A DNA stretch of 64,000 bases from a bacterium. GTDB lineage: Bacteria; UBA8248. Numbering within the stretch: the first letter of the stretch is position 1; every line of letters starts with the position of its first letter. This document shows positions 1-64,000 of the stretch, one piece after another. The notes under the pieces are model-generated. The model did not search any database. It was not told the DNA's origin and saw nothing but the letters and a program-made list of their open reading frames with translations. The DNA lies in the NCBI GenBank assembly GCA_965213685.1, contig CBDBZY010000038.1:32001-96000 (forward strand). Reading direction: 5' to 3'. The translations under genes and the position numbers were made by a program.

Positions 1-3000
1 CCCGAGGAGGAGCGGTTCGGAAGCGAGCGGGACGCCCGGGACGTTTTCCATCGCATGGCGGGATGCTGGACGTACTGGGGCTGGAAACACGGCTACTTTC
101 ATTCGGAAGACGACGCCAGAACGTTTTATGATGAACTCCTATACGTTCTCGCCAGCCAGATGGCCGCTCCCAACTCTCCCCAGTGGTTCAACACGGGACT
201 GCATTGGGCCTACGGCATTACGCGCCCTGCGCAGGGCCACTTCTACAGCGACCCGGAAACGGGGAAAATCCTTCGCTCCGCCAACGCCTATGAACGCCCC
301 CAGCCGCACGCTTGCTTCATCCAATCCGTCCAGGACGACCTCGTCAACGAGGGCGGGATCATGGATTTGTGGACGCGCGAGGCGCGCATTTTCAAGTATG
401 GCTCGGGGACCGGCACGAATTTCTCCAGCCTGCGGGCGGCCGGAGAATCGCTCTCGGGAGGCGGGAAGAGTTCCGGCCTCATGAGTTTCCTCAAGATCGG
501 CGACCGCGCGGCGGGGGCCATCAAGTCCGGGGGAACGACGCGGCGCGCCGCCAAGATGGTCACCCTCGACATGGACCATCCCGACATCGAGGAATTCATC
601 AACTGGAAAGTGAACGAAGAGGGGAAGGTGGCCTCCCTGGTCTCGGGCAGCAGGATGTGCAACCGGCACATGAACGCCGTCCTCGCCGCTTTCCGGGAGG
701 GGAAGAACCCCGGCGCCAACGGGAACCTCTACCAATCGGACAAAAACCCCGCTCTCACCAAGGCGATACGCGCCGCCAGGCTCGCGGGCGTGCCGGACAA
801 TTATATTCTTCGGACCCTGCAACTCGCGCGGCAAGGCATTACGGAAATCGAATTCGAGGAGTTCGACACGAATTGGGAGGGCGAGGCCTACGCTTCGGCG
901 TCCGGGCAGAACTCGAACAATTCTATTCGGGTTTCCGACAAATTCATGCAGGCCTTGGACAAAAATGCGGAATGGGACCTCATCAGGCGCACCGACCGGA
1001 AAGTCGCCGGCTCCGTCAGCGCCAAGGCGCTCTGGGAGCAGGTCGGGTATGCGGCGTGGTGCTGCGCAGACCCCGGCCTCCAGTTTGATACAACCATCAA
1101 CGACTGGCACACGTGCGCCGCCCACGAGCGCATCAACGGCTCCAATCCCTGCGCGGAGTACATGTTCCTGGACGATACCGCGTGCAATCTCGCATCCATG
1201 AATCTCATGAAGTTCCTCGACGTCGAAGCGAAACTCTTCCAGGTGGAAGACTACCGCCACGCCATTCGCCTGTTGACGATCGTCCTCGAAATTTCCGTGC
1301 TGATGGCGCAATTCCCCAGCGAGGCAATCGCCAAGCGCTCCTTTGAGTATCGCACCCTGGGGCTTGGATACGCGAATCTGGGCACCTTGCTGATGGTTCT
1401 CGGCATTCCGTATGATTCGCCGGAAGCGGAAGCGTGGTGCGGCGCCCTCACCTCCATCATGACGGGCCGCTCCTACGCCGCCAGTGCCGAGATGGCGGGA
1501 GAGCTGGGAGCGTTCGCAAGGTATCGCGATAACCGGGAGCCCATGCTGCGGGTTCTCCGAAACCACCGCCGGGCGGCTTACGCGGCGCCCGAGGCGGAAT
1601 ACGAGATGCTCTCCAAAGCCCCGAGAGGAATCTCCGAGAAAGTCTGCCCGCCCTACCTTCTGAACGCGGCGCGCGAGGCCTGGGATGACGCCCTGGACGT
1701 CGGCTACCGGAACGGCTACCGGAACGCGCAGACCACCGGCATCGCACCGACGGGCACCATCGGCCTGGTGATGGATTGCGACACGACGGGAATCGAGCCG
1801 GACTTCGCCCTGGTGAAATTCAAAAAACTGGCGGGCGGCGGTTATTTCAAGATCATCAACCAGTCCGTTCCCGTTGCCTTGCGCCATATGGGCTACGGCG
1901 AGGAGGAGATTCGCGAAATCGTCGCCTACTGCCGAGGGCGCGGCACCCTCACGAACGCGCCCCATATCAACCCGAAGTCCCTGCATCGCAAAGGATTTAC
2001 GGCCAGGGCGCTCGAGAAGGTGGAAGCCGCACTCGAGGGGGCGTTCGAGATTCAGTTCGCCTTCAACAAATACTCCCTTGGCGAGAAATTCTGTCGCGAG
2101 GAATTGGGGCTCGACGAGGCGCAACTCGCCGACTGGAACCTGAATTTGCTCGAAGCGATTGGCTTCACCCCCCGGCAAATCAGCGAGGCGAACGATTTCG
2201 TTTGCGGAAAAATGACGCTCGAGGGAGCGCCTCACCTCAAAGCAGGGCATCTGCCCGTTTTTGATTGCGCGAACAAGTGCGGCCGCGAGGGCAAGCGCTT
2301 CATACGTCCGATGGCCCATGTCCGGATGATGGCGGCGGCGCAGCCCTTCATCTCGGGTGCCATCAGCAAAACCATCAACATGCCGGCGGAAACCACCATC
2401 GCGGACATCCTCGACCTGTATCGTGAATCGTGGCGGCAGATGACGAAGGCCATCACCATCTACCGCGACGGCTCCAAACTCAGCCAGCCGCTTTCCGCAC
2501 AAGGCGAGGCGGAACTTTTCGATGAGATCGGCGAAGAAAACGTAGCTGCGCAAAACGCGCCGGTCAGAGTCGCCCAGAAGATCGTGCGCCGAATCATCTA
2601 CCAGTCCCAAAGGCGCAAGCTGCCTACGCGCCGCAGCGGATATACCCAGAAAGCCGTCGTCGGCGGCCACAAGGTGTATCTCAGAACCGGGGAATACGAA
2701 GACGGCTCCATCGGCGAAATTTTCATAGACATGCACAAAGAGGGCGCCGCCTTCCGCAGTCTGATGAATTGCTTCGCCATCGCCATTTCGCTGGGCCTCC
2801 AGCACGGCGTGCCCCTCGATGAGTTCGTGGACGCCTTCATCTTCACGCGCTTCGAGCCGGGCGGCACGGTCTCGGGCAACCCGCACATCAAGATGAGCAC
2901 GTCCATCATTGATTATATCTTCCGCGAGCTGGCCGTCTCCTATCTGGGGCGCAACGACCTGGCGCAGGTGGTGTCAGAGGACCTCCGGAGCGACACCATC

Positions 3001-3324
3001 GGGAGACCGGAGGAGGAGGTTCCGGAATTCGACGCCGAGGAGGAAGAGATTCAAACCATCATCCCGGGCCCGGAGGCGATCGTCCCGCGCAGCGACCGCG
3101 TGAGTCTGGATTATGAGAATGCCGCCAACCCGGAAGGCGCCATGGGGACTTCGGCGGCGCCTCTGGCAGGGGCGGGCTTCGCCGTGGATTCGCGGCGCAT
3201 CGAGGAGGCCCGCGCGAAGGGCTACGAAGGCGAGGCGTGCGGCGATTGCGGTTCGTTCACCCTGGTGAGAAACGGCACATGCCTGAAATGCGTGACCTGC
3301 GGTGCGACGAGCGGGTGTTCCTGA
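1..3324 (+). CDS. nrdJ: Class II (adenosylcobalamin-dependent) ribonucleotide reductase, 5'-truncated by the window edge
   Basis: Frame is open from base 1. Motifs [24 protein letters not shown] (thiyl Cys), [15 protein letters not shown]; C-terminal TSCPD-type region and CxxC...CxxCxxC...SGCS tail. Confidence 0.96.
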
Positions 3325-3341
3325 GGAATCCATAACGATTA

Positions 3342-3533
3342 CCCGTCGCGGGGGAAACGGGCGGACTCTGCGACGGGACGAGAGCCGGGGAAGAATCCTC
3401 GGAGGGTGATTCCCCGGCTCTCACCAAAAACCGAACTTCCGATGTTCTTCTGCCGCGGGGGAAACGGGCGGACTCTGCGGCAGACCGAGAGCCGATGGGA
3501 TCTCCTAGGGGGAGTTTCCATCGGCTCTCACCA
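3342..3533 (+). repeat. Two tandem 85-nt double-hairpin units (3342-3426 and 3449-3533); candidate structured ncRNA
   Basis: Identical 26-nt core CGCGGGGGAAACGGGCGGACTCTGCG; stems differ between copies by compensatory changes; both end GGCTCTC-ACCA; the second unit is followed by a T-run. Strand is inferred from the ACCA/T-run. Confidence 0.8.
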
Positions 3534-3541
3534 TTTTTGAC

Positions 3542-3570
3542 TTGACACCCGAGGCCCCTTCGCCTACCTT
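3542..3570 (+). promoter_or_regulatory. Sigma70 promoter of tRNA-Ala
   Basis: TTGACA (3542-3547), 17-bp spacer, TACCTT (3565-3570), just upstream of the tRNA. Confidence 0.7.
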
Positions 3571-3584
3571 CAGGTTCCTTTTGT

Positions 3585-3660
3585 GGGGGTGTAGCTCAGA
3601 TGGGAGAGCGCGTGGATCGCACCCACGAGGTCAGGGGTTCGAATCCCCTCACCTCCACCA
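3585..3660 (+). tRNA. tRNA-Ala(CGC)
   Basis: 76-nt cloverleaf: GGGGGTG/CACCTCC acceptor with G3:U70, anticodon arm CGTGG-ATCGCAC-CCACG, GGTTCGAATCC T-arm, encoded CCA. Confidence 0.96.
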
Positions 3661-3706
3661 GTCCGGCCTGCTGAAAGACTCTCCGAGGGATTCACCCGAA
3701 CAAATT

Positions 3707-4552
3707 TCAAACGCGCAACATGGCGATAGCCGCCTCCCGGGTCCGCATCCCCTCTTGCACCCCGCGCTCCTCAGCCACCGCGTTCATGCACGAAATGACG
3801 CCATCCACCCAGGTGCTCTTCACATCGCCGATGCGCGCGCTCATGGCGCCAACCGCAGCTGCCGCGATTCCCTCTCGCGCCAGATGGGGAAACGAAGCGA
3901 TGCCGGAATCATCCTTCCCCCGGCCAGCGTCGTTCGCAATGACGCCCTTCAGACAGAGCTGCACGACAGGCCCCACGAGCGTCAGCCCGCAATGGGAGGC
4001 CTGTATGAAGACATCATCGGGCCTGGGTTCCTTGATGGAGCGCAAGACAGGAATTCCCCATGAAGCGCGGATATTGCCGCCAGGAGAATTTTCCAGTTCA
4101 TAAATGGAATCATCCAGACTCTCTTCGATAATTATTTTTTGGCCCGCCTTGGCATTGAGCAGGCAGTTCGAGGCCTCCGCTACCGGCTGGCCAATTTCGA
4201 CGCCCAGTGCGCGGGCCGTTTGATTCGCGTGACCGACTTTTCCCTCATAGACAGATTTTCCTACCGCGAGTTTCGCCGACATCGTCTCGCACGCCAGCGC
4301 AGGCACATGGTGCTCCTCGGCCAGGCAGAGACCGCTGATACCCGCATCATCCTTGCCAACTCCCGCAGCATGGGCGACCACCGCTTTCACGCCCAAGCGC
4401 ATCGCCCAGGCAATCGTCATTCGCGCAGCGTAGGAACCTCCAACGAGAACGTCATCCGCATCGACCCTCTCGTCAAAATACGTCATCGAATCCGCCGAGA
4501 GAATACGGCCGCGCGCATCTTCATGGTGAACAATTTGTTGCGGGATCGGCAT
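3707..4552 (-). CDS. Hypothetical protein made of two internally repeated domains
   Basis: ~281 aa. Halves align (HAAGVGKDDAGISG / NDAGRGKDDSGIAS; SAKLA / SARIG; ANQTARALGVEIGQPVAEA / MNAVAEERGVQEGMRTREA). Start could alternatively be 4567. Confidence 0.75.
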   Translation of the reverse strand: MPIPQQIVHHEDARGRILSADSMTYFDERVDADDVLVGGSYAARMTIAWAMRLGVKAVVAHAAGVGKDDAGISGLCLAEEHHVPALACETMSAKLAVGKSVYEGKVGHANQTARALGVEIGQPVAEASNCLLNAKAGQKIIIEESLDDSIYELENSPGGNIRASWGIPVLRSIKEPRPDDVFIQASHCGLTLVGPVVQLCLKGVIANDAGRGKDDSGIASFPHLAREGIAAAAVGAMSARIGDVKSTWVDGVISCMNAVAEERGVQEGMRTREAAIAMLRV

Positions 4553-4695
4553 CGAATTTTCTTCCATGAGGCGAGATCGTGAACCGCGTCGCCGCCCGGC
4601 GGACAACGCAACCGGGCGGGGAGGTCACCCTGTCAGCGGGAGCACGCGGCCCCTTTTTCGGGTTTCGGGGAAACGCCCTGATGCGGCCGGACCGC

Positions 4696-4870
4696 CTACG
4701 CCATGTCCTTCGCCTGAAATTCGATGCGCCCCCCCGGGGGCTCCACCACCAGGTGAAGCGCCTCGGCCAGCCGCCCGGAAAGATGCCACATGCCGCAAAT
4801 GAACGTGAGCTCCACTATCTGGCGATCGGAGAAATGCTTCTTCATCTCCCCGAACGCGAACTCATCGCTT
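4696..4870 (-). repeat. 175-bp direct repeat, copy 1: duplicate of the 3' end (with stop) of the AhpD-like gene
   Basis: Matches 6082-6256 at offset 1386 with 2 mismatches. Confidence 0.95.
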
Positions 4871-4878
4871 CCAGACGC

Positions 4879-6018
4879 TTATCGCGATACGTAGTGGATG
4901 TAATCCCTGAACATAATCTCCGTCCTCGGCCGCAGCGTCCGGAAAACGCGGCGCTCGAACGGGTGCCGAGAGAAAAAGCCCGGCAAAGAATCGGAATCGA
5001 ACGGACTCGAATCGTAGCTCACCAACGAGATGGCACCCCTCTCCTTGGAGAGCAGGCGCTCGACATGTTCCGCGTAGTTCGCGACAACGTTTACAGGCAT
5101 TTCCACGAAAGAATTTGCGTTGTGAAAAAGGTCGACCCTGCAGTCGAGGCACTCGATTTGCCAGGGCGGAATACAGAATATTTCCAACTCGCTATCGCGC
5201 GGGGGGGGGGGGGGGGGGGGGGCGAACCGCATCGCGCTTAATCCCCTCGTCTCCTTGTAAGTCTTTACGCTCGCCCCATAAAAACTTTTGAGATATTGGG
5301 TGCCAACATACAGGTTGGGCGGGATATCAAGATATATCACCTTTCGGATGCCGGGATAGTTTTCCAAAAGAATATGCACTTGGGCGCCGAAGCCGCCGCC
5401 GATTTCAAAAAAGCTGGTCTTGTCCGACAAATCGACGAGACCCGCCACGCGGTCCATCGTGTCGATCAACTGCAGGTAGTGGTTGGAAATCCTCCTCTCC
5501 CCAAAAGTGGTGAAATTCAGCTCCCCTCCCCTGCAGCTGTCGGCTGGGACCTTGTATTTCGAGAGCAACGTCCGAACCCTGTCCGAGTTTCTGAAAACCT
5601 CGGCGCGCAGCCGCACGCTCTGGTCAAAATACTTCTTCGTCAGCCGCACCTGCGTGTCGAACATTCTTTTGAGTGGCCAGACGCGATCCTGAAACTTCCG
5701 GGCAAGGGAATAGGCGCCGAAATTCCAAGTGGTTCGCGCATCGACGAACGCGGGCTCGCCGTAAGATGTGGCGATGCTGTTCGAGGCGCCCCGAAAATCG
5801 GCCAGGCCGAACTGGCGGATAGCACTCATCGCCGACTTCGTTTTGCGAAGCCAGTAGGGCCCGGGGCGATAGATGGCCGGAGCGCGCTTCGCGTCCTTCA
5901 TCAGCAAATCCAGAAGCTCGACGTCATCGGCGATTCGTCCGGAGCCGGCGGCGGCGCTTCCGCTCTCTTCTCCAGCGTCCACAGGGGCGGTAGCCCCATT
6001 CCCTGAGTCCGGGTTCAA
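4879..6018 (-). CDS. Putative sugar O-methyltransferase (class I SAM-dependent, NanM/TIGR04371-like)
   Basis: YRPGPYW N-terminal motif, EIGGGFG motif I, YLDIPPNLYVGTQYL, DLFHNANSFVEMP; GGAGG upstream of the TTG start; AT-richer than its flanks; contains a G22 run. Confidence 0.8.
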   Translation of the reverse strand: MNPDSGNGATAPVDAGEESGSAAAGSGRIADDVELLDLLMKDAKRAPAIYRPGPYWLRKTKSAMSAIRQFGLADFRGASNSIATSYGEPAFVDARTTWNFGAYSLARKFQDRVWPLKRMFDTQVRLTKKYFDQSVRLRAEVFRNSDRVRTLLSKYKVPADSCRGGELNFTTFGERRISNHYLQLIDTMDRVAGLVDLSDKTSFFEIGGGFGAQVHILLENYPGIRKVIYLDIPPNLYVGTQYLKSFYGASVKTYKETRGLSAMRFAPPPPPPPRDSELEIFCIPPWQIECLDCRVDLFHNANSFVEMPVNVVANYAEHVERLLSKERGAISLVSYDSSPFDSDSLPGFFSRHPFERRVFRTLRPRTEIMFRDYIHYVSR

Positions 6019-6081
6019 GTCATTACCTCCATGGTCCTTTATTTTTCAAACGATAAAGCTGCATCCGGTGGCGTGGATTAT

Positions 6082-6256
6082 CTACGCCATGTCCTTCGCC
6101 TGAAATTCGATGCGCCCCCCCGGGGGCTCCACCACCAGGTGAAGCGCCTCGGCCAGCCGCCCGGAAAGATGCCACATGCCGCAAATGAACGTGAGCTCCA
6201 CTATCTGGCGATCGGAGAAATACTTCTTCATCTCCCCGAATGCGAACTCATCGCTT
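6082..6256 (-). repeat. 175-bp direct repeat, copy 2 (3' end of the AhpD-like CDS)
   Basis: Matches 4696-4870. Confidence 0.95.
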
Positions 6257-6748
6257 TTGGCCGTGAACTTCGACACCCGCATCCGCCCACCGGATGACCG
6301 CTTTTTCCTTGTCATCGAACAAGGCGCTGTCCTTCCACCCATCGCCTTCCAGCAGATTGATCTGCTCCTGGCTGATACCGAGAGCCCGACCGAGCTCGAC
6401 GTTGTGCCCGATTCAGTTGTTGCACTCCGTCAGGATGGCCGTCTTGACGATGACGAGCTCCATGAGCCGGATGTAGCCGGCTTCCGTCTTCAGCCGATTC
6501 GTGCGGAGCTTCTGATCCAGCAGCATCCACCCCTCCACGGTGGGGGGCGAGTTTCCCAGCAGCTGCAAAAAGCGCGGGACGGTGCCCCACATCCGCACCG
6601 CCCAGTCATAAAGCGGAGCGAGTTCGTCCCGCAGGTCGGCGGGAATGTTTTCCGGATCGACGAAAGGCAGCCTCGGCAACGGACACGCCATCATCTCGTC
6701 GGTCACGCCCAGGCTGTCCGGCAGGCTCGTCGCTTTGTCCACAGGCAT
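6082..6748 (-). CDS. AhpD/carboxymuconolactone-decarboxylase-family protein, probable selenoprotein (CxxU); one apparent +1 indel near 6277
   Basis: ORF 6413..6748 stops at TGA in ELVIVKTAILTECNN*, and the same frame continues IGHNVELGRALGISQEQINLLEGDGWKDSALFDDKEKAVIRWADA. Removing one G joins it to VSKFTAKSDEFAFGEMKKYFSDRQIVELTFICGMW (ORF 6082..6342), giving ~221 aa. Confidence 0.8.
6377..6412 (-). promoter_or_regulatory. Candidate bacterial SECIS element
   Basis: 15 nt after the UGA: stem GAGCUC/GGGCUC with apical loop GGUC; possible lower stem AUCGG/UCGGU. Confidence 0.6.
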
Positions 6749-6781
6749 CGGGTTCTCCTTCCGAAAAGGGTGGATGTGGTT

Positions 6782-9031
6782 TTACGCCTCGCCCGCCGCC
6801 AGGGCCTCGCGGATGTGGTGCGGGCCGACGGGCAGCGAGAAAACGGGGACTCCGACAGCGTCCTGTATCGCGTTCACGATGGCCGCTGCGGTCGCCACGA
6901 TGGGCGGCTCCCCCACGCCCCGCATTCCGTAGGGCGTGCCTTCCGCCGGATTGTCATACAAAACGGCGTGCAGCTCCGGCATGTCCATGCTGGTGGGTAT
7001 GAGGTATTCATGGAAGGTGTCGCCATGCAGATTGCCGTCCGGCCGCCGGGGCTGCTCCTCCATGAGAGCCATGCCGAGGCCCTGGAGCATGGCGCCCTCG
7101 ATCTGTCCCACCACGGACAACGGGTTGATGGCGAACCCCACGTCCTGCACGCACGTCAGGCGCAAGACCCTGATCTCCCCGAGTTCGGGATTGACGGCCA
7201 CGTCCGCCACCTGCCCGGTATGTATCGGGCAGGGAGGCGGCTTCGCGCTCTCGCCCTGTCCAATCAAGAATCCCTGGATGGCGGGCGCAGCAGCAGCCAC
7301 CTCCGCAAGCGTCAGGGAGCGTTCGGGCGCCCCGGCCACCTTGACCCGTCCGTCTTCGAGAACCAGATCCTCCGCCGCCGCTTCGAGCCGGACGCTCGCC
7401 ACATGCAGTATCTTGTTTCGCAAATCACGCGCCGCGCTCAAGGCGGCCATTCCCACGGCGCGCGTCGCCTTGCTGCCCGACGCCGCGGAGGATTCCGGCA
7501 CGGAATCCGTGTCCCCGTTCGTGTAGCGCACATCGTCCAGCCCCACGCCCAGCTCCTCGGCGGCCAGCTGGCATATGGAAGTGCTCATGCCCGTGAGGTT
7601 GACCGTTCCCGCTATCACCTGCGCGGTGCCGTCCTGGTTGAGGCGCACCGCGCAGCTGGACGCCTCCCCCGGCCCTGGCCAGTATCCGCAGGCGATGCCC
7701 CGGCCCAGCCTCCAGCCCTCTCCTTCCAGCTCGCCATTCGCCTCCACCCGCTGCCCCCACTTCCCCTCCACGGCCGCCGCGTCGAGAACGCCGCGCATGG
7801 ACGGCTTCCGCTCCTTGCCGGCCAGCGTCTCATCCCCGGGTTGGAGGGAATTGATTCGCCTGAGCTCGAGGGGATCCATCCCCATCTCGCGCGCGATGAT
7901 GTCCATCTGCACCTCGGTGGCGAAATGATACTGGGGGCCGCTCGGAGCGCGCACGGGACCGCAAATCGGCCCGTTGCTATACACCGTGCACGCGCGAATC
8001 CGGACGTTGGGAATGCGATAGGAGGACGAGCCCATCAGCATCTTGCTGCTGCACTGGAACGGGGCGCCCCGGCCATACGCCCCATGATCCATGGTGACGT
8101 CGAGTTCGCGCGCCACCAGCGCGCCGTCATTCTTCACGGCCGTCCGTATGGTGATGAAATGGGGATGTCTCGGATTCACCCCGTTGTGGTCTTCCTCGCG
8201 GGTCATCTCCATGTGCACGGCCTGGTCCGTCTTCAAGGCCAAAAGGGCGGCGATGTGCTCATACGTGCTCTTGAGCTTCGCGCCAAACCCCCCTCCGATC
8301 TCCGTGGGTATCACGCGAACCTGCGTGGCCGGATAGCCCAGGGCCTCGGCCACGTCCGCCCGGATGCTCCACGCATCCTGCGTGGTCGTCCAGATGGTGA
8401 CTTTCCCGTCGGCGCCGGCCTCCGCTGTGCAGGCGTGGGGCTCGATATAGCCCGCATGCACGAAGGGGGTGGAAAACGTATGCTCAAAAACCCGGTCCGC
8501 CTCCCTGTAGCCGGCCTCGACGTTTCCGATCTCTTTCTCGAACCGGGCGATGACGTTCTTCTCCCCGTTCGGGCCCAGCCCCAGCTCCCGCCAATCCGCG
8601 TGAACGGCCAGTCCCTTTCCGGCGCGGCTGTCCAGGCCGTTCACCACCGGCTCCAACACCTCGTAGTCCACCCGAATCGATGCGATGGCCTCTCGGGCGG
8701 CGTCCATATCCTCGGCGGCCACGGCGGCGACGGGTTCTCCCCCGTATCGGACAAAGCCGTCTTGCGCGAACCAGCTCTGGTCCTTGATGTTGGCTCCAAA
8801 CCGGATGCGGGGGGCCTCCTCCCGCGTCAATACGGCGCGGACGCCGGGAATCCTGCGCGCAGCCGCCGCATCCACGCTCTTCACCTTCGCATACGGGTGC
8901 GGGCTGCCCAGCACGAGGCCGACCAGCGAACGGCCCGAGGGGACGTCCGCCGCATATTTCGCGCTTCCAGACGCCTTGTCCGGGGCGTCGATTCGGGCGT
9001 GGCCCAAGCCTGCTACCTTATAATCGGTCAT
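6782..9031 (-). CDS. Xanthine dehydrogenase/aldehyde oxidase family molybdopterin-binding subunit
   Basis: KASGSAKYAAD, HAGYIEPH, IGGGFGAK, GQIEGAMLQGLG, GVGEPP (catalytic Glu); RBS GAGGTGG. Confidence 0.93.
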   Translation of the reverse strand: MTDYKVAGLGHARIDAPDKASGSAKYAADVPSGRSLVGLVLGSPHPYAKVKSVDAAAARRIPGVRAVLTREEAPRIRFGANIKDQSWFAQDGFVRYGGEPVAAVAAEDMDAAREAIASIRVDYEVLEPVVNGLDSRAGKGLAVHADWRELGLGPNGEKNVIARFEKEIGNVEAGYREADRVFEHTFSTPFVHAGYIEPHACTAEAGADGKVTIWTTTQDAWSIRADVAEALGYPATQVRVIPTEIGGGFGAKLKSTYEHIAALLALKTDQAVHMEMTREEDHNGVNPRHPHFITIRTAVKNDGALVARELDVTMDHGAYGRGAPFQCSSKMLMGSSSYRIPNVRIRACTVYSNGPICGPVRAPSGPQYHFATEVQMDIIAREMGMDPLELRRINSLQPGDETLAGKERKPSMRGVLDAAAVEGKWGQRVEANGELEGEGWRLGRGIACGYWPGPGEASSCAVRLNQDGTAQVIAGTVNLTGMSTSICQLAAEELGVGLDDVRYTNGDTDSVPESSAASGSKATRAVGMAALSAARDLRNKILHVASVRLEAAAEDLVLEDGRVKVAGAPERSLTLAEVAAAAPAIQGFLIGQGESAKPPPCPIHTGQVADVAVNPELGEIRVLRLTCVQDVGFAINPLSVVGQIEGAMLQGLGMALMEEQPRRPDGNLHGDTFHEYLIPTSMDMPELHAVLYDNPAEGTPYGMRGVGEPPIVATAAAIVNAIQDAVGVPVFSLPVGPHHIREALAAGEA

Positions 9032-9140
9032 TTCCACCTCACAGAGAAATATGGCGAAACAGCCTCATCTTCCGCGTCCTCCGGCATGATCGCGCGTCCC
9101 CTCCACCGCCCGGCGCGTCCGAACGGCGTCTCCCGCGTGC

Positions 9141-9542
9141 CTATTCGGGAACGTCCGGCGGCCTCGCGCCGTGCGTGGCGCGAATTTTCGTCTTGATGTT
9201 TCCGCGCACATGGAAATCCCCTTCGATCCACACCCATTTCGGCGCACAGGCCTCCACGAAATCATCCAGGATGCCGCCCACCACCTGTTCATGAAAAATT
9301 TCCCGATCCCTGTAGCGGTTGACGTAGAGCTTCAGGGATTTCAACTCCACGATTTTATCCCCGGGGACATACCGGATGCGGATGGTGGCGAAATCGGGGA
9401 AATTGCTGATCGGGCAAAGGCAGGTAAACTCGGGGATGGTGAAATCGACCACATAATCCCGTTGTCTGGCGGGGTTGGGAACCGCCTCCAGCTTCGCCTC
9501 CGCGATCATCTTCGCCCCGTATTTCATCTCGCTTCGAGCCAT
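9141..9542 (-). CDS. queF: NADPH-dependent preQ0 (7-cyano-7-deazaguanine) reductase, short type
   Basis: PEFTCLCP...[22 protein letters not shown] motifs; RBS GGAGA. Confidence 0.93.
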
Positions 9543-9547
9543 TCTCC

Positions 9548-10600
9548 CTACGCTCCGGGGGTCAGGTTCACCAGCAGCGCCCCGTCCTTTCGGGCCACAA
9601 ACGTATCGTGCGCCTCCTGATATTCCCTGAGCGGAAACCGATGGGTGATGTAGGGGTCCACCTGGATTCTGCCGGCGCGAATGAGCGCCAGCACCTCGTC
9701 TCCGCAGTTGGGGTTCGCGCGAACGCCAAAAATATCCATCTCCTCCAGCACGACGCGCCTCCACGCCAAATCCGGAATGTTGTCCGGAATGCCGGTGATG
9801 GCGACGCGCGCCCCCTTGCCGCCACAATCCACGCTCCACCGGAAGCTGTCCGTGGTTCCCGCCGTCTCCAGCACCACGTTGGCTTTTCTTCCCCCCGTCA
9901 GCGCGTCTATCCGCTCCGGCACTCCGCCATCGCGGTAGCTGAGGGTCTCCGCCCCCTGTTCTCCCAAAATCTCGAGCCTCCTGCCGCCGCCCACGACGAT
10001 CACGCGCCCCGCTCCCATCGCCCTGGCGGATTCATAGGCGAAAACGCCGATGGGCCCCGAGCCCAGTATGACGACCGTATCGCCAGGGTGAACGCCGGCG
10101 CGCTTCGCCGTCCACAGGCCACAAGCGGCCGGGTCCACCGCCGAGCCGTGCTCGAAAGACATGCCTTCGGGCATCTTGTGCAGCGCGCGTATGTTGTTGG
10201 TCACATACTCCGCGTACGATCCTTGCGTGATGTGCCCGTACTGCCTGTGGCCGGTGACCGGGTTTCCGTAATTGTAGCAGAGATTGTAGCGGCCGATGAG
10301 GCACATGCGGCAGGCACCACACCCCGCGTGACTCGTCCCCGCCACGGCGTCGCCCATCTCCAGGCCGAACCCTTCCGTCATCGGGCCCATGGCGACGATT
10401 CTGCCGGCCCACTCATGCCCGAGGATGGCCGGAAGTTTCGGCGGCCAGCGGGGAAGGTGTCCTCCCTTGATGATTTCGATGTCCGTACCGCAAATCGTGG
10501 TGCATTCTACTTTTACGAGCACCTCTCCCACATCGGGCACCGGCACGGGAACAGTCTGTATCTCCACCTCCTCGGGGGCGGTCATCACAACCGCCTCCAT
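9548..10600 (-). CDS. Zinc-dependent MDR-family dehydrogenase (threonine/sugar-alcohol dehydrogenase-like)
   Basis: [19 protein letters not shown] structural Zn site, GSGPIG Rossmann motif. Confidence 0.92.
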
Positions 10601-10785
10601 GTTATCCCCTACTTCCTCGCCATAGCGCACGTCGAACCGTGAGGACATCAAACGCCTTCTCCTTCGCCTGTCTGCGGTCATGCATGACGACGCATTCTGC
10701 AATGAACGCCCGCCAAGCTCCTAGTCCTTCCGCCGTCGCCGCCGCGCGCCCTCTCCCGGGACCGGCGGATCGGCAGCTTATCGCA

Positions 10786-13700
10786 CTAGACGCCCACCTG
10801 TCCCTTCCGGGGAGCATGCGCGTCGACCTCCTCCCTCGTCAACCATTTCCCCGTCCACGCGCGCCAGCACAACCGCCCCACGTCATTCCCGATGAGAGAG
10901 ATGACCGGGACCAGCACGAGGGTGATCACCGTGGCGAAGAGCAGCCCGAAGCACAAGCTAATCGCCATGGGTATCAAGAATTGGGCCTGAAAGCTCTTCT
11001 CGAACAGCATGGGGCCCAGCCCGGCTGCCGTCGTCAACGTGGTCAAGATGATCGCTCGCCACCTCGAAACGCCGGCCAGATGCAGCGCATCCTCCACGGA
11101 CATCCCGTTCTGGACGTTGCGGTTCGTGAAGTCCAGGAGCACCAGAGAGTCGTTCACCACCACGCCGGAAAGCGCCACGATGCCCATCATGCTCAATATG
11201 GAGATGTCGAACCCCATCAGGATGTGTCCCCAAATGGCGCCGACTATCCCGAACGGAATGGCGCTCATGACGACGAGGGGCTGGAAGTAGCTTCTGAACA
11301 GCGTGGCCAGAACCGCAAAAATGACGGCTATCGCAATCGCGAAGGCGCGAAAAAGGCTGGCGAACGAATCCGCCGTCTCTTTCGCCTGGCCCTCAAACCG
11401 CAGCCCGATTCCCTCATAGCGGCTGGAGAGGTCGGGGAAAAAACCGGTTTTCAGATCATCCATGATCTCGGTGGGATTGGCGCGCTTGGGGTCCACCTCC
11501 GCCGTCACCGTAACCACCCTTCTCCTGCCCACGCGCTTGATCGCGTCCAGACCCCGAACGATCCGCACTTCCGCCACCTCGTAGAAAGGGATTTCCGCTC
11601 CGGAAGAGGTCCGGATTCGCACGTTCTTCACGCCTTCCAGAGAGCGCCTCTCCTCCGGCGGATAGCGCAGCTTCACCTTCACGTCGTCCCGCCCCCGCTG
11701 CAGGCGCAGCACCTCCAGCCCGAAAAAACGCGCGCGCAGCTGCCGCGCCAGGTCGTCCAGGCTCACTCCCAGGGCGCGGGCCTCCGGCTTCAGCGACGTT
11801 CGAAGCTCAAACTTGCCGGGCCTGAAATCGTCCTCGACGTCATATACGCCGGGATATTTCCGCAACTCGCCCCTGAGCTCCTGCGCCGCTTTTCGGATCG
11901 TCCCCATGTCATCGCCATAAAACTGCACGTCGATGGCCTTTCCCCCGGGCGGCTGGTTCCCCGAAGGCCCAAACGTCAGACTCATGGCGTCGGCTATCTC
12001 TCCTGTCCTCTCGCGCCAGCGGTTGGTGATCTCCTCCGCGCTGACTCCCCTGGCTTCCGAGGGCAGCAGCTCGACGATCAGCTGGGCGATATGACTCCCC
12101 TCCCCGACGCGCCTGCCGCTCTGGTCGACCTGCTCGCCCAGCATCGTAAATACATGCCCGATGATCGGCTCCCCCGTCTTCGAGCGAAAATCCGCGTCGA
12201 GAGCCATCGCCGCCCGCTCCATCCTCTCCGCCGCGCGCCTGGTTTGCTGGACGGGGGTTCCCCGCGGAAACAGGAGCCTGCCCTCCACCCAGTCGGAATC
12301 GAATTTCGGGAAAAACAGAAACCGCACGTGCCCGCCTACCGCCAGGCCCATCGTCAGCGCAAACGTGGCCAAGGCGATGGCGACGACCAGATACCTGGCG
12401 CTGAGACAAAACCGCAGGATCGGCGCATAGAACTGGTGGATCAGCCAGTTCACCGCCCTGTCGACGGCATTCCGGACGCGCGATGAGAACGTCCGCCTCC
12501 GGGGCGGCCGCACCCAGTGGCCCAGGTGGGCCGGCAGGATAAACAGCGACTCGACGAGCGAGGCGACCAGCGCCGCGATGATGGCCGTCGGGAGCACCGC
12601 CATGAACTTCCCGATGGTTCCCTCCATCATCATCAGGGGGACGAAGGCCACGATGGACGTTATGACGGTGGCGAGGACGGGCAACGCCACCTCCGTGCAG
12701 CCGTCCACGGCGGCCTGCACCCGGTTTTTCCCTTTCTCCATGTGGGAAAAAATGTTCTCGGCCACGACGATGGCGTCGTCCACCAGGATTCCCAAGACCA
12801 TGATGAAGGCGAACATGGTCAGCATGTTGAGCGTGCCGCCGGAGAAGTTCAGGAACCCAAGCGACGCCAGCAGGGAGACGGGAATTCCCATCGCCACCCA
12901 GAACGAAAGGCGAATGTTCAGAAACAGCCAGAGGGAGAGGAAGACCAGAACGAGCCCGACGCGCCCGTTCCGCAAAAGGAGGTCGAGCCGATCCTGTATC
13001 AGGCGCGAGGTATCCCCCCAATAGACCAGGTGGAGTCCCTCCGGCAATTCCCGACGCTTCTCCCGCACGTATGCGTCCGCCGCCCTGGCGATGGTGAGGG
13101 CGTCCTCCTCCTCGGTTCGGTACACCGTGATGAGCGCGGCCGGCTTTCCGTTGAACCGACCCGTTATGTCGCTATCATCAAAGCCGTCCACCACGCGGGC
13201 GACGTCGCCGAGCCGCAGGATGGTCCCGTCTTTCTGGGTGAGTATTTCCAGCCGCTCGAACTCCAGGCCCGTATAACGCTTTCCCAGCGTCCGGATTCTG
13301 ATTCTGCGCTCCGAGGAGCGGATGTCCCCGCCCGAGAGGTCGAGCACGTTTTTGCGAATGATGTTCGCGAGCCTCTCAAACGTGAGGCCATGGCGGCGTA
13401 GCGTCTCCTCCGACACTTCGAGCGAGATTTCCCAATCCCGCAGCCCCCCCAGAACAACCTTGGAGATGTTGGAAACATCGAGCAAATCGTCCTTGATCTC
13501 CCGGGCTTTGCGTTTGAGTATCCGCTCCGGAACATTTCCGGACAACGAGAGATGAACGACCTGATTGATGCGCTTCACCTCCGTGACAACGGGCCGCTCC
13601 ATGGTTTCGGGAAACGTGTTGACGCGGTCGATCTCGCTTTTGATGTCCTCCATCAATTCCCGGGAGTCCGGAATCCACGAATCCAGCTCCACCATCACGT

Positions 13701-13971
13701 CGCACCGGTGCTCATACGCGATAGAAGTGATTTTCTTGACGCCCTCCACGCCGGTGAGGGCCTCCTCGACCCGGATGCAGACGCCCTCCTCCACCTCCTC
13801 GGGGCTCGCACCCTCCCACGCCACGCTGACGCTCACCTTGTCGAGCGCAAATTGGGGGAGCAGCTCGCTGCGGATCTGAAAGATGGCGACCACGCCGACG
13901 GTAAGCAGTATCGCCATCAGAAGGTTGGCGAAAACGGAATTGCGGGCGCTCCAGTCCAGAAGTCGCCTCAT
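10786..13971 (-). CDS. RND efflux permease (AcrB/AcrD/AcrF family)
   Basis: 1061 aa; GASPEEVE, GILVDDAIVVAEN, GVVVNDSLVL, RAIILTTLTT motifs. Confidence 0.95.
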   Translation of the reverse strand: MRRLLDWSARNSVFANLLMAILLTVGVVAIFQIRSELLPQFALDKVSVSVAWEGASPEEVEEGVCIRVEEALTGVEGVKKITSIAYEHRCDVMVELDSWIPDSRELMEDIKSEIDRVNTFPETMERPVVTEVKRINQVVHLSLSGNVPERILKRKAREIKDDLLDVSNISKVVLGGLRDWEISLEVSEETLRRHGLTFERLANIIRKNVLDLSGGDIRSSERRIRIRTLGKRYTGLEFERLEILTQKDGTILRLGDVARVVDGFDDSDITGRFNGKPAALITVYRTEEEDALTIARAADAYVREKRRELPEGLHLVYWGDTSRLIQDRLDLLLRNGRVGLVLVFLSLWLFLNIRLSFWVAMGIPVSLLASLGFLNFSGGTLNMLTMFAFIMVLGILVDDAIVVAENIFSHMEKGKNRVQAAVDGCTEVALPVLATVITSIVAFVPLMMMEGTIGKFMAVLPTAIIAALVASLVESLFILPAHLGHWVRPPRRRTFSSRVRNAVDRAVNWLIHQFYAPILRFCLSARYLVVAIALATFALTMGLAVGGHVRFLFFPKFDSDWVEGRLLFPRGTPVQQTRRAAERMERAAMALDADFRSKTGEPIIGHVFTMLGEQVDQSGRRVGEGSHIAQLIVELLPSEARGVSAEEITNRWRERTGEIADAMSLTFGPSGNQPPGGKAIDVQFYGDDMGTIRKAAQELRGELRKYPGVYDVEDDFRPGKFELRTSLKPEARALGVSLDDLARQLRARFFGLEVLRLQRGRDDVKVKLRYPPEERRSLEGVKNVRIRTSSGAEIPFYEVAEVRIVRGLDAIKRVGRRRVVTVTAEVDPKRANPTEIMDDLKTGFFPDLSSRYEGIGLRFEGQAKETADSFASLFRAFAIAIAVIFAVLATLFRSYFQPLVVMSAIPFGIVGAIWGHILMGFDISILSMMGIVALSGVVVNDSLVLLDFTNRNVQNGMSVEDALHLAGVSRWRAIILTTLTTAAGLGPMLFEKSFQAQFLIPMAISLCFGLLFATVITLVLVPVISLIGNDVGRLCWRAWTGKWLTREEVDAHAPRKGQVGV

Positions 13972-15293
13972 GGCGCGGAAACCCGGGCGGCACTCCCCGT
14001 CCGCGCGCCGAGCTTCATGCCGGGCACGGGGTCCGGGATGGCGGAAAGAATGATGCGGGCGTTCTCGTCCACCCCGCTTTTGATGACCACCCCGTCCTCG
14101 CTTTTCCGGATGACCTGCACCTTCTGAATCCGCAGCTTTCCGTCATCCAGCAAATACACCTGATCCTGCGCGCGCAACGCGGCGCGCGGAATGACGTACA
14201 CGCCGGACATGGTGACGCCTTCGAGCTCCGCCTGAACGAACATCCCCACCAAAAGGGGAGGGTGCTCTCCGGGTGCCCAGTTTTTCATGGGCTCGGGAAT
14301 TTCCACCACGAGCGTGAGCGCGCGCGTGGACTCGTCCAGCCCGGAGTCCACGAGGGACACCCGTCCCTCCCACGCAAACTTTTTCCCGAACTGGCTCCAG
14401 GACACCCTGGCGGCGGGGAAAAACCGTTTCACCTCCTCCTGGCTGCGCGGAAAGGAAGCGCCCCGTATGCGTCGAAACGCCCAGCGCACGTCCTGAACCG
14501 GCAACGACACCGGAACCTCCAGTGCGGAGACGTCATAAATGGCGCCCACGGATTGGCCCGCGCTGGCGAAATCCCCCACATCGAGACTCGTCTTTCGCGC
14601 CCGCGCGTCAAAGGGAGAGACGATTTTCGTGCGGGAGAGCTGCAAAACCGCCCTCCTCAGCTCGGAGCGGATCACGTTCAACGCCGCGCGCTTCTGCCTG
14701 AGCTGAACCGGCAAAAGGGACAGGGCATTCTGGATGGCCTGGACCGTCTTCTCCTGTCTGAGGAAATTCTGCTGGGACTGATCATACTGGCCGGACGAGA
14801 TCACCCCCTGCCTTCTCAGCCTCCTGTTGCGCTCTATCTCCTGACGCACCACCTCCATATGCCGCTCGGCGATGTCCAGATCCGCCTGATGGTTTTTCTC
14901 CTCCTGCTTCAGCCGGGAAATATCGGCCCGAAGCTGCTCGCCTTCCGCCGTCCGGCGATCCACGGCGAGCTGGTAGTCCGTCGGGTCGATCTGAAACAAC
15001 AACTCCCCTTTCCGGATGAAGCCCCCCGCCCGGAAGCCGGGCGCCCGACGGATCACCCGTCCGGAAACCTCGGGCACGATGGCGAGCTCCGTTTTCGGAC
15101 GCACGGTTCCGAAGCCCCTCACCCGGAAGGTCCGGTCCTGTTTTTTCAGGCGCATCGTTCGGACGAATCTGCGGGGTGCGGCGGGAATCACGACTTCGGG
15201 TTCCGGCTGACTCTGAATCAGCCATCTCGTGCCCCATCCTCCGACCGCCAAAACCAGGACGGCCAGGAGGATGAAAATCTTTTGACGAGACAT
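13968..15293 (-). CDS. RND periplasmic adaptor (membrane fusion protein)
   Basis: N-terminal TM helix, PEVSGRV, GELLFQIDP, coiled coil, TKIVSPFD; 4-nt overlap with the permease. Confidence 0.92.
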   Translation of the reverse strand: MSRQKIFILLAVLVLAVGGWGTRWLIQSQPEPEVVIPAAPRRFVRTMRLKKQDRTFRVRGFGTVRPKTELAIVPEVSGRVIRRAPGFRAGGFIRKGELLFQIDPTDYQLAVDRRTAEGEQLRADISRLKQEEKNHQADLDIAERHMEVVRQEIERNRRLRRQGVISSGQYDQSQQNFLRQEKTVQAIQNALSLLPVQLRQKRAALNVIRSELRRAVLQLSRTKIVSPFDARARKTSLDVGDFASAGQSVGAIYDVSALEVPVSLPVQDVRWAFRRIRGASFPRSQEEVKRFFPAARVSWSQFGKKFAWEGRVSLVDSGLDESTRALTLVVEIPEPMKNWAPGEHPPLLVGMFVQAELEGVTMSGVYVIPRAALRAQDQVYLLDDGKLRIQKVQVIRKSEDGVVIKSGVDENARIILSAIPDPVPGMKLGARTGSAARVSAP

Positions 15294-15603
15294 TGCGCTG
15301 TTGGCGTCTCCTCTCCGGTCGGCGACATGCTCGCTTCCGCGACGCGAGCGCGCGTGGCGGCCCATCGCATCTCGGCACCTCCCGGAAACTGCGGGAGAAT
15401 CCCGCCCTCCTCTCCTCTATCCCTACCAGCGGCGCTCCGGTTTGTCAAAAATTCGTTCTTCTTCTCCGCGACAACGCGGCTCCTCCGCCCGGGAAGGAGG
15501 GAGGGAGGGGGCATGCGGCCTGGCCCGGTTCCCGTTCCGGAAACACGGGCGGGCGGATTATCCAAACAGCGGGTCTGCTGACGGGCTCGCGCGGCCAAGG
15601 GCG

Positions 15604-16054
15604 TCAGGCCGCGCCGGGCCGTTCGATGAGCTCCAGCGTGTTGCCATCCGGGTCCTCCAGATAGACGACAAGCCCCCCCTTGTTGGCTCCCTGGGTGATG
15701 GGCACGGGCGCGGAGACGAACTTCACGCCCTTGGGCGAGAGGGTTTCATACATGCGCGCGAGGCCCTCCACGTTATAGGCGATGTGCGCGCTGCCCACGT
15801 TGTTCGTGGCGGGAGTCGATCTTGACCCCCGGGGCGCCGACGTAATACTGCACCAGCTCGACGAGGTATCCCCCGCCCCGCATATAGACGACGCGCAGGC
15901 TCGCCCCCCGAATCCCGGTCACCTTCTCGCTGTAGTCCCGGGGCCGCACCTCATCGGAGACGACCGAGAAACCCAGCATTTCGCAATACCATCCGGCGAC
16001 GGCCTCCGCGTCGGACACCGTGAAGCTCGTATGATTGATGCTGAGCAGTCCCAT
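15604..16054 (-). CDS. VOC/glyoxalase family protein (one apparent indel at ~15812)
   Basis: INHTSFTVSD...WYCEMLGF in one frame, then HIAYNVE...YLEDPDGNTLELIE in the next; one extra C restores the frame. Confidence 0.82.
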
Positions 16055-16061
16055 CGCGCGC

Positions 16062-16115
16062 CGTCTCCCTTGGTCGGGGACGCTCCCTAGTCGGGACGCT
16101 CCCTAGTCGGGAGCG
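16062..16115. repeat. Tandem 16-bp quasi-palindromic repeat (CGCTCCCTAGTCGGGA x2 plus one degenerate copy)
   Basis: Read directly; each unit carries AGGGAG on the minus strand, upstream of the VOC start. Confidence 0.85.
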
Positions 16116-16220
16116 ACCACCAAACCTTCCGCGCCGAGCATCTCCCACGATTTTCACGGCCACCTCGACAAACCCGGGCGGGATATTTGTTATTGAGATT
16201 GAGAGAGCTTTCCCGTTCAT

Positions 16221-16988
16221 TTAGGCGGCGAGCCTTTCAATATCCGCAGGCACCCTGTCCTGAAAATCCGCCAACGTCGGATATTGCGTATCCGCGTTCC
16301 GCGTAAGATATTGCCTTTCCCTTCTGCCGAGCTCTTCCATGTCCTCATGTACGACAAGGCTGATAAACGGCAATTTCGCTCGGTGAAACTCCAGCAACGA
16401 AATCGCCACATTCTTCGCCTTGTCGTTGCCTCTTACGCCAAAGAGGTAAAGTTTGCGTTCGTTGTGCGTCAAAGACCAGTCCACGCTGATAATTTGATAA
16501 TCCGGCAAAGGACACGCATCGGGAAATGGTTCGAACCGCGCCAACTCGTTGATAGTGTAGACCTTTAAATCCTCATAAAACGCGCTTCGAACAACCTCCC
16601 TGTTCCAATAGCGCATGTTGCATACCTTTTGGGCACATCCCACGAATTGCAGGACGGACTCATAAAGCGTTTCTAGGGCGGCATCCACATAAAGATTTCC
16701 TCCGTCGTTGCAAACCCCGTTATTGACAAGGATGCTGTCAAAAATTCCTTTACGGGACGCCGTATTTATTTCATACGTGTAGGAAAGGCGCATGACCGCC
16801 ATGCCGAAATCACAGATGCGCACATGGTTTTCGCCTTCGGGGCTGTCTTGCAGGTAGACATCCACCATATCGCCGTCCTCATGGAGCATGGGGACAATCA
16901 ACTGATACTTCCCTGGCCTGCGTTCATACACGTCAAAACCGGTTTGTCCCCTATGACGGAGCAAGCTGACCACCCTGTCGCTATCCAT
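16221..16988 (-). CDS. DUF1828-like protein with degenerate restriction-endonuclease-like (DUF1829-like) C-terminus
   Basis: LIVPMLHEDGDMVDVYL...VRICDFG fits the DUF1828 pattern; ISVDWSL...YLFGV C-domain; AT-rich. Family assigned from recalled motifs. Confidence 0.72.
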   Translation of the reverse strand: MDSDRVVSLLRHRGQTGFDVYERRPGKYQLIVPMLHEDGDMVDVYLQDSPEGENHVRICDFGMAVMRLSYTYEINTASRKGIFDSILVNNGVCNDGGNLYVDAALETLYESVLQFVGCAQKVCNMRYWNREVVRSAFYEDLKVYTINELARFEPFPDACPLPDYQIISVDWSLTHNERKLYLFGVRGNDKAKNVAISLLEFHRAKLPFISLVVHEDMEELGRRERQYLTRNADTQYPTLADFQDRVPADIERLAA

Positions 16989-17475
16989 TGAAAAGCCTCC
17001 GTTGGCTTAACGCAGGAAAATAGTCCAACCAATTCGTTATGCCCGTGTCATGAAAGAAAACTTCCAGGGCATCTTCAAACACGACATATTTATCCGTAAT
17101 TTCCCTATACGTCTCTTGTGGCCGCAGACTGCCAGATTCCATTTTTTCAGCCGTCAGGCGGTGTATATGCGGCTTGGCGTAATGATCGTCTACGTCCCGA
17201 CTTTTCTCGCCGTGTGGACCGTTGTACCGAACAAGCGTTACGGACCCGAAATTCCTGTTTTGGGTGGCAAAACGCAAACCTATGGAGTAGTTCTCTATGA
17301 ATTGCATGTTCTGGCGGATAAAAACGGAGAAAAGCCTTTTTTCCGCATCGACGCTCTCCAAGGCAAGAGAACAACGCCGGCTGCCATCCTCTTCCTTATA
17401 CCCTCGGGCGGGCTCTTTGCCGGTAATCTTCTTTCGGGATGCTATCAACTCCCGAATTGCTTCGTCCGTCAACAT
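16981..17475 (-). CDS. DUF6978-like small protein (RYNG-H...PHIH His motif)
   Basis: Only the last 164 aa of the listed 834-aa ORF (MLTDEAIRELI...) look real; TLVRYNGPHG...HYAKPHIHRLT; 8-nt overlap with the next gene. Confidence 0.7.
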   Translation of the reverse strand: MLTDEAIRELIASRKKITGKEPARGYKEEDGSRRCSLALESVDAEKRLFSVFIRQNMQFIENYSIGLRFATQNRNFGSVTLVRYNGPHGEKSRDVDDHYAKPHIHRLTAEKMESGSLRPQETYREITDKYVVFEDALEVFFHDTGITNWLDYFPALSQRRLFNG

Positions 17476-17615
17476 GTCGAATTTTCTATCCAATTCATCA
17501 CGCGCCGGATTTTCCCGCGGGCGCCCAGCCCGCTCGCAAAAGGAACGAGAAGACGCTCGCCACAGGTTTTTGCGCCTTCTGCAAGGACGCTTTCCGCGGG
17601 AACAGCCGCAGCGGC

Positions 17616-18596
17616 CTAGACCGCCGCGCCCAGGGCTTTTCGGGCCGCCTCGACGACGTTGCCCGAGTTCGGTAGCACGAAATCCTCCAGCCTGGGCTCG
17701 AAGGGGATGGGCGCGTCGAGAGCGGCCACGCGGCCGATGGGCGCGTCGAGATAGTCGAACGCCTCCTCCTGAATCGCCGCGGCTATCTCGGAACCCACGC
17801 CGCTGCGCAGATGCCCCTCCTCCACGATGACGCAGCGGTTCGTCTTGCGCACCGACTCGGCGAGCGTGGAGGTGTCCAGCGGCGCCAGCGTCCTCGGGTC
17901 GACCACCTCCGCGCTCACCCCCTCCTTCTCCAGCGCGTCCGCCGCCGCCAGGCAGTTGTGCACCTGGTATCCCACGCCCACCAGCGTGATGTCGTCGCCC
18001 TCGCGCTTCACGGCGGCCTGGCCGAAGGGGGTGACGTGATCCCCCTCGGGAACGAGTCCCTTCATCTTGTAGAGCATCTTGTGCTCGACCATGAGAACGG
18101 GGTTGTCGTCCTGCACCGCCGCGCGCATCAGCCCCTTGGCGTCGGCGGGGTCGCTCGGCACGGCGACCTTGATCCCCGGCACCTGCATGAACCAGGCCTC
18201 CAGGCACTGGCTGTGCGTGGGGCCATACTGCACGCCGCCGCCGCCCGGCGTGCGCACGACCAAGGGCACGCTCAGCTGCCCGCCCAGCATGTAGCGGAGC
18301 TTGGCCGCCTGGTTGATGAGCGGGTCCATGGCCAGCATGATGAAGTCCATGAACATGATCTCGACGATGGGGCGGTAGCCCGCCATGGCGGCGCCCACGC
18401 CGGCGCCCACGATGCCCAGCTCGCTGATGGGGGTGTCGCGCACGCGATCTTTCCCGAACCTCTCGGCCAGCCCCTTCGTGACGCCGAAAACATAGGCCAG
18501 CTCCACGTCCTCGCCCATGACGATGACCCGCTCGTCGCGCGCCATCTCCTCGTGATGGGCCTCGTTCAGCGCATCCACAAAATTGATCTCTCGCAT
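17616..18596 (-). CDS. 2-oxoacid/acetoin dehydrogenase E1 beta subunit
   Basis: MGEDV, RVRDTPISE, PIVEIMFMDF, HSQCLEAWF, YLDAPIGRV motifs. Confidence 0.95.
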   Translation of the reverse strand: MREINFVDALNEAHHEEMARDERVIVMGEDVELAYVFGVTKGLAERFGKDRVRDTPISELGIVGAGVGAAMAGYRPIVEIMFMDFIMLAMDPLINQAAKLRYMLGGQLSVPLVVRTPGGGGVQYGPTHSQCLEAWFMQVPGIKVAVPSDPADAKGLMRAAVQDDNPVLMVEHKMLYKMKGLVPEGDHVTPFGQAAVKREGDDITLVGVGYQVHNCLAAADALEKEGVSAEVVDPRTLAPLDTSTLAESVRKTNRCVIVEEGHLRSGVGSEIAAAIQEEAFDYLDAPIGRVAALDAPIPFEPRLEDFVLPNSGNVVEAARKALGAAV

Positions 18597-18668
18597 GTCG
18601 CCTCCCCAGGGTTTCCTCCGCCTTGCGGGGTTTTCGCCAGGCACAGCGGCGCCGGGCGGTGAGAATCC

Positions 18669-19658
18669 TTACGCGAACACGTCCTCGAGCGCCGACTCCA
18701 GCGTCGCCTCCGGGCTCCCCTCCGCGAACGCGATGGCGCCTTCGAGCTCCTCGTCCACAGCCTGGAGGTGCGCTTTTTTCTGCGCGTCCGTCAGCCGGAG
18801 CATCTGCGCGGCGATCGTGAGGGGGTCGCGCTTTCTCCATTCGTCGACCTCCTCCTTCGTCCGATACGGCCCGAACTGGGGGTCGCCCCGGGAGTGGCCG
18901 AAGAAGCGGTAGGTTTTCGCCTCGATCAGGCTCGGCCCCCCTCCCGCGCGCGCCCTGCGAACGGCCTCGGCCGTCGCCTCGTGGACGGCGACCACGTCCA
19001 TGCCGTCCACCGTGACGCCGGGCGCGTCGTAGCTCTGGGCGCGCACGCTGATGTCCTTCACCGAGGTGGAGCGCTCCACGTGATAGCTCACCGCGTAGTG
19101 GTTGTTCTCGCAGAAGAAGATGACCGGCAGCTTCCATATCGCGCACAGGTTCATCGACTCGTGAAAGCTCCCCTGGTTCGACGCCCCGTCCCCGAAGAAG
19201 ACCACCGCCACGCGGCCCGCACCCTCGAGTTGGTAGGCGAGGCCCATGCCCGTGGCCATCGGCATGTTCGCTCCCACGATGGAATGCGCCCCGTAGTGGC
19301 CCTTCGAGATGTCGGCGATGTGCATGGAGCCCCCGCGCGCCCGGCAAAGGCCGGTGGACTTGCCGAGCAGCTCCGCCATCATCTCGGGCATCCGCGTGCC
19401 CTTGGCGATGGAGTGGCCGTGGCCCCGGTGGGTGGTCAGGATGGCGTCGTCCTCGTTCAGCGCCGCGCAGACGCCGACCGAGCACGCCTCCTGACCGATG
19501 CTGACGTGCACCGCTCCCTTCACCCGGCCGGCCATGAAAAACTCGTCGGTCTTCTCCTCGAACCGGCGAATGCGCAGCATGTTGCGGTACATCCCGTCCA
19601 AATCCTTCTTCGTCAGCTTCTTCGGCCTGGCCGATTTTCCCTTCGCCCTGGTGGACAC
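18669..19658 (-). CDS. 2-oxoacid/acetoin dehydrogenase E1 alpha subunit (TPP-dependent)
   Basis: GQEA, THRGHGH, RGGSMH, GDGA...ENN TPP motif, TYRFFGHS; GAGGAGG RBS before the GTG start. Confidence 0.95.
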   Translation of the reverse strand: MSTRAKGKSARPKKLTKKDLDGMYRNMLRIRRFEEKTDEFFMAGRVKGAVHVSIGQEACSVGVCAALNEDDAILTTHRGHGHSIAKGTRMPEMMAELLGKSTGLCRARGGSMHIADISKGHYGAHSIVGANMPMATGMGLAYQLEGAGRVAVVFFGDGASNQGSFHESMNLCAIWKLPVIFFCENNHYAVSYHVERSTSVKDISVRAQSYDAPGVTVDGMDVVAVHEATAEAVRRARAGGGPSLIEAKTYRFFGHSRGDPQFGPYRTKEEVDEWRKRDPLTIAAQMLRLTDAQKKAHLQAVDEELEGAIAFAEGSPEATLESALEDVFA

Positions 19659-19787
19659 GGCGCCCTCCTCCCGGCGATACCCCCGAGATAGAATAGAAAC
19701 GTTGCCATATACGAACGATGCCAGGTTTTCAGGAGTATCACATGGCGCCATGCCGGTTCAATCGGCGGCAGGGCTGAGAGGGGGGCG

Positions 19788-20462
19788 TCAGCCGGATTTC
19801 GGGGCGTAGCGCAGGAACAGCTCATCCTCCACCCGCCGCACCTCCATGAGCGTCAATCCCAGGAATTCGCCCGACCGAAACCCCGCCCCGTCCACGAGCG
19901 TCGGGGCGGACGCCCCGCCCGCCAGCCAGGGGGTGAGCGTCACGTGAAACTCGTCGATGCGGCCGGCGAACTCCCACATGAGGCCGCCGCCGCCCTCGAG
20001 CAGGACGTTGTTCATCCCCCGACCCTCCAGATGCGCCAGCACCTGGGGCGCGAGGGCATCCTCCCCTTCCAGAAGAACGACCTGGGCGCGCTCTCCTTGC
20101 GCGTCCGTCAGGCGGGCCGCGCCTGCGGGACCGGTGAATACGAGCCTCTCGACGTCATCGGCCGCAAACCAGGGGAGCCGGGGGGGGAACGCGCCCCCTC
20201 TCGTGATCACGCCGTTCACAGGATGGGGGGGGCGGTTTTTCTCCAGGCGCTCCTCGACGAGGCGCCTCTCCCGAACCCGCGCGGGGTGCCGCGCCGCCCG
20301 CAGCGTTTCGCCCCCCCAGAGCACGACGTCCGCCCGCGCTCTCAGGCGATCCATCTCCAACCGGTCCGCCCGGGAGCCGATGGAGAGATTCTCCCGGTCA
20401 AAGGCGGCGATCTTCCCGTCAAGCGTCATCGCCAGGTTCGCGAACACAAACGGCTCGCCCAT
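19788..20462 (-). CDS. RibD C-terminal-domain (pyrimidine reductase/DHFR-fold) protein
   Basis: AMTLDGKI, LRARADVVLWGGET, VLLEGGG, IDEFHVTLTPWLAGG. Confidence 0.85.
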   Translation of the reverse strand: MGEPFVFANLAMTLDGKIAAFDRENLSIGSRADRLEMDRLRARADVVLWGGETLRAARHPARVRERRLVEERLEKNRPPHPVNGVITRGGAFPPRLPWFAADDVERLVFTGPAGAARLTDAQGERAQVVLLEGEDALAPQVLAHLEGRGMNNVLLEGGGGLMWEFAGRIDEFHVTLTPWLAGGASAPTLVDGAGFRSGEFLGLTLMEVRRVEDELFLRYAPKSG

Positions 20463-20580
20463 CGCGCTTCCCGCCCCGTGGTTGTGATTTGCCCGGATAA
20501 GGCAGTAAAGTTCCTTCTCGACCCGTCCTCGCGAGCGTTGGGCGAGCGTTGGCATTCTATTATAGAGGAGACAAAGCGCC

Positions 20581-21231
20581 ATGGGTGAATTCGACCAGCG
20601 GGTGGACCTCCCGGAGCTCGACCTGCAAAAACTCAACGTCGGGCCGTACAGCAACAACGTGTATGTCCTGACCTGCAAGGCGACGGGGGAGTGCGTCATC
20701 ATCGACACGTCCTACGCCGCTGCGCCGATTCTCGCCGCATGCGAGGGCGCTACGCCCAAATACATCCTGCAGACGCATTGCCACGCGGACCACATCGACG
20801 CACTCGAGGAGGTGCGCACCCGGACGGGCGCCCCGCTGGGACAGCACGCCGAAGACGCCAGGGAGTTCGGCATCCAGCCGGATTTCACCATCGGCGACGG
20901 CGAGGACATCCGGTTCGGGAACGTCGCGCTCCGGGCGATCCACGCACCCGGCCACTGCCGGGGGATGCTGATGTTCCATTACCCGGGGCACTGCGTCTGC
21001 GGGGATACGATTTTCCCCGGGGGGCCCGGAAAAACCTGGAGCCACGCGCAGCTGCTGACCCTGCTCGATTCCATCAGGAACAAGGTTTTCGCCCTGCCGG
21101 ACGACACGGTTCTCTACCCCGGGCACGGGGCGAACAGCACCGTCGCGCAGAGCAAGGAAGAATTCGCCAGGTTCGAGGCCGCCGGACGACCGGGGCCGAA
21201 CGAATACGGGGACGTCACCTGGGATGGCTAA
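20581..21231 (+). CDS. MBL-fold metallohydrolase (glyoxalase II-like)
   Basis: THCHADH, HAPGH, GDTIFPGG, YPGHG motifs; GAGGAG RBS. Confidence 0.92.
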   Translation: MGEFDQRVDLPELDLQKLNVGPYSNNVYVLTCKATGECVIIDTSYAAAPILAACEGATPKYILQTHCHADHIDALEEVRTRTGAPLGQHAEDAREFGIQPDFTIGDGEDIRFGNVALRAIHAPGHCRGMLMFHYPGHCVCGDTIFPGGPGKTWSHAQLLTLLDSIRNKVFALPDDTVLYPGHGANSTVAQSKEEFARFEAAGRPGPNEYGDVTWDG

Positions 21232-21250
21232 CACGGGAGGGAGGCCGGCC

Positions 21251-21644
21251 ATGCGATCCGCCGCCATCGAATTCGATCATGTGCACATCATCAGCAGGGA
21301 CCCGGAGGCCTCCGTGCGCTGGTTCGTCGAGAACCTCGGGGGCGAACGCGGGGAGGGGGGGCGAGGTGCGGGGCGCCCCGCAGATTCCCGTGCGATTCGG
21401 TGGTGCCACCGTCATCGTTCGGGGACAAAGAACAGGGGAGCGCGCGGGGGAGAAAGGCGGGCTCGAGTGGGGGACGGATCATTTCGCCTTTCGGGTGGAG
21501 GGGGATTTTCGCGCCTTTTGCGACGGGCTTCAGGAAAAGGGCGTCCGCTTCACCGTGGCGCCCGTCCAGTTCAACCCGACGACGCAGATCGCCTTCATCG
21601 AGGCGCCCGACGGCGTCAGCATCGAGCTGCTGCAAAGGACATGA
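21251..21644 (+). CDS. VOC/glyoxalase family protein (indel in G-run at ~21355)
   Basis: FDHVHIISRDPEASVRWF in one frame; TDHFAFRV...FIEAPDGVSIELLQ in the next. Confidence 0.82.
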
Positions 21645-21706
21645 AGACGGCGGGCGTCCACCCCGCCCCGAGAGACGGCGCGGCCCCCTCCTGAGAGGAA
21701 ACTCCG

Positions 21707-22756
21707 TTGCTTCGCCTCGCGCGCGTCATAGCGGCGCACCTCCTGATTATTCTGGCGGCCGGCCCGACCGCCGCGCAGGAGGGGCCTCCTGCAGGCCGCG
21801 GCTCCTTCCCCCCGCCCCCGCCGCTCGGCCTCGACGACGTTCCCGTCCCCGCGCACAACCCCATGACGCGGCCCAAGGCCGAACTCGGAAAATGGCTGTT
21901 CTTCGACAAGCGCCTCTCCGCCGACGGCTCCGTCTCGTGCGCGACCTGCCACATGCCCCGCCGCGGGTTCTCGAACGCGCGCCAGTATGGAGTCGGCGTC
22001 CAGGGCAGGCTCACCCTCCGCAACGTGCCCACGGTGCTCAACGCCGCCTACCACGACGCCCAGTTCTGGGACGGGCGCGCCGGGAGCCTGGAGGAGCAGG
22101 CGCGGGTGCCCATACTCCACCCGAGCGAGATGGCCTCGAGCGAGGCCCGCATCGTGCGGACGCTCGGGGCGATCCCCGGCTATGCGACACAGTTCCGCGA
22201 GGCGTTCGGAAGCCCGGCGATCAGCCTCGAGCGGGTCGTCCAGGCCATCGCCACGTTCGAGCGCACCCTGCTCTCGGGGAATTCCCCGTTTGACCGCTGG
22301 AGGTTCGGGGGCGAGGCGTCCGCGCTGTCCGAACGGGCGATCCGGGGTTTCGGGGTCTTCGCGTCGAAGGGAAATTGCGTGAAATGCCATCTGGCGGATG
22401 CGTTCAGCGCGCCGTTCACGGACGGCAAATTTCACAACACCGGGGTCGGCATGGACAAGACCCCCCTGCAGATCGGACGCGAAGCGGTCACGAAGCGCGT
22501 TCGGGACCGCGGCAAATTCAAGACGCCCACGTTGCGCCACATCGCCCGGACGGCCCCCTACATGCACGACGGCCGCTTTCGCACCCTGGAGGAGGTCGTG
22601 GAGTTCTACGACAGGGGCGGACACCCCAACCCCCACCTCGACCCCGACGTGAGGCCCCTGGGGCTCACGGACGCGGAAAAAAAAGACATGGTCGCCTTCC
22701 TGCGCACCCTGGAGGGCGACCTCCCGGAAATACGGGCGCCCGCGCTGCCGAGATGA
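21707..22756 (+). CDS. Di-heme cytochrome c peroxidase/MauG family protein
   Basis: Signal peptide; CATCH and CVKCH heme motifs; FWDGRA, FKTPTLR, APYMHDG. Confidence 0.94.
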   Translation: MLRLARVIAAHLLIILAAGPTAAQEGPPAGRGSFPPPPPLGLDDVPVPAHNPMTRPKAELGKWLFFDKRLSADGSVSCATCHMPRRGFSNARQYGVGVQGRLTLRNVPTVLNAAYHDAQFWDGRAGSLEEQARVPILHPSEMASSEARIVRTLGAIPGYATQFREAFGSPAISLERVVQAIATFERTLLSGNSPFDRWRFGGEASALSERAIRGFGVFASKGNCVKCHLADAFSAPFTDGKFHNTGVGMDKTPLQIGREAVTKRVRDRGKFKTPTLRHIARTAPYMHDGRFRTLEEVVEFYDRGGHPNPHLDPDVRPLGLTDAEKKDMVAFLRTLEGDLPEIRAPALPR

Positions 22757-22798
22757 GGCGCCGGAGGGGCGAGGGAGAGAGAGGAGGGAGGCTCATTA

Positions 22799-23233
22799 TT
22801 AATCCTTCAGCGGGTCTCTGGGGTCGTCCACGAACGTCGTGCCCGCCGCCTCCTTGTTGGGCATGCCGCCGTAGGTGAATATCAGTTCCGCGGGCGCGGT
22901 CATACTCGGGTTCTCCTGGCCGTGAACGCACCCGCGGGGGAAATACACGAAATGGCCGACGGGCACCTCTTTTCGGGCGATCTCCTCCCCCTCTTTCCAG
23001 TAAATGTTGATCGGACCTTTCACCACATAAATCGTGGTGTCGCAGTTCTTGTGAAAGTGCAGCCCGTTGCGCCCGCGCGGAGGGATGATGGTCCTCCCCA
23101 TGGTGATGGTGCCCGTCCCGGTCGTCTCCCGGTTCACCCCCCAGCGGATGTCGTAGGGAGGCTCGTAGGCCTTGTCCTCGTCCACGTCGAGAGAGTTGAT
23201 CACCTTTGGTATGGGCAGCAAATCCGCCATCAT
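22799..23233 (-). CDS. Cupin domain protein
   Basis: LHFHKNCD...YVVKG and YFPRGCVHGQEN cupin motifs; GGAGG RBS. Confidence 0.85.
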   Translation of the reverse strand: MMADLLPIPKVINSLDVDEDKAYEPPYDIRWGVNRETTGTGTITMGRTIIPPRGRNGLHFHKNCDTTIYVVKGPINIYWKEGEEIARKEVPVGHFVYFPRGCVHGQENPSMTAPAELIFTYGGMPNKEAAGTTFVDDPRDPLKD

Positions 23234-23326
23234 GTTCCCTCCTCAGATACGGAATCCGCGTCATCCACCATCCACGTCATCCATCATGCACATGACCAAA
23301 TCATTATCATGAAAGCCTCTCGCCAC

Positions 23327-24562
23327 TCATCCGCCGCCCCCGCCGCGGGGCGGGTCGGTCCACGAAACGACGTTCTTCTCCCGCAAATCCTCCAGCTCCG
23401 GGGGGGCGATGCCCAGCAGGTCTCCGAGAACCTCCCGCGTATGCTCGCCCAGATAGGGTGCCCGCGTGAATTTCATGTCGGCCCCGGGCAGCCGGATGGG
23501 CGGTCCCAGGAGCCGCATCGCACCCGCCACGGGGTGTGCCACCTCCACGATCATCTCCCGCGCCAGCACCTGCGGGTCCTCCATCGCCTCGGCCACGGTG
23601 TTCACCGGCGCGAACGGAACGAACCCCTGGAGGAGGGAGGTCCACTCCGCGTTCGTTTTTTTCCGGAACTCGCGCTTCAGGATGTCCAGCAAGACCTCCC
23701 GGTTATCGAAGCGATCCCGGGTCGTGCGGAAGCGGGGGTCCCCGGCCAACTCCGCCCTGCCCATCCGCTCCACGAGGATGGGGAAAAAATCATGCTTGAG
23801 GCAAAGCACGCTCACCCAGCCGTCTTCGGTCTGAAAATTCTGTGCCGGCACCAGGGAGGGATGCGCGCTCTGGGAGAATTTCTGGGGGACGTAGCCGCAG
23901 TTCAGCGCCCAGGTGGCCATATAGGCGAGCTGGACGAGCGCGCCATCCATCAGCGCCACGTCAACGTCGCGTCCCCTGCCCGTTCGACCCGCCTCCCACA
24001 GCGCGGACAACAGCCCCACGAGCGCGATGAATCCGCCCGAGAAATCCACGAAGCTCACGCCCGCCTTCGTGGGGGGGCCGTCCGGCTCCCCCGTGAGGTT
24101 CATGATGCCGGCGTACGCCTGCATGAGATAGTCATACGCGGGCTCGGGCGCCCTAGGTCCCGTCATCCCGAATCCGGACAGAAAACAGCACACGATTTTC
24201 TCGTTGTAGGGACTCAGGTGCCGGTAGGTGATCCCCAGCTTCTCGGGCGCGGTGCCCCGGCAGTTGGCGAACAGCGCGTCCGCCTCTGCGACGAGCCTGC
24301 GCAGTATCGCCCTTCCCTCCGGCGTGCGAATCCGCAGCGCCACGCTCTTCTTGTTGCGGTTGAACGTCTGGAAATAGTAGCTGTCGTTCTCCGGAAGGGA
24401 ATAGGGGGGAACGGGCCGCGCGGAGTCGCCGCCCACGGCGTGGTCCTCGATTTTGATGACCTCGGCACCCATGTCCGCCAACAGCTGCGAGGCCAGCGGC
24501 CCCGCCCCGAACTGCTCGACCGCCAGGATTCGCAGCCCCTCCAGCGGACGCCCGCCATCCAT
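23327..24562 (-). CDS. Family III CoA-transferase (CaiB/BaiF)
   Basis: PLEGLRIL, AGPLASQLLADMGAEVIKIE, NRNKKS, catalytic Asp in SFVD, APYLGEHT. Confidence 0.95.
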   Translation of the reverse strand: MDGGRPLEGLRILAVEQFGAGPLASQLLADMGAEVIKIEDHAVGGDSARPVPPYSLPENDSYYFQTFNRNKKSVALRIRTPEGRAILRRLVAEADALFANCRGTAPEKLGITYRHLSPYNEKIVCCFLSGFGMTGPRAPEPAYDYLMQAYAGIMNLTGEPDGPPTKAGVSFVDFSGGFIALVGLLSALWEAGRTGRGRDVDVALMDGALVQLAYMATWALNCGYVPQKFSQSAHPSLVPAQNFQTEDGWVSVLCLKHDFFPILVERMGRAELAGDPRFRTTRDRFDNREVLLDILKREFRKKTNAEWTSLLQGFVPFAPVNTVAEAMEDPQVLAREMIVEVAHPVAGAMRLLGPPIRLPGADMKFTRAPYLGEHTREVLGDLLGIAPPELEDLREKNVVSWTDPPRGGGGG

Positions 24563-24744
24563 TCGCACGACCTCTCTCTCCAGAAATTTCCGGGCGCGGG
24601 ATTCGACGCATCATGCGGCGTCAGATGCGTTCCCGGGGGCCGACGATGCGCCGGCGCCGGGGCGACATCAACGCCTTCTCCCCCGCAGGATCACGCCGCA
24701 GGAGCGCGCATCCGCGCCCATGAGCATCAGATTAGTGTAAAACG

Positions 24745-24764
24745 CCGCAAAAGTATATTTGCGG
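24745..24764. promoter_or_regulatory. Inverted repeat in the divergent promoter region (candidate operator)
   Basis: CCGCAAA-agtata-TTTGCGG between the CoA-transferase and the ABC ATPase. Confidence 0.4.
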
Positions 24765-24870
24765 TTTCTCATCCGCCGGGTATTTTGCTAGAATGGCTTT
24801 CCACGTGTTTGATTTTGGAAATATGTCGGATAGGGCTTTCGTCTTTCACAGATGGGGAATCTCCACATCC

Positions 24871-25617
24871 ATGGCCACGAAAATATCGATTCAGAACCTG
24901 CGAAAAATCTATGATACCCCCGAACGGCGGGTTCACGCCCTCGAAGGCGTGAATCTCGACATCGCCGACGGCGAGTTCCTCTGTCTCGTCGGGCTGTCGG
25001 GCTGCGGGAAAACGACGCTGCTGAACATGCTCGCCGGCTTCGTCGAGATTACCGCGGGGCACATCACGCTGGACGGGAGGACGCTTTCGCAAGATTACGA
25101 CAAGGGCGTCGTGTTCCAGGAATACGCCCTGTTCCCCTGGCGCACGGCCAGGCAAAACGTGGAATACGGCCTGGAGATCCGGAAGGTGCCGGAGGAGGAA
25201 CGCAGAAAAATCGCCCTGGATTTTCTGCGCCTCGTGCGCCTGGAGGATTTCGCGGATTTCTTCCCGCACAACCTCTCGGGCGGGATGCGCCAGCGGGTGG
25301 CGGTGGCCCGGGCCATGGCATTTGACCCGCAAGTTCTCCTGATGGATGAGCCGTTCGGCGCACTCGACGCCCAGACGCGCGAGGAATTGCAGGAGCTGAC
25401 CGTCGACGTATGGCAGAAAACGAAAAAGACCATCATCTACGTCACCCACAACCTGAGCGAGGCCGTGTATCTGGGGAACCGAATCGTCGTTTTCGTTCCG
25501 AACCCGGGAAGAATTCGGGAGATCGTGAAAGTGGACCTCCCCAGGCCCAGGGACGATCTCGCGCCCGAGTTCATCCGACTGCAACGACACGTCAACGCTC
25601 TGATTCGTGATTTCTAG
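24871..25617 (+). CDS. NitT/TauT-family ABC transporter ATP-binding protein
   Basis: GLSGCGKTT Walker A, LSGGMRQR, LLMDEPFGALD, VTH; PRPRD tail. Confidence 0.95.
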   Translation: MATKISIQNLRKIYDTPERRVHALEGVNLDIADGEFLCLVGLSGCGKTTLLNMLAGFVEITAGHITLDGRTLSQDYDKGVVFQEYALFPWRTARQNVEYGLEIRKVPEEERRKIALDFLRLVRLEDFADFFPHNLSGGMRQRVAVARAMAFDPQVLLMDEPFGALDAQTREELQELTVDVWQKTKKTIIYVTHNLSEAVYLGNRIVVFVPNPGRIREIVKVDLPRPRDDLAPEFIRLQRHVNALIRDF

Positions 25618-25630
25618 AGAGGAATAACCT

Positions 25631-26557
25631 ATGCAAACCTCCCAGGCAGCGTCCGCTCCCCAGGCGATGGACGAGGTGAAAAAAAAGGTGAGGGTGCCGA
25701 TATGGGTGAAGCTGCGGCCGATCTACCCGTTCATCGTCATCCTGGCGATCTGGCAAATCGCCGCCATGCAGGCACAGGGCAACCAGGGGAGGCTCTTCCC
25801 CACCGTGGACGCCATCGTCTATCGGGCATGGGAGCTGATTACGGGCCCCCTGTTCCGGGCGCTGGCGGAAAACCCGAACCTCGCGTTTGGGGAGCAGCTG
25901 TGGAAGCTCCTGGAGAGCCCGATTCTGCTCCACACCATCAACACCGCGTGGCGTCTGCCGTTCTCGTTTTTGATCGCCGCCGTCGTCGGCACCATCGTGG
26001 GCATACTGATGGGGCGCTTCGCCTTCTGGGAGTCGTTTTTCGTTCCGCTCCTCTCCGTGCTGCTGCCGATTCCGGCCATCGCATGGACGCCCATCGTCGT
26101 CATCTGGTCGGGCATCGGGAACCAGACGGTCATCGTCATCACGGCCTTCGCCTCCTTCCTGCCCATCGCCATGGCCGTCTGGACGGGCGTGAAAACCGTC
26201 AACCCCGTATGGATACGCGCGGCCCAGTCCATGAACGCGGACAAGATGACGATCTTCCGCACCGTCGTTCTGCCGGGCTCGCTGCCGATGATCCTGAGCG
26301 GTCTGCGCATCGGCCTGGCGCGCGCCTGGCGCGCGGGCGTGGGCGCCGAGGCGTTCGCCGGCATCCGCTGGGGGCTTTCCGCCGGCATCTTCGACGCCCA
26401 GGAATACCTTGACATCGCGTTCATGATGGTCGCACTCGCCGTCCTCGGACTTTTCGGCTTCGTCCTCGAAAAAGTGCTCTTCCAGCCCCTCGAAAGCCGC
26501 ACCGTCATCCGCTGGGGCATGATGGAGGCGATGGGCGGCCAGGACAAAAAGGTGTAA
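25631..26557 (+). CDS. NitT/TauT-family ABC transporter permease
   Basis: Multiple TM helices, PIPAIAWTP, EAA-like AAQSMNA...VVLPGSLP. Confidence 0.93.
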   Translation: MQTSQAASAPQAMDEVKKKVRVPIWVKLRPIYPFIVILAIWQIAAMQAQGNQGRLFPTVDAIVYRAWELITGPLFRALAENPNLAFGEQLWKLLESPILLHTINTAWRLPFSFLIAAVVGTIVGILMGRFAFWESFFVPLLSVLLPIPAIAWTPIVVIWSGIGNQTVIVITAFASFLPIAMAVWTGVKTVNPVWIRAAQSMNADKMTIFRTVVLPGSLPMILSGLRIGLARAWRAGVGAEAFAGIRWGLSAGIFDAQEYLDIAFMMVALAVLGLFGFVLEKVLFQPLESRTVIRWGMMEAMGGQDKKV

Positions 26558-26588
26558 CCACAACCAGACCGCAGAACCGCGCGCGAAA

Positions 26589-26636
26589 CAAGAATTAGAC
26601 CCCCGGGAGCAGAAATTCCCGGGGGTCTAATTCTTG
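26589..26636. terminator. 20-bp perfect inverted repeat downstream of the permease (terminator or REP-like)
   Basis: CAAGAATTAGACCCCCGGGA - 8 nt - TCCCGGGGGTCTAATTCTTG. Confidence 0.6.
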
Positions 26637-26798
26637 CCGGCGCCTTTCGTCCCTCCCTCCTCTCTCTCGGCGCCTTTTCGCCTCCGGGGGACGGCGGCCA
26701 CCAGTCCCTCCCCTCCCTCCCCGTGCGAAGAGTTTTGTTTGCATTTCGCCCCCCTCCCCTCCGCCACGCGCGGAGATTTTGTTGGGTTGGGTTGAGTC

Positions 26799-26952
26799 CG
26801 CGCCGCCGCCCCGCGCGCCCTCCCTCGCGCATGAACGCGGATATGGCTGCCGTCGTTGTCCGTCCCGCCTTACAGAACGCGCCGCCGCCCCGCGCGCCCT
26901 CGCGCATGAACACGGGGATATGGCTGCGGTTGTCCGTCCCGCCATTACAGAA
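26799..26952. repeat. Imperfect tandem duplication, ~77 bp x2
   Basis: CGCGCCGCCGCCCCGCGCGCCCT..CGCGCATGAAC..GGATATGGCTGC..GTTGTCCGTCCCGCC.TTACAGAA occurs at 26799 and at 26878. Confidence 0.85.
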
Positions 26953-27251
26953 CGCGCGACAGAACCGCGCGGCGGGGGAGTAGTCTTGCGCGCGCGGCGG
27001 CGGTCCGCGCGGAATCCTGAAATCCTGGACGCGACCGCGCTTTTCCTCTCTCACAGAGTCCGCGCGCATCCTCCCTCCTCTCTCTCCCTTTTTCGATGCG
27101 CGACGGGGCGCGTCGGCTGATCATCCGCACCGGGCGGCGGCCGTTCGGGAAAGGCTTGGGGGGCGGGGGCGGTGCGACGCACGAACAGGCCGGGGGGGGG
27201 GGGGGGGGGACCCGCGCGCCCTCACACGCTTCTCCGCGGGATTCCGTCCAC

Positions 27252-27293
27252 AAAAAAACCCTCGGGGGATGATGGGCATCCCCCGAGGGTTTT
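27252..27293 (-). terminator. Rho-independent terminator of the substrate-binding-protein gene
   Basis: AAAACCCTCGGGGGATG/CATCCCCCGAGGGTTTT stem ending in a T7 run on the minus strand. Confidence 0.8.
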
Positions 27294-27356
27294 CCTTGCT
27301 TGGTACTCGGTGCTTGGCGGCCTGTGCGTGCCGCCGCCGACGCGACCCGCTCAAGC

Positions 27357-28349
27357 CTAGTTGAAGCCGATGTCCTTCGCGGCCTTGCGGAGGATGGAGT
27401 CGTCGAGGAACGGGCTCTTGCGGAAGTCGGGACGGCTCTTGATCCAGCCGAGCTGTATCTGCTTGTCCCCCATCTTGTTCAGATAGTTCCGCACCCTGTC
27501 GTTCAGGAAGATTTCGGACTTCATCTTCTTGACGACCTTGAGCGTGGTGCTCTCCTTGGCCTTGTCGCCGACTTCCTGCAACGCCCTGGTGTAGACCTTG
27601 GCGTAGGTCCCGGGGTCTTTTTTCAGGAGTTGATGCGCCTTCAGCCAGCCCCGGAAGTACTTGTAGTAGAGGTCGGGGTGTTTTTTCATCGTCTGGGGGT
27701 TGCCCACGTGCATCATGCTCGGGTTGTCATATTTGCAGAGATCCTCGAGATACCGGACCAGACCCGCCTCGCGGGCGATCTCCCCCTGGGGCTCGCCTAT
27801 CATGGCAGCCTGGGCGGCGCCGGAGAGCAGGGCGGCGACGCGCTCCGTGGCGCGAACGCTCAGGAGCGGGAAGTCCGAGCTCTTCAGGCCATACGCCGGA
27901 AGAACGAAGGCCTGGAAGGCGAAGTCCGTGCTCGTGCCCTTCTTGTTGGCGAAAACCGAGCCTTTGAGATCGCGCAGGCTCTTCGCCTTGGAGTTCACGG
28001 GCACGATGATGTTGATGGCCTCGCACATGTTGGCCGTCACGCCGATCGCCATCACCCGCGCGCCTTTGGAGATGGCCGTGGTGAAGGGGGAGAAGCCCGT
28101 GGTGCCGGTGTCCAGGTTGTTCTGGATAATGGCGTTACGCATCAGTTTGCCCTGCTTGAAGTGCCCGATCGTGTACTTCAGGCCTTCTTTTTTCCAGTAG
28201 CCCATGCGGTCGGCGATGATCTCGAAGGAACCCCACATGGAGCGGTGCGCACCGATTCGCAGCGTCGCCGAATCGGCCGGCACGGCCGCGGCGAACGTCC
28301 CCGCGACAAATGCGGCGGCCAGTGCGAAACCAACTAGTCTTTTACGCAT
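27357..28349 (-). CDS. NitT/TauT (SsuA/THI5-like) ABC substrate-binding protein
   Basis: Signal peptide MRKRLVGFALAAAF; MGYWKKEGL, SLRDLKG, GTST, ALLSGAAQAA..GEP; GAGGAG RBS. Confidence 0.9.
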   Translation of the reverse strand: MRKRLVGFALAAAFVAGTFAAAVPADSATLRIGAHRSMWGSFEIIADRMGYWKKEGLKYTIGHFKQGKLMRNAIIQNNLDTGTTGFSPFTTAISKGARVMAIGVTANMCEAINIIVPVNSKAKSLRDLKGSVFANKKGTSTDFAFQAFVLPAYGLKSSDFPLLSVRATERVAALLSGAAQAAMIGEPQGEIAREAGLVRYLEDLCKYDNPSMMHVGNPQTMKKHPDLYYKYFRGWLKAHQLLKKDPGTYAKVYTRALQEVGDKAKESTTLKVVKKMKSEIFLNDRVRNYLNKMGDKQIQLGWIKSRPDFRKSPFLDDSILRKAAKDIGFN

Positions 28350-28552
28350 CTCTTCTCTCCTCACTTGTAGACAAAGACTCCCTGGGAGACAGGCCCCCCA
28401 GGCATGGCTAGAAGGCGCAGGATGACGACGCGGGGACGTCCTCGGCCCCGGACAATCCATACGCCAGTGACTCGAACAGCGATGATTCGTCGTTCACGTC
28501 CAAAAGGCAACCTCGCCGGCGGCGAACCCGTTTTTTGATGTTCTTTCCCGTC

Positions 28553-28581
28553 ATTATACAACAGAATTGGAATTCCGCCAA
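28553..28581 (-). promoter_or_regulatory. Sigma70-type promoter of the substrate-binding-protein gene
   Basis: TTGGCG-17-TATAAT, ~200 nt upstream of the ATG. Confidence 0.55.
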
Positions 28582-28698
28582 AACCCAAATCGTGGAGGCG
28601 GCCGGTTCCCCGGCCCCAGGCTCCGGAACGCGCCCGTCTTCTCGTCTATCCCAACTTGTCTATCCCAGGAGGGCGCGGCTCCGGGCGATTCGGGAAAA

Positions 28699-28775
28699 TG
28701 GCGGGGCTGACGGGACTCGAACCCGCGATCTCTGGCTTGACAGGCCAGCGCGATAACCAACTTCGCTACAGCCCC
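28699..28775 (-). tRNA. tRNA-Asp(GTC)
   Basis: 77-nt cloverleaf, anticodon arm CTGGC-CTGTCAA-GCCAG, G73 and encoded CCA. Confidence 0.96.
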
Positions 28776-28803
28776 CTTGGAAGCGTCCTCCGAAGCGTGT
28801 GGG

Positions 28804-28832
28804 TTTATAGCCCGCCCGCCGGCCCAAGTCAA
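28804..28832 (-). promoter_or_regulatory. Sigma70 promoter of tRNA-Asp
   Basis: TTGACT-17-TATAAA. Confidence 0.7.
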
Positions 28833-28874
28833 CATCCCCGGTCGACAGAGGCAACTACCCGGGCCTCGCGCCGC

Positions 28875-29933
28875 CTAGCGCATCACCGAGGCGAGCGACT
28901 CCCCCTCCGCCAGGCGGACTATCCCCTTTTCAGTCACCAGGGCGTCCACGAAGCGCGCGGGCGTCACATCGAACGCGGGGTTGAACGCGCGCACGCCCTC
29001 CGGGGCGATGGTCTTGCCGCCGAAGGAGCGTACCTCCTCCTCCGGGCGTTCCTCGATGGGAATGTCCGCGCCCGTCTCGGAGCGCGCGTCGAGGGTGCTC
29101 GTCGGCGCCGCCACGTAAAAGGGCACCCCGTGCGCCCTGGCGAGCACCGCGAGGCCATACGTGCCGATTTTGTTGGCGACATCGCCATTGGCCGCCACGC
29201 GATCCGCCCCCACCACGACGGCGCCGACCTTCCCGAGACTCATGCAGTGCGCGGCCATGCTGTCGGTGATCAGCACGACCGGAATGCCGTCCCGGCCCAG
29301 CTCCCACGCGGTGAGGCGCGCTCCCTGCAGAAAGGGCCGGGTCTCGTCCACGAACACCTCCCGTACCCTCCCGTCCCGAAAGCCGCTGCGAATCACGCCG
29401 CCCGCCGTGCCGTAGCCGGCGGTCGCCAGCCCCCCCGCGTTGCAATGGGTGAGGACGCGGGCGTTCTCCGGCAGCAGGGTCGCGCCGAGGTCGCCTATCG
29501 CGCGGCAAACGGCCACATCCTCCTCGTGCATCCGCCGCGCGAGGCGGAGGAGGTCCCGCGCCAGCGGCCCGGGGGCGCGGGCACAGCCCCGAACCCGCGC
29601 GCTCATCTTGTCGATCGCCCAAAAGAGATTCACCGCCGTGGGGCGCGCAGCACCCAGCGTCCGCGCCGCCCGCTCGAGCGCCCGGCGCTGCGCGTCCGCG
29701 CCCAAACGCTCGTGGCGGGCCGCCGCCAGCGCCATGCCGTAGCCCGCCGCCACGCCGATGGCGGGCGCGCCGCGCACCACCATGTCCGCGATGGCGCGGG
29801 CCACCTCGTCCTCCGTGCGGCACGCGACATAGACCTCTTCATGGGGAAGTTTTCTCTGGTCGATGAACACGACCGCGCCATCGCGGAACGCGACGGTGTG
29901 GAACTCGCCCGCCATCTCCCCGCTCTCGGCCAT
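28875..29933 (-). CDS. mtnA: S-methyl-5-thioribose-1-phosphate isomerase
   Basis: DQRKLP, VRGAPAIG, RPTAVNL, THCNAGGLA, DETRPFLQGARLT, NKIGT, NPAFDVTP. Start uncertain. Confidence 0.95.
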   Translation of the reverse strand: MAESGEMAGEFHTVAFRDGAVVFIDQRKLPHEEVYVACRTEDEVARAIADMVVRGAPAIGVAAGYGMALAAARHERLGADAQRRALERAARTLGAARPTAVNLFWAIDKMSARVRGCARAPGPLARDLLRLARRMHEEDVAVCRAIGDLGATLLPENARVLTHCNAGGLATAGYGTAGGVIRSGFRDGRVREVFVDETRPFLQGARLTAWELGRDGIPVVLITDSMAAHCMSLGKVGAVVVGADRVAANGDVANKIGTYGLAVLARAHGVPFYVAAPTSTLDARSETGADIPIEERPEEEVRSFGGKTIAPEGVRAFNPAFDVTPARFVDALVTEKGIVRLAEGESLASVMR

Positions 29934-30132
29934 CCTTCTTTGCGGGTTCACGGCTTTACCTCATGCGCGCGATTTCAGCCTGCGGCACAGCGCGCCCCGC
30001 CAACCCGCCGGCGGGGCGGTCAGCCGCGCCCGCAGAACGCCCTCGCGCGTTCCCCCGGGGTGCGCGTCCTGGAGGATCGCGGCTGGCCCCACGCCTCGGA
30101 ACGGCCCCCGTCTTCCTCCTCTCGGAGGCGAA

Positions 30133-30696
30133 TCACGACCCGTCGCCCTCGGCTTTTTGATTCAGCTTGACGACGTTTTCGCTCTCGTCCTCGCCCAGCA
30201 GGTTGGCGAGGTCCACCCCCAGGCGTCTGCTCTCCCCCTCCAGACTGCGGATGTGGGAGCGAAACATCTCGCAAAGGTCGACGAGGAGCTTGTCCCGCAA
30301 CCGCACCAGATTCGACACTTCGTCCCGCAGCCTCGCGGATTCCCTGTCGGCGTCCGCGCGAATCTCCTCCGCCTGGGAGCCGGCCTCCCGAAGAATCCGG
30401 GCGGCGTCCTCCTCCGCCTGGCGCATGGCATCCTGCGCCCTCTCCTGGGCCTCGTCGCGCAGCTCGTTCACGGAGATGAGGGCTTTCTGCAGGTTGTCAT
30501 GGTCTTTTTTCAAATCATTGAACTGCTCGAAGAGGTTCGTGCATTGCTGGGTCAGCTCCTCGTTCTGGCGGACGAGCCCGTCCACCTGGCTGCCCGCCGT
30601 GAGCAAGAACGCATCCACCTCGAGAGGGTGGTAGCCTCTCATCTTCATCGGAAATTTTCGGTTTCGGATATCGTTGCCGGTGAATTTCAAGGGCAC
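30133..30696 (-). CDS. divIVA: DivIVA-domain protein
   Basis: DIRNRKF..MRGY...EVDAFL N-terminal DivIVA motif followed by a long coiled coil. Confidence 0.88.
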   Translation of the reverse strand: MPLKFTGNDIRNRKFPMKMRGYHPLEVDAFLLTAGSQVDGLVRQNEELTQQCTNLFEQFNDLKKDHDNLQKALISVNELRDEAQERAQDAMRQAEEDAARILREAGSQAEEIRADADRESARLRDEVSNLVRLRDKLLVDLCEMFRSHIRSLEGESRRLGVDLANLLGEDESENVVKLNQKAEGDGS

Positions 30697-30715
30697 ATCC
30701 CCGAAAGGCGGTGAG

Positions 30716-31012
30716 TCAGCGCAACATTCTGGCCATGTCGAACATACTTTGCACCAGGAAATTTTGCAAAAAGAATATGACCAATATCACGACAATCGGG
30801 CTGAGATCGACGCCGCCGGGGTTCGGCATCCGGTAGCGAATCGGCGCCAGCACCGGCTCGGTCAGGCGATACAATATCTGAACGATGGGGTTATACGGGT
30901 CCGGACTCACCCACGACAAAAGCGCGCGAATGATGATGACCCAGATATAGATGGAGAGCAGCCAGCTGAGGATGACGGCGACGCCGTTCATAAAGTTCGC
31001 TATCAGGAACAT
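30716..31012 (-). CDS. yggT: YggT/YlmG membrane protein
   Basis: LLSWVSPDPYNP..LTEPVL.PIR...DLSP. Confidence 0.93.
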   Translation of the reverse strand: MFLIANFMNGVAVILSWLLSIYIWVIIIRALLSWVSPDPYNPIVQILYRLTEPVLAPIRYRMPNPGGVDLSPIVVILVIFFLQNFLVQSMFDMARMLR

Positions 31013-31042
31013 CGGACGGCTCCCGCTTCCAGGGGCTGCAGG

Positions 31043-31849
31043 CTAGGCACGTCCCAACTCCTCGCTTCGGCGCGCGGCGGCGTAGACGGCGTCCATGACG
31101 GCGGAGCGCATCCCCCCCCTCTCCAGGGCGTGCAAACCGGCGATGGTCGTCCCCCCCGGAGAGGCGACCATATCCTTCAGGCGGCCCGGATGCTCCCCCG
31201 TCTCGAGCAGCATCTTCGCGGCGCCGAGAACGGTCTGGGCCGCCAGAATCATCGCATCCTCGCGCGGCAGGCCCGCCCGCACCCCGCCGTCGGCGAGGGC
31301 CTCGACAAACTGGAACACGTACGCGGGCCCGCTGCCCGACAAGCCCGTCACGGCGTCCATCAGCGATTCGGGCAGAACCACCGCCCGGCCGACGGATTCG
31401 AGCATCTTCCGGGCCTCCGAGAGGTCCGCCTCCGACGCCCCCCCGCCCGCGCACAGGCCCGCGGCGCCCTCCCCCACGAGCGCGGGCGTGTTCGGCATGA
31501 CGCGGACAATCCGCGCCGCATCCCCGAGCGCCTCGGTAAAGCGGCTCGTGGAGGCGCCCGCCACGATGGAAATCAAAAGCGGTCGGTGCGCCAGGGCGTC
31601 TTTCAGCCCGTCGAGAACCGCGCCCAGAACCTGCGGTTTTACGGCGAGCACCACCTTGCGCGCCCCCGGGGCCGCCTCCGCCCCGTCGGGCACCACGCGA
31701 AACCCCGACGTCTCGCGGAGATACCCGGCGCGCTCCGCCAGAGGCTCCGCGATCGTGATGTCGTCGACGCCCGCGCAGGCGGCGTTCACCAGTCCCCGGG
31801 CGAGCGCCTCGCCCATGTTTCCGCCGCCCACTATGAGAATTTCCGCCAT
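31043..31849 (-). CDS. proC: Pyrroline-5-carboxylate reductase
   Basis: GGGNMG, LAVKPQ, RVMPNTP, LSGSGPAY, SPGGTT. Confidence 0.96.
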   Translation of the reverse strand: MAEILIVGGGNMGEALARGLVNAACAGVDDITIAEPLAERAGYLRETSGFRVVPDGAEAAPGARKVVLAVKPQVLGAVLDGLKDALAHRPLLISIVAGASTSRFTEALGDAARIVRVMPNTPALVGEGAAGLCAGGGASEADLSEARKMLESVGRAVVLPESLMDAVTGLSGSGPAYVFQFVEALADGGVRAGLPREDAMILAAQTVLGAAKMLLETGEHPGRLKDMVASPGGTTIAGLHALERGGMRSAVMDAVYAAARRSEELGRA

Positions 31850-31918
31850 CTTCGGCACCTCAGCGCATGGGTGCGAACCGGGCGCCCCCCGGAGTCCGTC
31901 CACCCTACGCAAATCACC

Positions 31919-32638
31919 TCATTCGCGCAACGCGAACCCCGCCCGCCTCGGGCCAAAAATGGCCGTGCCGACGCGAACGAGCGTCGCTCCCTCCGCTATC
32001 GCGACCTCGAAGTCGCTGGACATCCCCATCGAGAGCTCCCGGACGCAGGGCAGCCCGCCGTCCCGGGCCTCGTCCCGCAACTCTCTGAGCAGCGCGAAAT
32101 GGGGGCGGCTCTCCTCCGCCGACCGGCCCAGGGGGGGGATGCACATGAAGCCGACCACCCGCAGGGAGTCGAACGCGGACGCCTCGCGCGCGAGTGCCAC
32201 CGCGTCCGCTGGCCGAACCCCGCCCTTTTGGGACTCCTCGCCCGTGTTCACCTGGATCAGGACGTCCAGCGGGCCGCACCCCGCCTCGCCCACGCGCCGG
32301 TTCAACTCCCGGGCGAGCGCCGCCGAATCCACCGACTCCACCACGTCGAACAAACCGGGGACGATGCGCGCCTTGTTTCTTTGCAGCTTGCCGATGAGAT
32401 GCCACCGCACCCGGCGCGCGACCGCAGGCGCCATCTCCGCCCTTTTCCGCTGGGCCTCCTGCACCCGGTTCTCTCCCACGACGGCAACGCCCGCCTCGAT
32501 GGCCTCGACGACTCTCTCCGGGGGCTGCGTCTTGCTCACCGCCAGAATCCGGACCGCATCGGGATTCCGGCCGCAGGAGAGGGCGGCGTCCGCCGCGCGG
32601 CGCCGCACCATCTCGTATCGCTCCCGAATCGCGCCCAT
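31919..32638 (-). CDS. yggS: PLP homeostasis protein
   Basis: LAVSKT, GENRVQE, WHLIGKLQRNK, LSMGMSSDF, VRVGTAIFG. Confidence 0.96.
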   Translation of the reverse strand: MGAIRERYEMVRRRAADAALSCGRNPDAVRILAVSKTQPPERVVEAIEAGVAVVGENRVQEAQRKRAEMAPAVARRVRWHLIGKLQRNKARIVPGLFDVVESVDSAALARELNRRVGEAGCGPLDVLIQVNTGEESQKGGVRPADAVALAREASAFDSLRVVGFMCIPPLGRSAEESRPHFALLRELRDEARDGGLPCVRELSMGMSSDFEVAIAEGATLVRVGTAIFGPRRAGFALRE

Positions 32639-32643
32639 CGTCG

Positions 32644-33448
32644 TCACCCCCGCGCGGAAATCCATATCGCCGACAGCAAACGTCCCGTGGACGGCCCGTC
32701 GCGGCGGTAGGAGAAAAACCGCGACGCATCAGAGAGCGTGCATGGCCCCGGTGCGCCGATCCGGGCTTCCGGAACCCCCGCCAGCGCCAACTGGCGCCTC
32801 GCCGCCTCGGGAAGGTTCAGCAACCATTTTCCGTCTCCCAGGGGGGTGCTGAAATCCCTCCAGTCTCGATAGCGGCGGCGAAACGGCGGCAAGCACTCCT
32901 CGCCCACCTCATAGCAAGTCCCGGAGATGGCGGGGCCGAAGGCGGCCCACATATCCCGGGAATCACAGCCATACTCCTCTTTCATCCGTCCGATGGTCTT
33001 GCGCAAAATTCCGTCGGCGATTCCCCTGCGCCCCGCATGCACGGCGGCGACCGCCATCCTGCGGGGGGTCGGCAATGAGAACGGGAACGCAGTCCGCCGT
33101 CTGAATGGCGACCCCCACGGCGGGATCGTTCGTCACCAGGGCGTCCCCGCGCGCGCGCTCCCCAGGAGGAATCTCGCCGGCCACGAGGACGTCGCTTCCG
33201 TGCACCTGCCGCACTTCCACGAGGCGGGCGGGCCGGAATCCGGCGGCCTCCCCGAAACGCCTCCTGTTCTCGGCGACGTTCCGGGGGTCTTCGCCCCGCG
33301 CGCCCCCCAGGTTCAGGGAGGAGAAGCGGCCTGCGCTCACCCCGCCCTTGCGCGTGCTGAACGCATGCCCCAAAAAACCGAGCGCCTCCAGCAGGGGGGA
33401 TCGAAAAAACTCCACGCCGCCGGATTCACGGCGCCTCAGCGAACGCAT
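32644..33448 (-). CDS. pgeF: Purine nucleoside phosphorylase/peptidoglycan editing factor (YfiH/YlmD); indel at ~33065
   Basis: QVHG, TADCVP in one frame; AVHAG, GPAISGTCYEVG, FFSYRRDG in the next. Confidence 0.9.
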
Positions 33449-33535
33449 GCCCTGGCCATCCCAGCAGGCGAGGAACCATCGGACGGGCACGGGCACACCC
33501 GTGTCCGGCCCACGTCATGCTCCCGCCCGATTTCC

Positions 33536-33564
33536 ATTATAGGGAGAGGCCCGGAGCGCCACAA
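33536..33564 (-). promoter_or_regulatory. Candidate promoter of the pgeF-divIVA operon
   Basis: TTGTGG-17-TATAAT. Confidence 0.45.
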
Positions 33565-33626
33565 GACGGCGGGGCGACGCGCGCCGTCCGACGGATGAGC
33601 CGGAAATGCGCCGGAAGGATGGCGGG

Positions 33627-33654
33627 GCTGGGGGAGATCGACATCTCCCCCAGC
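33627..33654. terminator. 12-bp hairpin downstream of ftsZ
   Basis: GCTGGGGGAGAT-CGAC-ATCTCCCCCAGC; no clear U-tail. Confidence 0.45.
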
Positions 33655-33726
33655 TGTGGGGAAAAGGGGAGGAATGCGCCTTCACTCATGCGAGAGGCTC
33701 CGTCAGCAAAACGGCGCCGGTGCGCG

Positions 33727-34883
33727 CTAATCAGCCTGCTTGCGCAAAAAGGTCGGTATGTCGAATTCGTCTTCTCCCAGGTCGTCCATCCCCTCGGGAT
33801 GGACTTCGTTGCCTTTCACGCGGCGGACATAGGCGGGAATCCGACGTCTCCCGCCATCCGTGCCGGTGGCCTCCTCCTCCTCCCGCGACGGGACCACCCG
33901 GACGGATTTCGCGCCGAAGCCGGTGGCGATGACGGTCACGCGAACCTGGCCCCTCGAAGCCCGAGTCGATCACCGAGCCGAAAATGATGTTGGCCTCCTG
34001 GTGCGCGTTCTCCCGGATGATTCTCGCAGGCCTCGTTCACCTCGACGAGCGAGAGGTCCGCACCACCGGTGATGTTGATGAGCAGTCCCCGGGAGCCCTC
34101 TATGGTCTCCTCCTCGAGCAGCGGACTGCTGATGGCGTTCTGGGCGGCGATGACGGCCCGGTTCTCGCCCTGGCCCGTCCCGCTGCCCATGAGCGCCTTC
34201 CCGCCCATGTCGCGCATGATGGCGCGCACGTCGGCGAAGTCGAGGTTGATCAGCCCGGGCGTGGTGATGAGGTCGGCAATCCCCTTGCAGGCCTGGAGCA
34301 GGACGTCGTTCGCCTTCTGAAAGGCCTCGGTCATCGGCGTGGAGCGCTCGACCATCCCCAGAAGCCGCTGGTTGGGTATGGTGATGAGGGTGTTCACTGC
34401 CTCGCGCAGCTCCTCGATTCCCTCGTTCGCCTGATTCATCCGGCGGCTGCCCTCGAACTCGAACGGCTTGGTGACCACGCCCACCGTCAGCAGCCCGATC
34501 TCTTTCGCGATGCGCGCGATGACGGGGGGCGGCGCCCGTTGCCCGTCCCCCCTCCCATGCCCTGCGGTCACGAACACCATGTCCAGGTCTTCCAGAAACT
34601 CCGTCAGGCGCTCGGTGTCTTCCAGGGCGGATTTTTTCCCGATCGCCGGGTCCCCTCCGGCGCCCAGCCCGTTCGTCAGCTCCAGGCCGAGCTGTATTTT
34701 CTCCACGGCGAGGGAGCGCTCCAAAACCTGGGCGTCCGTGTTGGCGGCCACAAACCGCACGCCCTCCATCCCCGAGGAGATCATCGTGTCCACGGCGTTG
34801 CCGCCGCCGCCGCCCACGCCGATGACCGCGATTCTCGCGCGGCACTGCGTTTCGTTGATTAGCTCAAAAGTCAGATCGCTCAT
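33727..34883 (-). CDS. ftsZ: Cell division protein FtsZ (several apparent indels)
   Basis: GVGGGGGNAV, ANTD, VVTKPFEFEG, INLDFADV, VTVIATGF, DIPTFLRK tail; the GGGTG signature is locally frameshifted. Confidence 0.95.
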
Positions 34884-34923
34884 TTTCCCTCCGTTCCTGG
34901 GAAACGCGCCCTCGCCTCCCATA

Positions 34924-36164
34924 TCACTTGAATACACTCGCGAAAACGTGGCGGATTCTTTGGGTCGTTTTCCGGATGGTGCCGTTGGAAACCAGGTTCG
35001 CGTGCCGGCTCCGGCGGTGGCCGGCTTTCATGGGCGTACATGACGAGGCCGACGGCGGTGGAGTACATGGGCCCGTTGACCATGTCCACCAGCCCCCCGA
35101 CATCGCCGGGGACGCCGATTCGCACCGGGAGCTGGAGCACGTCCTCGGCCAGCTCCCCGGCGCCCTCGATGATGCTCGCACCGCCCGTGAGCACGACGCC
35201 GGCGGGCAGGATGTCCTCCATGCCGCTCTTCTGAATCTCGCGGCGGACGAGCGTCAGAATCTCCTCCATGCGCGGCTCGATGATCTCGGCGAGCATCTGC
35301 CGACTCAGCACGCGCGGCGGCCGGCCCGCCCACGCTGGGCACCTCGATCTCCCTGTCCTGGGACAGTCTGGAGGCCAGGGCGCAGCCGTGTTTCTGCTTG
35401 ATTTTCTCCGCCTGGTAGTCCGGCGTCCTCAAGCCGATGGCGATGTCCCTCGTGACGTGCTGTCCGCCCACGGGAATGATGGCCGAGTAGCGCAGCGCGC
35501 CCCCGCTGAGGACGGCGAGGTCCACGGTGCCGCTCCCGATGTCCACGAGCACCACGCCGAGGTCGCGCTCATCATCACCCAAGGCGGCCAGCGAGGAGGC
35601 GAGCGGCTGGAGTACCAGGCTCTCTATCTCCAGTCCCGCCCTCTCGACGCTCTGGGTGATGTTCTGGATGGCGGGAATCGCCCCCGTGACGACATGCACC
35701 TTGCACTCCAGGCGCACGCCGGCCATTCCCGAGGGCTCGGTCACGCCCTCCTGCTCGTCGACGATGTACTCCTGCGGCAGCACATGGATAATCTGGTGAT
35801 CCGCCGGCATCGTCACCGCGCGCGCCTGTTCGACGACGCGATTGATGTCCTCCCGCGTCACAATCTTGTTCTTGATGGCCACGATGCCGTTCGTGTTGAA
35901 GCTGCGGACGTGCCCTCCCGCGACGCCGACGAAGGCGGACCGAATCGGCGTGCCGCTGATGAACTCCGCCTCCTCCACCGCCGCGCGAATGGACTCCACG
36001 GTCTGATCGATATTCACCACCGCTCCGCGGTTGAGTCCTTTCGAGGGATTTTTCCCCAGCCCCACAATCTCCAGGGAATCCTCATCGTTCACCTCGGCCA
36101 CGACCGCGCAAATCTTGGAAGTGCCGACGTCCAGGCCCACCAGCACGTCGCCTTGTCTGTTCAT
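34924..36164 (-). CDS. ftsA: Cell division protein FtsA (apparent indels)
   Basis: GLDVGTSKI, LVDIGSGT, GVVLTGGAS, STAVGL; amphipathic C-terminal helix at 34924. Confidence 0.93.
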
Positions 36165-37063
36165 CCTACGGGCCCTCCATCCTTGACGAGCGGCCGAACG
36201 ATCACCCTGCCCGGGAACCTCAGATCGACCCGAAGGCCGCCCCCGCCAAAATTCTCCTTCTGGAGAACATCGCTCGCAATGGCGCGGAATCGAGCGGCCT
36301 GCTCCTCCATTCTCCCCTCCCCCATCATCAGCTCTAGCCTTCCTCCTAGTGCGCGAAGCCGAAGCTGCCCCGCTCCAGCGTCGCGCACGGAAATGCACCC
36401 GTCGCGAAGTCCGGGCGAATCCTGGAACAAAACGGCCGCCGCCACGGCGCGCGCGAAGCCCGCGTCCCGCACCGTGTCGCCCGGCCGCAAACGGCTGGAG
36501 GCCAACCCCTCAATCAGGGGCAGGCACCTGGCGGACGCCTTCACGGGCCTGCCGAGCACGACGCCCTCCCCGTCCACCGCGAGGGGTCCGCGTCTCGCGA
36601 GCAGCGCGGCGGGTCTGCGCTCCAGGATGTCCACCTGGAGGAAATGGGGCGGACGCCTGCGGACGCGGACGCGCTTTATGCGCGGATGGGAGGCCACGCG
36701 CCTCCGCACGGCCTCCAGGTCGGCGTCAAATATGCTCGACCCCGGCCGGAGTGCCGCGAGACGCACGATATCCTCGGGCCGAAGCGCCCGATGCCCCGCC
36801 ACCACCACCCTGCGCAACGCGAAGTGCCGGCTCCTCTTCGCCCACTGAACCGCGTGCCCGCCCAACAGGAGCACCTCCACAAAAACCAGAAAACCCATCG
36901 CGGGCCATATCCAGTTTCTCTTCCCGGTTTGCCCGCCCTTGTCGCGCCCGGCGGTCGCCACTGCCCTGGTTTCCGCACCGGGCCTCCCGCGCGCCTGGGC
37001 GAGGTGCGGGGAGCCTCTCCGGCTCCTCGCCTTCGGCCTGGGGACAAACGGCAGGCGGATCAC
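36161..37063 (-). CDS. ftsQ: Cell division protein FtsQ/DivIB
   Basis: TM helix, POTRA-like region, ERRP, VDLRFPGRVIVRP C-terminus; located between murB and ftsA. Confidence 0.85.
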   Translation of the reverse strand: MIRLPFVPRPKARSRRGSPHLAQARGRPGAETRAVATAGRDKGGQTGKRNWIWPAMGFLVFVEVLLLGGHAVQWAKRSRHFALRRVVVAGHRALRPEDIVRLAALRPGSSIFDADLEAVRRRVASHPRIKRVRVRRRPPHFLQVDILERRPAALLARRGPLAVDGEGVVLGRPVKASARCLPLIEGLASSRLRPGDTVRDAGFARAVAAAVLFQDSPGLRDGCISVRDAGAGQLRLRALGGRLELMMGEGRMEEQAARFRAIASDVLQKENFGGGGLRVDLRFPGRVIVRPLVKDGGPVG

Positions 37064-38013
37064 GCGCGGCACTCCCCGATCACGTTCAACTCCAGGAGCA
37101 GCTCCACGCCCGTCTCCTCCCGAACCACCCGCTTCACCCGGTCGATCAAGGCCAGGACGTCTCCCGCCGTGGCCCCGCCGAGATTCACCATGAAATTTCC
37201 ATGCGCCTCGCTCACCTGCGCGCCGCCGACCCGCGTCCCCTTGAGTCCCGCCGAGTCGATGAGCGTCCCCGCGCGCGCACCGGCGGGATTCCGGAATATG
37301 GAGCCCGCGCAGGGCAGTCCCCAGGGCTGGCGCGCGCGCCTCCGGGCGGCGTCTCGTCTCAGACGCTCCCGCAACGCGCCGGCGTCGGCCGGGCGAAGCG
37401 CGAAACGGACGGACAACACCACGCCGGGTTCGGGCAACGCGGTGCGTCGGTATGCGAAGCGCAACCCTTTCGCGGGCAACCGGCCGGGAGCGCCACCGCC
37501 GATGGGCACCCAGCGCACACTCTCCACCGCGTCCTGGACGTAGGATTCGGCGGTGCCCGCGTTCATGGCCAGCGCGCCGCCCACGGTGCCGGGAATCCCG
37601 GCCAGACACTCCACGCCCGCCCAGCCGCGCTCGGCGGCAAAGCGCACCAGCGCGGGAATCTTCTCCCCGGCCCGCGCCTCGAGCAGCACGCGCTCCGGGC
37701 CGCGCTCGATGACCTCCATCCCCCGAAAACTTCTCGGAAAGGCGACCACCACCCCGCGAACGCCGCCATCGCGCACCAGGGTATTGGCCCCGCCCCCCAG
37801 AACAGTGACCGGGAGCCCCTCGCTCCGGCACCTGCCGAGGAGCTCCACCAGCTCCTCCTCCGTCGCGGGCAGCGCGAGCGCATCCGCGGGGCCGCCCACC
37901 TGAAACGTGGTGTATGGCGCCAGGTTCTCGTCAAAGAGCACCTCACAAGCGAGACCCTTGAGTTTTTCCGCCATCCCGAGCGCCATCGCCCTCTCCGCCG
38001 ACCCGAGGCTCAT
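37060..38013 (-). CDS. murB: UDP-N-acetylenolpyruvoylglucosamine reductase
   Basis: TTFQVGGPA, GGGAN, GIPGTVGGALAMNAG, GSIFRNP, HGNFMVN. Confidence 0.95.
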   Translation of the reverse strand: MSLGSAERAMALGMAEKLKGLACEVLFDENLAPYTTFQVGGPADALALPATEEELVELLGRCRSEGLPVTVLGGGANTLVRDGGVRGVVVAFPRSFRGMEVIERGPERVLLEARAGEKIPALVRFAAERGWAGVECLAGIPGTVGGALAMNAGTAESYVQDAVESVRWVPIGGGAPGRLPAKGLRFAYRRTALPEPGVVLSVRFALRPADAGALRERLRRDAARRRARQPWGLPCAGSIFRNPAGARAGTLIDSAGLKGTRVGGAQVSEAHGNFMVNLGGATAGDVLALIDRVKRVVREETGVELLLELNVIGECRA

Positions 38014-39410
38014 CCCGCCTCCCCGGTCGCGCCGTCTGGGCGCTCCAGGTTCTGGAGCAGCCGCCGGCCCACCCTCCAGACGTCGCCCGCACCCAGCGTG
38101 AGAACGACGTCCCCGGCCCGCGCCTCCTCGCACAAGCGGCGGGAGGCGTCCTCCAGGCTCCGCGCCGCATCGCAGTTCCTGTGGCCATGCGCCCTGATTC
38201 CCTCGGCCATTTTCCCTGCGCTCACCCCTTCGATGGGCGCCTCGCCGGCGGCGTAAATGGGCGTGATGATCACCCTGTCGGCGTCATAGAAGGCGGTGTG
38301 GAAGGCTTCTCCGAGATGGTGCGTCCTCGTGTAGCGATGCGGCTGGAACGCCACCACCAGGCGGTTCTCCGGCCAAGCCTCCCGCACGGCGCGGAGCGTG
38401 ACCCGTATCTCTTCGGGATGATGCCCGTAATCGTCGAAGACAGTGACGCCCGACGCCGCGCCGACGCGCTCCAGGCGACGGCCGATGCCGTCGAACTCAC
38501 GGAGCCCCCTCCGGACGTCCGCTAAGGAGACGTCCAGCTCCAGGGCGACGGCGGCGGCGGCCAAGGCGTTGTCCGCGTTGTGGCGACCGGGCATGGGGAG
38601 GCGAATCTCTCCGATCCGCTCGCCGTGCCGCTTGACGCAAAAAACGGACTCGCCGCTTTCGTAGCGAAACTCCTCGCCCGCGTAGTCCGCCTGGGCGCCG
38701 AACCCATACGTGACGAACTGCTTCTCCACGCGGGGGATGATCTCCTGAATCGCGGGATGATCCAGGCACAGGACGGAGAAGCCGTAGAAGGGCACCTTGT
38801 TCACGAACTCCAGGAACGCGGCCTTGATGGCGTCGTAATCCTCGTAGAAGTCCAGATGCTCCTCGTCGATGTTCGTGACGATGGAGATCGTGGGAGCGAG
38901 CCTGAGAAACGTGCCGTCGCTCTCGTCGGCTTCGGCCACCAGATACTCGCCCTCGCCCATGCGCGCGTTGGAGCCCAGCGCGTTGACGCGCCCGCCCACG
39001 ACGACCGTGGGGTCGAGGCCGCCGGCCGCCAGGACGGCCGCGATGAAGGAGGTGGTGGTGGTCTTGCCGTGGGTTCCCGCGACGCCGATGCTGTATTTCA
39101 TGCGCATGAGCTCGGCCAGCATCTCCGCGCGCCGGATGACGGGGATTTTCCGGCGCCTCGCCTCGGCGACCTCGACGTTCTCGGTCGTGACCGCCGAGCT
39201 GTAGACCAAAACGTCCACTCCCGCCACGTTCTCCCTCCTGTGGCCCAGCACCACCCTGGCGCCGAGGCCGCGAAGCCGGAATATCGCCTCGTTGCCCGCC
39301 AGGTCCGACCCGCTGACTTCATAGCCCAGATTCAGCAGAACCTCGGCGATGCCGCACATGCCCGTTCCGCCGATGCCCACGAAGTGGACGCGGCTCGAGC
39401 GGCGGAACAT
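38010..39410 (-). CDS. murC: UDP-N-acetylmuramate--L-alanine ligase
   Basis: HFVGIGGTGM, GTHGKTTT, EADESD, DDYGHHP, FQPHRYTRT. Confidence 0.97.
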   Translation of the reverse strand: MFRRSSRVHFVGIGGTGMCGIAEVLLNLGYEVSGSDLAGNEAIFRLRGLGARVVLGHRRENVAGVDVLVYSSAVTTENVEVAEARRRKIPVIRRAEMLAELMRMKYSIGVAGTHGKTTTTSFIAAVLAAGGLDPTVVVGGRVNALGSNARMGEGEYLVAEADESDGTFLRLAPTISIVTNIDEEHLDFYEDYDAIKAAFLEFVNKVPFYGFSVLCLDHPAIQEIIPRVEKQFVTYGFGAQADYAGEEFRYESGESVFCVKRHGERIGEIRLPMPGRHNADNALAAAAVALELDVSLADVRRGLREFDGIGRRLERVGAASGVTVFDDYGHHPEEIRVTLRAVREAWPENRLVVAFQPHRYTRTHHLGEAFHTAFYDADRVIITPIYAAGEAPIEGVSAGKMAEGIRAHGHRNCDAARSLEDASRRLCEEARAGDVVLTLGAGDVWRVGRRLLQNLERPDGATGEAG

Positions 39411-39459
39411 GGCGTGAGTTGCACGGGGCCGCGCGATCACCTGTTGGCTCCTTCCCTCA

Positions 39460-40542
39460 TCACGCGGCCGCCTGCTCGCGGCACAGCGCGGCCACGGCTT
39501 CGGAGGCGTTTGCCCGGGCGAGGGCGCCCATCCGACTCGACATGACGGCCAGTTTCTCCCGCTCCGCCTCGTATTCCAGGCAGGCGTCCGCCAAAATCCG
39601 CCCGCTCGCGTCCTTTTGGAGAAGCATGCGCGCGGCCCCGCGCTCCGCCAGATAGCGGGCGTTCGCCTCCTGGTGGCCGTGGGCCGCGATGGGCAGGGGA
39701 ATCAGCACGGCGGGCAGGGACATGGCGGCCAGCTCCGCCACGCTCATCGCTCCCGCCCGCGCGAAGCACACCTGCGCCCAGCGATAGCGCTTCGCCATGT
39801 CATACAGATAGGGGAGGACCTCCGCGCGCGCGCCGACGCTCTCGTAGGCCGCGCGCACGCGCGCCAGGTCCGCCTCCCCCGTCTGGTGCACGAACCGCAT
39901 CCTCTCCACGGCGTCGCCCAGGCGGGGCAGCGCCTCCATCATCGCCTCGTTGATGGCCCGCGCCCCCTGGCTCCCGCCAAATATGAGTACCCGCAAAGGC
40001 CCGCCCCAGGAATCCGCACTCCGCTCGAACCGCTCCGAGAACTCGCTCCGCAGCGGCAGGCCGGTCTCCACCGTCTTGTCTGCGGGAAAGCCCCCGCCCC
40101 GCACGGGCAGCCCCACGGCGACCTTCGACGCCAGGCGGGACAACAGGCGGTTGGACACGCCGGGGACGACGTTCTGCTCGATCAGGACGATCGGCCTTCT
40201 CCACAGGCTGGCGGCGACGACCGTCGGAACGCTCGCATAGCCGCCCACGCCGACGACGACGTGCGGCCGAAACCGCCTCAGAATTCCGTTCGCCTGACAA
40301 AATCCATACCCCGTCATGGCGAGTGCCCGTACCTTCCCGCCCACGGAGCGGCCCAGGACGCCGGCACACGCGATGGTCTCGAAGGGCAGTCCCTCGCGCG
40401 GCAGCACCCGCGCCTCCACGGCGCGGGCGGTGCCCACGAACAACACCTCGTTCTCGCCCGCATCCGCGAGCCAGGCCCTGGCCACCGCGACCCCCGGGTA
40501 GAGGTGTCCGCCCGTGCCGCCGCCCGCGATGAGAAGCCTCAT
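39460..40542 (-). CDS. murG: Lipid I N-acetylglucosaminyltransferase
   Basis: AGGGTGGH.YP, GGYAS, EQN, FGGSQGA, RAGA, HQEANA. Confidence 0.97.
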   Translation of the reverse strand: MRLLIAGGGTGGHLYPGVAVARAWLADAGENEVLFVGTARAVEARVLPREGLPFETIACAGVLGRSVGGKVRALAMTGYGFCQANGILRRFRPHVVVGVGGYASVPTVVAASLWRRPIVLIEQNVVPGVSNRLLSRLASKVAVGLPVRGGGFPADKTVETGLPLRSEFSERFERSADSWGGPLRVLIFGGSQGARAINEAMMEALPRLGDAVERMRFVHQTGEADLARVRAAYESVGARAEVLPYLYDMAKRYRWAQVCFARAGAMSVAELAAMSLPAVLIPLPIAAHGHQEANARYLAERGAARMLLQKDASGRILADACLEYEAEREKLAVMSSRMGALARANASEAVAALCREQAAA

Positions 40543-41696
40543 GGGCGCGCCCTCCCCCCGGGTGCCGCGTCGAACGGGCTCGCCTGCTCCCGCCCCCCAG
40601 CGGGGTCTTGATTCGGCGACGCGACCGAAAGCAGGAGCCCCAGGGCGATGAGGGTGCAGACCAGGGACGACCCGCCCAGACTGATGAGGGGCAGCGGTAT
40701 GCCCGTGGTGGGCAGGAGCCCCGTCGCCACCGCCATGTTCAGGAAAGCCTGCGAGGTGACGAGAAACGTCACGCCGGCCGCCAGGAGTGCGCCGAACGCA
40801 TCCTCGCAACGGGCGGATATCCGCAACCCCCGCCAGAGGAGGGCCACGAACGCCGCCGCGACGCACAGGGAGCCGATGAGCCCCAGCTCCTCGCCCACGA
40901 CCGCGTAGATGAAATCCGTATGGGGCTCCGGCAGATAGAAGAGCTTCTGCTTGCCCTCGCCCAGGCCGAGGCCCGTCGCCCCGCCCCGCGCGATGGCCAG
41001 CAAGGACTGGATGAGCTGATAGCCTGCGCCCTTGGCCGCGGCGAAGGGATCCCAAAAGGCCAGAATCCGCTTCATGCGCCACGGGGCGAGGGCCACCATG
41101 CCGAACACGACGGACGCCATGGCGATCCCGCAGACGCCCAGATGCAGCCAGCGCGCACCCGCCAGGAAGAGGAGCGCGCCGACGAGTGCGGCGATCAGGA
41201 TGGCCGACCCCAGGTCCGGCTGCGTCAGCACCAGGGCGAGGACGAGCGCCGGGAATCCGGCCGATGCGAGAAATCCCTCCTTCCAGCGCCTGATGCCCTC
41301 CCCCTTGAGCGCCAGGAAGTGCGCCAGGAAAACCACCAGCCCCAGTTTCGCGGCCTCCGCCGGCTGAAACGAAAGGGGGCCAAGCGCCAGCCACCGGCGG
41401 GCGCCTCCCGCCTCCTTGCCGACGCCCGGGACGAACACCAGCAAGAGCGCCAGCACCGAGGCGATGATGAAGGGGAGCGCCATCTTGCGAATCTGGCGGG
41501 GGTCGCTCCGCGAAACCGCCAGCATGAGGACGAACCCGAGCGTCGCCCACAAAATGTGGCGCTTCACGAAGAAGAACGCGTCGCCGTACGTATCCAGCGC
41601 CAGGATGTGACTCGCGCTGAACACCATGACCACGCCGAACACGACGAGGCCCAGCGCCAGGCAAAAGACGACGGGATCCATGCGTCTTTGGGTCAC
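40539..41696 (-). CDS. ftsW: Peptidoglycan polymerase FtsW
   Basis: GARRW, FQPAE, QPDLGS, YQLIQS, YLPEPHTDFI, LPLISLGGSS. Confidence 0.96.
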   Translation of the reverse strand: MTQRRMDPVVFCLALGLVVFGVVMVFSASHILALDTYGDAFFFVKRHILWATLGFVLMLAVSRSDPRQIRKMALPFIIASVLALLLVFVPGVGKEAGGARRWLALGPLSFQPAEAAKLGLVVFLAHFLALKGEGIRRWKEGFLASAGFPALVLALVLTQPDLGSAILIAALVGALLFLAGARWLHLGVCGIAMASVVFGMVALAPWRMKRILAFWDPFAAAKGAGYQLIQSLLAIARGGATGLGLGEGKQKLFYLPEPHTDFIYAVVGEELGLIGSLCVAAAFVALLWRGLRISARCEDAFGALLAAGVTFLVTSQAFLNMAVATGLLPTTGIPLPLISLGGSSLVCTLIALGLLLSVASPNQDPAGGREQASPFDAAPGGRARP

Positions 41697-43090
41697 CCTC
41701 CACCCCCTCTCGCCAGCTCCTGCACCATGCGGCGAAACGCATCGCCCCGGTGGGCGTAGTCGCGAAACTGATCGAAGCTGGAGCAGGCCGGCGAGAGGAG
41801 CACCGTATCCCCCCGCCGCGCCGCCTCGTGGGAGAAGCGCACCGCCTCGTCCAGCGTCTTCGCCTCCACGACGGGCGCGCGCCCGCGGAAGAAGCGGCCG
41901 AACCGCTCCGCCGCCTCGCCGATGAGAACCATCTGGCGAACCTTGTCCTCCACGGCGGCGCACAGGGGCGTCAGGTCGCTCCCCTTGTCCGTGCCGCCGG
42001 CGATGAGCAGCACGTTTCCCGCCAGACCCTCCAGGCTCATGGCCGTGGCGCCCACGTTCGTTCCCTTGGAGTCGTTCACCCAGCACACGCCGTTCACCTC
42101 GCCCACCATCTCCATCCGGTGGGGCAAACCCGCAAAGCCGCGTGCGGTGCGGGCCATCGCCTCCGCGTCCGCGCCCAGAAAACGGGCCGCCGCGCACGCG
42201 GCCAGAAAATTCTCCAGGTTGTGGAGGCCGGAGGCCCGAAGGTCGTCCGCCCCGCACACCCGGACATGGCCGGCGGCCTCGGCCAGGAACACGTCGCCGT
42301 CTGCGACGCAGGCGCCCCGGCGCACCGGCCCCTTTCGGCTGAACGCCAGAACGCTTTGCGCACCGCCCGCCATGTATCGCGCCGCCCGGGGGTCGTCCGC
42401 GTTCAGCACCTTGGCGTCCCCCGCATCCTGACGGGCGAACAGCCGCGCCTTGATGGCGGCGTACTCCTGCATGTCCGGGTGCCTGTCCAGGTGGTCGGGC
42501 GTCAGGTTGGTCATCACCCCCACCCTCGGCTTTATCGTGGGCGCCCATTCGAGCTGGAAGCTGCTGACCTCGCCGACGATGAAGTCCGCCCTCTCCCCCT
42601 CGGCCTCCACCACCTCGACGAGCGCCCTGCCAATGTTGCCGCCCACCGGCGCGCGAAAACCGCTCTCCTCCAGCATTCTTCCCAGCATCACGGCGACCGT
42701 CGTCTTGCCGTTCGTGCCGGTGACGGCGGCGACGGGCGCGGGACACAGCCGACACGCCAGCTCCACCTCGCTGATCACCTCGGCGCCCGACGCTCGCGCC
42801 AGGGCGATATAGCGGTTCGTCGCCGGAACCCCCGGGCTCACCACGAGCAGGTCGCACGCATGAAATCGCTCCTCCCGATGGCGCCCGAGCTCGAGAACCA
42901 CCTCGGGGGGCAGCCTCCCGGCCAGGCCTGGAACTTCCTGCAGGTCCGTGCCCACCACCTGCGCGCCCAGGCGCGCCAGGGCGCCCGCCGCGGCAACCCC
43001 GCTCCGCGCCATTCCCATGACGAGCGCCCGCCTGCCAGGCAGGGATTCCGTCCACGACGTGGCCTTGCCGCCCAAAACGAGGCTCCTCAT
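41693..43090 (-). CDS. murD: UDP-MurNAc-L-Ala--D-glutamate ligase
   Basis: GMARSG, VSPG, GTNGKTT, EVSSFQL, DHLDRH, NDSKGTN, LSPACSSFDQF. Confidence 0.97.
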   Translation of the reverse strand: MRSLVLGGKATSWTESLPGRRALVMGMARSGVAAAGALARLGAQVVGTDLQEVPGLAGRLPPEVVLELGRHREERFHACDLLVVSPGVPATNRYIALARASGAEVISEVELACRLCPAPVAAVTGTNGKTTVAVMLGRMLEESGFRAPVGGNIGRALVEVVEAEGERADFIVGEVSSFQLEWAPTIKPRVGVMTNLTPDHLDRHPDMQEYAAIKARLFARQDAGDAKVLNADDPRAARYMAGGAQSVLAFSRKGPVRRGACVADGDVFLAEAAGHVRVCGADDLRASGLHNLENFLAACAAARFLGADAEAMARTARGFAGLPHRMEMVGEVNGVCWVNDSKGTNVGATAMSLEGLAGNVLLIAGGTDKGSDLTPLCAAVEDKVRQMVLIGEAAERFGRFFRGRAPVVEAKTLDEAVRFSHEAARRGDTVLLSPACSSFDQFRDYAHRGDAFRRMVQELARGGGG

Positions 43091-44172
43091 CTCAGCTTCA
43101 GCGTCGCCAGGCTCATCAGCGCCAGCACGACCGCGACTATCCAGAACCGGACAGTCACCTTCGGCTCGGACCAGCCCTTTGCCTCGAAGTGATGATGCAG
43201 CGGCGCCATCCGGAAAATGCGCTGGCCGGTGGCCTTGAAAGAGAACACCTGCAATATAACGGAGAGCGCCTCGATGACGAACAGGCCGCCCACCAGAAAC
43301 AGCAGGAGCTCCTGCTTGATCGCCAGCGCCACGGTGGCCAGCAGCGCGCCCAGCGAGAGGGCGCCCACGTCGCCCATGAACACCTGGGCCGGATAGGCGT
43401 TAAACCACAAAAACCCCAGGCCCGCGCCAAACATGGCGCCGCAGACGATGGTCAGCTCCCCCGCGCCGCGAACGGGCAGGATGAGCAGATACTTGGAGAT
43501 GACGGCGTGCCCCGAGACATAGCTGAAAACGAGATACGCGCCTGCGGCGATCATCAGCGGGCCGATGGCGAGGCCGTCGAGTCCGTCCGTGAGATTCACG
43601 GCGTTGCTCGTCGAGACGATGACGAGGGCGGCGTAGGGCACGAACCAGATGCCGAGGTCGGGCTGGAGGTTCTTGAAGATGGGGAACATGACGGCGGTGC
43701 TGACGCTCCCTCCGACCAGGCCGCTATACAGGGCGTATCCCACGGCGAGGCCGAGCAACCCTTGAACCGCGAACTTCCGGGAGGGCCGGACGCCGTTCTT
43801 GTCCTTGAGCACCACCTTCCGGTAATCATCCCAAAAACCCAGGAGGCCGAAGGCGGCCAGGACAAACAGACAGAGCCAGACGTAGCCGTTTGCGAGGTCG
43901 TTCCACATCAGGACCGGAACGGCCACGCACGAGAGGATGAGCACGCCGCCCATCGTCGGGGTTCCTTGTTTCGACATGTGGCTCTGCGGGCCGTCGTCCC
44001 GGATGACTTCTCCCAGCTGACGCCTTTGGAGATAGCGAATGAGGCACGGCCCCAGCAGCAGCGCCATGGCGAGGGCGGAGAGCACAGCCATGGCCGTCCG
44101 GAACGTGATGAAGCGAAACACGTTCAAGGCGGAGAGCGCGTCACTCATGGAAACGAAAGCGGAATACAGCAT
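43087..44172 (-). CDS. mraY: Phospho-MurNAc-pentapeptide transferase
   Basis: KQGTPTMGG, DDY, NAVNLTDGLDGL, FMGDVG, APLHHHFE. Confidence 0.98.
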   Translation of the reverse strand: MLYSAFVSMSDALSALNVFRFITFRTAMAVLSALAMALLLGPCLIRYLQRRQLGEVIRDDGPQSHMSKQGTPTMGGVLILSCVAVPVLMWNDLANGYVWLCLFVLAAFGLLGFWDDYRKVVLKDKNGVRPSRKFAVQGLLGLAVGYALYSGLVGGSVSTAVMFPIFKNLQPDLGIWFVPYAALVIVSTSNAVNLTDGLDGLAIGPLMIAAGAYLVFSYVSGHAVISKYLLILPVRGAGELTIVCGAMFGAGLGFLWFNAYPAQVFMGDVGALSLGALLATVALAIKQELLLFLVGGLFVIEALSVILQVFSFKATGQRIFRMAPLHHHFEAKGWSEPKVTVRFWIVAVVLALMSLATLKLR

Positions 44173-45590
44173 CAGATTTCCAGTCCCTCGATCACGCGCT
44201 CCATCCCCATCGAGCGCGACCCCTTCACCAGCACCCAGTCGCCGGAGGAGAGGAGGCCGGCCACTCGTGCGGCGGCGGCCTCCGGCGCGTCAAAACCCAT
44301 GAGCCGGGAATCCTCCATGCCCGCCCGGCGCGCCTCCTCGGACGCCAGCCGCATCAGCGGCCCCACCGCCACGAACAGGTCCACCCCGCATTCGGACACT
44401 TTTCGGCCCACCTCCCGATGCGCACTCTCGGCGGCCTCGCCGAGTTCCGCCATATCGCCGAGGATCGATATGAGCCTTCCGCCCCCCCGCACCTCCCCCG
44501 CAGTCTCCAGTGCGCGGAAGACGGACGCGGGATTCGCGTTGTAGGAATCATCCAGCAGGCGAACGCCCGGCCGGCCGGCCACCTCCCGCGCCCGCAGGCG
44601 CATCTCGGGGGGCTGCGCGCGCGCCAGCCCGGCGGCCGCCTCCGAGGGGGGGACGCCCAGGGCATGCGCACAGCCAGCGGCGGCCAGTGCGTTCAGAACG
44701 TTATGACGGCCGAGCACCCTCAGCCGAACGCTCCTCCGCTCCCCGTCGGGGCCCCTGAGCGTGAAGCGCACCCCCTCTGCGGCGGTCCGCACCCGGTCGG
44801 CCCAAAAATCGTTTTCCGGCGAGAAGCCAAACCGAATCACGCGCCCGCCCGCCGCCTCGTGCCTTCCGGCGAGGGTGCGGCTGTGCGCGTCCTCGCCCGA
44901 GAGGACGGCCGCCCCGTCCGCCGGCAGCCCCTCCAGTATCTCGCCTTTCGCGTCGCGCACCGCCTCGACGCTCCCGAGCCCCTCGATATGGACGGGCGCG
45001 ACGTTCGTGATCACGGCGATTCGGGGCCGGGCGATTTCGGCGAGCCTTCTGATCTCACCGGCCCGGTTCATGCCCATCTCGAAGACGGCGCGGGCGTGCT
45101 CCCCGTCGAGCCGGAGCACCTCGTGCGGCAGCCCCACCAGGTTGTTCCGGTTTCCCCGGCTCTTGCACGTCGCCCCCCCCAGGGAGAGGATGGCGGCTAT
45201 CATCTCCTTCGTCGTCGTCTTCCCGTTGCTGCCGGTCACCCCCACCACGGGAATCGCAAAGCGGTCGCGGTGCAAGCGCGCCAGATCGCCGAGTGCCCGC
45301 AGGGTGTCGTCCACCTCGATGACGAAGCCACAGCCCATGCGGGGAGCGTCCGCGCCTCTCTCCACGACGACGCCCGCCGCCTTTTTCTCCGCTGCCTCGT
45401 CCAGGAAGGCGGCGCCATCGAAGCGCGGGCCGCGCAGCGCGACGAACAGCTCGCCCGCTCCCAGCGTGCGCGTGTCCGTGCTCACCCCGGCGGCGCGGGT
45501 CGCGCCATCCCCGCGAACGAGCCGCCCTCCCACAGCCGCCGCAATCTCCCGCGCGTCAAAGACGGCCGCCATCGCCTCCGCCCCCATCAT
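44172..45590 (-). CDS. murF: UDP-MurNAc-tripeptide--D-Ala-D-Ala ligase
   Basis: GSNGKTTTKE, EMGMN, DSYNANP, GDMAELG, VKGSRS. Confidence 0.96.
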   Translation of the reverse strand: MMGAEAMAAVFDAREIAAAVGGRLVRGDGATRAAGVSTDTRTLGAGELFVALRGPRFDGAAFLDEAAEKKAAGVVVERGADAPRMGCGFVIEVDDTLRALGDLARLHRDRFAIPVVGVTGSNGKTTTKEMIAAILSLGGATCKSRGNRNNLVGLPHEVLRLDGEHARAVFEMGMNRAGEIRRLAEIARPRIAVITNVAPVHIEGLGSVEAVRDAKGEILEGLPADGAAVLSGEDAHSRTLAGRHEAAGGRVIRFGFSPENDFWADRVRTAAEGVRFTLRGPDGERRSVRLRVLGRHNVLNALAAAGCAHALGVPPSEAAAGLARAQPPEMRLRAREVAGRPGVRLLDDSYNANPASVFRALETAGEVRGGGRLISILGDMAELGEAAESAHREVGRKVSECGVDLFVAVGPLMRLASEEARRAGMEDSRLMGFDAPEAAAARVAGLLSSGDWVLVKGSRSMGMERVIEGLEI

Positions 45591-47065
45591 CCCGCATACC
45601 CCGCCAGACGCAGCGCCCTGCGCGCCTCCGCGCGATCGTCAAACGGGACGCGCTCCTTCCCCAGAACCTGATACGTCTCATGTCCCTTGCCGGCGATGAT
45701 CACGGCGTCGCCCGCGCGCGCCTCGGCGAGAACCGCCTGAATCGCCTCGCGCCTGTCCACGATGGTTCTCCAGCCCCCGGCGCTCCCGGGAACCAGCGCG
45801 GCGCCCGATTCCATCTCCCTCAGAATCGCCTCGGGGTCCTCCGTGCGCGGATTGTCCGACGTCATCACCACATAATCGCTCGCCCGCAGGGCGGCGGCGG
45901 CCATGCGCGGGCGCTTTTCCCTGTCCCTGTCGCCTCCGCATCCCATGAGGGTGAGAATCCTGCCCTGTGCGACGGGGCGGGCGAACTCCAGCAGGCGGGC
46001 GAGGGCGTCCTCGGTATGCGCGTAATCCACTACCACCAAAAAGGGCTGGCCCGCGTCTATCCGCTCGAAACGCCCGGGGATGTTCCCGAGGGAGCGGACC
46101 CCCGCCGCCACCTCGTCGAGCGTCAAGCCGCAGGAGAGGCACGCCGCCGAGGCGGCCAGGATGTTGCTCAGGTTGTGGCGGCCGATGAGGGAGGTCTCGA
46201 CCGGCACCCGCCCGCCGGGCGTCGCCATCCGGAAACGCATGCCGGAAGGCGCGCTGGACACGCTCTCCGCGCGAACCTCCGCCGCGCCGTCCACGGCGTA
46301 CGTCCAGACGACCCTCCCCCGCGCCTCCGCCGCGATTCTCCTCCCGTATTCATCATCCGCGTTGAGGATGGAATGCGCCGGGGCGAACTCCCGGAACAGC
46401 TTCCGCTTCGCCTGAAAGTACGACTCCATGTCGCCGTGAAAATCGAGATGATCCTGCGTGAGGTTGGTGAACACGGCCGTTTGAAACTCACAGCCGAGCA
46501 ACCTGCCGAGGGACAGCCCGTGACTCGACACTTCCATCACCGCGTGGGACGCGCCGGCGTCCGCCATCCGGCGCAGATAGCGCTGCAGGTCGGGGCCCTC
46601 CGGCGTGGTGCGCGGCTCCTCGAACACGTCGCCGCCGACGCGGTAGTGAATCGTCCCCATCAAGCCGCCATCCCGGCCCGAGGAGCGGAGAATCGCATCG
46701 ATGAGAAACGCGGTGGTCGTCTTCCCGTTCGTGCCCGTGACGCCGATGAGCGCCAGCTCCCCGGAGGGATGGCCATAGAACGCATCGCCGATGCGGGAGA
46801 GCGCCTCGCGGCAGGAGGACGCGACGAACTGGGGTATTTCGGGGGAGACCCCCTCCAGCCTCCGCTCCACGACGAGGGCGGCGGCGCCCGCCTCCAGTGC
46901 GGCTTCTACGAAATCGTGGCCATCGGCCTCGAAGCCCGGCACCGCGACAAAGACGTCGCCCGCCCGGATGCGGCGAGAATCATACGCCACGCCGGCGACC
47001 CGCACGGAAAAATCCCCCGCGACGCGCGCACCGGGCACCGCCCGCGTCAACTCCCCGAACGGCAT
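45587..47065 (-). CDS. murE: UDP-MurNAc-dipeptide--meso-DAP ligase
   Basis: GTNGKTT, TTP, MEVSSH, DHLDFH, DYAHT, DNPR (meso-DAP specificity), GKGHETYQ. Confidence 0.96.
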   Translation of the reverse strand: MPFGELTRAVPGARVAGDFSVRVAGVAYDSRRIRAGDVFVAVPGFEADGHDFVEAALEAGAAALVVERRLEGVSPEIPQFVASSCREALSRIGDAFYGHPSGELALIGVTGTNGKTTTAFLIDAILRSSGRDGGLMGTIHYRVGGDVFEEPRTTPEGPDLQRYLRRMADAGASHAVMEVSSHGLSLGRLLGCEFQTAVFTNLTQDHLDFHGDMESYFQAKRKLFREFAPAHSILNADDEYGRRIAAEARGRVVWTYAVDGAAEVRAESVSSAPSGMRFRMATPGGRVPVETSLIGRHNLSNILAASAACLSCGLTLDEVAAGVRSLGNIPGRFERIDAGQPFLVVVDYAHTEDALARLLEFARPVAQGRILTLMGCGGDRDREKRPRMAAAALRASDYVVMTSDNPRTEDPEAILREMESGAALVPGSAGGWRTIVDRREAIQAVLAEARAGDAVIIAGKGHETYQVLGKERVPFDDRAEARRALRLAGYAG

Positions 47066-47094
47066 GCTCCTCTCTCTCACCGCCGTCACCCCGC

Positions 47095-48893
47095 TCAATG
47101 CGCAGCACCTCCCAAAGAGGCGCTGGGCGCCCCCCCCGTCCGGCGGCCGCTTCGCGCCTCGCGCGCCCGCGCGGCCGTCGGCGGGCAGGCGCGCCACCCG
47201 CAAGACCCTGGCCCCGCTCGGGGGCACGCGCATGTAGCGCAACGCCTGCCAGGCGATTCGCCGCCAAACCGGCGCCGCGACCGTCCCTCCCCACGCGCCG
47301 CCGCGCCCGCGCCCGCCGTCAAATATGACGATGAGCGCGAACCGGGGGTTGTCGTAGGGGGCGAACCCCACGAACGACATGATGAAATGCGAACGGCTGT
47401 AGCCCCTCTGGCCGGGCAGGGACTTCTGCGCCGTGCCCGTCTTGCCAGCGGCGCCGTAGCCCCGGAATTTCGGCCCGCGTCCCCGTGCCCTCGGTCACCA
47501 CCTTCCTCATCAGGGCGCCGATGCGTCCCGCCACCCGCTGCGAGACGACGCGGCGGACGTCCGGTGCCCGCGCGGGGCGCGTCCTCCCCCCGCCGCGTTC
47601 GACGGCGTCCAGGAGAACGGGCCTGGGCATCAGGCCGCCGTTCGCCACCGCGGCCACGGCCATCGCCATCTGCAGGGGGGTGACGCCCACCTCCTGCCCC
47701 ATGGGCACAGCCGCCAGCGAGGTTCCCGACCACCGGCCCGGCGGACGGAGGATTCCCCGCGCCTCGCCGGGAAAATCAACCCCCGTCTTTTCGCCGAAGC
47801 CGAATCGGCGCGCCATGCGGTAGATGCGGTGCTTGCCAATCTCCCGCGCCATCTTGAACACGCCGATGTTCGAGGAGCGCACGATGGCCTCCTCGGCGGT
47901 GAGCCAGCCGTATTTTTTGTGATCGCGCAGGGTATGGCGGCCGATGCGGTAGGAGCCGCGTTCGGCAAAATACCTTTTGGCGAGCGATTTTCCCGCGTCC
48001 AGAAAAGCCGCCGCCGTGATGATCTTGAACGTCGAGCCGGGCTCGTAGAACTCCTGAATGGCGGGCTCTTTCCAGAGGGAGGGGGCGGAAAGCCCGTAGG
48101 CGTTCGGGTTGAACCCCGGCACGGACGCCAGGGCCAGGATTCTCCCGCTCCAGGGTTCGACCATCATGCCGATGGCGCGCTGCGCGCCCACCCGCTGCGC
48201 CTGGGCGCGCAACTCCTTCTCGACGATATACTGGAGCACTTCGTCGATGGTGAGGCGAACGTCCGCACCCGGTCGCGGAGCCACGAGAACCCGCGCCTCG
48301 GGATGAACCGACCTCCCCTTCGCATCCCGCTGGATGCGGATGCGGCCCGCGCGCCCGGCCATGCTGCTCTCGTAGAACCGCTCCGCACCGGACATGCCCG
48401 CATCGTCCACGCCCACGAACCCGACCACAGAGGAGGCGAGCTCCCGCTTGGGGTAGAACCGCCTGCTCTCGGTGACGAAACCTAGGCCGTCGAACCCCAG
48501 CCGCTCGATCCTTTTTTTCTGGTCCGGGTCTATCTTGCGCTTGAGCCAGACGTATCCCCGGCGGCCGTTCAGCTTCTGAAGGTAGTCCTTCATCGATCCG
48601 CCCAGAATGTTCTCGAGCGCCCGCGCCGTCCTCGGCGGATCGGCGATCTCCCCGGCCCTGGCGAAAAGGGAGGGCGCATCGATGCTCACGGCCAGGGGAC
48701 GTCCCCGCGCGTCCGTGACATCCCCGCGCCTGGCCCTCACCACAAGGGTGCGGCGCAGCTGGCGCTCCGCATAGGCCACGAGGCGGCCCCTGTCGCGCAT
48801 CTGGATGGCGAGGAGCTTGACCCCCAGCATGCAGAACGCGAACCCCACCAGGGAGCCGCAAACTATCAGGCGACGCGAGAAGCCCTGCTCCAT
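47095..48893 (-). CDS. ftsI: Class B PBP FtsI/PBP3 (indels near the C-terminus; end approximate)
   Basis: RGDVTD.RG, RFYP, EPGSTFK (SxxK), SSN (SxN), KTGTAQ after a frameshift. Confidence 0.92.
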
Positions 48894-48939
48894 GGACCAA
48901 CCTGCTGACGGGCGGCGGTGTCAAAAAGGCGCTGTCGTG

Positions 48940-49296
48940 CTAATTTCCGCGCCCAGCCTTCACGTACACGATCTGGCCGGGCTCCGGGAAAACCATCTTC
49001 ATTTTTTTTCGAGCGATCCGCTCGATTCGATCCAGCTGACGGAGCGCGGCCGCCTCGATTCGCAGGACGCGCCTGTCCTGCAAGAGTTTTTCTTTCTGGC
49101 GTTGCAGACGCGCCCGCTCATACCCGAACTTCACCATCTCCAGATGCGGCCAGACGAGTGCTGCGGCGCTGCACGCGATGCAGGCGATGCAGACGCCGGC
49201 CCTGGGCAGGGAAACGCGCGAGGCGGCCTCCGCCTTCCCGGACGCGCCCGCCCGCCGCCGGTTTCGCCGCGGACGCCGGAGTCCTGGCCGCCACAT
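48940..49296 (-). CDS. ftsL: Cell division protein FtsL
   Basis: TM helix + leucine zipper, RIERIARKKMKM..P; located between rsmH and ftsI. Confidence 0.85.
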   Translation of the reverse strand: MWRPGLRRPRRNRRRAGASGKAEAASRVSLPRAGVCIACIACSAAALVWPHLEMVKFGYERARLQRQKEKLLQDRRVLRIEAAALRQLDRIERIARKKMKMVFPEPGQIVYVKAGRGN

Positions 49297-49300
49297 CTCC

Positions 49301-50221
49301 TCACGACGCCCCGGCGAGACGCTCGGCGGCGCGAAGCTTCGCGCTGCGGCTGCGCGGGTTTTCCCGCGCTTCCGCATCGCCGGGACGAACCACCTTCGGC
49401 GTCAGGACCCGGAGGGTCGGCCGCTCGCGCCGGGAGAGCTCCCGAAAGAGGTTTTTGACGATTCGGTCCTCGAGCGAATGGAAGCTGATGACGACGATCC
49501 GCCCGCCCGGGCGCAGGAGGTCCACCGCGTCGCGCAAGGCGTCCTCCAGCGTCTCCAGCTCGCGGTTCACGGCGATCCGCAGCGCCTGGAACGTCCGGGT
49601 CGCGGGATGAATGCGCCGCCTTCTCCCGCGGTCGCCGCTCCTTCTGGCGACGACCGAGGCGATGAGCGCTGCGAGTTCATCGCAACGCCCGACGCCTCCC
49701 ATCGCGCGCGCACGCCCGATGGCGCGCGCAATGGCTCGGGAGTGGCGCTCTTCCCCGTATCGATAGATAAGATCGGCGAGGTCCTCCTCCGGCAGCCCGT
49801 TGACCAGCTCGGCGGCGGTCACGCCCCGGGACTGATCCATGCGCATGTCCAGAGGCGCGCGCGCGTCCATCCGAAATCCGCGCCCGGGCTGGTCGAGCTG
49901 CATCGAGGAACACCCCAGGTCAAACAAAACGCCATCCAGGGAGGCGTAGCCCTCCGCCGTCACGATGCGCCTCATTTCGCCATGATGGGCGTGGTGGATT
50001 CTGGCGGCGGGCCCATACTTCGCCAGCCGCTTGCGGCATGTTTCGACGGCATCCCCGTCCCGGTCCAGGCCGATCAGCACACCCGATGGCTGAACCGCAT
50101 CCAAAACCATGTCGCCGTGCCCCCCTCCGCCCAAGGTAGTATCTAAGAGCACGGCGCCCGGAGATGGCGACAGGAAGCGCAACACCTCCTGAACCAGGAC
50201 CGGGACATGGAACGCCGTCAT
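49301..50221 (-). CDS. rsmH: 16S rRNA m4C1402 methyltransferase
   Basis: HVPVL, DTTLGGGGH, DLGCSSMQLD, FQALRIAVN, SFHSLEDR, NPRSRSAKLR. Confidence 0.97.
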   Translation of the reverse strand: MTAFHVPVLVQEVLRFLSPSPGAVLLDTTLGGGGHGDMVLDAVQPSGVLIGLDRDGDAVETCRKRLAKYGPAARIHHAHHGEMRRIVTAEGYASLDGVLFDLGCSSMQLDQPGRGFRMDARAPLDMRMDQSRGVTAAELVNGLPEEDLADLIYRYGEERHSRAIARAIGRARAMGGVGRCDELAALIASVVARRSGDRGRRRRIHPATRTFQALRIAVNRELETLEDALRDAVDLLRPGGRIVVISFHSLEDRIVKNLFRELSRRERPTLRVLTPKVVRPGDAEARENPRSRSAKLRAAERLAGAS

Positions 50222-50319
50222 ATGCGCATTCTCACCGCCGAGGCCGTCCCCGGCGGCGCTTCTCCCTGAAGCTGGTCTCTCCAGCGTGGCAAACACCTGC
50301 GCTCCCCCTTCGCGCCACA

Positions 50320-50784
50320 TCAGAATTCGAGATCGATGAAACCTTCCTCCAGCGCATCGCCGCCGCCATCGAGCGCGCCGGCACCTGCGTCCGTCTGCTC
50401 ATCTGTCTCCTCGTCCCATCGCGCCCGACCCCAAATCTCGAACCGATCCTCGATGCCCACGATCACGGCCTCTTTCTCTATGCCGACAGCCGCGCGGAGC
50501 TTGGCGGGCAACAAAATTCGCCCCTGCCTGTCCAGCTCGCACGGAACCGCCCGCCCATACATCCTGCGGAGATAGCGGCGAACCTCCTTGCGGGAGGTGG
50601 GCAGGCTGCGAATTTTCTCGCTGAACCTGCGCTTCCACTCCGCCAGCGGGTAGGCGAAGATGCAGCCGTCCATGCCGAGGAGAACCACCTGGCCGCCGAA
50701 CGTCGCGCCCAGATACTCCCGGAACCGGGCGGGAACGCTGACGCGCCCCTTCGCATCCACGGCGACGACGTGAGAACCAAACAT
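50320..50784 (-). CDS. mraZ: Transcriptional regulator MraZ
   Basis: Two DxxGR repeats (DAKGRV, DRQGRI) and EIW; first gene of the dcw cluster. Confidence 0.95.
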   Translation of the reverse strand: MFGSHVVAVDAKGRVSVPARFREYLGATFGGQVVLLGMDGCIFAYPLAEWKRRFSEKIRSLPTSRKEVRRYLRRMYGRAVPCELDRQGRILLPAKLRAAVGIEKEAVIVGIEDRFEIWGRARWDEETDEQTDAGAGALDGGGDALEEGFIDLEF

Positions 50785-50793
50785 CTCGGCATC

Positions 50794-50858
50794 TCCCATT
50801 CCTTCCCACAATATCCCACATATTTTTCATTTATAGTCCGCTTCCGACGGAGTGTCAA
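50794..50858 (-). promoter_or_regulatory. dcw promoter with MraZ-binding repeats
   Basis: TTGACA (50858-50853)-17-TATAAA (50835-50830), then three TGGGA boxes with a 10-bp period (50818, 50808, 50798). Confidence 0.85.
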
Positions 50859-51306
50859 GAGCAAAGCGGAAGAGACTTTGAAAAAACAATTGTTTCTGGG
50901 AAAATAGCGGAGAAACCGTTTGAATGGCTAACAGATAGAAATCTAGAATTTACATCAGAAAATTATTTTTAAACAATTGAAATAAAAGCAAGAAAATATA
51001 TTTGTGGTTGATAGTGGGAGAATAAAAGTCAAATCGAAAAAGAACGGTGCGGGTGGGTGAAAAAACCTTGCCAGGAAGAGAGAAGAACGAGGGTCAGCGG
51101 CTTCGAGGGTTTCGCCGGCGCGGCCGTGTGCAGGAGAAGCGCGGCCTTGCGCAGGACGCTTCGCCCGCCCGCGAATTATCCCTGGGTATGCGGGATGGAT
51201 GAGCGGACGGGCGCTGGGGAGCGCGAGGTTTCGTCGGCCAGGGAATCCGCGCCCGGAACAACACAACAAACCTCCCCGGGACCGGGCCGGGCGCGGATGC
51301 GGGAAA

Positions 51307-52179
51307 TCAGAAGCAGTGCTCCTCTCCGGGAAACGCGCCTTCGCGCACCTCCCGGCAGTAATGCGCTATCGCCTCTGTGGTCATCTGTCCGACGTCGGCG
51401 TACACCTTGGCGAATTTCGGGGTGAAATCGCGGAACAGGCGAAGCATGTCATGGGTGACGAGCACCTGGCCGTCGCAATCGGGACCCGCGCCGATGCCAA
51501 TGGTGGGAATGTCAACCTCCCGCGTCACGCGGGCGCCCAAAGCCGCCGGTATGCCCTCGAGCACGATGGAAAACGCACCGCCCTCCTGCACGGCCACCGC
51601 GTCGCGCAACACCTGCGCGGCGCCCTCATCGGTTTTCCCCTGCACCCGGAAGCCGCCGAACGCATGGACGCTCTGGGGGGTGAGGCCGACGTGTCCCATC
51701 ACAGGAATCTGGCTGTCCACCACCGCGCGTATTTCCTCTTTCACGCGAACGCCGCCCTCGAGCTTCACCGCCTCGGCGCACCCCTCGCGAATCAGGCGGC
51801 CGGCGTTCAGGATGGTGTCGCGCGCGCTGACGCCGAAGCTCAAGAAGGGCAAGTCCGCCACGAGCAGCGCCCTGGGATGCGCGCGGCTCACCGCCCGGGT
51901 GTGGTGCACCATGTCATCCAGCGTAACCTTTGTCGTGTCCGGATATCCCAGAACCACCATTCCCAGGCTGTCGCCGACCAGGATGACGTCCACGTCGGCC
52001 CCGTCCACGAGCTTCGCAGTGGGGTAGTCGTACGCGGTGACGGAGGTGACCTTTCTCCCCCCCTTGCGCGCGCGGATGGTGGCGGCGGTGATTTTTCTGC
52101 GCGCATTCCTGGGCGCGCCGTTTCCATTCCCGGGGGGGTTGCCGTTCGCATACGGCTGGGCGAGGCTTTTTGTGCTCAT
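51307..52179 (-). CDS. panB: 3-methyl-2-oxobutanoate hydroxymethyltransferase
   Basis: TAYDY, LVGDSLG, VKLEGG, GHVGLTPQ, GIGAG..CDGQVLV. Confidence 0.97.
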   Translation of the reverse strand: MSTKSLAQPYANGNPPGNGNGAPRNARRKITAATIRARKGGRKVTSVTAYDYPTAKLVDGADVDVILVGDSLGMVVLGYPDTTKVTLDDMVHHTRAVSRAHPRALLVADLPFLSFGVSARDTILNAGRLIREGCAEAVKLEGGVRVKEEIRAVVDSQIPVMGHVGLTPQSVHAFGGFRVQGKTDEGAAQVLRDAVAVQEGGAFSIVLEGIPAALGARVTREVDIPTIGIGAGPDCDGQVLVTHDMLRLFRDFTPKFAKVYADVGQMTTEAIAHYCREVREGAFPGEEHCF

Positions 52180-52282
52180 GGTCGCTCCTTTGTGGGTGAA
52201 CGCCTGTTGCGGTGCCGGTTTCGGGGTACGGTTCCTGCGTCCATGTCCAGGGCGCGAAGGCTCCCGGCATGAGAGGAAAAGA

Positions 52283-53277
52283 CTAGGGGTTCCGCCTCCC
52301 CCTGTCAACACGCGCGCCGCCCCCTGCCCGCGCGGAGGAAGGCTGGGTCTCCAGAGCCAGGATTTTGTAATACAAAGACTTATGGGCAGGCATGGAAACG
52401 CCTCGCGCATCCGCGCGTTCGAGGAGGCGGCCCGTGACCTCCCGTATCTCGCTTCTGCGGCCGCGCATGAAATCCTGCCACATGGAGTTTCGGTTGCCGG
52501 CCGTGGCCCGGGCGACCTCCCGAACGACCTCGAGGACGCCGATCGCCATCCCCTCCGCATCGACGAGCCTCTGCAGCTCCCCGGCCAGTGCCTCTACCCG
52601 CGCGGCGGCGGAGGGCGTATCCAGCAGCGCGCCGTTTTTCAATTCCAGGAGCACTCCCAGGGGATTGATGACCGCGTTGGCCACCGCCTTTCTCCATTCC
52701 GCCTCTTTCGCATCGCGCTCCCGGCGGACGCGAACCCCTGCAGTCTGGAGAAACTCCGCCAGCCGCCCGACGCTCTGTGCGCCCCCCGGGCCCGGGGCGA
52801 GCGTGACCTCCAGTGCGCCGAACTGGTTCAGGCGCCCGGGGCGCGTGATTTCGGCGCCCGTGTGGACGAGTCCCCGGACGAGCCCGCACTCCCGATACGC
52901 GGAGGGGAGATTCTCGCAGACGTCCAGTCCGTTCGAGAAAACGGCCGCGACGGTTCCCGTGCCCCGCCATCCTCGTCAAATTCGCGGGCGGCGTCCCGCA
53001 CCTCTCCCGCCTTGACGGTGAAAAGGAGGTGGGAGGCCACGAGGTCGCGGGCGCCCCTGCGCACCAGGGGGCGGGGCCGCGCAGGGCGCCTCCCCGTGAA
53101 CGCGGACGCCGCCCGTCGCTATCGCATCCAGGTGGGCGCGCGTCTCGGGGCCGGGGTCCGAGGAGCCCGCCAGACAGATTCTCCGGTCGCGGGCGCCATT
53201 CCGCCAGTCGCGCCGCGAATCATGGTTCCCACGGCTCCGGGACCCACGACGACGATGGGGGCTGCGCCTTCGGCCAA
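52283..53277 (-). CDS. panE: Ketopantoate reductase (ApbA/PanE family), multiple apparent indels
   Basis: VVVGPGAVG N-terminus, FTVKA, ANAVINPL, TAGNRNSMWQDF..GRRSEI in successive frames; adjacent to panB. Confidence 0.75.
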
Positions 53278-53290
53278 AGGAAGCCTCGCC

Positions 53291-54161
53291 CTAGCCGCCC
53301 AGGGGAGCGCCAAAGAAGCAGGCCGCCCACGAGGAGGAAGACGAAGGAGAGAAACATTTTCATTTTCTCGCCATCGACCCGGTTGTTGATGAACGGGGAT
53401 ATCTGTCCGCCGCAGGCGACGGCGGGAATCGTCATGAACAGGATGTTCCAGTGCACGCTCACCTCGCCGGACGAAAAACACGTAGGCGTGCACCAGGGTT
53501 GGCCGGCAGCACCCGTCGCGAAGAACGATGAGAATTCCCGTCCCCACCGCCACCCGAAACGGGCAGCCTGTCTTTCACGACCAGGGTGGTGGTCGTGAGC
53601 TCGCCGATGCCAATGCCCGTGAACCCCACGAGGATGCCGCCCCAGGGCCGACCAGCCGTAGCCGAAGAGCCCGTGCTCGTAGCGATACCAGTATCTGCGG
53701 CCCATCGCGTCGATGCGGACGGGCGCGCCGGCCCCCTCCGCCTGTTCGGCCTCGGGAATTCCGCCCTGGATGTAGGCGAACAGCATGGCGACGGCGAGAA
53801 GCACCATCATCGCGCCCAGCAGACCCAAAATGATTTTCGCAGGGACGGAATGCGCCAGGAAGCCGAACGCCATCCCTGCGGGCACGGACACGACAAGCAC
53901 CTTCCGGGCGATGTCGAAATCCCACCAGCTCTTCTTCTGACGTAGCCCGTGAGCGCGCTACCGAAGCCGAAAATTTCGATGGAGAGCGCCAGAAACACGG
54001 CCTCCCAGGGGAGCGATGGACACATCCGCCACCCAGGGGAAGAGGAGGATGAATATGGGCGCGAAGAAAACCGCCCCCTCCACGCTCGTGCTCGTCGCCG
54101 TGAGGCATACGCAGAACGCGACGGGCAGCATCCACCAAAACTCAAATATGTATCCCAACAA
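53291..54161 (-). CDS. TauE/SafE-family (sulfite exporter-like) membrane protein, multiple apparent indels
   Basis: VEGAVFFAPIF, IEIFGFGS, (G)IGVGEL, TIPAVACGGQI hydrophobic segments spread across frames. Confidence 0.7.
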
Positions 54162-54273
54162 GACGCTCCCCCCTCCCTGTCCACGCCAAATTCACGGAAA
54201 GCGGCCCGCGCGGGCCGAGCGTCCGGGCGGGGCGGCTGCGGGCGGGTATGATCCGCGCGCAAGAGAGAGCCTC

Positions 54274-55156
54274 TTACGGGGCGACGCTCCCCCGACCGAT
54301 GGCCTCCCCCATGCGCACCGCCTCGACGGCCGCCCGCACGTCGTGGGTGCGGACCATGTCCGCACCGCCCATCACGGCGAAAGCCTCGGCGACTTTCGAG
54401 CCGACGAGCCGCGCACGGGCCGCCTCGACCATCGTGGCCGCCCCGATGAACGCCTTTCTGGAAACGCCGACGACCACCGGCCAGCCCAGATTCGTCAGGA
54501 CGTGCATTCGCCGCAATATCTCCAGGTTGTGATCCCACGATTTCCCAAACCCGATGCCCGGGTCGATCAGGACGGAGGCGATTCCGTCCCGCTCGGCGGC
54601 GCGCGCCCTTCGGCGCAGGCAGCGCGACACCTCGCCCGCGACGTCCCGATACTCCGGATTCTCCTGCATCGTCCGGGGGCGCCCCCCGCATGTGCATGGC
54701 GATGGCCGCCGCGCCGAACTCCGCGACCACCGCGCGCATCCTCGGGTCGCAGAGACCGGTGACGTCGTTCACGATGTGCGCGCCGGCGCCCAGGGCGGCC
54801 CGCGCCACGGCGACCTTCGAGGTGTCCACCGAGACGAGGGGCCCCGCCTCCATGTCCATGCGCTCCAGAATCGGCATGATGCGCCCGATCTCCTCCGCCG
54901 CATCCACCGCCCCCGAGCCGGGCCGCGTGCTCTCGCCGCCGACGTCGATGACGTCGGCTCCCTCCTCCGTCATCCGGGCAATCTGCTCGAGTGCCCGCGC
55001 GGCGTCCAGAAACGCGCCGCCGTCGGAGAAGCTGTCCGGGGTGGCGTTCAGGACGCCCATGACCCGCACCCGCCCGAAATCCAGCGTCCGCCCGCGGCAC
55101 TTCACCGGTGGCGCGGAGGCCCGCCTCGCGGAGGTGAAGCGCAGGCACCCTCTCAC
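54274..55156 (-). CDS. folP: Dihydropteroate synthase (indel at ~54680)
   Basis: MGVLNATPDSFSDGG, DVGGESTRPG, MHMRG, DPGIGFGK, SRK, RTHDV. Confidence 0.94.
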
Positions 55157-56592
55157 GGGAGCGCCTCGGCCGGAAAAGCGGAGCCGCTCTCCAGCATCCG
55201 CTCCTCGCTCACCCAGCGGCGCCTCAACTCCCCGGCCAGGAACATCGACCCCGTGACGACGACGAGGTCCTCCTCCCCCGCCCGGGCGAGCGCCTCATCC
55301 AGCGCCTCCCATGGGTCCATGTGCACCTCCGTCCGGCCGGCGCCCGCCCTTTCGAGCGCGAGAGAGAGAACGTCCGGCGCCAGGCCGGGCCTGGGCGCGC
55401 CCGCCGGGGGAAGCGTCAGGAAAAACAGGTCGCCCACGGCGGCGAAAACCTCCGCCATTCCCGCAAAATCCTTGTCGCCCACCACTCCGAGAACGAAGAG
55501 GACGCGCCCCGAAACCCCTTCGTCCCGGATGCCCTCCGCCAGGGCGCGCGCCTTGTCGCGGTTGTGCGCGCCGTCGAGCAGCACCTGCGGGCCGGCCTGC
55601 ACCCACTCCATCCGGCACGGCAGACGCGCAGAGGCGACGCCACGGCGCACCTCCGGCTCCCCCAGGCCCAGCAATCTGCCCGCACCGGCGGCGAGGCGCG
55701 CGTTTTGCGTCTGGTGGGCGCCGGCCATGCGGGTGGAGAAACCCTCCCACCGGCTCCCGTCGTCGAACGCCAGGTCGAACGAAGCGCCGCGGGAGCGCAG
55801 CTTCGTGTTTTCCAGGCGCGGCGGCGCGCACAGGAGGGCGCCGCGACGGGCGGCGGCGCGCTCGACCTCCGCCCTCGCCTCCGGCGGCAGCGCCTGCGAG
55901 ATGACGCGGCCATTCTCCGTGATGATGCCGGCCTTGTCGCGCGCTATCCGCGCGAGCGAATCGCCAAGCAGCTCGGTATGATCCAGCCCGACCGACGCAA
56001 TGACGTCGAGGGCGGCCGGGCCCACGGCGTTCGTGGCGTCAAACGCCCCGCCCAGCCCCGCCTCCAGAACAAGACATTCGCACTCCGCCTCCCTGGCCAT
56101 CAAAAGCAGAAGGGCGAGGGTCGCCTCAAAGAACGAAGGGGGCCCGAACGCGGGCTCGGCCGCCATCCGGGCGGCCGCCTCTGCCAGCTCCCGCGCGCAT
56201 CGCCCGATGCGCTCCGCCTCCGCGAAGCGGCCCCCGATCCAGAAGCGCTCGACTATCGAGGTGAGGTGGGGCGAGAAAAACGCCGCCGTTCTCCTGCCCG
56301 ACGCCAGGAGAGACTCCGCTATCATCAGCGCGGTGGAGCCCTTGCCGCTCGTCCCCACAACGTGCACGACGGACTGCCCCTCTTCGGGCACCCCGAGGAT
56401 TTCATGCAGCCGCCTGGCCCGGGCAAGCCCCGGGCCCTCTATCCGCACCCCGCGCGCGTCCAGACGCGGGCGCCAGGATTTCTTGGGCGTCGCGGCCAGG
56501 GTGCCCAGGAATCCCTCGACGCGCCGCAGCGTCTCGGACGGGGCGAGCGAATCCTCCAGCACAGGAGCAGCGATGAGATTCGGGGGGGACAT
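55153..56592 (-). CDS. folC: Dihydrofolate/folylpolyglutamate synthase
   Basis: HVVGTSGKGST, SPHL, EAGLGG..DATN, DH..LG, DGAHN, TGSMFLAGE. Confidence 0.9.
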   Translation of the reverse strand: MSPPNLIAAPVLEDSLAPSETLRRVEGFLGTLAATPKKSWRPRLDARGVRIEGPGLARARRLHEILGVPEEGQSVVHVVGTSGKGSTALMIAESLLASGRRTAAFFSPHLTSIVERFWIGGRFAEAERIGRCARELAEAAARMAAEPAFGPPSFFEATLALLLLMAREAECECLVLEAGLGGAFDATNAVGPAALDVIASVGLDHTELLGDSLARIARDKAGIITENGRVISQALPPEARAEVERAAARRGALLCAPPRLENTKLRSRGASFDLAFDDGSRWEGFSTRMAGAHQTQNARLAAGAGRLLGLGEPEVRRGVASARLPCRMEWVQAGPQVLLDGAHNRDKARALAEGIRDEGVSGRVLFVLGVVGDKDFAGMAEVFAAVGDLFFLTLPPAGAPRPGLAPDVLSLALERAGAGRTEVHMDPWEALDEALARAGEEDLVVVTGSMFLAGELRRRWVSEERMLESGSAFPAEALP

Positions 56593-56593
56593 T

Positions 56594-58132
56594 TCAGTGC
56601 CGGAAATGGCGTCTGCCCGTAAAGACCATGGCGATGTCGCGCTCGGCGGCCGCCCGGATGACCTCTTCATCGCGCACGGAGCCGCCCGGCTGGGCAATCG
56701 CGCGCACCCCGTGGGAGGCCGCGGCGTCCACTCCGTCGCGGAACGGGAAGAAGGCGTCCGATCCCAGGGCGCAGCCCTCGAGCGGCAAGACGGCGCGCCC
56801 GGCGGCCAGGCGGGTGGCGTCCACCCGGCTCATCTGGCCCGCGCCCACGCCCACGGTGCCGTTCGGATCCGCCATGACGATGGCGTTGCTCTTCACGTGG
56901 CGCGCCACGCGCCAGGCGAGCGCCAGCGCCTTCGCCTCGTCCGGCGCGGGGGCGCGGGGGGTGACGACATCCCAGCGAAACTCCTCGGTCGAGAGACGAT
57001 CGCGCTCCTGCAGAAGAACTCCGCCGGGCACCGAGCGCATGTCGTGGCCCGCCGGGGCGGAATCGCCCAGACCCGGAAGGCGCAGGATTCGGAGATTTTT
57101 TTTCCGCCGCATGAGGGAGAGCGCGTCGTCGTCAAAATCCGGCGCAACCACCGCCTCTACGAAGAGTTTTCTCATGGCCTCGGCCACATCCGCATCGACC
57201 TTTCGGTTGAAGCCGACCACGCTGCCGAAGGCCGAGACGGGATCGCACGCGAGGGCGCGCTCGTAGGCGGCCGCCTGGGAGCGTCCCAAGCCCACGCCGC
57301 ACGGATTGGTGTGCTTGATGATGACGCAGGCGACCCCCTCCAGATCGTTCGCCAGCTCGGCGGCGGCGGCGGCGTCCAGGAGGTTGTTGAACGAGAGCTC
57401 CTTTCCGCCCAGGACTTCCGCATCGCAAAGGGAGAACCCGGCGGGGCCGTCCAGCCGATACAGCGCGCCCCTCTGGTGGGGGTTTTCCCCGTAGCGAAGG
57501 GTCTGCGCGCGGCGGAGGACGACGTCGATTCGCTCGGGGAGCGGCTCTTCGGCGCCGGTGCCCAGATAGCCGGCGATAGCGTCGTCGTAGCGCGCGGTGT
57601 GGCGAAACGCCTTGCGGGCCAGGCCCGCCAGCCAATCAGACGGAAAATTTCCCCCGCCTCCCAGGTGCCCGATGGCGTCCGGGTAGTCGGCCGGGTCCAC
57701 GAGCACGGCCACGCGCCCGTGGTTTTTGGACGCCGCGCGCACCATGGCGGGGCCGCCGATGTCGATTTGCTCGACGGCCTTCGCCCGCGTGACGCCGGCT
57801 CTGGCGACCGTCTCCCGGAACGGGTAGAGGTTCACCGCCACCAGGTCGATGGGCGCGATGCCGTTCGCCCGCATCTCCGCCTCGTGGCCGGGCAGCACCG
57901 CCAGGATGCCGCCCAGAATCTTCGGGTGCAGCGTCTTGACGCGCCCGTCCATGATCTCCGGATGCCCCGTATAATCGGAAACCTCCCGCACGGGGATTCC
58001 CGCGTCGCGCAGCACCCTCGCCGTGCCGCCCGTGGAGAGCACCTCCCAGCCCGCCCCGTCCAGGGCGGCGGCGAGGGCCGCGACGCCCGTCTTGTCGCTC
58101 ACGCTGATGAGGGCGCGGCGCCTCTCTCCCAC
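56594..58132 (-). CDS. purH: Bifunctional AICAR transformylase/IMP cyclohydrolase
   Basis: ALISVSDK, GRVKTLHP, LRYGENPHQ, KHTNPCG, KSNAI, QPGGS.RD, RHFRH. Confidence 0.98.
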   Translation of the reverse strand: MGERRRALISVSDKTGVAALAAALDGAGWEVLSTGGTARVLRDAGIPVREVSDYTGHPEIMDGRVKTLHPKILGGILAVLPGHEAEMRANGIAPIDLVAVNLYPFRETVARAGVTRAKAVEQIDIGGPAMVRAASKNHGRVAVLVDPADYPDAIGHLGGGGNFPSDWLAGLARKAFRHTARYDDAIAGYLGTGAEEPLPERIDVVLRRAQTLRYGENPHQRGALYRLDGPAGFSLCDAEVLGGKELSFNNLLDAAAAAELANDLEGVACVIIKHTNPCGVGLGRSQAAAYERALACDPVSAFGSVVGFNRKVDADVAEAMRKLFVEAVVAPDFDDDALSLMRRKKNLRILRLPGLGDSAPAGHDMRSVPGGVLLQERDRLSTEEFRWDVVTPRAPAPDEAKALALAWRVARHVKSNAIVMADPNGTVGVGAGQMSRVDATRLAAGRAVLPLEGCALGSDAFFPFRDGVDAAASHGVRAIAQPGGSVRDEEVIRAAAERDIAMVFTGRRHFRH

Positions 58133-58135
58133 GGC

Positions 58136-59386
58136 CTACGCCTCCTCCCGGCGCACTTCATACCCTTCTTGCAGCAGAATCTGCATCAGCCTCTCCAGGT
58201 GCTCCCGCCCGCGCACCTCCATGTGGAGGGTGGAGAGGGTATGGTTGATGGGCACTTCCGTCGAAAGCCTGTCATGCTCGATATGGATGATGTTCACCCG
58301 GCAGTCGGCCACGATCTTGGACAGCCGCATCAGCGCGCCGGGCGCGTCGTGGAGCGGCACCTGTATGCGCGCGTAGCGGTTCGCGAGGGCCAGACCTTTG
58401 CCGATGATGCGCGAGAGGAGGTTGACGTCGAGGTTTCCGCCGCTGACCAGGGAGACGACCTTCCCGCTTACCCTCGTCTTTCTCTCGATGAGCGCCGCCA
58501 GCGAGGAGGCGCCCGCCGCCTCGACCAGCATCCGCTCCCGCTCCAGAAGCCCCAGAATGGCGTTCGCCATCGCGTCGTCGGAGACCGAGACCACCTGATC
58601 CACCAACTCCTGGATCAGGGGAAAGCAAATTCCCCCGATTCTCTTGACGGCGATTCCGTCCGCAATCGTCTGGACCGCCTCCGACTCGATGATTCTTCCC
58701 GCATCCAGGGAGCGCACGAGCGAGGCGGCGCCCTCGGCCACCACGCCGATGACGCGCACGTCGGGCTTGCGCGTCTTCACCACCGCGGCCAGACCCGAGA
58801 TGAGACCGCCCCCTCCGACGGGGACGAGGATGGTGCCCGCATCCGGCACCTCCTCGAGTATCTCCAGACCGAGCGTGCCCTGGCCCGCGATGACGTCGAG
58901 GTGGTCAAAGGGAGGTATCATCTTCAGGCCGCGCTCTTTTTCGTGGGCGCGGGCGCGCTCATAGGCGTCATCAAAGGAGGAGCCGAACAACTCCGTCTCG
59001 GCGCCCAGGGCGGTCACGGCGTCGAGCTTGGTGTTCGGCGTGGACTCCGGCATCACCACCAGGGCCTTGACGCCCAGCTGTTTCGCCGCGAAGGCGACGC
59101 CCTGGGCGTGGTTTCCCGCACTGGCGGTGACGACGCCCCACCGGTGCTGCGCGGGCGCCAGCTTTTGCAGCGCATATATGCCGCCGCGCACCTTGAAGGA
59201 GCCCGTCCGCTGAAAATTCTCCGGCTTGAGGTAAATCTCGACCCCCAGCTGCTCGGAGAAATGCTCGGTAAGGCGGGCGGGAGTCGGCCGCAAATAAGGC
59301 GATACCGCCTCGGCCGCCCGGCTCGCCTCGGCAGCGATGAGCGATGGCTCCAGCGCCCCTCGTGACGTCCCGGATTCCGTTTTCAT
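58136..59386 (-). CDS. ilvA: Threonine ammonia-lyase with C-terminal ACT domain
   Basis: ENFQRTGSFKVRG, SAGNHAQG, PVGGGGL, SGGN, DAPGAL ACT domain. Confidence 0.93.
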   Translation of the reverse strand: MKTESGTSRGALEPSLIAAEASRAAEAVSPYLRPTPARLTEHFSEQLGVEIYLKPENFQRTGSFKVRGGIYALQKLAPAQHRWGVVTASAGNHAQGVAFAAKQLGVKALVVMPESTPNTKLDAVTALGAETELFGSSFDDAYERARAHEKERGLKMIPPFDHLDVIAGQGTLGLEILEEVPDAGTILVPVGGGGLISGLAAVVKTRKPDVRVIGVVAEGAASLVRSLDAGRIIESEAVQTIADGIAVKRIGGICFPLIQELVDQVVSVSDDAMANAILGLLERERMLVEAAGASSLAALIERKTRVSGKVVSLVSGGNLDVNLLSRIIGKGLALANRYARIQVPLHDAPGALMRLSKIVADCRVNIIHIEHDRLSTEVPINHTLSTLHMEVRGREHLERLMQILLQEGYEVRREEA

Positions 59387-59530
59387 GCGCATTCTTCTTC
59401 CTGTTCCAGCGGAAACGCGGCGCACGCCGCCTCCGCTCCGGGGCCTGTGCCCCGCCCGTTTTTCCCCGGGGGACGGGCGCATCGGCGGGGGCTTTCTCAG
59501 CCTCCCGAAGCGCATCCTGGAGCCGTGCAG

Positions 59531-59898
59531 CCGGAGCGGGCCTGTAAGCCGGGTTCTGTCACCCGCCCGACGGGCGGGTCCGCGGCCATCTATCTGGGAC
59601 GATGGTTGCCCACCGCCTCAAGCAGCCTACCCGGGGATATCGGACGGGCCGCCCTCAAGCATCCCCTTATTTGGCCTTGCTCCAGGTGGGGTTTACCAAG
59701 CCAGCCCGGTCGCCCGGGCTGCTGGTGCGCTCTTACCGCACCTTTTCACCCTTACCCCGCCCGCGGGCGAGGCGGTTTGTTTTCTGTGGCACTTTCCCGA
59801 GGGTCGCCCCTGGTGGACGTTATCCACCACCCTGCCCTGCGGAGCCCGGACTTTCCTCCCGCAGACGACGCTGCGCGCGGCCGCGCAGCCCGCTCCGG
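59531..59898 (-). ncRNA. rnpB: RNase P RNA (type A)
   Basis: GAGGAAAGTCCGGGCTCC near the 5' end, ACAGAACCCGGCTTAC near the 3' end, P1 helix CCGGAGCGGGC/GCCCGCTCCGG. Confidence 0.96.
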
Positions 59899-59987
59899 CG
59901 AACGTATTTAGTATTTACTAGACTCTCCCGCTGCGCTTTGCCAGACCACTCGCATCCAACATTGACCAACCGGCGAACGTATTTCTC

Positions 59988-60404
59988 TTAAACTCTCCCG
60001 CTGTCGATGGCGCGATTGGCGGCGGCGTCGGCCTCCGCGTTTTCCCCGCGGCGCACGTGGCGCACCTCCACGAAGTCGAACTCTCTGGCCGCTTTCCTCG
60101 CCCGCTCATACAAGGGTTTGAGCGCCTTGTTCCGGACGCGATACTCGCCGCGCCACTGGCGGGCCATGAGTTCAGAGTCCGTCACCACCTCCACGCTCGC
60201 GGCTCCGAGCCTCGCGGCGCGCTCCAGACCCAGCAAAAACGCCTGGTATTCCGCCACGTTGTTGGTCGCGGCGCCCAGATACCGGATTTCCTCCGCCACG
60301 CAGTCGCCCGCGGCGTCATACAGCAAGGCGGCGGCCCCGGCCGGCCCCGGATTCCCGCGCGAGGCGCCGTCGGTGTGAATCCGCAGGTGCCCCCTCTCGC
60401 TCAT
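59988..60404 (-). CDS. rnhA: Ribonuclease HI
   Basis: TDGASRGNPG, TNNVAEY, DSEL, HVRRGEN.EAD..AN. Confidence 0.93.
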   Translation of the reverse strand: MSERGHLRIHTDGASRGNPGPAGAAALLYDAAGDCVAEEIRYLGAATNNVAEYQAFLLGLERAARLGAASVEVVTDSELMARQWRGEYRVRNKALKPLYERARKAAREFDFVEVRHVRRGENAEADAAANRAIDSGRV

Positions 60405-61147
60405 TCCACGTCCGCCGACAGGCTCAACTCCGCCGTCTCGCCCTCTTCGTAGTGGAGGATGCGGCCGCAGCTCGAGCACGTGTATATCTGCCCCTGGGAA
60501 TCCCTGATCTCCAGAAAGCGCTTGATGGTCTCCGCCGTGCGGCAGCCCTGGCACGTGCGATTGACGACGGGGCAAACGGCCAGGCCTTTTCGGGTTTTCC
60601 GCAAGCCCCGGTAGCGCCGCAGCCACTCCCCGCTCACGCCGCCCGCGAGCGATTCGGACTTGTCGGTGAGCGCGCTCAACTCCCGCTCCAGGCGCGCCTG
60701 ACGATCCTCGTGCTTCCGCACCTCGCGGTGGACCCTGGTCCGCGCCGCTTCGAGCGCATCGCGCGCGCTGGCGAGCCTCTCCTCGCGGACCGGCGCGCTG
60801 TCCATGAGCTCGAGGACAACATCCTCCAGGGCGCTGATCCGCCTTTGCCAGCCCTCTATCTCCAGCCCCAGCGCCCGGTATTCTTCGTTCGTCTTGACGA
60901 GCGCCTGCTTGCTACGGGTGTCCCGCAACCCCTGGTCGAAGGACTGAATTCCGCCCTCCGCCTCGCGCAACTTTTTTTGCGAGACCTCCACATCTGTCCG
61001 GAGCTCCTCCACGGCGGCCTCGAAGCCCGCCAGATATTGCCTTTCCTTTTCCATGGAGGCGGGAATCTTGGACATCGCGTCGCGGCAGGCATCCATCCTG
61101 ACATCCGTTGCCTGAAGCTCCACCAAGGCCGCCAGCTCTGGGTGCAC
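60401..61147 (-). CDS. Coiled-coil protein with C4 zinc ribbon (zf-RING_7/CT398-like)
   Basis: LVELQ..D N-terminus, long coiled coil, CQGC...CSSCGRIL. Confidence 0.88.
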   Translation of the reverse strand: MHPELAALVELQATDVRMDACRDAMSKIPASMEKERQYLAGFEAAVEELRTDVEVSQKKLREAEGGIQSFDQGLRDTRSKQALVKTNEEYRALGLEIEGWQRRISALEDVVLELMDSAPVREERLASARDALEAARTRVHREVRKHEDRQARLERELSALTDKSESLAGGVSGEWLRRYRGLRKTRKGLAVCPVVNRTCQGCRTAETIKRFLEIRDSQGQIYTCSSCGRILHYEEGETAELSLSADVE

Positions 61148-61193
61148 TACGAAAGACTCCTCGCATCGATTCCGCCGTGAACCGGAAACCGAG

Positions 61194-61269
61194 TGGTGGG
61201 CCCACCTGGATTCGAACCAAGGACCAGCCGGTTATGAGCCGGCGGCTCTGACCGCTGAGCTATGGGCCC
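61194..61269 (-). tRNA. tRNA-Ile2(CAU) (lysidine type; elongator Met not excluded)
   Basis: 76-nt cloverleaf with CAT anticodon and GGGCCCA acceptor; no fMet features; located downstream of rpoD. Confidence 0.85.
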
Positions 61270-61390
61270 AAAATCAGCGCAACCGCCAAACGGGGCGCGA
61301 CGGGATGCGGGGGCGTTCGCCGCCTCGCCGTCATCGCCTGTGAGTATATGTCCCTCCGCGCACTCCGTGTCAATCGCGCGGTGGGGCTTT

Positions 61391-63188
<1,798 letters not shown>

Positions 63189-63269
63189 TGTTCGACTCCT
63201 TTCACCTTGTGGGTCCGTTCCACTCCTCCGAATCCGTCCAGGTTTCCGTCTTCCCCAACCCCAAACGCC

Positions 63270-64000
63270 TCAACGCGGAGACGCCGCTCGCTGCCGCTCC
63301 CGCAGGAGCGCGTTTTTCCGCTCCAGCAATTTCCACAGATTGGGGGAATCCTCCCCCTCCTCCCTGCGCGTCCGCTCGATGCGCTTCAGCAAATCCTCTT
63401 CCTGCTTTCGGCGACGACGCTCCCGGAGCCTCCCGACGCAATCGAGCAACTCCGCCTCCACGTCGTCGGGCGCCACCTCCACGACGGCCAACTCCACCAC
63501 GAGTGCGCGCGCGGCGGGGTTCTCCAGCCTGTCCGCCAGGGAGGCCGGCGTAAGCGAAGCCGCCCCCGGCGCCTTCATGAGGAAGAGCGCCTCGTTCACC
63601 GCCGGGTCGGTTATCAGGTCGTCGGGCACCTCGGACGCCAGCACCGGCCGCATGAGCAAAAGCTGCAAGGCGTCCAGCTCGACTTTGGGGCGCCCGACGC
63701 TCCCGCCCAGCAGGTTGACCTGCTCGCGCTCCCGATGGGGCGGGCGCTCGCGAGCGTCTTCCGCCAGCATGCGCCGCGTCATGGAGGCCAGCGTGGGATA
63801 GGGAATCCCGAGCTGATCTTCCAGCAAGGCGAAATATTGTTCCTGAACGCTCCGGTGGCAAGCCCCCAGGATGGGCAAAAGCCGCCGGATCGCCTCGATC
63901 TTCTCCGTCTGGCCCGCCCCGGCGGCGACTCCGGGCCATCGCAGTCCTGACGGTATTCTCCAGAATTCCCTCCGCCGAGGAGAGAATCCGGGCGAAATCA
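63270..64000 (-). CDS. dnaG: Probable C-terminal part of DNA primase (runs off the window)
   Basis: Helical C-terminal region immediately upstream of rpoD; catalytic motifs lie outside the window, so the call rests largely on position. Confidence 0.6.
   Translation of the reverse strand, partial: ISPGFSPRRREFWRIPSGLRWPGVAAGAGQTEKIEAIRRLLPILGACHRSVQEQYFALLEDQLGIPYPTLASMTRRMLAEDARERPPHREREQVNLLGGSVGRPKVELDALQLLLMRPVLASEVPDDLITDPAVNEALFLMKAPGAASLTPASLADRLENPAARALVVELAVVEVAPDDVEAELLDCVGRLRERRRRKQEEDLLKRIERTRREEGEDSPNLWKLLERKNALLRERQRAASPR

Follow-up and report, generated by a model that had tools for sequence, protein, structure and literature searches.

Which molecule is encoded by the two similar, highly structured units lying directly behind the ribonucleotide reductase gene nrdJ, and what could it do for this gene? 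The window, i.e. the whole stretch of 64,000 nucleotides that was analysed, carries these units close to its beginning, and an earlier note had described them as tandem elements with compensatory mutations, a conserved loop and a tRNA-like stem followed by ACCA, proposing either a functional RNA or a structured DNA repeat. The features on which the question turns are the following:

1-3324, + strand: nrdJ, class II (B12-dependent) ribonucleotide reductase (Pfam Ribonuc_red_lgC, 1.2e-121; Ribonuc_red_2_N; TSCPD)
3342-3377, + strand: hairpin A of unit 1 (fold; covariation in 81 units)
3342-3349/3370-3377, + strand: outer stem of hairpin A, unit 1 (fold)
3350-3353/3366-3369, + strand: inner stem GGGG/CUCU of hairpin A, unit 1, with two G·U pairs (fold)
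3354-3365, + strand: 12-nt loop of hairpin A, unit 1 (fold)
3358-3366, + strand: CGGGCGGAC of unit 1, invariant, made up of the 3' portion of loop A and the C closing it (no change in any of the 81 distinct units)
3380-3422, + strand: hairpin B of unit 1, with a 13-pair basal stem, a small internal loop and the apical helix AUCCU/AGGGU closing a CGG triloop (fold)
3423-3426, + strand: ACCA after hairpin B of unit 1 (read directly)
3427-3448, + strand: non-conserved spacer of 22 nt between the units (alignment)
3449-3484, + strand: hairpin A of unit 2 (outer stem 3449-3456/3477-3484, inner stem 3457-3460/3473-3476, loop 3461-3472)
3465-3473, + strand: invariant CGGGCGGAC of unit 2 (comparison of units)
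3487-3529, + strand: hairpin B of unit 2, terminal type, with the apical helix CUCCU/GGGAG and an AGG triloop (fold)
3530-3538, + strand: ACCA and TTTTT, the terminator-like tail ACCATTTTTG of the last hairpin B
3542-3570, + strand: promoter-like TTGACA-17-TACCTT of the tRNA gene, which lies outside the RNA module and bounds it (read directly)
3585-3660, + strand: tRNA-Ala(CGC), downstream neighbour of the array (ARAGORN)

Direct reading and alignment bear out two units of equal length, 85 nt each (3342-3426 and 3449-3533), with cores at 3350 and 3457 and hence the period of 107 that had been claimed. The invariant core assigned to hairpin A is likewise real, as the 26-nt block CGCGGGGGAAACGGGCGGACTCTGCG is identical between the units. 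Hairpin A consists of 12 pairs in either unit, divided into an outer stem of eight and an inner stem of four, and carries the 12-nt loop GAAACGGGCGGA, while hairpin B combines a basal stem of 13-14 pairs and a small internal loop with a 5-pair apical helix that closes a triloop. From unit 1 to unit 2 the outer stem of hairpin A changes from CCCGTCGC/GCGACGGG to TCTGCCGC/GCGGCAGA by exactly the three compensatory pairs reported before; the change in hairpin B from GAGAGCCGGGGA/TCCCCGGCTCTC to GAGAGCCGATGG/CCATCGGCTCTC is compensatory too, but it affects three pairs and not two, as had been counted. ACCA follows both units, and the T-run (TTTTT, 3534-3538) stands after the second, just before the tRNA promoter, as the note had it. 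The window contains the 20-nt core twice, where 0.03 occurrences would be expected. Tandem Repeats Finder reported no repeat over the units, which is no evidence against a repeat because they are only 81% alike per column. In relatives, the spacers between units measure 10-110 nt.

Whether these stems are maintained by selection was decided by comparison. A covariance model, R1, was built from 54 units (alignment A2), and alignment A4, which is fitted to R1 and holds its 86 matches or 81 distinct units, has standard pairs in 98.0% of 2015 cells and changes on both sides in 21 of 25 pairs. Each of the five measures exceeded all 500 shuffles, and sliding the partners by 1-3 columns lowered pairing to 44-53%. 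Double changes affect all 13 modelled pairs of hairpin B, and an independent MAFFT/RNAalifold analysis of A2 agrees, with double changes in 12 of 20 pairs. Loop A behaves differently: CGGGCGGAC (columns 20-28, the last eight loop bases plus the closing C) never varies among the distinct units, nor do G11 and G13; the A preceding it is kept in 78 of 81, and the first three loop bases are variable (GAA, GAC, CAC, GUA, AAA and others). The apex of hairpin B is conserved as CCU-NGK-RGG. This constancy of the loop spans genera whose NrdJ C-termini are only ~70-76% identical, and an invariant loop presented on freely covarying stems points to sequence-specific recognition by something else. Interpreting loop A as a K-turn or a tandem G·A motif was dropped, as column 15 is variable (G 62, A 10, C 8, U 1). 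The inference of a functional RNA from selection on structure plus a conserved loop is thus sustained by covariation in 81 units.

The fold and its wobble pairs also tell the strand. Between 3325 and 3545 the + strand folds at -121.6 kcal/mol, compared with -83.5 ± 5.1 for 200 shuffled sequences (z of -7.5, no shuffle as good); the - strand of the array has a fold z of -4.1. G10·U31 is found in 61 and G12·U29 in 79 of the 81 units, together with many U·G pairs in the outer stem, all of which would be A/C mismatches on the opposite strand. Some units replace the G·U pairs of the inner stem by A-U and G-C, supporting this stem. Since the G·U pairs exist on the + strand only, the functional form is RNA or single-stranded DNA of the nrdJ strand and not duplex DNA, and the structured DNA repeat that had been offered as an alternative is disfavoured.

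The module is tied to one gene and one family. BLASTN with the 214-nt stretch matched 23 of the 41 related genomes, 20 of them among the 22 of the genus, and R1, run over a sample of the phylum, detected the module in 37 of 51 genomes, all belonging to family f1 (Nitrospinota), where it occurs in 36 of 41 relatives and seven of the nine genera sampled. None of nine genomes from three other families (f2-f4) gave a match. In the sister family f4, NrdJ is shorter and 45-54% identical over aligned stretches (45-48% in five of seven genomes), and the nrdJ 3' flank contains no module, the best score being 15.6 bits versus at least 40.9 bits for real units. The five unmatched f1 genomes do not argue for absence because the nrdJ 3' flank is not assembled: contigs end 10 nt (G017) or 41 nt (G056) past nrdJ, and in G018, G046 and G024 the 3' part of nrdJ was not found with the query used. 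Each matching genome has a single locus with one to four tandem units, and the genome of the window has exactly two R1 matches, both at the array. When up to three mismatches in the core are allowed, its assembly yields the two array copies and one 3-mismatch match on another contig. The hundreds of scattered REP-like copies and the lack of conservation that the earlier note had named as grounds for abandoning the idea were both looked for, and what was found is one syntenic locus per genome, strongly conserved among relatives; a dispersed REP/BIME-like repeat was therefore rejected. The suggested linkage to nrdJ also holds, as 29 of the 30 loci examined have a NrdJ C-terminus immediately upstream and the remaining locus is a 620-nt fragment. 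From these data, the stretch encodes a real, strongly conserved structured RNA module, neither a chance structure nor a dispersed repeat.

Public contigs with stem-flanked cores are recorded as belonging to Nitrospinota, Nitrospinaceae and 'Candidatus Tectomicrobia' MAGs. A metagenome scan returned at least 119 loci, and among the matches listed six were real modules, all six after a NrdJ C-terminus; the other 113, again among the matches listed, were set aside as chance core matches having no flanking stem, as were single exact core matches in other phyla. The pattern used for the genome collection required AAC before GGGCGG, and CAC variants were covered in the phylum sample only. L073 and L077, from a public record of 18 kb titled Alphaproteobacteria bacterium CMAR1, 'chromosome 64', contain 39 and 33 matches to the core pattern without a flanking stem; this record consists mostly of tandemly repeated DNA, spaced at 179 nt or multiples of it, and is unrelated to the module. 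In three genomes (L021, L022 and L023), a gap of 76 nt between two units holds an orphan hairpin B of the middle type without hairpin A, which looks like the partial deletion of one module. One genus has small ORFs separating the array from both nrdJ and the tRNA gene; they encode ~80 aa, flank the array on both sides (L086:1233-1484 and L086:1923-2165; also L173, L167 and L180) and resemble each other in a shared ...LFG.N...EAD... stretch, with no Pfam match and no homologue in the genome of the window.

How is the array expressed? The 5' end of nrdJ lies upstream of the window, with a GTG start at L181:1520 (reading and tblastn), and its stop codon TGA occupies 3322-3324, leaving 17 nt before the first stem of unit 1 at 3342. 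A consensus promoter scan of 3100-3800 reported no promoter, the TTGACA-17-TACCTT site (TTGACA 3542-3547, TACCTT 3565-3570, spacing of 17 nt by direct reading) included. Given the short distance from stop to stem and the lack of a promoter-like site in this interval, the RNA is most simply part of the nrdJ transcript. Its 3' end likely is ACCA-TTTTT at 3530-3538, as in the window the stem of the last hairpin B ends at 3529 and a U-run begins 4 nt further on, in the manner of an intrinsic terminator. T-runs after hairpin B are confined to terminal units, and 17 of 33 loci have one of at least four T behind their last unit, leaving 16 without it, among them three of the four loci of the genus with single units; plausibly, the last hairpin B thus acts as a terminator in the window but not everywhere. 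Metatranscriptomes (four runs) cover the array only by contigs of relatives, 85-95% alike: one study provides an 872-nt contig spanning array and tRNA, and another provides two short contigs covering parts of units 1 and 2. These contigs leave most of nrdJ uncovered, and transcript ends cannot be read from them. As contigs from RNA libraries they are a weak hint that the array is transcribed, with DNA carry-over possible.

The constant partner of the array is nrdJ, and tRNA-Ala(CGC) is its usual but non-obligatory neighbour: it lies downstream in 27 of the 30 related loci scanned and is absent in L015, and in the loci of the single-unit genus, which stand outside these 30, no tRNA gene occurs within the 130 nt read downstream. 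The element CTTGACAC of the tRNA promoter region is retained in most relatives. The tRNA-Ala gene scores 42.6 bits with the Rfam tmRNA model (gathering score 47) via its tRNA-like ends, and a tmRNA at 3585-3660 was rejected as a tRNA scored by a model of the same clan. Of the neighbouring genes, none is conserved with the array beyond the genus. After the tRNA, an ORF of 299 aa on the - strand (3707-4606) has weak family matches only (IMS and DUF1805, below or near the cut-off) and its synteny extends over 15 related loci, with 78-81% identity, all within the genus. Further on, an ORF of 1006 aa (6176-9196, + strand), rich in Arg, His, Gly and Pro and without Pfam or NCBIfam match, is probably the shadow of the - strand ORF 6782-9037; it is nonetheless conserved near nrdJ in several relatives by tblastn. 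The nrdJ promoter region (L181:1345-1435) contains three copies of a direct repeat, about GTTGYGATAATARC, spaced 20 nt apart, and a related palindrome around TTGACA, where congeners have AT-rich palindromes instead, resembling NrdR boxes; transcriptional control of nrdJ may thus differ between this genome and its congeners. The assembly itself (G000; 7.97 Mb, 71 contigs, overall GC 54%) has 242 tRNA genes by ARAGORN, with many near-identical copies of tRNA-Ala(AGC) and tRNA-Ser(AGA) on several contigs, and DNA from another organism, perhaps a eukaryotic host, may be mixed into the bin.

With moderate confidence, which covers the variants of this reading together, we interpret the array as a series of docking modules in the 3' UTR of nrdJ for a putative sequence-specific factor, whereby both the factor and its effect are inferred. 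The modular RNA would form the 3' untranslated tail of the nrdJ mRNA. In each module, the stem of hairpin A, free in sequence, presents the 12-nt loop with its fixed CGGGCGGAC, and hairpin B adds a covarying basal stem with a conserved small apical helix and an NGG-type triloop. The modules are autonomous, strung together in numbers of one to four, and the U-rich tract after the last hairpin B would usually end the transcript. The invariant loop would be the docking site of a trans-acting factor, most likely a protein, which on binding would decide what becomes of the nrdJ message, be it through decay starting at its 3' end, through formation of that end or through processing, and the number of modules would tune the response. 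By itself, the invariant loop would suit base pairing with a second RNA, or the binding of a ligand, just as well, and these possibilities lead to the alternatives considered below.

The array could instead be cut from the nrdJ transcript, or persist as a stable remnant of its decay, and act in trans as a 3'-UTR-derived sRNA or sponge whose loops pair with or titrate RNA or protein. Its very stable hairpins would withstand exonucleases acting from the 3' end, its invariant loop is single-stranded, and copy number varies as it does in sponge RNAs. Bacterial 3'-UTR-derived sRNAs and sponges such as CpxQ and SroC use a single-stranded seed and are single-copy; like them, the array is a structured RNA directly after a coding region that ends at the terminator of the gene, but it is built from repeated two-hairpin modules, and a search for conserved trans targets yielded none; the 10-mer complement GTCCGCCCGT occurs at 10 other sites of the genome that all fall within long open frames. 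The one pairing of note lies in the nrdJ mRNA itself. In its 5' UTR, ~70 nt before the GTG start (L181:1450-1461, ~340-350 nt upstream of the window start), a small hairpin AUGAAA...UUUCAU exposes the loop CCCGUCCGUUUC, which can form 11 consecutive pairs with GAAACGGGCGG of loop A at -20.9 kcal/mol, an energy that no shuffle attained, either in a set of 500 or in one of 300. Yet p<=0.05 was obtained in only four of 25 genomes (the own one, L190, L202 and L203) and at differing positions (-69, -68 and -41), so that this contact was rejected as a general mechanism; in the genome of the window it may be a lineage-specific addition or chance. Other RNAs offered less. The 8-nt complementarity of the loop stretch ACGGGCGG to CCGCCCGT in the 16S gene of the own assembly is about what chance gives (an 8-mer complement in the rRNA operon has a roughly estimated expectation of ~0.2, or ~1 in 5), a same-sense mimic of the loop was looked for in the rRNA operon without success, and the best tRNA complements are unspecific T-arm or acceptor stretches within chance.

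Titration of a protein, which the earlier note had also considered, was examined for one candidate family, CsrA. CsrB and RsmZ share with the array their tandem hairpins; their GGA-containing loops have an uncertain counterpart in it, with CGGAC invariant in loop A and an NGG triloop in hairpin B (followed by A in only 28 of 81 units). However, csrA (PF02599) is absent from all 22 genomes of the genus and from the own genome and present in seven of 41 in the family, the same model detecting it in E. coli, B. subtilis and T. maritima as controls; moreover, the loop is far tighter than ANGGA, and the RNA is fixed to nrdJ. A CsrA sponge is therefore excluded for the genus, and trans action as a whole appears unlikely to us.

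Passive protection or termination of the nrdJ 3' end, without any specific partner, would also fit the stability and GC-richness of the hairpins, their place behind the gene and the U-rich tail that follows the last of them. Such a role would leave unexplained why nine loop bases are invariant across 81 units and seven genera, why the apex of hairpin B is conserved and why certain G·U pairs are fixed, and we regard it as improbable.

An invariant loop on a covarying stem is, on the other hand, the usual signature of an aptamer, and tandem aptamers are known, so that hairpin A could bind a small ligand (for instance a nucleotide or a cobamide-related signal) with hairpin B as the expression platform. 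By direct reading, the 3' part of the loop, CGGACUCU, could even pair with the 5' arm GAGAGCCG of hairpin B, with one bulge. This alternative pairing is out of reach of covariation, as the loop never varies, and is broken by an A at column 51 in 11 units; a T-run follows hairpin B in terminal units only. Furthermore, the element follows the nrdJ coding region instead of preceding a gene under its control, and lies on the other side of a promoter from the tRNA; 12 loop nucleotides leave little room for a pocket, and the Rfam scan, run with E as high as 10, matched no riboswitch. We therefore consider an aptamer quite improbable.

The scan just mentioned covered 2800-4000 on both strands against Rfam 15 and returned no family over the units, whose best scores of 18.7 and 17.3 bits are far below the gathering scores; the only strong match was the tRNA, in line with the earlier statement that no Rfam family is recognised, and the hit to a known family that the earlier note had listed among its refutations did not turn up. 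Likewise, the portions of papers reached by a full-text literature search report no structured RNA after nrdJ or in Nitrospina. The Rfam scan also bears on the reading of hairpin B and ACCA as a tRNA-like minihelix on which RNase P or CCA-related enzymes would act. In the window both units, and in the genus most first units, have a stem of 12-13 pairs followed by ACCA, and a tRNA gene is the usual neighbour. Across the family, though, NCCA follows hairpin B in only 30 of the 81 distinct units (24 of them with ACCA), most terminal units continue with CCUU, CCUA or CCUG, the apex is a further helix of five pairs with a triloop in place of a T-loop, ARAGORN and the Rfam scan call nothing tRNA-like over the units (ARAGORN finding the true tRNA only), and the tRNA neighbour is missing at some module loci (L015 and the single-unit genus). 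The tRNA-like character fits the window and not the wider family of units; as a general property it falls, and a minihelix substrate is highly improbable. Equally remote is a DNA-level element (a protein-binding repeat, recombination site or cruciform), for which a tandem repeat with invariant core beside a tRNA gene, a common class of integration site, might speak, as its stems covary instead of keeping their sequence, its conserved G·U pairs would not match on the opposite strand or in a DNA duplex, it occupies one strictly syntenic locus per genome, and the flanks examined contain no integrase or mobile element.

Returning to docking modules in the nrdJ 3' UTR, a close parallel is eukaryotic: the tandem iron-responsive elements (IREs) in the 3' UTR of the transferrin-receptor mRNA serve as docking sites that set mRNA stability. 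Common to both are several autonomous 3'-UTR hairpins with a fixed loop on a sequence-free stem. In contrast, IREs have a CAGUGN hexaloop and a bulged C, a consensus which the loop NNNACGGGCGGA of the nrdJ module does not match, its 12 nucleotides ending in CGGGCGGA; the nrdJ module is bacterial, has a second hairpin per module, and its binding factor is putative. REP/BIME and BOX elements are imperfect palindromes in tandem after genes as well, but occupy tens to hundreds of loci per genome, whereas the nrdJ module has one, syntenic across the family. The ToxI RNA of type III toxin-antitoxin systems, made of tandem repeats of ~36 nt, is also an RNA repeat array closed by a terminator; in the nrdJ array, the repeats are ~105 nt long and not near-identical, and instead of a toxin gene a tRNA gene with its own promoter comes next. 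Our model may thus be extended to a bacterial counterpart of the IRE/IRP system, in which a putative sensor (a protein, or a small molecule on hairpin A) would read the CGGGCGGAC loops in the nrdJ 3' UTR and couple dNTP supply to a cellular signal such as cobamide, iron, redox or dNTP status, and in the genome of the window the loops may in addition form a closed-loop contact with the hairpin of the nrdJ 5' UTR; we offer this extension tentatively, as a possibility clearly weaker than docking as such.

As a new RNA motif with very strong covariation and an invariant loop, the module would be a tractable bait for a new RNA-binding factor or ligand. Its host family belongs to the Nitrospinota, an environmentally important and little studied phylum. 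To our knowledge, ribonucleotide reductase is the only route to the building blocks of DNA, and the known bacterial control of this enzyme is transcriptional (by NrdR, and by B12 riboswitches on other classes) and allosteric. If our interpretation is true, a conserved, repeated and sequence-specific 3'-UTR element would add a post-transcriptional layer to it.
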